The notes beneath the pieces were generated by a model. That model made no database searches, was not told the DNA's origin, and saw only the letters and a program-made list of their open reading frames with translations. A stretch of 33,909 nucleotides of DNA from Bipalium vagum (lineage: Eukaryota): positions 1 through 33,909 of the forward strand of contig JBBMKC010220573.1 in assembly GCA_037834085.1 (NCBI GenBank), in the 5' to 3' direction. The position numbers and the translations under genes were made by a program. Of this stretch, positions 1 to 33,909 are shown one piece after another; the stretch's first letter is position 1, and each line of letters opens with the position of its first letter.

Positions 1-139
1 TTTAATCAATTACAATAATATATATAATATACAGATATATGTAATGGGCAAATAATTTTGTCAAAGAGTGTATATTTAATAACATAATGTTACTTTAATA
101 TTTATTACTATAAAATTTATTTTATAAAAATTAGTAGTA

Positions 140-1073
140 CACCGTTTTCATCTCTATTTTGACATTGCAAATTTAATTTTGACAAAATTATCGGCTGAGC
201 TTCTGTTATTAAAGAATGGATTGATGAAGACTGTTCAATCTCTTGAACAAAAAATTCTGATAAATGTTTCAAAAAATTCTGATAAATGTTTCAAAGAATT
301 CAATGTAACGGTTTCAAAGACTACAATCAACAATGTTATATCAGATTTTATACCTTGAAATGAATGCATAATATTACAGAAAAAAGAAATTATGTATTCA
401 ATATACGACCAAGATTTTGCTATGAACAAGAATTTTTTAAACTTCCTTATCAAGTTAATGAAAGTAACCTTATTTATTGACGAAGTTGGCTTTAATGTAA
501 GCATGAGAGCTAAGAGAGACTGATCTTTTAAAGAAAAAAAGCTATTCATGTTGTCCAATCTTTAAGATCAAGAAACATCTGTTTCCAGTGCAATGAATAA
601 GGAATCTTTATTTTGTATTATGCTGCTCAACCTATTACTTTAAATGGTGAATTTTTGAATATATAGAAAATAGCTTTACTTTAAAAATATGTGTAAGAAA
701 TCGGAAACGGTTTTAGTTTATTATTTTTACCTCCATACTCACATTTTTAAAACCCCGTTGAAAATTTATTTTCAAAATGGCAGGAGATTGTACGAAGATA
801 ATGATCAGAAAATAAAGAATCTTTAATGGAATTTATACATAATGGGTCAAGGATTATTCAAAATGAATATTGTTCCGGTTTCTATCGCAATATGGCTTCA
901 CCAATTCTAAAATGTTTGAACAAGGAAATTATTGAATAAATGTATTTATGTTTGAATTTTATGATTTTTTAACGTTGTGAACATATACCTGTTACAATTA
1001 AATTTTTGTGAAAATAGACTTTTTCAATGTGAAAAAAAACCTTAACGTTGTCAAAATAGAGGTGAAAATGGTG
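140..1073 (+). mobile_element. Internally deleted IS630/Tc1-like (DDE) DNA transposon with TIRs
   Basis: 25-bp TIRs caccgttttcatctctattttgaca (140-164) and tgtcaaaatagaggtgaaaatggtg (1049-1073), 2 mismatches, each flanked by TA. Broken + strand transposase motifs: VSKTTINNVISDF, FIDEVGFNVSMR..KAIHVVQSLRSRNI, and LPPYSHF/NPVENLFSKW. Confidence 0.85.
248..301. repeat. 22-bp tandem duplication (2 full copies plus a partial) inside the transposon
   Basis: caaaaaattctgataaatgttt at 248-269 and 270-291, then caaagaattc. Confidence 0.9.
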
Positions 1074-2007
1074 TAATGATAACAATAATCAGAACCATAA
1101 TAATACATTAATTTTATTAATTTTTTCAGAAATATTCTATTTAATTAAAATTTATATTGAAACTAAATTAAATTGTCTTTTAAAATTTAAAAAATATAAG
1201 CAAAATCAAAATTCAACAAAATTTTTTGTTAATCACAATATTGTTTCTGATCATTTAATTCAAGGATAACTGTTTTTGGTTTATCGTTTTTATTATTGAG
1301 TCTCCACAATGATTATAAAAAATTTTGAGAGACGAAATCGAGCTTTCATAAGATGAAATCGAATTAAAGATTCTTTAAATATACTTACATAATTTTATCA
1401 TAGTTTTTAGGTATAATTATGCTTTATTTGTTTAGTTCATTTAAAATTAACTGATCAAGATTATTATGAACAGCATTTTAGCAGTTAAATATTCTCTTAA
1501 ATATCTCCTTCAAATCTTTTCCCTTCTTTTTCTAAATTTATTTATTCATTTATTTTCCGTCAATATTTTTAAAATGACTTCTTTGAACCTCTTGTTAAAA
1601 ATCAAAGTATTTTCATTATCTGAAATAAGATTTTAAAAATAAATTACGGAAAAGACAAAATGACAAAGATGATGAAAAACATAAAATATTTTATGTTACA
1701 CTCAGGTATTGTTTGCTTTTATTTATTTATATACTACTTAAATATGTACAATAATCTATATAAAATAAAAAATAATAAGGTTCTTCACACACAATAAATA
1801 AATATCAAGATTTACAATCGGCAATTATTAATTTTATCGGCTGAGCTACTTTGTAGAACCCTGAGTACATAGTGATAAGTACAGAGTGATCAGTGATCAC
1901 ATTTATATGTCTTGAAATAAACTAGTTTATTTTTTTATCTAATATTTAAAATTTATTCTAAAGAACGTTTTTAGCTTTTAGAATAAACCTTTCCTTAAAA
2001 TCTTATC

Positions 2008-4086
2008 TTAATTAACTTTGGCAGATGTTTTTAACATTGGTAATTCATCTGTACCTTTCTTCCATAAATTGCAAGCTTGAAGCATTCCTATTTCTCGAAC
2101 TCCAGGAGTACGAAAACCAAGCCTACCTACAAAAGTAAATGTGTCTTCAAACTCTTTCATTGACGAATTAGTTGGATAATTCATTTTTTGAATTTCATCT
2201 ATTTTACCAAACATAACGAAACTTTTCAAACTTTTTAGGAGTGTTTCCTTATAGACCCCTGGTATATCTTTACTGTCTGACTTACATTCACTGAGTTCAT
2301 CCTGTAAGAAAAAGTTCAAATCACACAGAGATCCAGATTTCATCGGTGGAACAGTAAAACGATATCCCCCATCTATTATTCTATATATTGGACTATTAAC
2401 TATGTGTGTGTTCACTTGCAAATATTTAGCAATTGCATTATAAGGACATACCACTCTCAAATCGGATATAATGGCTTGAAACACAACTTCAAATCCCAAA
2501 GGAACAATGTCTTTATCTACATTCTGGTCGTGGATACTTTTATTTTCCACAAACTTTATATATTCATTATAAGCTGTATTAATTTCTTTATTGATGGCAA
2601 CTTGAGATATTCCTGTTTGATATGTCAAAAGCCCTAATCTTGTTTTAGTGAACAAATCGCTTTTGGTTAATTTATAATTTTTGAAAAGGGAAGCTCTTTC
2701 AAAATAAGGCATATAATCAATTTTTGACATGATAACCGTTGGTATATCATCAATGTCTGAACCTGCTTTCATTACTGATTCAAGCGGACTCAAAATAAAA
2801 TTGTCTTGCTTTTCTACAAGACTTTCTCGACTTTCGAATATATTTGGTAACTTATTAAAATATTTATCGGCCTGGAGCCAATCAATGGGGGTATTGTTGA
2901 GAAGTGTTTCGGATGTATGATTCTGGAGACAATTAAATATGTCTTCAATTTCCGGGAATATGTTACATGAAATTTGCGATGAAGAATATAAATCATAGAA
3001 TGGACTTCTAATAGGTAAATCTGGAACAAAAGTGGAACCGTCAATTAACCATATCTTGGAAAACCATTGATTGGTTTTCTTCATAAGCATATATAATATT
3101 CCCGTAGTAGCACCGCTTTCTTCAGCCAGCAGAGTTATGTTATTTTTATCCCCACCAAATTTCTCTATGTTATTATAAATAAATTCCATTGCTTTTAATA
3201 CATCAATAATGCCCACATTTGGAGGTGATTTCATGAAATCAAAATTTGCGAATCCTAAAACACCTAATCGGAAATTTATAGTGATAAAAAGTGCATTAAT
3301 TTCCTTTAAAATTGAATCTCCTACCTGAAAAGGTTTATTTCTCAAAAAAGTTCGGCCTGTTAAGACAATAACAACGGGTAAATGGTTTTTGATTTTACGA
3401 CCAAAAAAACCAGGACGTTCTGAAGGAAGTTTGATATTTATTGTTAAGCAACTATCTATTCCGTCAATTTCTAATGAGTTCTCTGAAATCTGTTTGCAAT
3501 TTCTATATGGCAATGTGCTAAAAAAGTACAAACGACCATTATCAAAACGTTTTTGATCTAATTCCAAATTGACCCAATAGGAATTATAACAATCTACAAA
3601 TGTTAACAAAGGTCTTGGTTTATTGAAATGGAAGTTTGTTAATGGTAAGCTGGCGTATGGTACTCCTATAAATTCTTTAATGTTATAACGAATAATAGGC
3701 AATATAGTGGCACAGAAAAGAACTACTGAATCGGAAGGGACGTCATTTCTATTAATCTCTTGGTCTACCAAATGCCACATCTTATACAAATAAAAATGAC
3801 TATAAATAGATAAGATAATACTCAGAATTCCTAGAGCACAAAATATTGAATAAGAAAATAAATGAAAAGCATTTATTATTTTCCATCGAAATCTTGATGA
3901 AAATAAACTCTGTATAGATATTGGAGGTTTTATAATTATATTATCGATATTTGTATGTCGAATAAGATTTAAAACCCGTTCTTTTTCCTGATTCCTTTTC
4001 CTCTGAGAAACATCATCTTTACCCAAAAGATTATTATCAAAAGAATCTTCTCTATCATAATCACCATATTGATCTTCAACGCTCAT
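2008..4086 (-). CDS. Neurotactin-like type II membrane protein with a probably inactive carboxylesterase/cholinesterase domain; single coding exon, 692 aa
   Basis: Uninterrupted ORF. Charged N-terminus, then one hydrophobic helix (~aa 72-100), then carboxylesterase motifs FIGVPYA, DSCLTINI, INFRLGVLGF and NVGIIDVLKAMEFIYNNIEKFGGDKNNITL. GESAG is replaced by AEESG and the HGGG oxyanion loop by LTGR. IISDLRVVCP resembles neurotactin-type proteins. Confidence 0.85.
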   Translation of the reverse strand: MSVEDQYGDYDREDSFDNNLLGKDDVSQRKRNQEKERVLNLIRHTNIDNIIIKPPISIQSLFSSRFRWKIINAFHLFSYSIFCALGILSIILSIYSHFYLYKMWHLVDQEINRNDVPSDSVVLFCATILPIIRYNIKEFIGVPYASLPLTNFHFNKPRPLLTFVDCYNSYWVNLELDQKRFDNGRLYFFSTLPYRNCKQISENSLEIDGIDSCLTINIKLPSERPGFFGRKIKNHLPVVIVLTGRTFLRNKPFQVGDSILKEINALFITINFRLGVLGFANFDFMKSPPNVGIIDVLKAMEFIYNNIEKFGGDKNNITLLAEESGATTGILYMLMKKTNQWFSKIWLIDGSTFVPDLPIRSPFYDLYSSSQISCNIFPEIEDIFNCLQNHTSETLLNNTPIDWLQADKYFNKLPNIFESRESLVEKQDNFILSPLESVMKAGSDIDDIPTVIMSKIDYMPYFERASLFKNYKLTKSDLFTKTRLGLLTYQTGISQVAINKEINTAYNEYIKFVENKSIHDQNVDKDIVPLGFEVVFQAIISDLRVVCPYNAIAKYLQVNTHIVNSPIYRIIDGGYRFTVPPMKSGSLCDLNFFLQDELSECKSDSKDIPGVYKETLLKSLKSFVMFGKIDEIQKMNYPTNSSMKEFEDTFTFVGRLGFRTPGVREIGMLQACNLWKKGTDELPMLKTSAKVN

Positions 4087-4399
4087 GAAAAATCAAGGAA
4101 ATTGATTAATATTTGAATTTATTCTCATTTATAAATTTAAAATAGATTAATTTTAACAAATTGTATGTAATTATTTAAATCTTAAGTAGTAGATCATAAC
4201 AGTAAAAATATGAAGTTATCAAAATGGAAAGATTTTATAGTGACAAAAAATAATAAAATTTAATTAGAATTTTACCTTAAGTTTTAGATATTTAATTTTA
4301 ATTTGTTTTGTTTAAATTTATACAATGTAGCAACTTTTCAAATTCTCTTCAAATCAATTTAAACAATATTAGTAAACAATTAAAGAAACTTTGGAAATC
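4087..4399. promoter_or_regulatory. Probable bidirectional promoter / shared 5' region
   Basis: Only 313 bp separate the divergent ATGs at 4086 (-) and 4400 (+). Confidence 0.5.
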
Positions 4400-7300
4400 A
4401 TGTCTGTAGTTGAATATGTAAATGATATTCTTTCTTTTTTCTTAAACTTTAAATTTTTTACATATTTTTGTTTATCCGTATCAAGTTAATTAGTTTTTAA
4501 ATGTTATAAAATCAATTAAATACAATAAATTTTAAGTTCATGAATTTTAAATAAATTTATATTCCAACAATGCTTTTTACAGATTGATCTGTGCGAAAAT
4601 GATGTCAATAAAAAGAAACCCATGCCAATTATACAGAATGTTAATGGTTTACAGGCTAACAAATCAAAATTGCAAATTAGACCCAAGACTCAAGCCCTAA
4701 AAGCCATAGGTTTAATTGGATGCAAGTTTTATTAATTATTTATTCTATTACAAAAGGTATAAGTTTGATACGAATGCAATATGGCGATAAAGCTGTTAAA
4801 CAAAATTCAAATATTTCTTCGCTCAACTCTGACTGGAAACAAGGTTAATTTAAATTATCAGTAGACTTATACTTACTGACATTTTGGAATTTGATAGTCT
4901 CATTGAAAAACGTGTTGGGAAGTTCGCTATGGTCTGATAACGAAGATAAAAGTAATAGTTCGAAGCTTTTTCGACACATGTTAGAAGAAACGTTTGAGAA
5001 ATGTTATCAGTGTCCTCGTTTTTCGAATTGCTTTTGTTATTATAAGAAGAAGATGACCCGTATTAATTGGATAAATCATATTCGAAGAGGACATTTGAGA
5101 ATTAAAAGCGATTGGAAAAGAATTTTAAAAAATAACCCCCAAACTGGAATCTCTATGGTATTTGAGATTTTTTGCGTTCTGTGCTCGAAAAACGTTAATG
5201 TGAAGCCTTTAACTCCCAAGGACTTTATTCTTCATATTAAGGAGTAATTTTTTTCAATACTTTTCATCTTATAATTTCCATTTATAAGACTTTGAAATTA
5301 AAAGCAATGAAAAATATTTTGTGAATGTTATGGTAAACCTATAATATTTAAATGTGTTTCACGGAATTACCTATTTCTAGAACGGAATTTTTATTTATTG
5401 AAATAGTTATTTAATTTAGAAATGATATTTATTTTATTATATTGCTGATTAAATCTGAATAATATTTGAATAATAAATATTAAGTTTAAATCAACATGGT
5501 TGCGAGTGGTTTTTATCAATAACTCATTATTTTATCAATCAAATGTTCTATTTACAACTAATAATTAATTTTAATATTTATAACCGATTATATTTTATGG
5601 AAAACTCATTTATATTGATTATTCCAAATTTTGTGATAGGTTATTTCAAATCCCAAGAAAATGGAATAGATTTAGTTCAAAATTATCGAAATTAAGGTAA
5701 CAAAAAAAACTGTTATTAAATATTTACAATGCTACCCAAGTTACGTCATAGTTTTTAATAGCCGTTGTTATTATCAATGAGCAAAATACGTATATTGGGA
5801 ATCCAATGAAGTTAATTTACTTAATGATTCGATGGTGTGCAAATACTTGTTTCTGTATTGAGCAAAGTATCATTGATAAGAGCTCTAATGTGTTAATCAT
5901 ATAAAGTCAAACTAAAGCAGTCGAAAATGAAGAAAGTACAATTCATGAAGAATATCAACTTTCCGTTAAATCTTAAATTTGCACTAAATCATTATTTTAG
6001 TACTCAAATATCTTAAGACGTTATCGTGAAAAAATTGGTATCGAATGAAGATCTAAATCATCGATCAGGAAGAGAAATATCTGTTGGGTGACATTATTTA
6101 CCTTAAGTTACTTAAAGGCTTGGCAGAATTCTTATTTTTGTAATGAACAATAAAATAACTATTCGGGAAAAATTTCTCGAAAATACCACCAAAATGCATA
6201 AAGGAATTCTTTAAAATTTAAATATTTAGTCTAATTTTTTATCATTAAAATGGTAAATTACAAGTCCACGAAAAATGCAAAAGTTACCATCTACCATAAC
6301 TTACCATCACGACGATGATTTCAAAATAATGTAAAAAGAATATTATTCATTGTGAAATGGTAATTTTAACCCAATTTCTTTGAAATTAACATACAAAAAT
6401 TATTGATATATTGATTGTATAATTAATTCATTTATCTTTAGGTCTCACGAACACTTAATGCCTTATACGGAATATTTTGCCTTTTGCCAACGTTGTAACG
6501 TGTGCAACGATAAATCGAAATCGTTCCAGCAAAACCTTTTCCACCGTAAAAATTGTTACTTTGCTATCAAAAAAGATCCAAACGGACCATTTACGGGTAA
6601 CTTTAATCATTGCTTTCGAAATCAACGCAATAAAACAATCGTGTGCTTGGAGTTCGAAGACGATAAGAAAACATTTCAATGTAAATGGAAAACTTGTAAA
6701 GTCACTTGCCATTCTGCCTTTAATTATTGGTCAGTTCGGAAAAAGTTAGGTTTATTTATTTTGTATTAATATTATTGATTTTCTTTTGAATTATAATTAT
6801 TGTGGATATATTTTGATTTAACTGTCGCGCTTAATTTATAAATTGTATCAAATTATTAATTTATTAAAAATTAATAATTCCATAATCTATAATTTTCAAA
6901 GTATTACAAAATATTTTTGAAATTAATGAAATTTTATTAAACAAAGAGAAATATAGCATTTTTAAACGTCAAAGAATTTTTGCAAATCATTGTATATACA
7001 TGGTACTTAAGTTATCTGAGGACATAAGTTTAATATTAATTTTTTATATGATCTTTTAAATGTATTAATATGAAATTTGTTTTTACTAAATTACTAGAAA
7101 AATAATAATTATGGAAAACCAAATCACTCAAAAAACGAAGCGACAAGCTGATCATTTCGATTTAGAAATCGCCAGATTTTTAAAAGTCGCACGAACATTT
7201 ATACATAAAGTACGCCAAGTATGCTATAATGGAACAGTGTGAAAACAACAAAGCATAAGGAAAATTCCAAAAGCTGTGACATGATGAATACAGGTGATTT

Positions 7301-10300
7301 TGCCAAGGAAATTAATCAGACAGACTGTTGTTAAGAACTCCAGAAATTCCATGAAAACATGGAATACAAATCGTAAGTATTGGAGAAAGTACCATTTCTC
7401 ATTTAATCAAATCGAAAATGCTCCTACAGCTAAACCATATTTTTGGGTTTTCTCAAAAAAAAATCGACAAAGATCACAAGCTTAACAGAAGAAATGCTCA
7501 GTGGTTATCTATAGACTCTTCCGATGTGCTAACAATCATGGAAAATAAATTTCCAGTTTACCGTCATTGTTTTAGATTTAGTGAACAGTGAAGGATATGT
7601 GATGTTTCATCACTTCTTATAAGGCCTTAGAGTGAATTCTGCTTGCTATATTGAGATCCTGAAAACAGTTGTGAAGCTCTGGATTGATCTAGGACGAAAT
7701 GGAAGACTTATGTTTTTCAGCATAAGGCTCGATAAGCTCAAGAGTAGATGAATAAAAAAATTCATAGCCACGTAAATCCTGATATTTGGATTCCCAACTC
7801 CCCAGATTGAAATCCATTAGGCTACTACGCATGGAGTCTTTCAGAAAGAGGTCAAAGAACATTTCTACATTACTTTGTATTCGCTGAAAGCCACCATACT
7901 CAGAGTTCTGCCCAATATGACTCAGGACCACATAATTAAGGCAATTTCGACCTCGCGTGGAGACATTGATCCAAGTTATTTTTGAATAAAATTAAGCACT
8001 TCATTACTTTTTTAACCGTGTACCAGTTTCATCAATAAAGTTATACATTTTTATTTTATTTCTGTTTTCCTTGAGACATCAATATGTCCTCAAATACCTT
8101 AAGCAACTGTATAACAAGCAAATTAAAAACAACAATATCTATAGACCTGATGATGTGTTTTGATTTTTTTTTCAATTGTCCTTTTCTGTTTTATCAGTTT
8201 ATTCATTGCATCTTTAACGATAGCTCGTTAAGTCATCGATGTATGTTCATCCTCTTTTCTGTTATTATGTTCATTTTGAGCATTAAACTATTAGGTTCTT
8301 GAATTGGAAATGTCGCTAACATTAATTCTGTTTTTTCGCTTATAATATATTGACTATTGCTTTAATATTCATTTTGAAGGGCAAATTTTGTTATACATGC
8401 CAATATTTAATTGATTTTTAAAATGTAATAAAAATTATAGCAAAAGTATCGTATACGGATGTCTCATATATGACTGTAAATATGGAAAAATGCAAAAGAA
8501 TCACACGGTATTCTAATGATACATATTCAATAATGATGTTCTAACCTTACGTCAGTGCTACTGATGGCATACAACTTTTCCAATAAAGCAATAAAAGCCT
8601 TGAATACTAAATGGAACATGGAAAATATCTGGAAGTCGTCGTTCATGAGGAATTGAAAGCAGTGATTGAGTTGGACCCAACACAAACTGGTCAACTGCTG
8701 AAGGGATTTGGTGTCATTATTCCAAAATTTTATTGCCTATATATTTAATTGGAATGAATAACCGGTGCGGAAAATGGGTGCTACATCAGCAAACAAGGCT
8801 GTACGAGTCACTATGAATGGAATTCTTCTCTACAGTGCCAAAATTAGGTTTTTTCGAATCAGTCGTTACATCGGATGAAAATTTCATCTAATAATAATAG
8901 AACCATAAGGTTTCAGTTGTTGAACTTAGGTGAATATAACGCCGAAGTCAGACGTTCATGGTAAAAGGAACTTGCTATGCCTTCAGTGGAACACTAGCGG
9001 ATTGGCATACTTTGAGAACAATGGAGCCGCGTGAATCAAGTGCTGTGGTGTCAGAATATGAAAACATCACAAAATTCCTCCACAACGCTCGGCTGCAAGT
9101 TTCAAAGGCCACACAGCAAAAATTCGAAGAATTTGAGTTGGAAGTTCTCCCTCACGCGTCATATAGTATAGACCTTTCTCTCTCCGATTGTCTGAAAATG
9201 TTCTGAAACGGAGACGAAATCAGAAACTGAGTTTTCAACTTTTTCAAGTCATAACGTGCCGAAATTTTATGAAACTTATAAATTAAATGTTTTATCTAAA
9301 AAATTAACCAATGCTGCTTTCATTATTGAATGTATTCTGATGATTGGAAATAATTTCTTTCGCCAAATAATGTTTCTAGTTCCTTGATGAAAAAAATTTA
9401 TCTTTAACAAATCTCTTGACACAAATCGTCTATTCAATGTTTATGTTTACTTGTCGATTTCGATCAATTCAATTGATTCTGTTTATATTTTGTGTAGTCA
9501 TTTTATTAAAAAATCATCGAAAGTCAGTCCGACAAAGTCGATCAATTATTACGCACCGATTCGGAAACCAAAAATATTCATGGAGTCCGATTGGATTGCC
9601 CCGAGATCGCAGGTGAATTATAGTGATCCAAAGACGAAATTCTTAATTCCCGCTCCGTTTCTACTGCGAAATGAAGGCAATTCCAAAAAGTATTTTGAAG
9701 AATGGTCTAAATCAATAAGACCGGAAAATTCGACATTGACCAAAATAAATCCGTGGTTTTGTGAAATGTGCAATGGGATGCTGAAGAATGTGTTTCGTGC
9801 CTATCCTCATTTGAAAATGTGTCATCCAAATGTAAGTAATTGTTTGCTTTGATTGTTTGCACTTATTTAGCATAGAAGGATAATAATAAAATTATAATAA
9901 AAGTTAATAATATATAATCTCAGTTGATACTCAACTTTCCCTACAGGCCATATTTTGTGAAAATCAATGCAAATCATGTGAAAAACGTTTCATCACCCTG
10001 CAAGGATTTCAGAGGCACTTTGAGGAATTCAAAAGATGTCCGGTTTCCAAAAAGTGTGGTTTGTGTGGACTATCGGTTTCGACAAATGACATTTACAACC
10101 ACTTGTATGAAAAGCATAGGGTAATCATTTTTTTTCAAAAATGCGTTGTTTGCTTTTCTTTGGTTAAGTGCTTTGAAAGCTTAGTCAAAATTCGTATTTT
10201 TTTAAAGACTTTATTATTAAAAAAATTTTCTTGGGTCTGTGCAAAATAATATCGATTTTTATTGGTTTCATTTATATTTAAAATTTTTTATTTAAAACTC

Positions 10301-12094
10301 TATTATATTTGGTTGGTGTAAAAAGTACACTTCCGGAGATATTATTTTGTTGTGTTTCTGTTGATTTTTCTTCTGATTAAATGTTATATCTTCATATATA
10401 AACTTAAACCTCTACTGCATAACAGTAAACTGAAAAAAATTATTAAATTTTTTTGGTTATCAAATATCGTTTTTATTATTTATTGACATAAACGACGTAA
10501 TGCTTCAAGTATCGTAAAAGTTTCCAACCTTACTTTCCAGGATCAATTCGATAACGTTCTGAAACTTGGTTCATGTCTGATTTGCAGAGAAATGATTACA
10601 GACCTTTTCAAGCATTTATTTGATATTCATGGAATATCGGATCCTTTATTGACAAAGAAATCTGTGGAGAGCGATCAATTAACATTCAGAAATGGAGTGT
10701 TTTTCAATTGTCCTCAGTGTTCTTTCACGTTCTTCTCGGAGATCGACCTCAGGAATCATATGATAACCGTAAGGAATCAATAATTTAATTTTACATTATT
10801 TTTTTCCAAATCTGTTTTCATCCCAGAATTCACAGCAAACATCAGACAATTTCACTTGAGCAACGATAACAATAATAATAATAAAATACCGAAAGTGAAA
10901 AAGAAATTTTTAAACTTAGTGATCAATTTATTGAAACTGATTGACAAAACGAAGTCATCTTTGATGTCAGTAATGTTGGAAAAATGAATTTTGTAAATTA
11001 AATATGGAATTTACTAATCTCACTTAAAATATAAGATCATCGGCGGACGAGAACTAGTGAAGGACAGCGTTTTCTTAATCTTCAAGAAAGCGGATCCTTC
11101 TTTCGTTTTAAGTAGTCTACATTGGAAAGTAACAAAATTTACCAAGTACATGGCACAATGTTGTTTATTAATTTTAAAGCTTATTATTCAAAAAAGAAGG
11201 TTCCATATTTCAAGTTCATATCTTTTTGTTAGTTTTTTGGGTTTTGAATGAAGGAAATTTTGATTGTTGATATTCATTTGAAAAAATATTAAATAATTAT
11301 CTAATTATTATTATTGGTTATCGATTAAAATTTGTAGAGATTTTTCATTAAAAATTAAAAATATTTTTGTAATGAAATTATTGAACTCAGTTGAAAAGAT
11401 TTCAGACTCAAAATTGCATATTTTAAAATTGATTTCTATTATCAATTCGCGTGAATATCTTTCGTAATGAATTTAGAATATGTTTTCTCTAAAATACTTT
11501 TTAGGAACTTGTATCTGTTTTTTAGGAATATCGTAAATTTTCATGGAGTAGGGCAGGATTTTTAAAAAAACCAAATTCATTGTCTGCTAATGAATTTTTT
11601 CTGTTTTAAAAAGTATCTGTTGACTTCTTTTCAAAGAAAATCTTTTATTCCGTTAATCATTTTTCAATGCCCAACAATCTCGATTGTTAAAAATATGTGA
11701 AATATTTTTTTTATTTCTTTCGATTTTTTTCACCTTATTGATTTTTTCCCAGTCCAAGCACCATTATCAATGTTCGAGTTGTGTCGACAAAAAGTTTTAC
11801 ATGCAGTGGGAATATATGCATCACAAATATTCTCACCACAATAACACTATTGATCTGACCTGTGAATTGTGTCCCGAAACGACGTCGACATCAACATTGT
11901 CGTCGGCAGTAACAATGAATTCTTCTGCAAACGGTGACCATGTGGCAGGTGACATAAATGAATGTGTCTTGCAAAAGACAAATGGCTTAAGGTGGGCGAG
12001 ACCCAGTGACAAAGTCCAACATTTCCTTGAAGTTCACAATTCTCAGTGTCGCGTGGTTTTGACAAGATTGGAAAACTATACAAACCAAACGTAA
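4400..12094 (+). CDS. Multi-exon C2H2/C2HC zinc-finger protein (~647-652 aa). Exons: 4400-4417, 4583-4709, 4757-4843, 4898-5243, 6442-6729 (or 6744), 9498-9831, 9947-10120, 10541-10768, 11753-12094
   Basis: All introns are GT-AG with matching phases, and the summed CDS (1944 or 1959 nt) is in frame. Fingers are completed across junctions (CVLC..HIKE|SH; CPQC..HMIT|SKH). Other fingers: CEMC..HLKMCH, CKSC..HFEEFKRC, CGLC..HLYEKH, CLIC..HLFDIH, CSSC..HHKYSHH. Branch point tactgac at 4874. The exon 5-6 junction is the least certain. Confidence 0.8.
6999..8109 (+). mobile_element. Decayed maT/DD37D Tc1-mariner element in intron 5 of the zinc-finger gene
   Basis: Imperfect TIRs TA-catggtacttaagttatctgaggacata and tatgtcctcaaataccttaagcaactg-TA. 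Transposase remnants EIARFLKVARTFIHKV, IWIPNSPD*NPLGYYAWS and SLKATILRVLPNMTQDHIIKA. Confidence 0.8.
8290..9370 (+). mobile_element. Decayed mariner (DD34D) in intron 5; boundaries approximate
   Basis: Remnants EELKAVIELDPTQT, KWVLHQ, FFESVVTSDEK and HNARLQVSKATQQKFEEFELEVLPHASYSIDLSLSD (compare HDNARPH..LPHPPYSPDLAPSD). Confidence 0.75.
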
Positions 12095-12127
12095 AAGTCG
12101 TAATATATTTTTTGTGTAGATTTTTGT

Positions 12128-12133
12128 AATAAA
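12128..12133 (+). terminator. Candidate polyadenylation signal of the zinc-finger gene
   Basis: AATAAA 33 nt after the stop, followed by a T/GT-rich tract; weak evidence in AT-rich DNA. Confidence 0.45.
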
Positions 12134-14114
12134 ACATTCATCTTTTGAGTTTGTTCTGGTTTATCTTTTATCGACAATAATGCATCGCTTGGATATGATT
12201 CACAATTCACAATTCCGTTGCTCTATTATGAGAATTTGTTGCTTTACAGTTACAATTGACGAATGATCAATAATTGTAAATTTTTATGCACCTTTTATTT
12301 TAAGCATTTAAGTACAATTTGATATTGATAGTGAATTTGGTACATTCATAAGGTCGTGGCTTGGATTATAATCAGTTAATTTGTCTAAAAGCCTGATTTG
12401 AGGACCAACAATCATTCGATATTATTTCGATTTAAGACAAAAATATTAAAATTCTCTTATAAAAATGGTAATTTTCAATACAAAATATTAAAATTAATAA
12501 ATAAAAAAATAATAAATAGAAAAGAAAGTTAAGTAATATTCAAAGAATAACATATATTCAGTTAACTTTTTATCATTCTTATATATGAATAGTGGAAACG
12601 ATATATTTTTTATTATGTAGACAAAAATCTTATTTTATAATTTCCATCCAGAATTTTAAAGTTAATTGAATTATTGTGACTAGACTTTCAAACCCAAATC
12701 TGATTTCATATTGTATATTTTTTTGTTCGACTTTAGCATGTTTGTGAAATGGTTTTGATGAGTTTCATTAGTATTGGGACGGTAACTAAGTAATTGCGGA
12801 TTATTGTAGATAAAAAACACTAAATACGAGCATAATAATAATAAAAACTTATTAAAAAAAATATCGTCTATATACGATCTTTATCATTAGTTTAAATAAA
12901 TATACAAAATATTTATTAAAAAAAATTGATTTTGACTTATAAAACTGAGAACGTTGCGTTATAAATCTGCAATTACTTAATTGCCAATCCAATAATAATT
13001 TTAAAAAGACAACTCATTTTGACTTCAGCAAATATAAAATTAGGACCTTACGGACCAAAAATATTAACTTCATAGCTACTCATCCTGCTTAAGTTTGAAG
13101 AAAACTAGCATTTAGACTTTGTTAGGCTTTTGACAGTATATTGAAACTTGACATCTTTTGAAAAAACTTTTAAATGTCAACGACTACATGGTGTTAATAT
13201 TTTTATAGAATTAATGGTTAATTTTTGAGCACGAGGATAGCAGAAATTAATTAATATATTTATTGGAATAGGAGTCTTCAAAAAATATTTCGTGATGCTT
13301 GTGTTGACAAGTGATTATATATTTAAAATAAAAAATATCAATAAACTAATTTTTTTAAAGAATGTAGAATTTGTAATATTTTTAAAGTGAGCATGAAAAA
13401 ACAAAAATACTTTGAAAAACAATGGAAAACTAAGATTTTAAAGAAAACTAAATATTAGAATTTGAGGAAATATTCAGGATTTTATTACAAATGCTTAATA
13501 AATTCTTCTAATAAAAACAGATTCAACACTTGAATGGTATTCATATTGATAAACGTTAAGAAAACTATAACGAGTTAATTGAGAATTATAATTTTTGTAA
13601 AGAAAATGTTTATTAAATAACAGCAAAATTAACTTTGCCAAAATGTTTTTTGGATTCTGAAACCTCATTTTATTTATTATTGGTGTTTAATTAAGATTCT
13701 TGGAGTTTGGTGTCTAATCGAGTGAAAGCACTTTTTGTGCTTTAGAAAATTCCCGATATTCTTCGTTTAACTGATTTCGATTGGAGATTAATTTCAAGTT
13801 ATTCTTATGACTTTTTTGTATTGGAATTTCATCAAAGATTAATTATTTATTAGTCTGGTAGTATATTATTTAATTTGTATATATTTATAAAATCTTATTT
13901 TTATATAAAATTTTATTAAAATTATTACTAGTGTTAATATAATATTATTAAATACAACTTCGAGCAAAACCGAAAATTAAAATTTCTTTTTAAAAAAATT
14001 ATGAAAAAGTTAGAAAAAACACGAAGTCCAATGAAAAATGTTCAATAGTCATGTAAACCGAAACAATATTAAACAAAAAAAGATTTTTGAGAAAAAGTTG
14101 TTTGTGAATAAATA

Positions 14115-15273
14115 TAGGTTTCGGTGCTAAAATCCGGAAAAAATTTAAATGGAGATTTTTCTAACATTAGAAATCATGGACTTTTAAAATATTTTTTGTG
14201 TAGACCGATAATTTTAATATATTAAATCGAATCGATTTAAAAATAACAAATCTGATAAAGGAATTGAAATCATTAAAACTCTTCATGCTGGAAGAACGCC
14301 CGCTGAAATAATAAAATTTTTTGGATACGTAAAATCCAAAAGTGTACAGTGTGGCAAAGAGATAAACAATTTCAAATAAATCTGAGGAGACTACTGCCAT
14401 TCCATCAAGAAAGATTCAACACAGACAGAAAACAAAAATGACTGTACAAGTTATCGCAAGAGCTAACGATATGATAAGGGAGGACCTAGAAATATCAATA
14501 CGGAAAATGGTATAAATCTTGGAAATGAACAAAAGAACAATGCATTATTTGGCTGAGAAGGATCAAATATATACCGCCTACACTCGAAAAGTTCATCAGA
14601 TATTCTCGGAGACCACCGAACTAAAAAGATTTTCCCGGTGCAAATTGCTTCTTCACTCTCTGAAACACGAAGCTTCTAGTGGCATCTGTTTTTTCTCAAA
14701 TGAAAAGTGGACAAAAGGAATGACCAGTAGCTTACTCAAAATCCTAGCTAGTGTTCATCTCATCAGTGTGGTTTTGAATAAAGGTTTTTTTTCAGAAGGA
14801 TAAAAAAATCATCATGGAGGATTATTTGAATGTTTTGATCACTACAGTAAAACTATGGATTGAAACTGTGTCTTCAGGAAGACGATATGTGTTTAAACAA
14901 GATGGTGCGTCTGTTCATACAAGTCGATTAGTAAACTGGCTTATAAACAATGTTGATGTTTTGGACAAAGGATTTATGGCCTCCTAGCAGTCCAAATCTA
15001 AACCTCCTGGAGCATCATGTATGGGGCTTAATTAAAAAACAAAAAATAAGTTAGGGCATCCTAATACCGATTCTATTCTGGTTGCTATTGATGCCGAATT
15101 TGGAATTATTAATCATGAACATCTAAAGAAAGCATGCTCGAACTTTAAAAAAAGAATTGATAAGTAATAACGGAAAACGGTGCCTATATTGAATAGTATT
15201 TTATTTTTTATTTTACTATAAATATATGTTTATCAAAAAAAATATTTTGTCCGGATTTTATCACCGCATCATG
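14115..15273 (+). mobile_element. Near full-length decayed maT/DD37D transposon
   Basis: TIR core cggtgctaaaatccggaaaaaat matches the reverse complement of attttgtccggattttatcaccg (21/23), with TA at both ends. Transposase remnants IIKTLHAGRTPAEIIKF, CFFSNEK, RRYVFKQDGASVHTS and DLWPPSSPNLNLLEHHVWG. Confidence 0.85.
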
Positions 15274-15599
15274 TATATTAAACTCACAAGAATCTGTATG
15301 TATACCGATCACGTTTTGAAAAATGACTATCATAAAATAAATCCAAAAGAATAATAATAATAATAATAATTTGGTGACCATAAACAGTGGAAAAACCTCA
15401 TCTACATAAAATCTTTGATAATCCAACAATCGATATTCAATTGTTAACTTCACATCTCAGATAGTGTAATATGTTAAATAAAAATCTAAGAATATTGTAT
15501 TTCAGAAATTGTTCTAATGAAATGTAGCTTTTTTGTAGACAATTTTGTTTCTGTAAAAATGTTGAAGGATTATATGAAGCGTTTCATTTTGGAGATTAT

Positions 15600-16063
15600 T
15601 TACTGACACTGAAATACAGTATTCAGACAGATTTGCCACACAATCGAAATATGATGTCGTCAATTTATATTGCATATTCAGTTACATCATGAGAATTATA
15701 ACTCAATTGGATTAATTTTGAATAAAATAAATTAGAAATATTATAGTCAATAGTTGATTTGTACATAGTAAATAGACTTCAAGGTTATAAGAAGGATGTG
15801 TTTTCAGTGACAATGTGACAGTAGAGCAAAATGCAACATTACATAAGATATAGGTGGTCTAATTAAATCATCTCGGACACTGGGAATCATAATGTAATTA
15901 CTTTACGACTTTTATACAAAAATAAACTTATTCTGCCACGTCATGATATCAAACTAGGAACCATGAAGCAGTTCTTTAAGCGTTGTATGGTTTAGTTTGG
16001 GGGCCCTAAATAATATTTATTTTGAAAAGGGAGTGGTACACCCGAAAAGTTTGGGAATCACTG
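15600..16063 (+). mobile_element. hAT (Charlie/Buster-like) 3' terminus with a possible internal remnant
   Basis: aaaagtttgggaatcactg (ends 16063) resembles the reverse complement of the cagtggttcccaaact hAT terminus. No left TIR found. Confidence 0.4.
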
Positions 16064-17299
16064 ATCTAAAGAATTAATGTTCAGTAAGCATGGAGGCCAC
16101 ATATCCTTTGTCAGAAATCAGAAACATTAGCCCTTAAAAAATTTTAGGATCATGGTGATCAAGTGTATCCCATGATTGATCTAACCAGTCTCATTAATAA
16201 TAAAATTACGCAATTATCTTCAACCAATTGTAGGTTGAACATTTAATCATGGGATTTACAATGATGAATAAATGCATAGTCCAAGATTTATATCCAAAAA
16301 AATGTGTATAATTTTTTAAAAATTATTTATCCATACGTAACGAGTTATTTGTTGAAATTAAATAACAAATAAAATATATTTAGACTTTTTACAGCATGAT
16401 TGTTTATATCAAATGAAGAAAAATTTGTCCTAAATCATGTACATTTTTGAATCGGGTAACACTATAATTCACACTGTCCAATGAGAATTTCAACAAGGAT
16501 CCTATCAGTTCTGGTTGACATGTTATCACCATTTTCATAAAAAATTTAGAGCATGGTCTGATCTTGAATTTTTGGTTTTATTTAATAAAGGTGTTAATCT
16601 CATGCTATAATATAAATTTGATAGTAGTCATTCCTTACTTCTCAATTTTAATTTACTTCATATTTCTAACTAATTAATTCATGGGATAGAGACTATAACT
16701 TACTGTTTATAATATTTGGCTGACCTATTTTGACTTATTTATAAAGGGAAATTGAGCAAGGATTCTGTTTTCATTATTAAAACCCAAACTTCGAACATTT
16801 CTCCAAATGTGCTTCTGAGAATCTGATTCTCGGTATACCAAATGTCCAAATTTTCGTGGGATTTTGTCGGTGCATTTTGTGTTGTAAATATTGTTGTCAC
16901 CGATTTAGATGTCTTTAAATATCATTGATGGTTCTAGATGTTGGATTCTGTTGTACAATTAAAAGCTTTTGTTAAAAATTGATGATTTGTTGACAAGAAT
17001 AACGAGCCTAGTCATTTTAGGACTAGGTAATTATACCTGATCTTCCACCATTTTTAAATTTAATTCAATTAAACAATTAATTTCTTAGTTTCGTTTTCGT
17101 AATTTTTAAAAGTTTTTCTACAAAATTGAAATTTTGCCAAAATTATAAGCTTAAAATTCTGGTTACCTTGGTTTTAAATTGTTTAAATATAAATATTTAT
17201 ATTGCTACTAATAATATTTTTATAGAAATTTTTATATAAAAATAAGAAATTACATAATCTTTAAGTTCTTTATTAAAATTATAAAATATAATATTTTTC

Positions 17300-18320
17300 A
17301 CAGTTTGGGCGCACCCAACACATATTTTCCTTTATTATTGTTAGTATTTGAATATAAATCAAGCACCGTAAATGAATCCATATTCTTTTGATTAATAATA
17401 CAGAGTAACATTAAGATGTATTAAGTTTCAACAGTAAAATACGAAAAAATCAATGCTAATCACAAAATATTTCACAATCAACTATAAGTTAATCGACGCC
17501 CTCCTAGTCGAATCCACAAAAAGTCTAAATCATCTCAAATATAGTAACAGTGCGTTCCATTTCAAACATTTTACATGCTCGACATACGATACCTTCAAAA
17601 TAAATAAATCAAGCTACAGAAATTAAGAACGACTGATCCATAAGTCCATATATTAATATTTATAATTATATTATAAGATAAGATTATGTTTACTAATGAT
17701 GTGATTTAAAGATCATATTAAAATAAGTATTATATATAATAATAACGAACAAACTAAAGATCAATTTATTAATAACAGACAACAAAAAGGCATAAAATAA
17801 AAATGGAGTAATCTAATCGACTGGAGAATCTTGCATGGTCCTGGATCAATAACGGGTCATTTTTCACTGACAGAGCTCTACGGAACCAGGACAAGATAAT
17901 GAACCAGAACTAATAAGAAGAACTAGTTAATAGGCTAGTAATTATTAATTGTTTTTAATTTATGGTTTTACCAGAAATTCATTTATTGCTTAATCCAAGA
18001 TCTTTGATTATCTCTGACCCTGTTTCCCATTTTTGAGAGACCCGTATATATGGCATACGATAGCCAATTAGAGCTATCCCTGAGTTAAGAGCACCTTTAC
18101 CCATCAATCAAACAGGACATCAAAGAATTGCTGCCGCCTTGTAAGAAATTATTCACTGAAATTCTCAGCTCTAATTGCAGCTAAACTTGATTTCCTAATC
18201 CCAATTTTAGTCCACATCAGGAAAATTGATTTTTCCCTTAATCCCATTAGGACTTAGATATGTATAAAATTGAATTAGTCCATTCGGGCAAGAAAGAAAA
18301 GGAAAAAATATTTTCTCTAA
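17300..18320 (-). repeat. Dispersed ~1-kb repeat, LTR-like, copy A
   Basis: Its reverse complement is colinear with 30720-31500 in several blocks (ttttcc..ccgaatgg; ctttgatg.cctgtt; gctct..ggga.agct..attggct; gttccg..tgat.cagga.cc). Confidence 0.6.
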
Positions 18321-20149
18321 ATATTCGTATTCTTATTATAAATATTAATTAATGTAAAACTATTATTATTTATGCTCACATTATTGTTTATCCATAGTCC
18401 AATTGCTGTCTTTTGACATTTCCTGTTACCTACAATTTTTTCATTTGTATCTTCTTTGTGTGTTCTTTATAAGACAAAGCGCCATCTTCAACCAGTTTAA
18501 TTTAGTATAATCTCTTCTGGTTTAACTGATGAATTGATCTCTTTTACCTTTTCTCGAAATTATTTATGGTGCTTCTATGATCTTAAGAAACTTTTTAAGA
18601 TCTTATTACCAACCATTTTGCATTGGCTGACTTTTGTTAGCACTCAAACTTTTTATACCATATCCTTGATTAAGTTCAATTCATGAATATGCATTTTTGT
18701 TACATTTACATGGGACTATAAATTCAAAATTTCAACATAAAAGATCATGTTATAAAGATCAAGGATAAAGTTCTCTTTTGTTTTCTATAATCTTTAAAAC
18801 TTTAAAAAATAAAACTTAGTTTTAGTAATATTCTTACAATTTTTAATAATGCTATTAAAAAGCAAACTTTTAAAGAACAGAAATTTATATTAAAATAGAA
18901 GATAATTTAAAAATTAATTTAATTCTTATAGTTATTAATTAATAATGCCATTGGATATTTTTGCTAAATATTGTAATAGATATTAAAAAAGAAAAAAATA
19001 CAAACCAAATATAAATATCCCAGTAGTTTTATTCAGTCACCGAATTCATACCTAAAAGGGATACAGGTGATATTTTTGATAATTTGAGTGAGGTTTTCGA
19101 GTGAACGGATTTCTAAAGCAATTTCACCGTTTTATTAAAAGAACACTCATTTTTGAAAATAAAAAAAAAAGTCACATCTTTTCCTAATGAGCTTGAAAAT
19201 CTAAATTGCTGGGAGAGATAATAAACTGAGGCATGCAAGACGAGTCATCCCCATATCTCCGTTAATTTGCCTCATGAAAAGAGAATAGGGAATGAAGAAG
19301 CAAGGAAATGGAAATGTTAAAAGTGTGTTTCATCACTGTGGCGTACTACCTGGCATTTGTGATCGATAATTAGAGTATTGATTTAGTAGACTATGGAGGG
19401 AAAGTATGCTCACTGTTCTCCATCACTTGAAGATTGGAAGAAATTCATAAAAAATAATAATGCTTTTTTTCATAATCTGACACAAGAAATGTGTGACCTG
19501 ACAGAAGTACTCGACACTAAGACTTTTCTACAGGAATGTTATTTAATGAAAATTCTCTTTCGGAAAATCTTTGTCTTTCTACAGTCTCATACAAATCACC
19601 ATATAAAGGGTTTCTATAAAAATTTTCCCAAAATAAAATTATTATTCAACACCAGTTTTTTGTTTTTTTTATTTTCATAATCATTGAAATATTAAATATT
19701 TCTCTTTCATTAGATGGTTTACTTAATATATTTTCTCAACCGAGGATTTATAATTTCCAAACAAAGTCTTCATCAAATGATTAAAAAAAAGAGTAAATTA
19801 CACTTTTTAATACTAATTATTTATTTATGATAATAAGAAATAATATTTTATATTTAAAAATATCAACTGATAATTTTTATAATTGTCCAATCAAATTGAT
19901 ATAAAAATATTTTAATTGATTAAGTAATATAAATTGGTAAAAATAATAAAATTGAGAATATTTTCTTAATTTTTTTTATAATAATTTATTTTAACAAAAA
20001 TCGTAATAAATTGAATATAAAATTATGGGTTTTTCGTTTAAATTATAGAGGAAAATAGACTAAATAAAATGCTCTCTACAAATCATTTTATTTCTTAAAA
20101 TGATTTTAAACAATTGTTTTTTTATCTTAAATGAAGACAAGTAATTAAA

Positions 20150-21290
20150 AACCGATGGAAAGCGATATGTGAGGGAAAAGTTGGTTTTATTACCGAAACC
20201 GGGATTGAAAATTGTCAAGCTTTGAATTTGTTGGCAAATGCAATACTTGATTAATTAAAATTTACCATCTACAACAACAAAAACAACCAAAACAATTACT
20301 ATTACCTTTACTCCCCTGGTTCTACTTAAAACTCACCTTTGGATGCTTCTTCAACGCTGACTCTTCCTTGTTTGATCTGCTGTTTGCATTTGTTTGATTT
20401 CCTGCTCTTATGGAATTTCTTTCATCATTGCTCTAATTCCATTGTAATTATAGTTTCTTCTGGGTTTCCTTTTTTCATCTATTTCAGATTTATGTTAAAA
20501 GCAAATGTGGATGATTTGCGATTGGGAAATTTTGTGAAAATGAAGATGGTGGGGAATAAACCAAGATCACAAAAGCGATATATATATATATATGCCTACA
20601 ATGATGAGGATGGGAGAATTGATGAATATTTTATACATTAAGGAATTGTTAAAGAAAATCACAAAATTTAAATTTCTTACACTAAAATAGTTTAAAAAGA
20701 AATTGGGAAATATAAATAATTACGAATTTAAGCAAAGAATTTTTAAATATATTTTTAAAATGGAGGTTTTTATTTCTCTTTGAAGAAATTGTGAAGAAGA
20801 AAATGTAAAAAGAGTGATGTAAAAGAGATACTAAAGGACAAGATAATTATTGGAAGACCTTAAAGTTTTAATTTGAACTTTAACCATAAAAATTGAAATA
20901 TATCTAAAATTATCGAAATGTGAAATGGAAAAAAGCTTTTATTTTAAGGATATAAAAGATAGTAGCATTGAATTTCAACAAGTTTATCTTTATTATTACT
21001 GGAAAATATGAAAATATATTTAACAATTCTAATAATCTAAAGGATGTCAATTAAAAAAAAGTGTGAAAATAGTGTGAGAATCAAGCATTTTTTTATTTGA
21101 CATCGAATGACTTTTAGATGAGTATTTTAGGAAAAAATGGAAAAGTTGATAACAATATATCGTCGGTCTATAAGAGGTATTCCTCATATTCAAGAAGGAA
21201 GACGAAGTTGAACAATTCCTGCAATACATGAATAATTTGCATATGAAATTTGCGATTGAAATGAATATCATTTTCAGAAGGGTTAGTAAT
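20150..21290 (+). mobile_element. Penelope-like retroelement remnant
   Basis: 21160-21265 reads YRR..VFLIFKKEDEVEQFLQYMNNLHMKFAIEM after allowing a frameshift, typical of the PLE reverse transcriptase just after YVDD. Upstream extent uncertain. Confidence 0.6.
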
Positions 21291-21370
21291 AAAAATTAAA
21301 ATCTCAAAAATTGTATTTGTTTAACAATTCTTAAAATAAATGAAGGAATTTTAATTTTTTAAATGACTAC

Positions 21371-22340
21371 ACGAGGGTGGTTTGAGTTTTTTTGAAAGTG
21401 ACCTGGTTAATTTAACTATTAGGCAAAGATATATGAGCCATTTTAATATTTCATCTTTTAGCATATTTATATTATCATTTCCATGTGTAAAGTGCTTTCT
21501 TTAAATTACATGTTTTAATTTGACTTGATTGTAAGAAATTATAAACTTAACATGATTATAAACTTATAAAATAATAAAAAGTCAATTATAAAATAAAAAA
21601 ATTGAATATCGAAGGATTATAAAATTATTTTCCTGGAAGGATTATTAACATCAGAAATCCAAATAAAGATAGTCAAAGTATTAAAGAAAGATGTACTTCT
21701 ATTTAAACAGTTCACAAATGAGCTTTGTAGTTTCGACGTGTTTATACAAGGATTTAATATGTATCCGACACTATACACCAGAAACCAAAGCAAAATTCAG
21801 ACAATGGATAGAAGCTGATTCAAATGCATTTAAGAAAGCTTGAATTATCTCACCAACAGGGAAGATTATTGGTTCTGGATGTTTGAATGCAAAAAGAAAT
21901 TTTGCTATTAAATCACACTGACAAAAGAAAAACCATCAACTGTCAATATTATGTAAGCTTACTGGACTAACTGGATGAAAAAATTCGTGGAGAAAACCCT
22001 TTTTCTGCAAGACAATGCACCCACTTACAAAAGCTTTTTGACCATGAAGAAATTAAATGAATTGAAGTAAGACTTGCTTGGCTATCCATCCTATTTGCCT
22101 GCATCAGACTTCTTTCTTTTCCGAAACCTGAAAAATTCCTACATTTCTCATGACAAAAAAGAAGCAGTTGAAGCTGTAGATAGATATTTATGAAATTTAT
22201 TACAACCAGGGTATCCAATTGCTAGGCAAACGTTGGATTAAATGTGTTGAGCTTTGTTGAAAGAGATTTCGCCAAAATCTAATGTGATTTTTGAACAAGG
22301 TTGTTTTATTCTTTCCATTTAAAAAAAATTATAAACATTA
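21371..22340 (+). mobile_element. Decayed, internally deleted mariner
   Basis: Starts acgagggtggtttga. Remnants EYRRIIKLF/EGLLTSEIQ, TVHK*AL*FRR, KRKTINCQYYVSLLD*LDEKIRGE, LQDNAPTY and KRWIKCVEL. Confidence 0.75.
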
Positions 22341-22489
22341 CTAGTTTTAAATGTGTGTATGTAAATCTTCAAAGACATAATTAATATTACAGAATGATGC
22401 TAAATTTGATTTTACTTATATTTTACATTAAATTTGGTCTCCAAAACTTATGAGTCAAAGAACAAAATAGTAATAAGACTAGTAATAAA

Positions 22490-22870
22490 CGTATAGTTGA
22501 TTATTTTTGTTGAAGCAGAGAAACACGGTACTCAACCATCGCTTGTTGGAAATTTTTAGAATGGAAAACGGTTTTCAAGAGTGATTTGCGAATTGTGAAC
22601 AAGTATTGAATTTTGATGACAAAGTATTAGTTTAAAAAGTGAATAAACTCGAAAGATGAGTAAGGAGGAAAATAGTCAATACTTTGAAGTCTGATCTCTA
22701 GGTTTATACAACATGATGAAATTGTATCACAAGACGCGAAATGGATTGTCAATAAATCGACCATATCAGTCACATAGTAAAACGTTTCCTGTCAAAAGAA
22801 AAGACTAAGCCGATATTCTTCTTCACCCACATTACCTTCAGGATCTTTTGCATACTAACATTTTTTCAAA
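22490..22870 (+). mobile_element. Highly degraded mariner-like fragment
   Basis: ILLHPHYLQDLLHTNIF resembles VLPHPPYSPDLAPSDF; the rest is barely recognisable. Confidence 0.3.
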
Positions 22871-25089
22871 AAAAAATTTTTTTTACACCATCTTTTTTTA
22901 TATTTGAACTTTATTAAGTCACTCATTTTTATTTCATAAATATAAATATATAAATAAATATATAATTAATTTTTTATAATTTATATAAATATTAATATAT
23001 ATAATTTCCAAATTATTTTATTAATAATTTCAATCCTATCGCAAAAATAATAAAATTATAATATTATTAATTATATAATAATATTTTAAAATTATATTAT
23101 ATATTAAATCATTCGTTTTGTGGTACAAAAATAAAATTATGAAAGAAAACATCTGCTGACTTCGCTATTTATCATCCCATTTTGCAAATGAATATTTTTA
23201 ATTTTATATATTACAAAAAAAATAATGTGACTTCATTGAGAATAACAACAATATTTAAAATTTTCCCATTTTTCAATGTTACACATTTTCTAATAGAATC
23301 ACAATGATGCAGTAGGAATCATGTAATATTCCCCTATTCGTATCATGGGAAATGAATTTAATTAACAAACTACTAGCGGTATTAAATAACCAAAACATGA
23401 GTGGGGTAATACTAAGGAAACTCTGCATTTTAATGCTATTTTTCTGATACATAGTTCAATGAAAGTCGATGGAAAAGAGCAATAATAATATTGAACCTGC
23501 CCTATAACCGTTCCCTAATACGGAAGATTCATGTAGCTGTATGGTTGCTAAGCCTGAGCAACTTGCTTCATCAGCTCCTGTATGATGACGACGACGACAA
23601 TGATGCTGCTGATGCTGATGACAGACAACTGGGAATTAGGAGTAGAACTGATTTCAAAGGACAGAACGAAAATGAGGTCATTATTTTATAGGATTATTAT
23701 GAATGCAGTATGCTATGGATATTTTATCAAATGGCAAGAGGATTAAAAGAAAATTGATCTCCTCGTAGAGAATAATTTGAAAGCTTGAAAAATGTGAAAA
23801 GATATATTATTTTAATTTCATGATTAATAATCTCCCGATTTAAAAGCCAGAATATAGGCAATAATTATTATTTATTTATTTCATTATATTTTTTTTACGA
23901 GGTTTCTAGAAATATTTGACAATCACTCGATACGATGTCAAAAGGCGAAGGTCAGTCGTTCTTTCGTCTGGAGTACAACAGTAAAATTTTTTTGACTGAC
24001 ACAATCTAAAAGGCACGATTTAATACGTGTCAAATAAAATCTCTAAAATATAAATTAAATAATTTTTTATGCTGAGTAATTTTATGAATTCTTGATTTGA
24101 TTTTTAAAAATTTTTTTTTCATTATATAAAAAAATATCGGCAAAAAAAATTATTAATTAAAAATTAAATTTTATTTTAAATAACTATCTATCTTTACCCC
24201 TTTTCTCATATGACTTCAACTAACTGGGTATGTATAAAATTTTTAAAAAAATTTTCAATTATTCATAATATCCAAATGATAATCTTATTTCTTTCAACCA
24301 TATATTGAGAATCTTCCTATGAAGAGTGAGATAGTAGATAATAATATTATTATTAACAAAATATTAATTAATAGTGGTATGATTGCCAGCCATAGCATTA
24401 TTTAAGGGCAGTATCAGCTGCAGAAAAATTGCAATCTCCCTTGAAGATGTCTAAAAATAATCATACTTTTGCCCAAATAGACGTTTTATTTTTATTAATG
24501 TCTATAGGTTAAAATTTCAGAAGTTCAAGACTTTTTTAATAATTTAATTTTCTGACATCACATTCAAACAAATTTATCAAATCATAAGAGTTCTATTATT
24601 AAATATTAATAAATACATTTAAATTCTAAATATATATAGGGTGTTAGTTAAATATGGGGCAAAAAATTAGGAATGATTTCTTGCATTATTATATGAATAA
24701 TTATATAATAACACCTTTTTAGGTCTTCTCGTTTCAAAGATACACATTTAAAGATTTTCAAAACACAATTAATTTCAATACGCATAATATTTATTTACAT
24801 TTACTTATTTTCAGGAACTTTTGAAAATGATCTCCACCAGCTAATATGCAGGAATCCAATCTTCTCATCATTGAATAACACATTCTTTCGAAAACAGCAG
24901 GAATGTTCCTTATGGAATTGCATCAATTGACTATCCGAATCCTTAAGTCATTTTCATTTTCCATTAGCATTTTATAAATTAACGATTTTAAATAGCCCCA
25001 TAAAAAATTATTCAACGGGATTTAAGTCTGGAGATCGAGCAGGCCATGCATGCGCAATCATGATTGTGAGATTTATTGAAAATTAGTCG

Positions 25090-25137
25090 GGGGATGTAGC
25101 TCAGCAGTTAGATAAGTGCATGCGCATGTGAAAGGTC
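25090..25137 (+). tRNA. 5' 48 nt of a degenerate tRNA-Ala(CGC)-like gene (pseudogene, split)
   Basis: GGGGATGTAGCTCAGCAGTTAGATAAGTGCATGCGCATGTGAAAGGTC: Ala acceptor 5' strand, A-box, CGC at 25123-25125 and AGGTC variable loop. Confidence 0.75.
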
Positions 25138-26112
25138 AAACCGAAAGAAGCCAAATTGATTTCGAAAATAATCCATAATTTTATCAATCTTTCATGGAAC
25201 TTCAATTAGAATAATCAATCAGTGCTGGTTGCTTCGAATTTTCAATTGCTCAATCATCTATCTTTACAAGGCCTATATTTGATGGAGAAATATTAATCTC
25301 TTCAGAACTAGATTGTATTCTATTCAGATCAATGCTCGACACGGCTCACCATTCAAAGGAAGCCGAAGATGTGATGAACCAGAGGAGACTCTGTCCCATG
25401 TTCTGGTGGTTGTAATCAATCGAGAATATTTCAAAACTGTCGTCACAATACCATCCAAGATTATCTCGCCGAAAAAATCAAAGCAAACACTACAGCTAAA
25501 GTATTTTTTCAACACAGAGACCCAATATATCAACTCTTCGCAACGAGTAGATCTAAAAATAGAATTTACCAATCAAAAATATCTTCTCATAGACGCAAAA
25601 TGTTATTTTGAGACTGAAAACATGTTTTGGAATCATGAAAATTATATCAGGCATTATGAAGATCTGTTAAATAAAAATAAAGAAAATTTACCACAATGGA
25701 CTATAATTATGGATATATTTGCCTTTGGATGTTTGGGATCATAGCAAACACGGAATGACGATATTCTCAAAAGCCTACAGTTTTCAAAGCGAAAATCAAC
25801 CGAAATCGAAAAATAATGCGTATCTTCAAACATCAAGTGAAGTGCAAGTCAGTGGAACTTTCATGGAAATGTCGGAAAGCTATCGATGAATCTTTCTGAA
25901 CTAAACGACATAGCTAATTATGATTCATATAGCCAGGAAAAAGAAGAGAAATCTAACTGACCGTGATGAAGAATTAATATAAAAATGTGACAACTGAAAA
26001 TTTTGTGAAAGCTCTTTTTATTTTATTTTTAAAAATGCCATACTAAGCTCACAGAAATGTGCTGATGATTTATGTGCATGTACATATAAAAACTTGCAAA
26101 AAATACCATTTT
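25138..26112 (+). mobile_element. 5'-truncated RLE-type non-LTR retrotransposon (NeSL/R2/R4-related), decayed
   Basis: Zinc-knuckle remnant RRCDEPEETLSHVL. Restriction-like endonuclease RVDL..LLIDAKCYFE..YEDL..FAFGCLGS* with TAG at the conserved W. Frame continues through further stops to about 25960, then a ~150-nt 3' UTR. Confidence 0.85.
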
Positions 26113-26137
26113 GCTCGTTTGAATGCCGGTATCTCCG
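26113..26137 (+). tRNA. 3' 25 nt of the same tRNA-Ala-like gene
   Basis: GCTCGTTTGAATGCCGGTATCTCCG: B-box GTTTGAAT (from GTTCGAAT), and TATCTCC pairs with GGGGATG including G3:U70. TTTT at 26143-26146. Confidence 0.7.
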
Positions 26138-27127
26138 AATAATTTTCAAAAATGATATTTTAAATTTAGTGACCCACGAACATGTCTACTAAAATCTGCT
26201 GGTGCTCCATCATGCATGAACCTCATGAATTTTCTCATTGCCAACGATATATCCTCAATCAACTCAGGTAGCCTATCTTCCAATGAACTGCGGTATAATT
26301 CAGGAGTAAGTGTTCCTGGTAGGATTACAGGTCTGATTAAAAAATCACCCACAACTCAAACTCAAACGTTCAGTGAAAACTTATATTGGAAATAATCTTC
26401 ACGTGTCTCATATGGATTTTCTTCCGGTCATACATTATTATAATAGAAATTTATTTTTGAGAAACTTTCTTCATCGGTAAACAAAATTAGACTCATTAGC
26501 TGAGAATTTTGAGGCAATGTTTGTTTCAGCCATGGATAAAATTCTACTAGTATCTCTGTTAAGAAGTTCTTAAATGCGTTGAATTTTGTATTCGAAAAAC
26601 ATTCATTGTCTCAACATTTTCCAGTCTTATTACCTACATTCAAGGCGTTTGCTATTATTCTAATTGAAGTGAGTGAATCTTCATCTATAATATCACACAT
26701 CTTCAATTTCTATTATTCTTTTTGTTTCGTGAAGATACCAATGAATTCTTTCAAATGTTTTCATATCAGGAAGATGACTTTTTGAAAATCGCTCAACGTA
26801 CAACTCCTTATCCTTTAAAGAATTCTCATTCGCTAACTCATATTAAAAATACATGTCCATCCTTTTGACGTTTGTATAAAGATTCGTGATGAGATTTAGA
26901 CGTATTCTGAGTATTTATTTTATATACATCTACAGATTAATTTTAAATAAGCCTTACTTTTAGAATATTTAAACAAAAATTACTGTTTTTTGATGATACT
27001 AAAGATTTCATCTATGCATTTCCAAATTCATATTGGAAAGGTGTTATGATGTATTTATATATATAAACACCCAAGGAACAAATCCTTAAATTTTTGGCTC
27101 ATGTTTAACTAACACACTATATATATA

Positions 27128-27560
27128 TAGGTTGCGTGAAAAGTTATAAAAACCACAAGTATTAAACAATTTAACAAACAGTATTCCTATTCTATTTTAA
27201 TATAACATTTAAAATTTGTTTGAACCAATCACTTTGTTACTGTTTAGCAAATGTTTGAATTTGATTTGTCATTTATTATTTTTAATATGGAAGAAATTGA
27301 ATATAGTGAAGTCATCATATTTTTGTTCGGAAGGATTAACTGCACCAGAAATTCACAGTAAAATGGTTAAAATATTTTAGAGATCTGAACCCTCATTTTC
27401 TACTGTCCATCAATGGGTTTTGGAGTTCAAATGCCGTCAATTAAATATAGAAGATGATACACGCAGCTGATGTCCTAAAATACCACTAAATTGGAAATCA
27501 TTGAACGAATACATGGAATTTTACAGAGTATGAATAAAGTAAGTATCCGATTTTAAAATG
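27128..27560 (+). mobile_element. 5' half of a mariner related to the 21371-22340 copy
   Basis: MEEIEYSEVIIFL/EGLTAPEIHSKMVKIF/FSTVHQWVLEFKCRQLNIEDDTRS*CPK helix-turn-helix region. Confidence 0.75.
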
Positions 27561-27659
27561 CAGTACCTTAAAATATATTCAACATAAAACTGAAAGGTTT
27601 TGACAAAGTAACATTTATTTATTTAAGAATGACCACTAAATTTAATACATTTATTTAAG

Positions 27660-28207
27660 TGATTATAAAAGTTTTTCATTACATTTGAAAAAACTTTGGT
27701 GATATTCTGACTGCATCCATGAATAATATCTTTCAGATCTTGGATATATTTTGAACTTCTTCCAAATACCTGTGACTTCAGATGTTTCAAATTCTTTTAT
27801 ATAAATTTATTTATTTTGCATATTTTTTCATTTTCAATTTATGGACTTCCAAACTTCAAAATATTAGATCAGTCTCTTTGAACTTTGCAAATATTTCTAA
27901 TCTTTAGCATCGTTGCAATTTTCCGAACCGTATTCAATGGGTTCCTTTCGATAATATACTCAATAGCTTTTGCATCAATTTGAGATGGGAGTCCGGAGCA
28001 GGATGCACATTGTTCATATCAAATTCTCCACAACTGATTTTGTCGAACAATTTTTGCCATAATTGTATTGATAAAGCATCGTATCCATATACTTTACATA
28101 TTTTCCTGTGTATCCGAACCTCGTTTACCTTTTTAAAATCAATATTCCAAATTCCATATTAACAAATTCCAATATTAAAAAACGCACGAACTTTCTTTCC
28201 AACCCAA
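27660..28207 (-). mobile_element. Deleted mariner on the minus strand
   Basis: Classic mariner terminus TA-ttgggttggaaagaaagttcgtgcgtttt on the minus strand at 28207. Remnants HRKICKVYGYDALSIQLWQKLFDKISCGEFDM and SGLPSQIDAKAIEYIIERNPLNTVRKIATML. Confidence 0.75.
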
Positions 28208-28499
28208 TATTTATTATATTTATTTATAATTTTAATCAAGTTTTTGCTGACCCTGAATTTTACTTGAAATCTGAATTTTATTTAAGTTCTTTTTTCTATT
28301 TTTATTGCAATTCTCGTGATTATGAACTTTAGATTTAGTTCCTCGATTTGATATTTTTACTGCAGGAATTCCGTAAACTTCTTAATACTGAAAATTAAAT
28401 AAATGGTCATTTGACAGAGGTTAATTTACGATCAACATTGTTATTATTTTAAAAATTCATTGTAAACATTTTATTTTAGTAAAAATAAATATTTTTAAA

Positions 28500-28790
28500 A
28501 TGTCTGTTTCATATCTGCTATGTGAATGATCTTACAAAGGTATACTTATTTAATATGAAAGAGATTACGTTTCGAAACTTAGCAAAAAGCTAACGATCAG
28601 GGTATTAGATAGGCTATCCTCAATCGAATTGAAATATTTATTCATAAATATATCACAGAAAATAAATATAAAAAATTGAATTTTCTCTTTCCAGGAAAAA
28701 TGCCATTGGATTTTAATAGATATGTTCATGGTGTATTCCTAATATTCAAGAAGGAAGAAGACAGTCATATCAAATTATTAGTAAAAAAAG
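28500..28790 (+). mobile_element. Second Penelope-like reverse transcriptase fragment
   Basis: PLDFNRYVHGVFLIFKKEED (decayed RYVDD). 28733-28758 is 25/26 identical to 21177-21202. Confidence 0.65.
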
Positions 28791-30719
28791 AAAAAGAAAA
28801 AAATTAAAATTTTTTAATGTATTGATAATTTAAAAATTAGAAAACAAATTAACAAAAATTACAGAAAGGAAATAAAAAGTATTAGATTTTATAAAATATG
28901 AGGATATTCAATTTAAATTAACTAAGATAACACTATTTAAAAATATAAAGAGTGTGTAATAAGTAAGGATCAGATTTTAAAGGAACTAAAAATATATTGT
29001 TAAATGTTTTGCAACATATTTTATTTTTTATAAAAATAGGATTTGTGAAATTTTATGTAAATGTTTAATTGTTTTAATGTGGTAATATAATCTGAATTAG
29101 ATACATCAAATTCAATGTTAGATTTTTACAATTTGGACTAATGTCCAATGTTTACAGCAAGCTTTAGTTTATCTTCCTTGGTTTTAGAAAACTTCAAATA
29201 ATAACAAAGAAAGGTTTCAGTTTGTTCTAATTACTAATATTGAAATGTAGGAACTGAAAAACAATAAAACATTTTATTATATGATCACTTATTGTCGACT
29301 GTCAGGACTAGTCACTACACAGATTTTATTTAAGTTGAAATTTGATTGAAATGTCATAGGTCATTTTTTTAAAATATATTAATTTAAACTTTGAATATTT
29401 AATTGTAAATATCCAACTCTCTTTCCAGCCTATCAAATGGTTACAGTTTTCAGGTATTTCAAGGAAATTTGTTTCCACATCTCATGAGGTATAGAAAATT
29501 TAGTGTTTAAAGGAATTAATTATTTTGTTACTTCATTGGAATATTTGAATTTGTTGCACATGAAAAATATATTTCATGTTTTTTTAAGTTCCGTTTATTA
29601 ATTTTTTATACTTTATGATTTTTCTTTTAGAAAAGAATTTTTTAGGAATTATAAAATTAACTTTATAAAACTTTGATTACCGAGAATGAGATAAAGCATC
29701 ATTTAATCAATAAGTGATAAATATCAAATTATACAATAAAATAAAAATTAAAAAAACAATAATTAATGAAATTTAGAAACTTCCAATAAAATTAGATCGA
29801 AATCAGTATCGACTCTTAACATCTTTAGATTTTAATTTTAAGTGAAAAGTACAATCGTTAATGAAAGGTAAGACTAAAATTATTTTAGTAAACAATATTT
29901 AGATTTCAAGCACTAGAAATTCTCTTGATATCTTTATATGACATAGATCTGTTAATAATTTTTTCTTTATTTTGGAACTGGGTAATGAGAATGGTTTTCT
30001 TCATAAGTCTGGGTTGGACTTATATTTTTGTTTCCTAGTTCATATGAAATAAATGTCTTCATCTATTAATCATTATTGTGGTTAGTTGATATTTCTTGTT
30101 GAAGATAATTTCAGTGACATTCCATGATTCAATTAATATTTAACTTAACTAAATAGCCCTTAAATTTATTTCAATAAAAGAAAATACAGAAAACGTTTTG
30201 AATAATAGTAGTAAATTATTGATTAAGCGGATAATTTAAAACAAATACTTATTCGATGGCATAAATCAAATCAAATTCGGAAAATTCTCAATCCATATAA
30301 TCAGGATAATTTTAAAAATACAGTGATATATCTGTGATTTCTCATGTTATTGTTGAAATTCTTATTGATTTATAATCTTGGTTCGACCTTGGAATTGGTA
30401 AAGAATTGAACTAAAGACAGTTCAAACTAAAGACAGTAGAAAGTAATGGATAAATTAATCGTTGCTTAAAGTAATATATTACCTCTTTTATAGAGTGAAT
30501 ATATTATATAAAGAAAGATTTTTTAATTAAAAAAAGAATATTCGATAATTTTTTATCTTTTCTAAAATAATTTTAAAAAATTTTAATTACAACTTAAAAT
30601 ATTCATTTTCATGAATGATTACATTTAAGTTTGTTGGGTTTTTACTCATTTAAAAAAGTATAATAATATATATATCTCTTTTAAATATAATAAATAAATA
30701 TATGATGAATAATAGTTCC

Positions 30720-31500
30720 TGTAGAGGAAAAATTATTTTCCGTTCCTTTTTTACCGAATGGGGTCAGTAGAGTTTTATATATCACAGACAGGATTACTAA
30801 GAGATTTTTTGATTGGCAACTAATGTTGCGTAAATTAATTAATTATTCTTCTTTCTCTCTGACAGCAGTGACTGCCACGGTCTTCTTTGATGCCCTGTTA
30901 GGTAAATTGGCTCTCAGTTCTGGGAGAGCTTCGATTGGCTGTTGTGTACCATGTATATGGACCTCTCATAGATGAGAACAGAATGGAAAATTTCATAGTG
31001 ATATCATAAAACAAATTTTAAAAAGTTTCATTGTGAGTGACCAAAACCCATTCAATATCAATGAAATATATAGTAATTATGAATTGATTGGTTGTCATGT
31101 CGAGTTCCGCTGGACTCCACTGCTGGAAATCGATCTGTTTTGGGACTCGTAGATGATACAGGAACCAAAAAGATTAGTCGAGTTCGTGACTGTTCCATTT
31201 CTATTATTTTTTATATTTTATTTTTCATTTTAATTCATAATATTATAATTTAGCTTACCATTAATTTAGCTTAATTAGTTTCTTACCGTTATTGATTAAG
31301 ATTATTTTATTATTAAAGGCTGCGTTCATTTCTAATCATTATCATTTTCTTTTTATTATAATTATCAATATTTTTGGTGGTGTATTATCGGAATTTGATT
31401 GTAATATGCGGACAGGACACAGTTGACGTTATCTTATTATGATTATGTGTGTTGTGAGAGTAATTCAAAGGGGATATCAGTATTGATCATGAGATTCGGA
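30720..31500 (+). repeat. Dispersed LTR-like repeat, copy B (inverted relative to copy A)
   Basis: Colinear homology with the reverse complement of 17400-18320; ATTGG followed by a TATA-like element in both copies. Confidence 0.6.
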
Positions 31501-32446
31501 GTGATTATTATTGACAGTTTTCGTGATTCATAGTTGATGTTCAATAAATATTATTTTTGTTGTTATATTTCTTTACTCATAGGATTATTGTAGTACTTAA
31601 CCATAATAAAAGATAGGAAATCATATAAGCGTAGCTAGTTAATATTAAAATATTACCGATTTTTAAAAAATGAAACAAGTTAATTGATCCCAGAATAATG
31701 AACATAATGAACAGTAACGAATAATATTTTATTTTCAAATGATTTATTTTTATAAATTAGAAATATTAAGACTGGGTAACAATGATGTGAAAGGACCAAA
31801 ACATGAATCACAGTAGTTTATAACAAATAAAATTATTAATTTAAAAAAAACATTTTTTAGTTCAATTATTTAATAAGTAGGAATCTGCGTCGTGCAATTA
31901 TGTTCACAACATAATTCATAATATTGTATTGAAGTGTTTTCTGGATACACGTTATAAATAAAAAAGGAATACACGTTCTATTTAGATAAAAGCTCCGAAT
32001 TGGTAAAATAAACCATTTGGAATTTAGAGAACTATTTTTAAATTGAGATTACAAGAAATAAGAGAAAAAGATGGAAATTATTAAACCTTTCTTTAATCAC
32101 AGATCCCAAGTATAGTCCTGAAGTGTGAAAGACAGGTCTAGTTAGAAGAAAAATAGAAGAACTTTATAATTAGTATTAAAAAGAAAGTGCGTTTTATAAA
32201 CCCTTTGACGACTAATGTTAAGTTAGGAATGTTTAAAAAGATGTTAAATTACTATATATCTCCATAAAGAGAACAAGAAAATAATGGAGATTTTAAACAA
32301 ATATGAATATAAGTATTATTATACATATTATTATATTATATTATTGTACGTATTTGTTGACTTCAAATCACAAATACCTATACAAAATTTTTTGTAGAAA
32401 AAATTTGATTTGGAAAAATATAAAAAGTATTGACTTTACCTAAAAC

Positions 32447-32479
<33 letters not shown>
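32447..32479. repeat. (AAT)11 microsatellite
   Basis: Read directly from the sequence. Confidence 0.95.
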
Positions 32480-33151
32480 TTAAAAACTATAAATTAATCA
32501 ATTAAATCTAATTAAATATTTTAATTAAAATTTGTTAAAAAAATTTATAATAATATTAATTATTTTTATAATATATATTTTTTATTTATAAATTATGACT
32601 GGAAATTATTAATATAATCTTTTCATAATTTTTCCTGAAAATAATATTTTTACTATATAGATTATCATTATTATTGGTATTATACGAATTATAATTATTA
32701 CTATCATTCTATAATTATGATTATTATTAATACCAATCAGGGAAATTTCCTTGTGTTCTTCTTATTTCTGCCGCCAATCAAACAGCAGATTTCCTTGGCA
32801 AGGCTTCACCCACTTTGATCTACAATTACAAAAGCAGCATCACCAGCATCAGCAGCTACCACAGAAAAACAATGCCTTACTTTCATGACAGAATGAGAAA
32901 GGGGAAACAATTTACAAGAAAATTGATTCTCTGTGTTTTCATATGTTATTTTTCGGCAGAAAAGTGATGGGGAATATCATTCTCCCAATGCTATTATTAA
33001 TGTTGTTAATGAAATTCGAGATCAGAAAATAAAGATGGGAAAATTGATAGTAGTAAATTAGGAAATGATCATTTATATGGGTTGCATGAAGCACGAAACG
33101 ATATCATTGTAAAATAATTAATGAATACAGCATTTCCTACAAGATTTTTCC

Positions 33152-33184
<33 letters not shown>

Positions 33185-33828
33185 ATAAATAGTAATAATA
33201 AAAATAATATAATCTTAATATAATTTTAAAAATAAAATATTAACTAATTTATTATTAAATATGAGTTTGTGGTAGAAATATTAATGAAATAATTAAAATA
33301 ACTGAATGACATCTCTTAATATTAATATCTCTTGGAAAGTATTAATATACTGCCTTCTTTTATTTTAACATATCATATAAATTGCTTTAAACGAAATAAT
33401 TATATATATAAATTTTTTAAAATTAAATTAATATTTCATTTATATTAATATTTACATTATTATTTCTCATTAATTTTAAATTTTAGGATATCTCAAAATC
33501 AAAAAAGAATATATTAAATTAACAAATAAAAAAATAAATTAAAAAGTGAATTAAATTAATAAATTAAAGAAATAAATTAAATAAATCATATTAACTAAAA
33601 ATATTTATTATTTATATTGAGAATGTTGAATAAAATAAATATTATAAGTAGTAGAATTATATCAGTTTAATTAGTTACATTAGTGGATATATATTTGTTT
33701 GTTAGCATATTTTTTATATTGTATATTTTATATATTAATAATATTGTAAAATAACAATATTAAATTAATATTCAGAATTTCATACTTTTCCCTGAATATT
33801 GCTTTATTATTTTTTGGTTTTAGAAATA

Positions 33829-33909
33829 CAGAGTGCGCCAAAAGTCCCTTCCTACCCATTTAATTAAAATAGAAGTCAAAACGTAATACATAAATAAAAA
33901 ATTTTATTA
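33829..33909. mobile_element. Probable terminus of a Tc1/mariner element running off the window
   Basis: TA-cagagtgcgccaaaagtccc resembles CAGnGTG-type TIR starts; partner TIR not in the window. Confidence 0.4.

Follow-up and report, generated by a model that had tools for sequence, protein, structure and literature searches.

The window (the whole 33,909-nt stretch of DNA that was analysed) carries on its minus strand a dead Tc1/mariner transposase that is interrupted by a cassette, and the cassette holds a short tRNA-like unit with a longer element inserted into it (Table 1). The host transposon has a DD41D motif and is presumably a Tc1/mariner element of the Visitor type. A copy search yielded 42 candidates, with other copies 72-85% identical among the matches listed, and the spacing between the last two catalytic aspartates was 41 in one of nine copies scanned, the sister copy L082. 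The initial annotation had placed ATGAT at both ends of the cassette, and these coordinates were correct; it had also proposed that the empty site would hold a single ATGAT. In 11 uninterrupted copies of the transposon, one pentamer was found at the site in each, never two and never with the insert, reading ATGAT in six copies (shifted by one base in one of them) and a one-base variant in the other five. Because uninterrupted copies have a single pentamer at this site, the ATGAT pair represents a true target-site duplication (TSD). A separate deletion of ~20 bp in the transposase (window ~25050-25055) ends 6-7 bases to the left of the TSD. Elsewhere in the window, an uninterrupted 694-aa frame at 2008-4092 (minus strand) belongs to the carboxylesterase/neuroligin family (PF00135, E 1e-37). 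In the best COX1 of the assembly, AAA codons occupy 5 of 5 positions at which mouse COX1 carries Asn, and T makes up 48% of its sequence. The AAA usage agrees with the mitochondrial code of flatworms and echinoderms, and the T-rich strand favours a flatworm, so that a flatworm host is likely. The assembly contains at least three different COX1 sequences (L130, L131 and L132), of which L132 looks different from the others and may come from prey, a contaminant or a numt.

Table 1. Features of the interrupted transposon and its cassette, with mobile elements assigned by sequence comparison (coordinates of the window)
Feature	Position	Strand	Basis or remark
Host DD41D transposon, 3' part, TIR ~24626-24674	24626..25059	-	Dead; ~20-bp deletion near 25053
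Left TSD, ATGAT	25060..25064	+	Sequence and empty-site comparison
Assigned solo LTR, 5' part, family A, begins TGT	25065..25137	+	Similarity to LTR copies
Internal inverted repeat, left arm, prolongs acceptor stem	25076..25088	+	Sequence, predicted fold
tRNA-Ala(TGC)-derived core, 5' part, A-box ~25097-25108, degenerate anticodon loop	25090..25137	+	Comparison with genuine tRNA-Ala, ARAGORN
Assigned R2-type (RLE) non-LTR retrotransposon, 5'-truncated and decayed, end of ORF and 3' UTR, lying just before B-box	25138..26116	+	
Longest uninterrupted stretch of the RLE reading frame (nuclease region, 153 aa)	25283..25744	+	
Assigned solo LTR, 3' part: B-box/T-arm, acceptor strand, right inverted-repeat arm 26137-26149, decayed ...CA end	26117..26151	+	
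Right TSD, ATGAT	26152..26156	+	Sequence and empty-site comparison
Host DD41D transposon, 5' part, TIR ~27082-27130	26157..27130	-	Sequence comparison, copy search

When the genome was searched with the left arm of the cassette, 2,058 first-look candidates emerged and 40 of them were scored; the query included the ATGAT flank, so the hits are biased for TSD composition. The 5' part of the window unit was 92-94% identical to 10 LTR copies, which were picked by similarity to this same part, and 85-90% identical to four interrupted LTR copies. The uninterrupted unit is 114-115 bp long, rather than the ~112 bp first given for it, and runs from a TGT start to an ACA end (...CTAACA). The ...CTAACA end has decayed in the window copy, whose identity rests on the family because its terminal CA is absent and its A-box and B-box are mutated. 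Of the 24 elements whose ends were intact, 16 were flanked by an exact 5-bp TSD and 22 by one with no more than a single mismatch, whereas 4-bp or 6-bp TSDs were found in none of the 24 and cross-paired control flanks matched in 10 of 552 cases; the flanks of L030 and L114 were unmatched. This count leaves out the window copy, 3' LTRs, copies lacking an end and, of 27 elements, the three whose ends had decayed (L003, L018 and L064). The mobility proposed for the unit in the initial annotation is borne out by these dispersed copies with 5-bp TSDs at many sites, and a one-off repair insertion was rejected because the unit is present in high copy number with such TSDs.

At 11 loci, the LTR end was followed by a PBS, an internal part of 97-146 bp, a purine tract and the start of a second LTR, and at three loci (L016, L102 and L119) the whole LTR-PBS-PPT-LTR element lay inside one 5-bp TSD. 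Complete elements measured 351 and 380 bp. The paired LTRs of one element were identical at 114 of 118 columns in L114 and at 96 of 100 columns in L002; the polypurine tract precedes the 3' LTR and is weak in L002, whose internal part is shortened. At the level of sequence, these comparisons identify the window unit as a solo LTR of a Helenus-type TRIM, family A. A second family, B (L075, L077, L102, L114 and L119; e.g., G000:C3981), has an LTR of 117-118 bp and 5-bp TSDs, and has the tRNA-Ala core, the PBS and a motif of the internal part in common with family A.

The 13-bp inverted repeat that had been annotated around the tRNA-like sequence is present with one mismatch, and in the predicted fold it lengthens the acceptor stem. 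It had led to the unit being read as a disperser of tRNA genes, either a DNA element of the MITE kind or a hairpin precursor that had been retroposed; a real inverted repeat, high copy number, a fixed TSD length and the lack of CCA or poly(A) agree with this. This reading is now highly improbable: in 10 of 10 copies the repeat lies inside the LTR, 11 bp from the 5' end and ~4-6 bp from the 3' end, the ends of the unit are TG...CA, no tRNA isotype can be called, and complete copies consist of two LTRs with a PBS and PPT between them, within one 5-bp TSD. A MITE was accordingly rejected. A tRNA-derived SINE, with an A-rich or repeat tail and variable TSDs, was rejected on the fixed ...ACA end and the fixed 5-bp TSD.

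The LTR core of L006 was identical to the genuine tRNA-Ala gene L071 at 60 of 74 columns, with a rearranged anticodon arm and an anticodon loop unlike that of genuine tRNA-Ala(TGC). ARAGORN assigned an isotype to none of 15 LTR loci, four of which were called as tRNA-???, whereas the genuine tRNA-Ala genes L071 and L080 were both called. Neither ARAGORN nor Rfam reported a tRNA across the window, as expected because the pseudo-tRNA is split by the insert. The LTR thus has a tRNA-Ala-like core without a usable anticodon and is no working tRNA gene; a functional gene, with cloverleaf, 7-nt anticodon loop and isotype, was rejected on the 15 loci, and with it the claim that the unit spreads tRNA genes.

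The PBS complements the 3' end of a genomic tRNA plus CCA at 18 of 18 nt in family B and at 17 of 18 nt in most family A copies, and the primer tRNA is likely tRNA-Arg. ARAGORN called no tRNA at any of the five loci of the putative primer gene, which are partial genes. Two fragments of the 3' end of the putative primer tRNA (L125 and L126) carry a genomic CCA and are reverse-transcribed pieces of mature tRNA. A search for an autonomous partner through the PBS found no ORF of at least 90 aa downstream in any of the 20 loci read among 24 PBS matches; 18 of these 20 belonged to TRIM family B and two to another LTR without a visible ORF. A third LTR type (L104 and L115; G000:C48291, C204625) has a CTAACA end and the identical 18-nt PBS, lacks a tRNA core over the stretch examined, and is a lead for the autonomous helper.

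The element inserted into the window LTR is 979 bp long, and the end of its ORF, which is broken by frameshifts and stops, carries a CCHC knuckle and a PD-(D/E)xK nuclease. Its 3' end lies at 26116, four bases beyond the 26112 given in the initial annotation, and the 5' junction has cost the LTR 4 bp. Of this element only the nuclease end is present in the window, and its RT is known from family copies: a search of the genome with the insert gave 466 candidates, and longer copies contained an RT domain (PF00078, E 5e-14). The best PDB matches of the RT region were R2 proteins (E 2e-18), and the C-terminal CCHC and nuclease region was also R2-like, with an R2 protein as best PDB match (E 8e-6). 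Pfam returned only a sub-threshold RmuC match for the window frame, and a protein homologue search with the RT piece found three relatives. By these matches the insert is classed as an R2-group (RLE) non-LTR retrotransposon, which we take to resemble the NeSL clade, R5/LIN lineage. At L093:3738-7700 (G000:C214219), a TRIM that has both LTRs carries an RLE copy of ~4 kb in the first of them, the 5' LTR; the copy's 5' end is seemingly kept and its RT region is missing through an internal deletion.

To fetch junction loci, queries free of LTR sequence were used, and six duplicate or window loci were dropped. A script found the 3' end of the RLE element joined to the LTR just before the B-box at 42 of the 47 non-redundant loci; when two loci found through the LTR were removed, the junction was present at 40 of 45 by script and at 44 of 45 by eye, four of the 44 having a shortened LTR tail and L067 being the one without it. 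On the 5' side, 15 of 21 interrupted LTR 5' halves mapped onto the RLE element at differing entry points, with a few target bases lost, and the interrupted elements ranged from 225 to 1,574 bp, each with its own TSDs. Since the entry points differ and the interrupted elements vary in length and have their own TSDs, the insertions are independent. The LTR and RLE fragment might instead travel as one composite, the fixed junction going back to a single ancestral insertion, and interrupted LTRs do retain outer 5-bp TSDs (L023 and L024); there is very little chance of this, because the 5' entry points vary among the 15 mapped junctions and the identical junction occurs in LTR family B as well as at L127, a real tRNA gene. 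One insertion, at L002:1721-2096, reads as a 3' LTR followed by filler, a piece of RLE 3' UTR and a second segment from B-box to LTR end, with ~28 bp of target duplicated, not deleted. Among 20 aligned RLE copies, 12 were ~88-95% identical and eight, including the window copy, were ~77-83% identical to everything, which suggests two waves of copies at one site as judged from divergence. LTRs of TRIM family B had also been entered (L073 and L107).

Exact matches across the genome identified 117 filled junctions and 649 empty sites, both lower bounds, giving an occupancy of exact LTR sites of ~15% (117/766). As the initial annotation had supposed, the unit creates new targets for the site-specific retrotransposon. 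Among the 100 exact filled junctions listed, 98 continued into LTR-type sequence and none into tRNA-Ala-type sequence. Exact matching for RLE junctions in T-arms not of the LTR type gave two matches, L127 and a candidate, L129. Genuine tRNA-Ala 3' ends were found three times (four matches, one of them LTR-type), and one of the three, L127, was filled with the RLE 3' end at the identical base; its downstream flank is common with the intact tRNA-Ala gene L080. Because L127 is filled at the identical base, we infer that the RLE nuclease would recognise T-arm sequence common to tRNA-Ala and the LTR. Real tRNA-Ala genes are probably undercounted, because the assembly consists of 272,664 contigs and tRNA arrays may be collapsed.

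The hundreds of TRIM LTR copies host nearly all RLE insertions found. It could be argued that the TRIM LTR has become the target that the RLE element prefers, with real tRNA-Ala genes receiving spill-over only, since nearly all listed junctions run into LTR-type sequence, two LTR families have been entered and both putative RLE waves used the identical site. We regard such a switch as doubtful, because the filled share of genuine tRNA-Ala ends (one of three) stands against the ~15% of exact LTR sites, although these numbers are tiny and possible collapse of tRNA arrays bears on them. There is no sign that true tRNA-Ala genes are avoided, on the same tiny numbers. The data taken together make it very probable that the cassette is the solo LTR of a TRIM with a tRNA-Ala-like core, and that this LTR holds an insertion of a site-specific RLE element.

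In the history that we propose for the solo LTR and its insert, a TRIM of ~330-360 bp, primed by a tRNA (likely Arg), would have been integrated by an autonomous LTR helper with a 5-bp stagger and would have entered the DD41D transposase, duplicating ATGAT. Recombination between the LTRs would have reduced the TRIM to one LTR. The RLE element would have made a nick in the T-arm sequence and entered there through target-primed reverse transcription, with four target bases lost and a stop after 979 nt; LTR-LTR recombination and RLE insertion could have occurred in either order. The LTR core would drive Pol III transcription, and an RLE insertion, by parting the A-box from the B-box, would silence the promoter of that LTR. 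The LTRs, which are far more numerous than tRNA-Ala in the assembly, would take most RLE insertions.

Helenus elements are described as TRIMs with tRNA-derived LTRs, or 'TRIMp3', and their reported TSDs are 4 bp in animals and 5 bp in fungi and plants, with Pol III transcription from the LTRs unvalidated in the available text of that paper (Kojima, 2024; PMC10886601). Like Helenus as described there, the window family has two short LTRs, a tRNA-like core with A-box and B-box, a PBS, a PPT and no coding capacity, its size falls within 311-1,263 bp, solo LTRs are many and the tRNA is non-functional. It differs in its host, which is probably a flatworm and so belongs to a phylum that the text and tables of PMC10886601 do not include, and in its 5-bp TSD, which is within the family range of 4-6 bp and contrasts with the 4 bp of animal Helenus; the available text of the same paper mentions no target-specific element inside Helenus LTRs. 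Cassandra and Ajax, the TRIMs that contain 5S rRNA sequence, likewise have a piece of a Pol III gene in the LTR, and Ajax has 5-bp TSDs in an animal, as far as PMC10886601 describes them. The piece is 5S-derived in those elements and tRNA-derived here.

RLE families specific for tRNA genes are known from planarians and Trichomonas, including LIN15_SM (tRNA-Arg), LIN25_SM (tRNA-Glu) and NeSL-1_TV (tRNA-Pro), and in the S6 Fig of the same source Polinton and SINE sequences also appear, as secondary sites, in the rows for LIN25_SM and LIN26_SM (Kojima and Jurka, 2015; PMC4640811, in its available parts). The insert resembles these families in combining an RT with a restriction-like nuclease and in its fixed 3' junction inside tRNA sequence, and NeSL-1_TV (PMC4640811, available parts) in its T-arm insertion and in a 5' boundary after GGTCCCG, as seen in L024 and L093. 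It differs in its tRNA-Ala-type target ('tRNA-Ala' has 0 occurrences in S6 Fig of PMC4640811) and in that nearly all filled sites found here are pseudo-tRNAs in TRIM LTRs. LINEs of the Tx1 clade also target other transposons, with Tx1 in Tx1D and Tx1-Mar in Mariner-N4_AMi, and Tx1-8_Crp and Tx1-4_AMi target LTR retrotransposons (available text of PMC4494074). In both systems one mobile element serves as the main landing site of another; the Tx1 elements of that source use an APE-type nuclease, whereas the element in this genome is of the RLE type, reaches its site via a captured tRNA promoter and also enters a real tRNA gene. A literature search, with Repbase and subscription journals outside its scope, found no RLE element targeting TRIM LTRs and no planarian Helenus. 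Within the literature searched, all pieces are of known kinds, and the novelty lies in the host group, in the 5-bp length of the TSD and in TRIM LTRs serving as the main landing site of an RLE element that targets tRNA-Ala.

A parasite-on-parasite loop is a tentative and rather unlikely extension of these data: an RLE element targeting tRNA-Ala would have adapted, over at least two waves, to the tRNA promoter captured by the TRIM, whose hundreds of harmless sites would spare the few real tRNA-Ala genes from insertion, and the insertions would curb the TRIM by parting A-box from B-box. For annotation, hundreds of these LTRs are prone to miscalling as tRNA pseudogenes or SINEs. Helenus is extended to a likely flatworm, and the 5-bp TSD points to a helper unlike that of the 4-bp animal families. 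The pair of elements also provides a countable system, with at least 117 filled and at least 649 empty sites, two LTR families and two putative RLE waves, for asking whether target specificity drifts towards a decoy. The findings indicate that a small tRNA gene family need not cap the copy number of a retrotransposon specific for it when another mobile element multiplies the target.

What the first reader, a model, noticed from the sequence alone, without database searches (positions are those of the whole stretch)
25090..26137. tRNA-Ala gene split precisely by an RLE retrotransposon: candidate tRNA-Ala-specific element
Seen: 48 nt of tRNA-Ala (25090-25137) and the missing 25 nt (26113-26137) flank a 975-bp 5'-truncated RLE element in the same orientation. 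Rejoined they give 73 nt with a pairing acceptor stem. The break lies at the variable-loop/T-arm junction, between the A and B boxes, with no obvious TSD; the 5' T-stem strand is altered, so the 3' junction may be a few nt off. Known: RLE clades (R2, R4, NeSL, Utopia) insert sequence-specifically into multicopy RNA genes, and tRNA-targeting families exist; from memory some planarian ones use other tRNAs. Inference: a family targeting tRNA-Ala at this site, possibly undescribed, with a site-specific endonuclease. One copy cannot prove specificity.
Basis: partly seen in the sequence, partly recalled or inferred. Interest (0 to 1): 0.85.

Follow-up and report, generated by a model that had tools for sequence, protein, structure and literature searches.

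The report
LINE inserted in tRNA-like mini-LTR
A dead, shortened copy of a site-specific jumping gene (an R2/NeSL-type LINE) sits at a fixed spot in a tRNA look-alike. That look-alike is the terminal repeat of another tiny retrotransposon, not a working alanine tRNA gene, so one mobile element specialises in landing inside another.

Summary
Window 25090-25137 and 26117-26137 are two parts of one tRNA-Ala-like sequence, split by a 979-bp 5'-truncated LINE (25138-26116) in the same orientation.

- **The element is site-specific.** All 28 sampled copies and all 100 listed exact junction matches share the same 3' junction. Ten copies have ten different 5' truncation points, all abutting the same target position. 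Genome-wide, 357 sites are filled and 1235 are empty (controls 0).
- **The target is not a tRNA gene.** It is a 115-bp LTR (TG..CA ends, 5-bp target duplications) of a roughly 360-bp non-coding "Helenus"-type miniature LTR retrotransposon. The LTR core is a disabled tRNA-Ala copy: Rfam scores it as tRNA, but ARAGORN finds only a 2-nt anticodon or nothing.
- **In the window it is a solo LTR** (25065-26151) flanked by ATGAT duplications.

Long copies of the LINE carry a Ulp1 protease, RT, CCHC and RLE, an architecture like NeSL. Kojima and Jurka 2015 describe related planarian families that target tRNA-Arg and tRNA-Glu genes. I found no paper describing this target.

This scan had already reached the same reading on other contigs of this genome (s1-733560, s1-739589, s1-730759). 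It is a new member of a known kind, of moderate interest.

The parts
24923..25059 (-). Left flank: decayed Tc1/mariner-superfamily transposase remnant, the host of the LTR insertion
   Evidence: Motif level only. Reverse-strand translations read ..WPARSPDLNP.. and ..NFLWGYLKS.., which I take for Tc1/mariner from my own knowledge. Pfam and PDB searches on the short ORFs gave nothing significant.
25060..25064 (.). Left copy of the 5-bp target-site duplication ATGAT of the LTR element
   Evidence: Read. The same pentamer follows the LTR at 26152-26156. Other copies of the LTR or TRIM also have 5-bp duplications.
25065..25089 (+). LTR leader, which starts with TG
   Evidence: LTR positions 1-25. 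It is conserved at 91-93% in the 40 scored of 2036 first-look candidates and aligned.
25090..25137 (+). 5' part of the tRNA-Ala-like core of the LTR: acceptor, D arm with A box, defective anticodon arm, variable region
   Evidence: Intact copies score 44-47 bits against Rfam tRNA.
25138..26116 (+). 5'-truncated (979 bp), decayed copy of the site-specific R2-group/NeSL-like LINE: linker end, CCHC/RLE region and 3' UTR
   Evidence: It aligns to positions 4991-6022 of the long copy L067 at 75.6% and is 74-79% identical to 40 or more other copies. Its truncation point is unique among the 10 mapped.
25313..25744 (+). Remnant of the CCHC zinc knuckle plus restriction-like endonuclease ORF; two of the four zinc ligands are lost
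   Evidence: ORF. It is 59% identical to L062:5757-6710, which matches the RLE region of R2 structures 9nl2, 9nl3 and 9dou.
26117..26137 (+). 3' part of the tRNA-like core: T-loop/B box remainder, T-stem 3' strand, acceptor 3' strand
   Evidence: LTR positions 77 onward. 27 other sampled copies and 100 listed genome matches have the same junction.
26138..26151 (+). LTR trailer, about 4 nt shorter than the family consensus
26152..26156 (.). Right copy of the 5-bp target-site duplication ATGAT
   Evidence: Read.
26157..26517 (-). Right flank: continuation of the decayed Tc1/mariner-superfamily transposase remnant
   Evidence: The reverse-strand ORF 26146-26352 reads ..FMHDGAPADFS.., and ORF 26428-26517 reads ..ILFTDEESF... 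This is motif level only; profile searches were not significant.

Best explanation
Three nested mobile elements lie here.

1. A Helenus-type miniature LTR retrotransposon (TRIM) integrated into an old Tc1/mariner-like copy. It made the 5-bp duplication ATGAT and was reduced to a solo LTR (25065-26151). Its 115-bp LTR is built around a disabled tRNA-Ala copy.

2. Later, an R2-group LINE with NeSL-like architecture (N-terminal zinc-binding region, Ulp1-like protease, RT, CCHC knuckle, restriction-like endonuclease) inserted into that LTR by target-primed reverse transcription. The likely steps are these. The element's protein recognises the LTR around the T-stem/B-box. It nicks the bottom strand just 5' of GTTCGAATCC and primes cDNA synthesis from the LINE RNA's 3' end. 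It stops early, which gives the 5' truncation at element position about 4994 of about 6000. Second-strand cleavage 1-5 nt upstream then removes four target bases.

3. The family does this at the same LTR position throughout the genome. About 22% of recognisable sites are filled.

Shown here: the nesting, the constant 3' junction, the variable 5' truncation, the domain content and the LTR nature of the target.

Inferred: the nick positions, the order of strand cleavage, which protein domain reads the target, and the order of solo-LTR formation and LINE insertion.
For: **Target is an LTR**
- The head (leader plus tRNA-like 5' part) gave 2036 first-look candidates at 91-93% identity.
- Uninterrupted 115-bp units have unique flanks and 5-bp duplications.
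- Full elements have LTR, then TGG.. (a PBS-like site), then 100-130 bp, then a purine tract, then LTR, flanked by 5-bp duplications (TTGAT in L032, GATGT in L049).
- Rfam scores the core as tRNA at 44-47 bits. ARAGORN gives a 2-nt anticodon or no call.
- The window holds only the two LTR parts and no internal region.

**Site specificity**
- All 28 sampled copies share the junction ..TTTTGTTC|GTTCGAATCC.., followed by the LTR trailer and then unrelated flanks.
- All 100 listed exact genome matches are followed by one of two LTR trailer types.
- The 5' truncation points differ: L067 coordinates about 3420, 3445, 4531, 4546, 4577, 4605, 4738, 4994 (the window), 5014 and 5191. All abut LTR positions 71-75.
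- One head-to-tail copy is about 4 kb (L062).
- There are 357 filled and 1235 empty sites at up to 2 mismatches; reversed-pattern controls gave 0.

**LINE identity**
- Pfam finds Peptidase_C48 and RVT_1 on L067 ORFs.
- The RT piece matches R2 structures at E 1.9e-12, against 4e-3 for L1 ORF2p.
- The C-terminal ORF matches the R2 RLE region at E 8e-6.
Against: - Only about 40 junctions were read in full, and genome counts rest on 23-nt patterns in a fragmented assembly that may hold duplicate contigs.
- Nick positions are inferred from junctions alone.
- One copy (L032) has a 28-bp target duplication instead of a small deletion, so second-strand cleavage is not uniform.
- No intact copy of this family was seen among the best RT matches: the longest open frame at 74% identity or more is 369 aa. 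Activity and protein function therefore cannot be shown.
- The mariner identity of the flanks rests on motifs only.
Confidence: 0.85

Rival explanations
1. One reading: the LINE targets genuine tRNA-Ala genes, and the window holds a split tRNA-Ala gene.
For: The core resembles tRNA-Ala: G3:U70, a CGC-like anticodon region, and A and B boxes. NeSL-related families that target tRNA genes are known (PMC4640811).
Against: - The split unit carries the LTR leader and trailer and 5-bp duplications.
- The unit occurs more than 1500 times.
- Its anticodon arm is one base short, so ARAGORN gives a 2-nt anticodon or nothing.
- All junctions read lie in LTR copies.
Confidence: 0.03
2. The LINE reads a tRNA-Ala-type T-arm wherever it occurs. 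It hits real tRNA-Ala genes too, and the LTR copies dominate only because they outnumber real genes about a hundredfold and insertions in them are not selected against.
For: The insertion site lies in the most tRNA-like part of the LTR, at the T-stem/B box. Related planarian families target real tRNA genes. With about 130 junctions read, roughly one or fewer hits in real genes would be expected by target abundance alone.
Against: No such copy was seen among 28 sampled and 100 listed junctions. The bases just upstream of the site (..GTGAAGGTC) differ from a canonical tRNA-Ala anticodon-arm end and variable loop. That last point rests on my own knowledge of metazoan tRNA-Ala and was not tested in this genome.
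Confidence: 0.1
3. The tRNA-like head and tail are the LINE's own termini, or the head-LINE fragment-tail is a composite SINE-like unit amplified as a whole. The short 115-bp units would then be internal-deletion derivatives.
For: Head and tail always accompany the LINE. An RT-deleted head-to-tail copy exists (L062), and R2 is known to form such deletion derivatives (PMC3414825, listed but not read).
Against: - 5'-truncated copies keep a complete head with leader while losing different amounts of LINE 5' sequence, which is the mark of target DNA and not of element DNA.
- The 115-bp unit occurs as paired LTRs around a PBS/PPT core with 5-bp duplications.
- Empty units outnumber filled ones 3.5 to 1.
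- Joining head and tail restores a complete T-arm only in the empty units.
Confidence: 0.02

Closest known systems
NeSL-related site-specific LINEs of planarians (LIN15_SM for tRNA-Arg, LIN25_SM for tRNA-Glu) and NeSL-1_TV (tRNA-Pro); Kojima and Jurka 2015, PMC4640811
   Same: They are RLE-bearing non-LTR retrotransposons that insert at one fixed position inside a tRNA-type sequence, in one orientation. A Ulp1-like protease upstream of RT is described for nematode NeSL and for Utopia-1_TSP, and it is found here.
   Different: The target here is the tRNA-like core of another retrotransposon's LTR, not a tRNA gene. The position is in the T-stem/B box. The tRNA-Arg junctions held in that paper's supplementary file resume upstream of the T-arm, in what looks like the anticodon arm. 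The target type (Ala-like) is not among those listed. No RT tree was made, so clade membership is untested.
R2 (28S rDNA-specific LINE; solved structures 9nl2, 9nl3, 9dou)
   Same: RT and the C-terminal CCHC plus RLE are recognisably homologous. The likely insertion mechanism is the same: target-primed reverse transcription with frequent 5' truncation and small target deletions.
   Different: The target differs. This element has an extra Ulp1-like protease domain. No 5' ribozyme was detected.
Helenus TRIMs, miniature LTR retrotransposons with tRNA-like LTRs (Kojima 2024, PMC10886601)
   Same: The target element has two short LTRs with a tRNA-like core carrying A and B boxes, a PBS-like site and a purine tract, no coding capacity, and many solo LTRs.
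   Different: Helenus was reported from six animal phyla that do not include flatworms, and with 4-bp duplications in animals. Here the duplications are 5 bp. The paper does not mention a LINE specialised on Helenus LTRs.
Tx1L LINE inserting into the Tx1D DNA transposon of Xenopus
   Same: It is a site-specific LINE whose target is a sequence inside another, more abundant transposable element.
   Different: Tx1L carries an APE-type endonuclease (L1 group) and targets a DNA transposon. This element carries an RLE and targets an LTR.

Membership tests
Site-specific RLE non-LTR retrotransposon (R2 group) | RT followed by a C-terminal CCHC knuckle and a PD-(D/E)xK restriction-like endonuclease | tested here: met
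   Pfam finds RVT_1 on L067 ORFs. The RT piece matches R2 structures at E 1.9e-12. The C-terminal ORF aligns to the R2 RLE region at E 8e-6. The window copy is 59% identical to that ORF.
Site-specific RLE non-LTR retrotransposon (R2 group) | Same insertion point and orientation in independent copies, with variable 5' truncation | tested here: met
   All 28 sampled and all 100 listed 3' junctions are the same. Ten distinct truncation points abut one target position. There are 357 filled and 1235 empty sites, with controls at 0.
NeSL clade | Ulp1-like cysteine protease domain upstream of RT, as described for nematode NeSL (PMC4640811) | tested here: met
   Peptidase_C48 scores 21.8 bits against a cut-off of 20.7 on L067:3307-3834(-), upstream of the RT ORFs.
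NeSL clade | RT groups with NeSL reference elements in a phylogeny | not testable with these tools
   No Repbase or NeSL reference sequences are on hand. The protein search found a single unnamed relative.
NeSL clade | Target is a spliced-leader exon (classic NeSL-1) | tested here: not met
   The target is the tRNA-like LTR. NeSL-related families with tRNA targets are, however, on record.
R2 clade proper | Insertion at the conserved 28S rDNA site | tested here: not met
   All junctions lie in the LTR.
Functional tRNA-Ala gene (as the target) | Complete cloverleaf with a 7-nt anticodon loop and a 3-nt anticodon | tested here: not met
   On 8 loci with intact units, ARAGORN gives 'tRNA-???' with a 2-nt anticodon in 4 and no call in 4. 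It finds nothing in the rejoined window halves. Rfam tRNA is met at 44-47 bits, so the unit is tRNA-derived.
Functional tRNA-Ala gene (as the target) | A gene with its own unrelated flanks, not part of a larger repeat | tested here: not met
   A conserved 25-nt leader and a 17-nt trailer accompany the core in every copy read.
Helenus TRIM (the target element) | Two short LTRs that carry a tRNA-like sequence with A and B boxes | tested here: met
   Paired LTRs are seen in L032, L045, L049, L028 and L050. Rfam tRNA hits lie inside the LTR.
Helenus TRIM (the target element) | PBS after the 5' LTR and a polypurine tract before the 3' LTR, with no coding capacity | tested here: met
   TGGCGACCAC.. 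directly follows the 5' LTR, and ..AAAGGAGGGGGA directly precedes the 3' LTR. The internal part is 100-130 bp. Which tRNA primes was not determined.
Helenus TRIM (the target element) | Target-site duplications (4 bp in animals, 5 bp in fungi and plants, per PMC10886601) | tested here: met
   The duplications are 5 bp: TTGAT (L032), GATGT (L049), ACTAG (L051), AAATG (L056), CCTCG (L057), ATACA (L060) and ATGAT (the window). This length differs from the one reported for animals.

The most novel reading that the evidence does not exclude
A LINE lineage related to the tRNA-gene-targeting planarian families has moved from tRNA genes onto the tRNA-derived Pol III box of a miniature LTR retrotransposon. 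It now lives as a parasite of that parasite. It has split the B box in roughly a fifth of all LTR copies, so it may limit the TRIM's own activity. This would be the first described RLE LINE specialised on an LTR retrotransposon's LTR, and the first Helenus-type TRIM from this animal group.
Probability: 0.45. Interest if true: 0.55.

Novelty: new member of a known kind. Interest (0 to 1): 0.45.

Why it matters
- **tRNA annotation.** It shows that "tRNA-targeting" calls for site-specific LINEs can be misleading. Here a tRNA look-alike carried by another retrotransposon is the real target, and this bears on tRNA gene annotation in this genome, where well over a thousand tRNA-like hits are LTRs.
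- **Target switching.** It adds a target type to the list for RLE LINEs and gives a natural case of target switching within a lineage that elsewhere uses real tRNA genes. That is useful for understanding how these enzymes are re-aimed, a question of practical interest now that R2-type proteins are being engineered for site-specific insertion (papers listed).
- **Element-on-element competition.** With about 22% of target copies filled, it offers a measurable case of one mobile element competing with another.

Tried and rejected
- ARAGORN found no tRNA in the window or in the rejoined halves.
- Pfam on the window's own RLE ORF gave nothing meaningful. The identity had to come from better copies.
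- An Rfam scan of the putative full-length 5' end (L062:2900-3700) for an HDV-like or other ribozyme gave only a chance hit.
- Pfam and PDB searches on the short flank ORFs failed to confirm the Tc1/mariner flanks.
- I tested whether the genome is Schmidtea mediterranea by searching a tRNA-Arg flank printed in the supplement of PMC4640811. There was no match. The printed text may hold reading errors, so this is not conclusive.
- The search for homologous proteins with the C-terminal ORF returned one unnamed 215-aa relative, so it gave no help with naming or cataloguing.
- The look-up of sequencing runs returned a single run, probably the source sample, with no RNA. Read laying therefore gives continuity only.
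I did not try to get those letters another way.
- Counting LINE 3' ends independently of the flank with an internal 23-mer gave 181. That is fewer than the junction count, so the ratio could not be used.
- No RT phylogeny was made, for lack of reference sequences.

Full report
**What is at the coordinates**

The window is AT-rich DNA at about 27% G+C. At 25090-25137 there is a sequence that begins like tRNA-Ala. From 25138 a stretch runs in the same orientation whose ORF (25313-25744) carries a decayed CCHC knuckle and PD..D-x-K endonuclease motifs. A T-loop, T-stem strand and acceptor strand follow near 26117-26137. ARAGORN finds no tRNA in the window and none in the rejoined halves. The acceptor stem does pair, including G3:U70.

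**The insert is a LINE of the R2 group with NeSL-like architecture**

A DNA search of the window's own genome found 40 or more copies of the 975-bp insert at 73-81% identity, out of 466 first-look candidates.

- Long copies show what the element is. L067 carries, in order, an N-terminal ORF with a CxxC..CxxC motif, a Ulp1-like protease, RT and the C-terminal ORF.
- Peptidase_C48 scores 21.8 bits against a cut-off of 20.7, and RVT_1 is found in two pieces.
- The RT piece matches solved R2 proteins at E 1.9e-12, against 4e-3 for L1 ORF2p.
- The C-terminal ORF of L062 aligns to the CCHC plus RLE region of R2 proteins at E 8e-6. The window's ORF is 59% identical to it.
- L062 is a head-to-tail copy of about 4 kb that lacks the RT segment present in L067.
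- A Ulp1-like protease upstream of RT is what Kojima and Jurka describe for nematode NeSL and Utopia-1_TSP (PMC4640811).
- I made no RT tree, so "NeSL-like" rests on architecture only.

**The family is site-specific**

- In all 28 sampled copies the LINE ends ..TTTTGTTC and is followed by GTTCGAATCCCGG.., the acceptor strand and one short trailer. After that the flanks are unrelated to one another.
- A genome-wide pattern of junction plus 17 free bases gave 131 exact matches. All 100 listed continue with one of two trailer types.
- On the 5' side, ten copies keep the complete head and join it to different points of the LINE: L067 coordinates about 3420, 3445, 4531, 4546, 4577, 4605, 4738, 4994 (the window), 5014 and 5191.
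- The head always ends at LTR positions 71-75 and the tail always starts at position 77. This means 1-5 target bases are lost; in the window four are lost.
- One fixed 3' junction with nested 5' truncations is the signature of independent target-primed reverse transcription events at one site. It rules out a composite unit amplified as a whole.
- L078, whose RT is only 64% identical in protein to L067's, sits at the same site. The specificity is therefore shared by diverged sublineages.
- Counts with 23-nt patterns at up to 2 mismatches are 357 filled and 1235 empty sites, with 0 for the reversed controls. That is about 22% occupancy. The caveat is a fragmented assembly that may hold duplicate contigs.

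**The target is not a tRNA gene**

- The 75 nt that end at the 5' junction, including 27 nt upstream of the tRNA-like start, gave 2036 first-look candidates. The 40 that were scored are 91-93% identical over the full length.
- In most of them the unit is uninterrupted. It has a 25-nt leader starting with TG, a 72-nt tRNA-like core and a 17-18-nt trailer ending in CA. The flanks are unique and carry 5-bp duplications.
- At this point I looked at earlier notes of this scan. They read the unit as the LTR of a roughly 360-bp miniature LTR retrotransposon of the "Helenus" kind. I tested that reading myself.
- Paired units occur 217-240 bp apart.
- Between them, TGGCGACCAC.. directly follows the first unit and ..AAAGGAGGGGGA directly precedes the second.
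- Whole elements are flanked by 5-bp duplications: TTGAT in L032 and GATGT in L049.
- The core is tRNA-derived (Rfam tRNA, 44-47 bits) but disabled. Its anticodon arm is one base short, and ARAGORN returns a 2-nt anticodon or nothing.
- Helenus was described by Kojima in 2024 from six animal phyla without flatworms, with 4-bp duplications in animals (PMC10886601). This family has 5-bp duplications.

**The window's own structure**

- The window has only the two LTR parts and no internal TRIM region, so this is a solo LTR.
- The LTR spans 25065-26151 and is flanked by ATGAT at 25060-25064 and 26152-26156.
- Outside the LTR, the reverse strand reads like a decayed Tc1/mariner-type transposase (..HDGAPADFS.. 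on one side..WPARSPDLNP..FLWGYLK.. on the other). This rests on motifs I know. Profile searches on the short ORFs were not significant.
- The LTR parts are about 7-9% diverged from typical copies. The LINE part is 21-26% diverged from every other sampled copy. The copy is therefore old and dead.
- A separately assembled 309-nt contig spans the 5' junction exactly. It is probably from the same sample.

**How it most likely works**

By analogy with R2, the protein binds the LTR around the T-stem/B box. It nicks the bottom strand just 5' of GTTCGAATCC and uses the 3' OH to prime cDNA from the 3' end of its own RNA. It often stops early. The top strand is cut 1-5 nt upstream, which explains the small deletions. 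One copy (L032) instead has a 28-bp duplication of LTR positions 77-104. These steps are inferred. Only the junction anatomy is shown. I found no ribozyme at the putative full-length 5' end.

**Comparison with what is known**

- Site-specific RLE LINEs with tRNA targets are on record: NeSL-1_TV (tRNA-Pro) and the planarian LIN15_SM (tRNA-Arg) and LIN25_SM (tRNA-Glu) (junctions).
- Transposons are listed among known LINE targets in the same paper.
- I found no paper describing an RLE LINE aimed at a Helenus LTR or at a tRNA-Ala-type sequence.
- Repbase could not be consulted, and the protein search gave one unnamed relative.
- The same LINE/LTR pair was already reported by this scan on other contigs of this genome (s1-733560, s1-739589, s1-730759). 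My counts (357 filled sites) agree with their "about 300" and "hundreds".

**Verdict**

The claim of specificity is right. The named target is wrong in kind: it is an LTR with a dead tRNA copy, not a tRNA-Ala gene. It is a new member of a known kind.

Noticed in passing
L048 (G000:C88539), at the LINE target position of an LTR copy: The T-arm of this LTR copy is replaced by about 2.5 units of CCCTAA, a telomere-type repeat, exactly where the LINE normally inserts. It could be a template switch or a repair product at a cleaved target, or it could be chance.
   Followed up: no
L036, L044, L045, L055, L042 (LTR copies): Several otherwise intact LTR copies have 9-19-bp deletions around the LINE target site. 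The deletions are bounded by short direct repeats such as TCCCGG or GGT. They may be scars of cleavage without insertion, ordinary slippage, or inherited subfamily variants. They were not counted genome-wide.
   Followed up: no
L032:1720-2094 (G000:C160434): A 233-bp LINE 3' fragment sits in the 3' LTR of a full TRIM, with LTR positions 77-104 present on both sides. This is a 28-bp target duplication instead of the usual 1-5-bp deletion.
   Followed up: partly
L062:2974-7050 (G000:C214219): This head-to-tail LINE copy of about 4 kb keeps the N-terminal and protease region and the RLE region but lacks the 2.4-kb RT segment present in L067. It may be an internally deleted non-autonomous derivative, like the short deleted forms known for R2.
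   Followed up: partly
G000:C203645:1621-2238 (-): A related LINE lineage (59% protein identity in the RT piece) has an uninterrupted open frame of 1223 aa, and several more distant ones have frames of 950-1320 aa. Their targets are unknown. The sequences could not be fetched.
   Followed up: no
genome-wide; listed matches: The filled sites fall into two LTR subfamilies with different trailers: about three quarters have ..CTCCGATTAATTTTC and about one quarter have ..GTCTCCAATTTATTTGA. The LINE uses both.
   Followed up: partly
L025/L069 (G000:C211850): Here the LTR head is cut short at about position 63, and an (ATAAATAA)n-type simple repeat of several hundred bp lies between it and the LINE body.
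   Followed up: no
window 27216-27380 (+): A short + strand ORF reads ..SEGLTAPEIHSKMVKIF, which resembles the N-terminal helix-turn-helix region of mariner-type transposases (from my own knowledge). It may belong to a second, oppositely oriented transposon remnant. Pfam gave nothing.
   Followed up: partly
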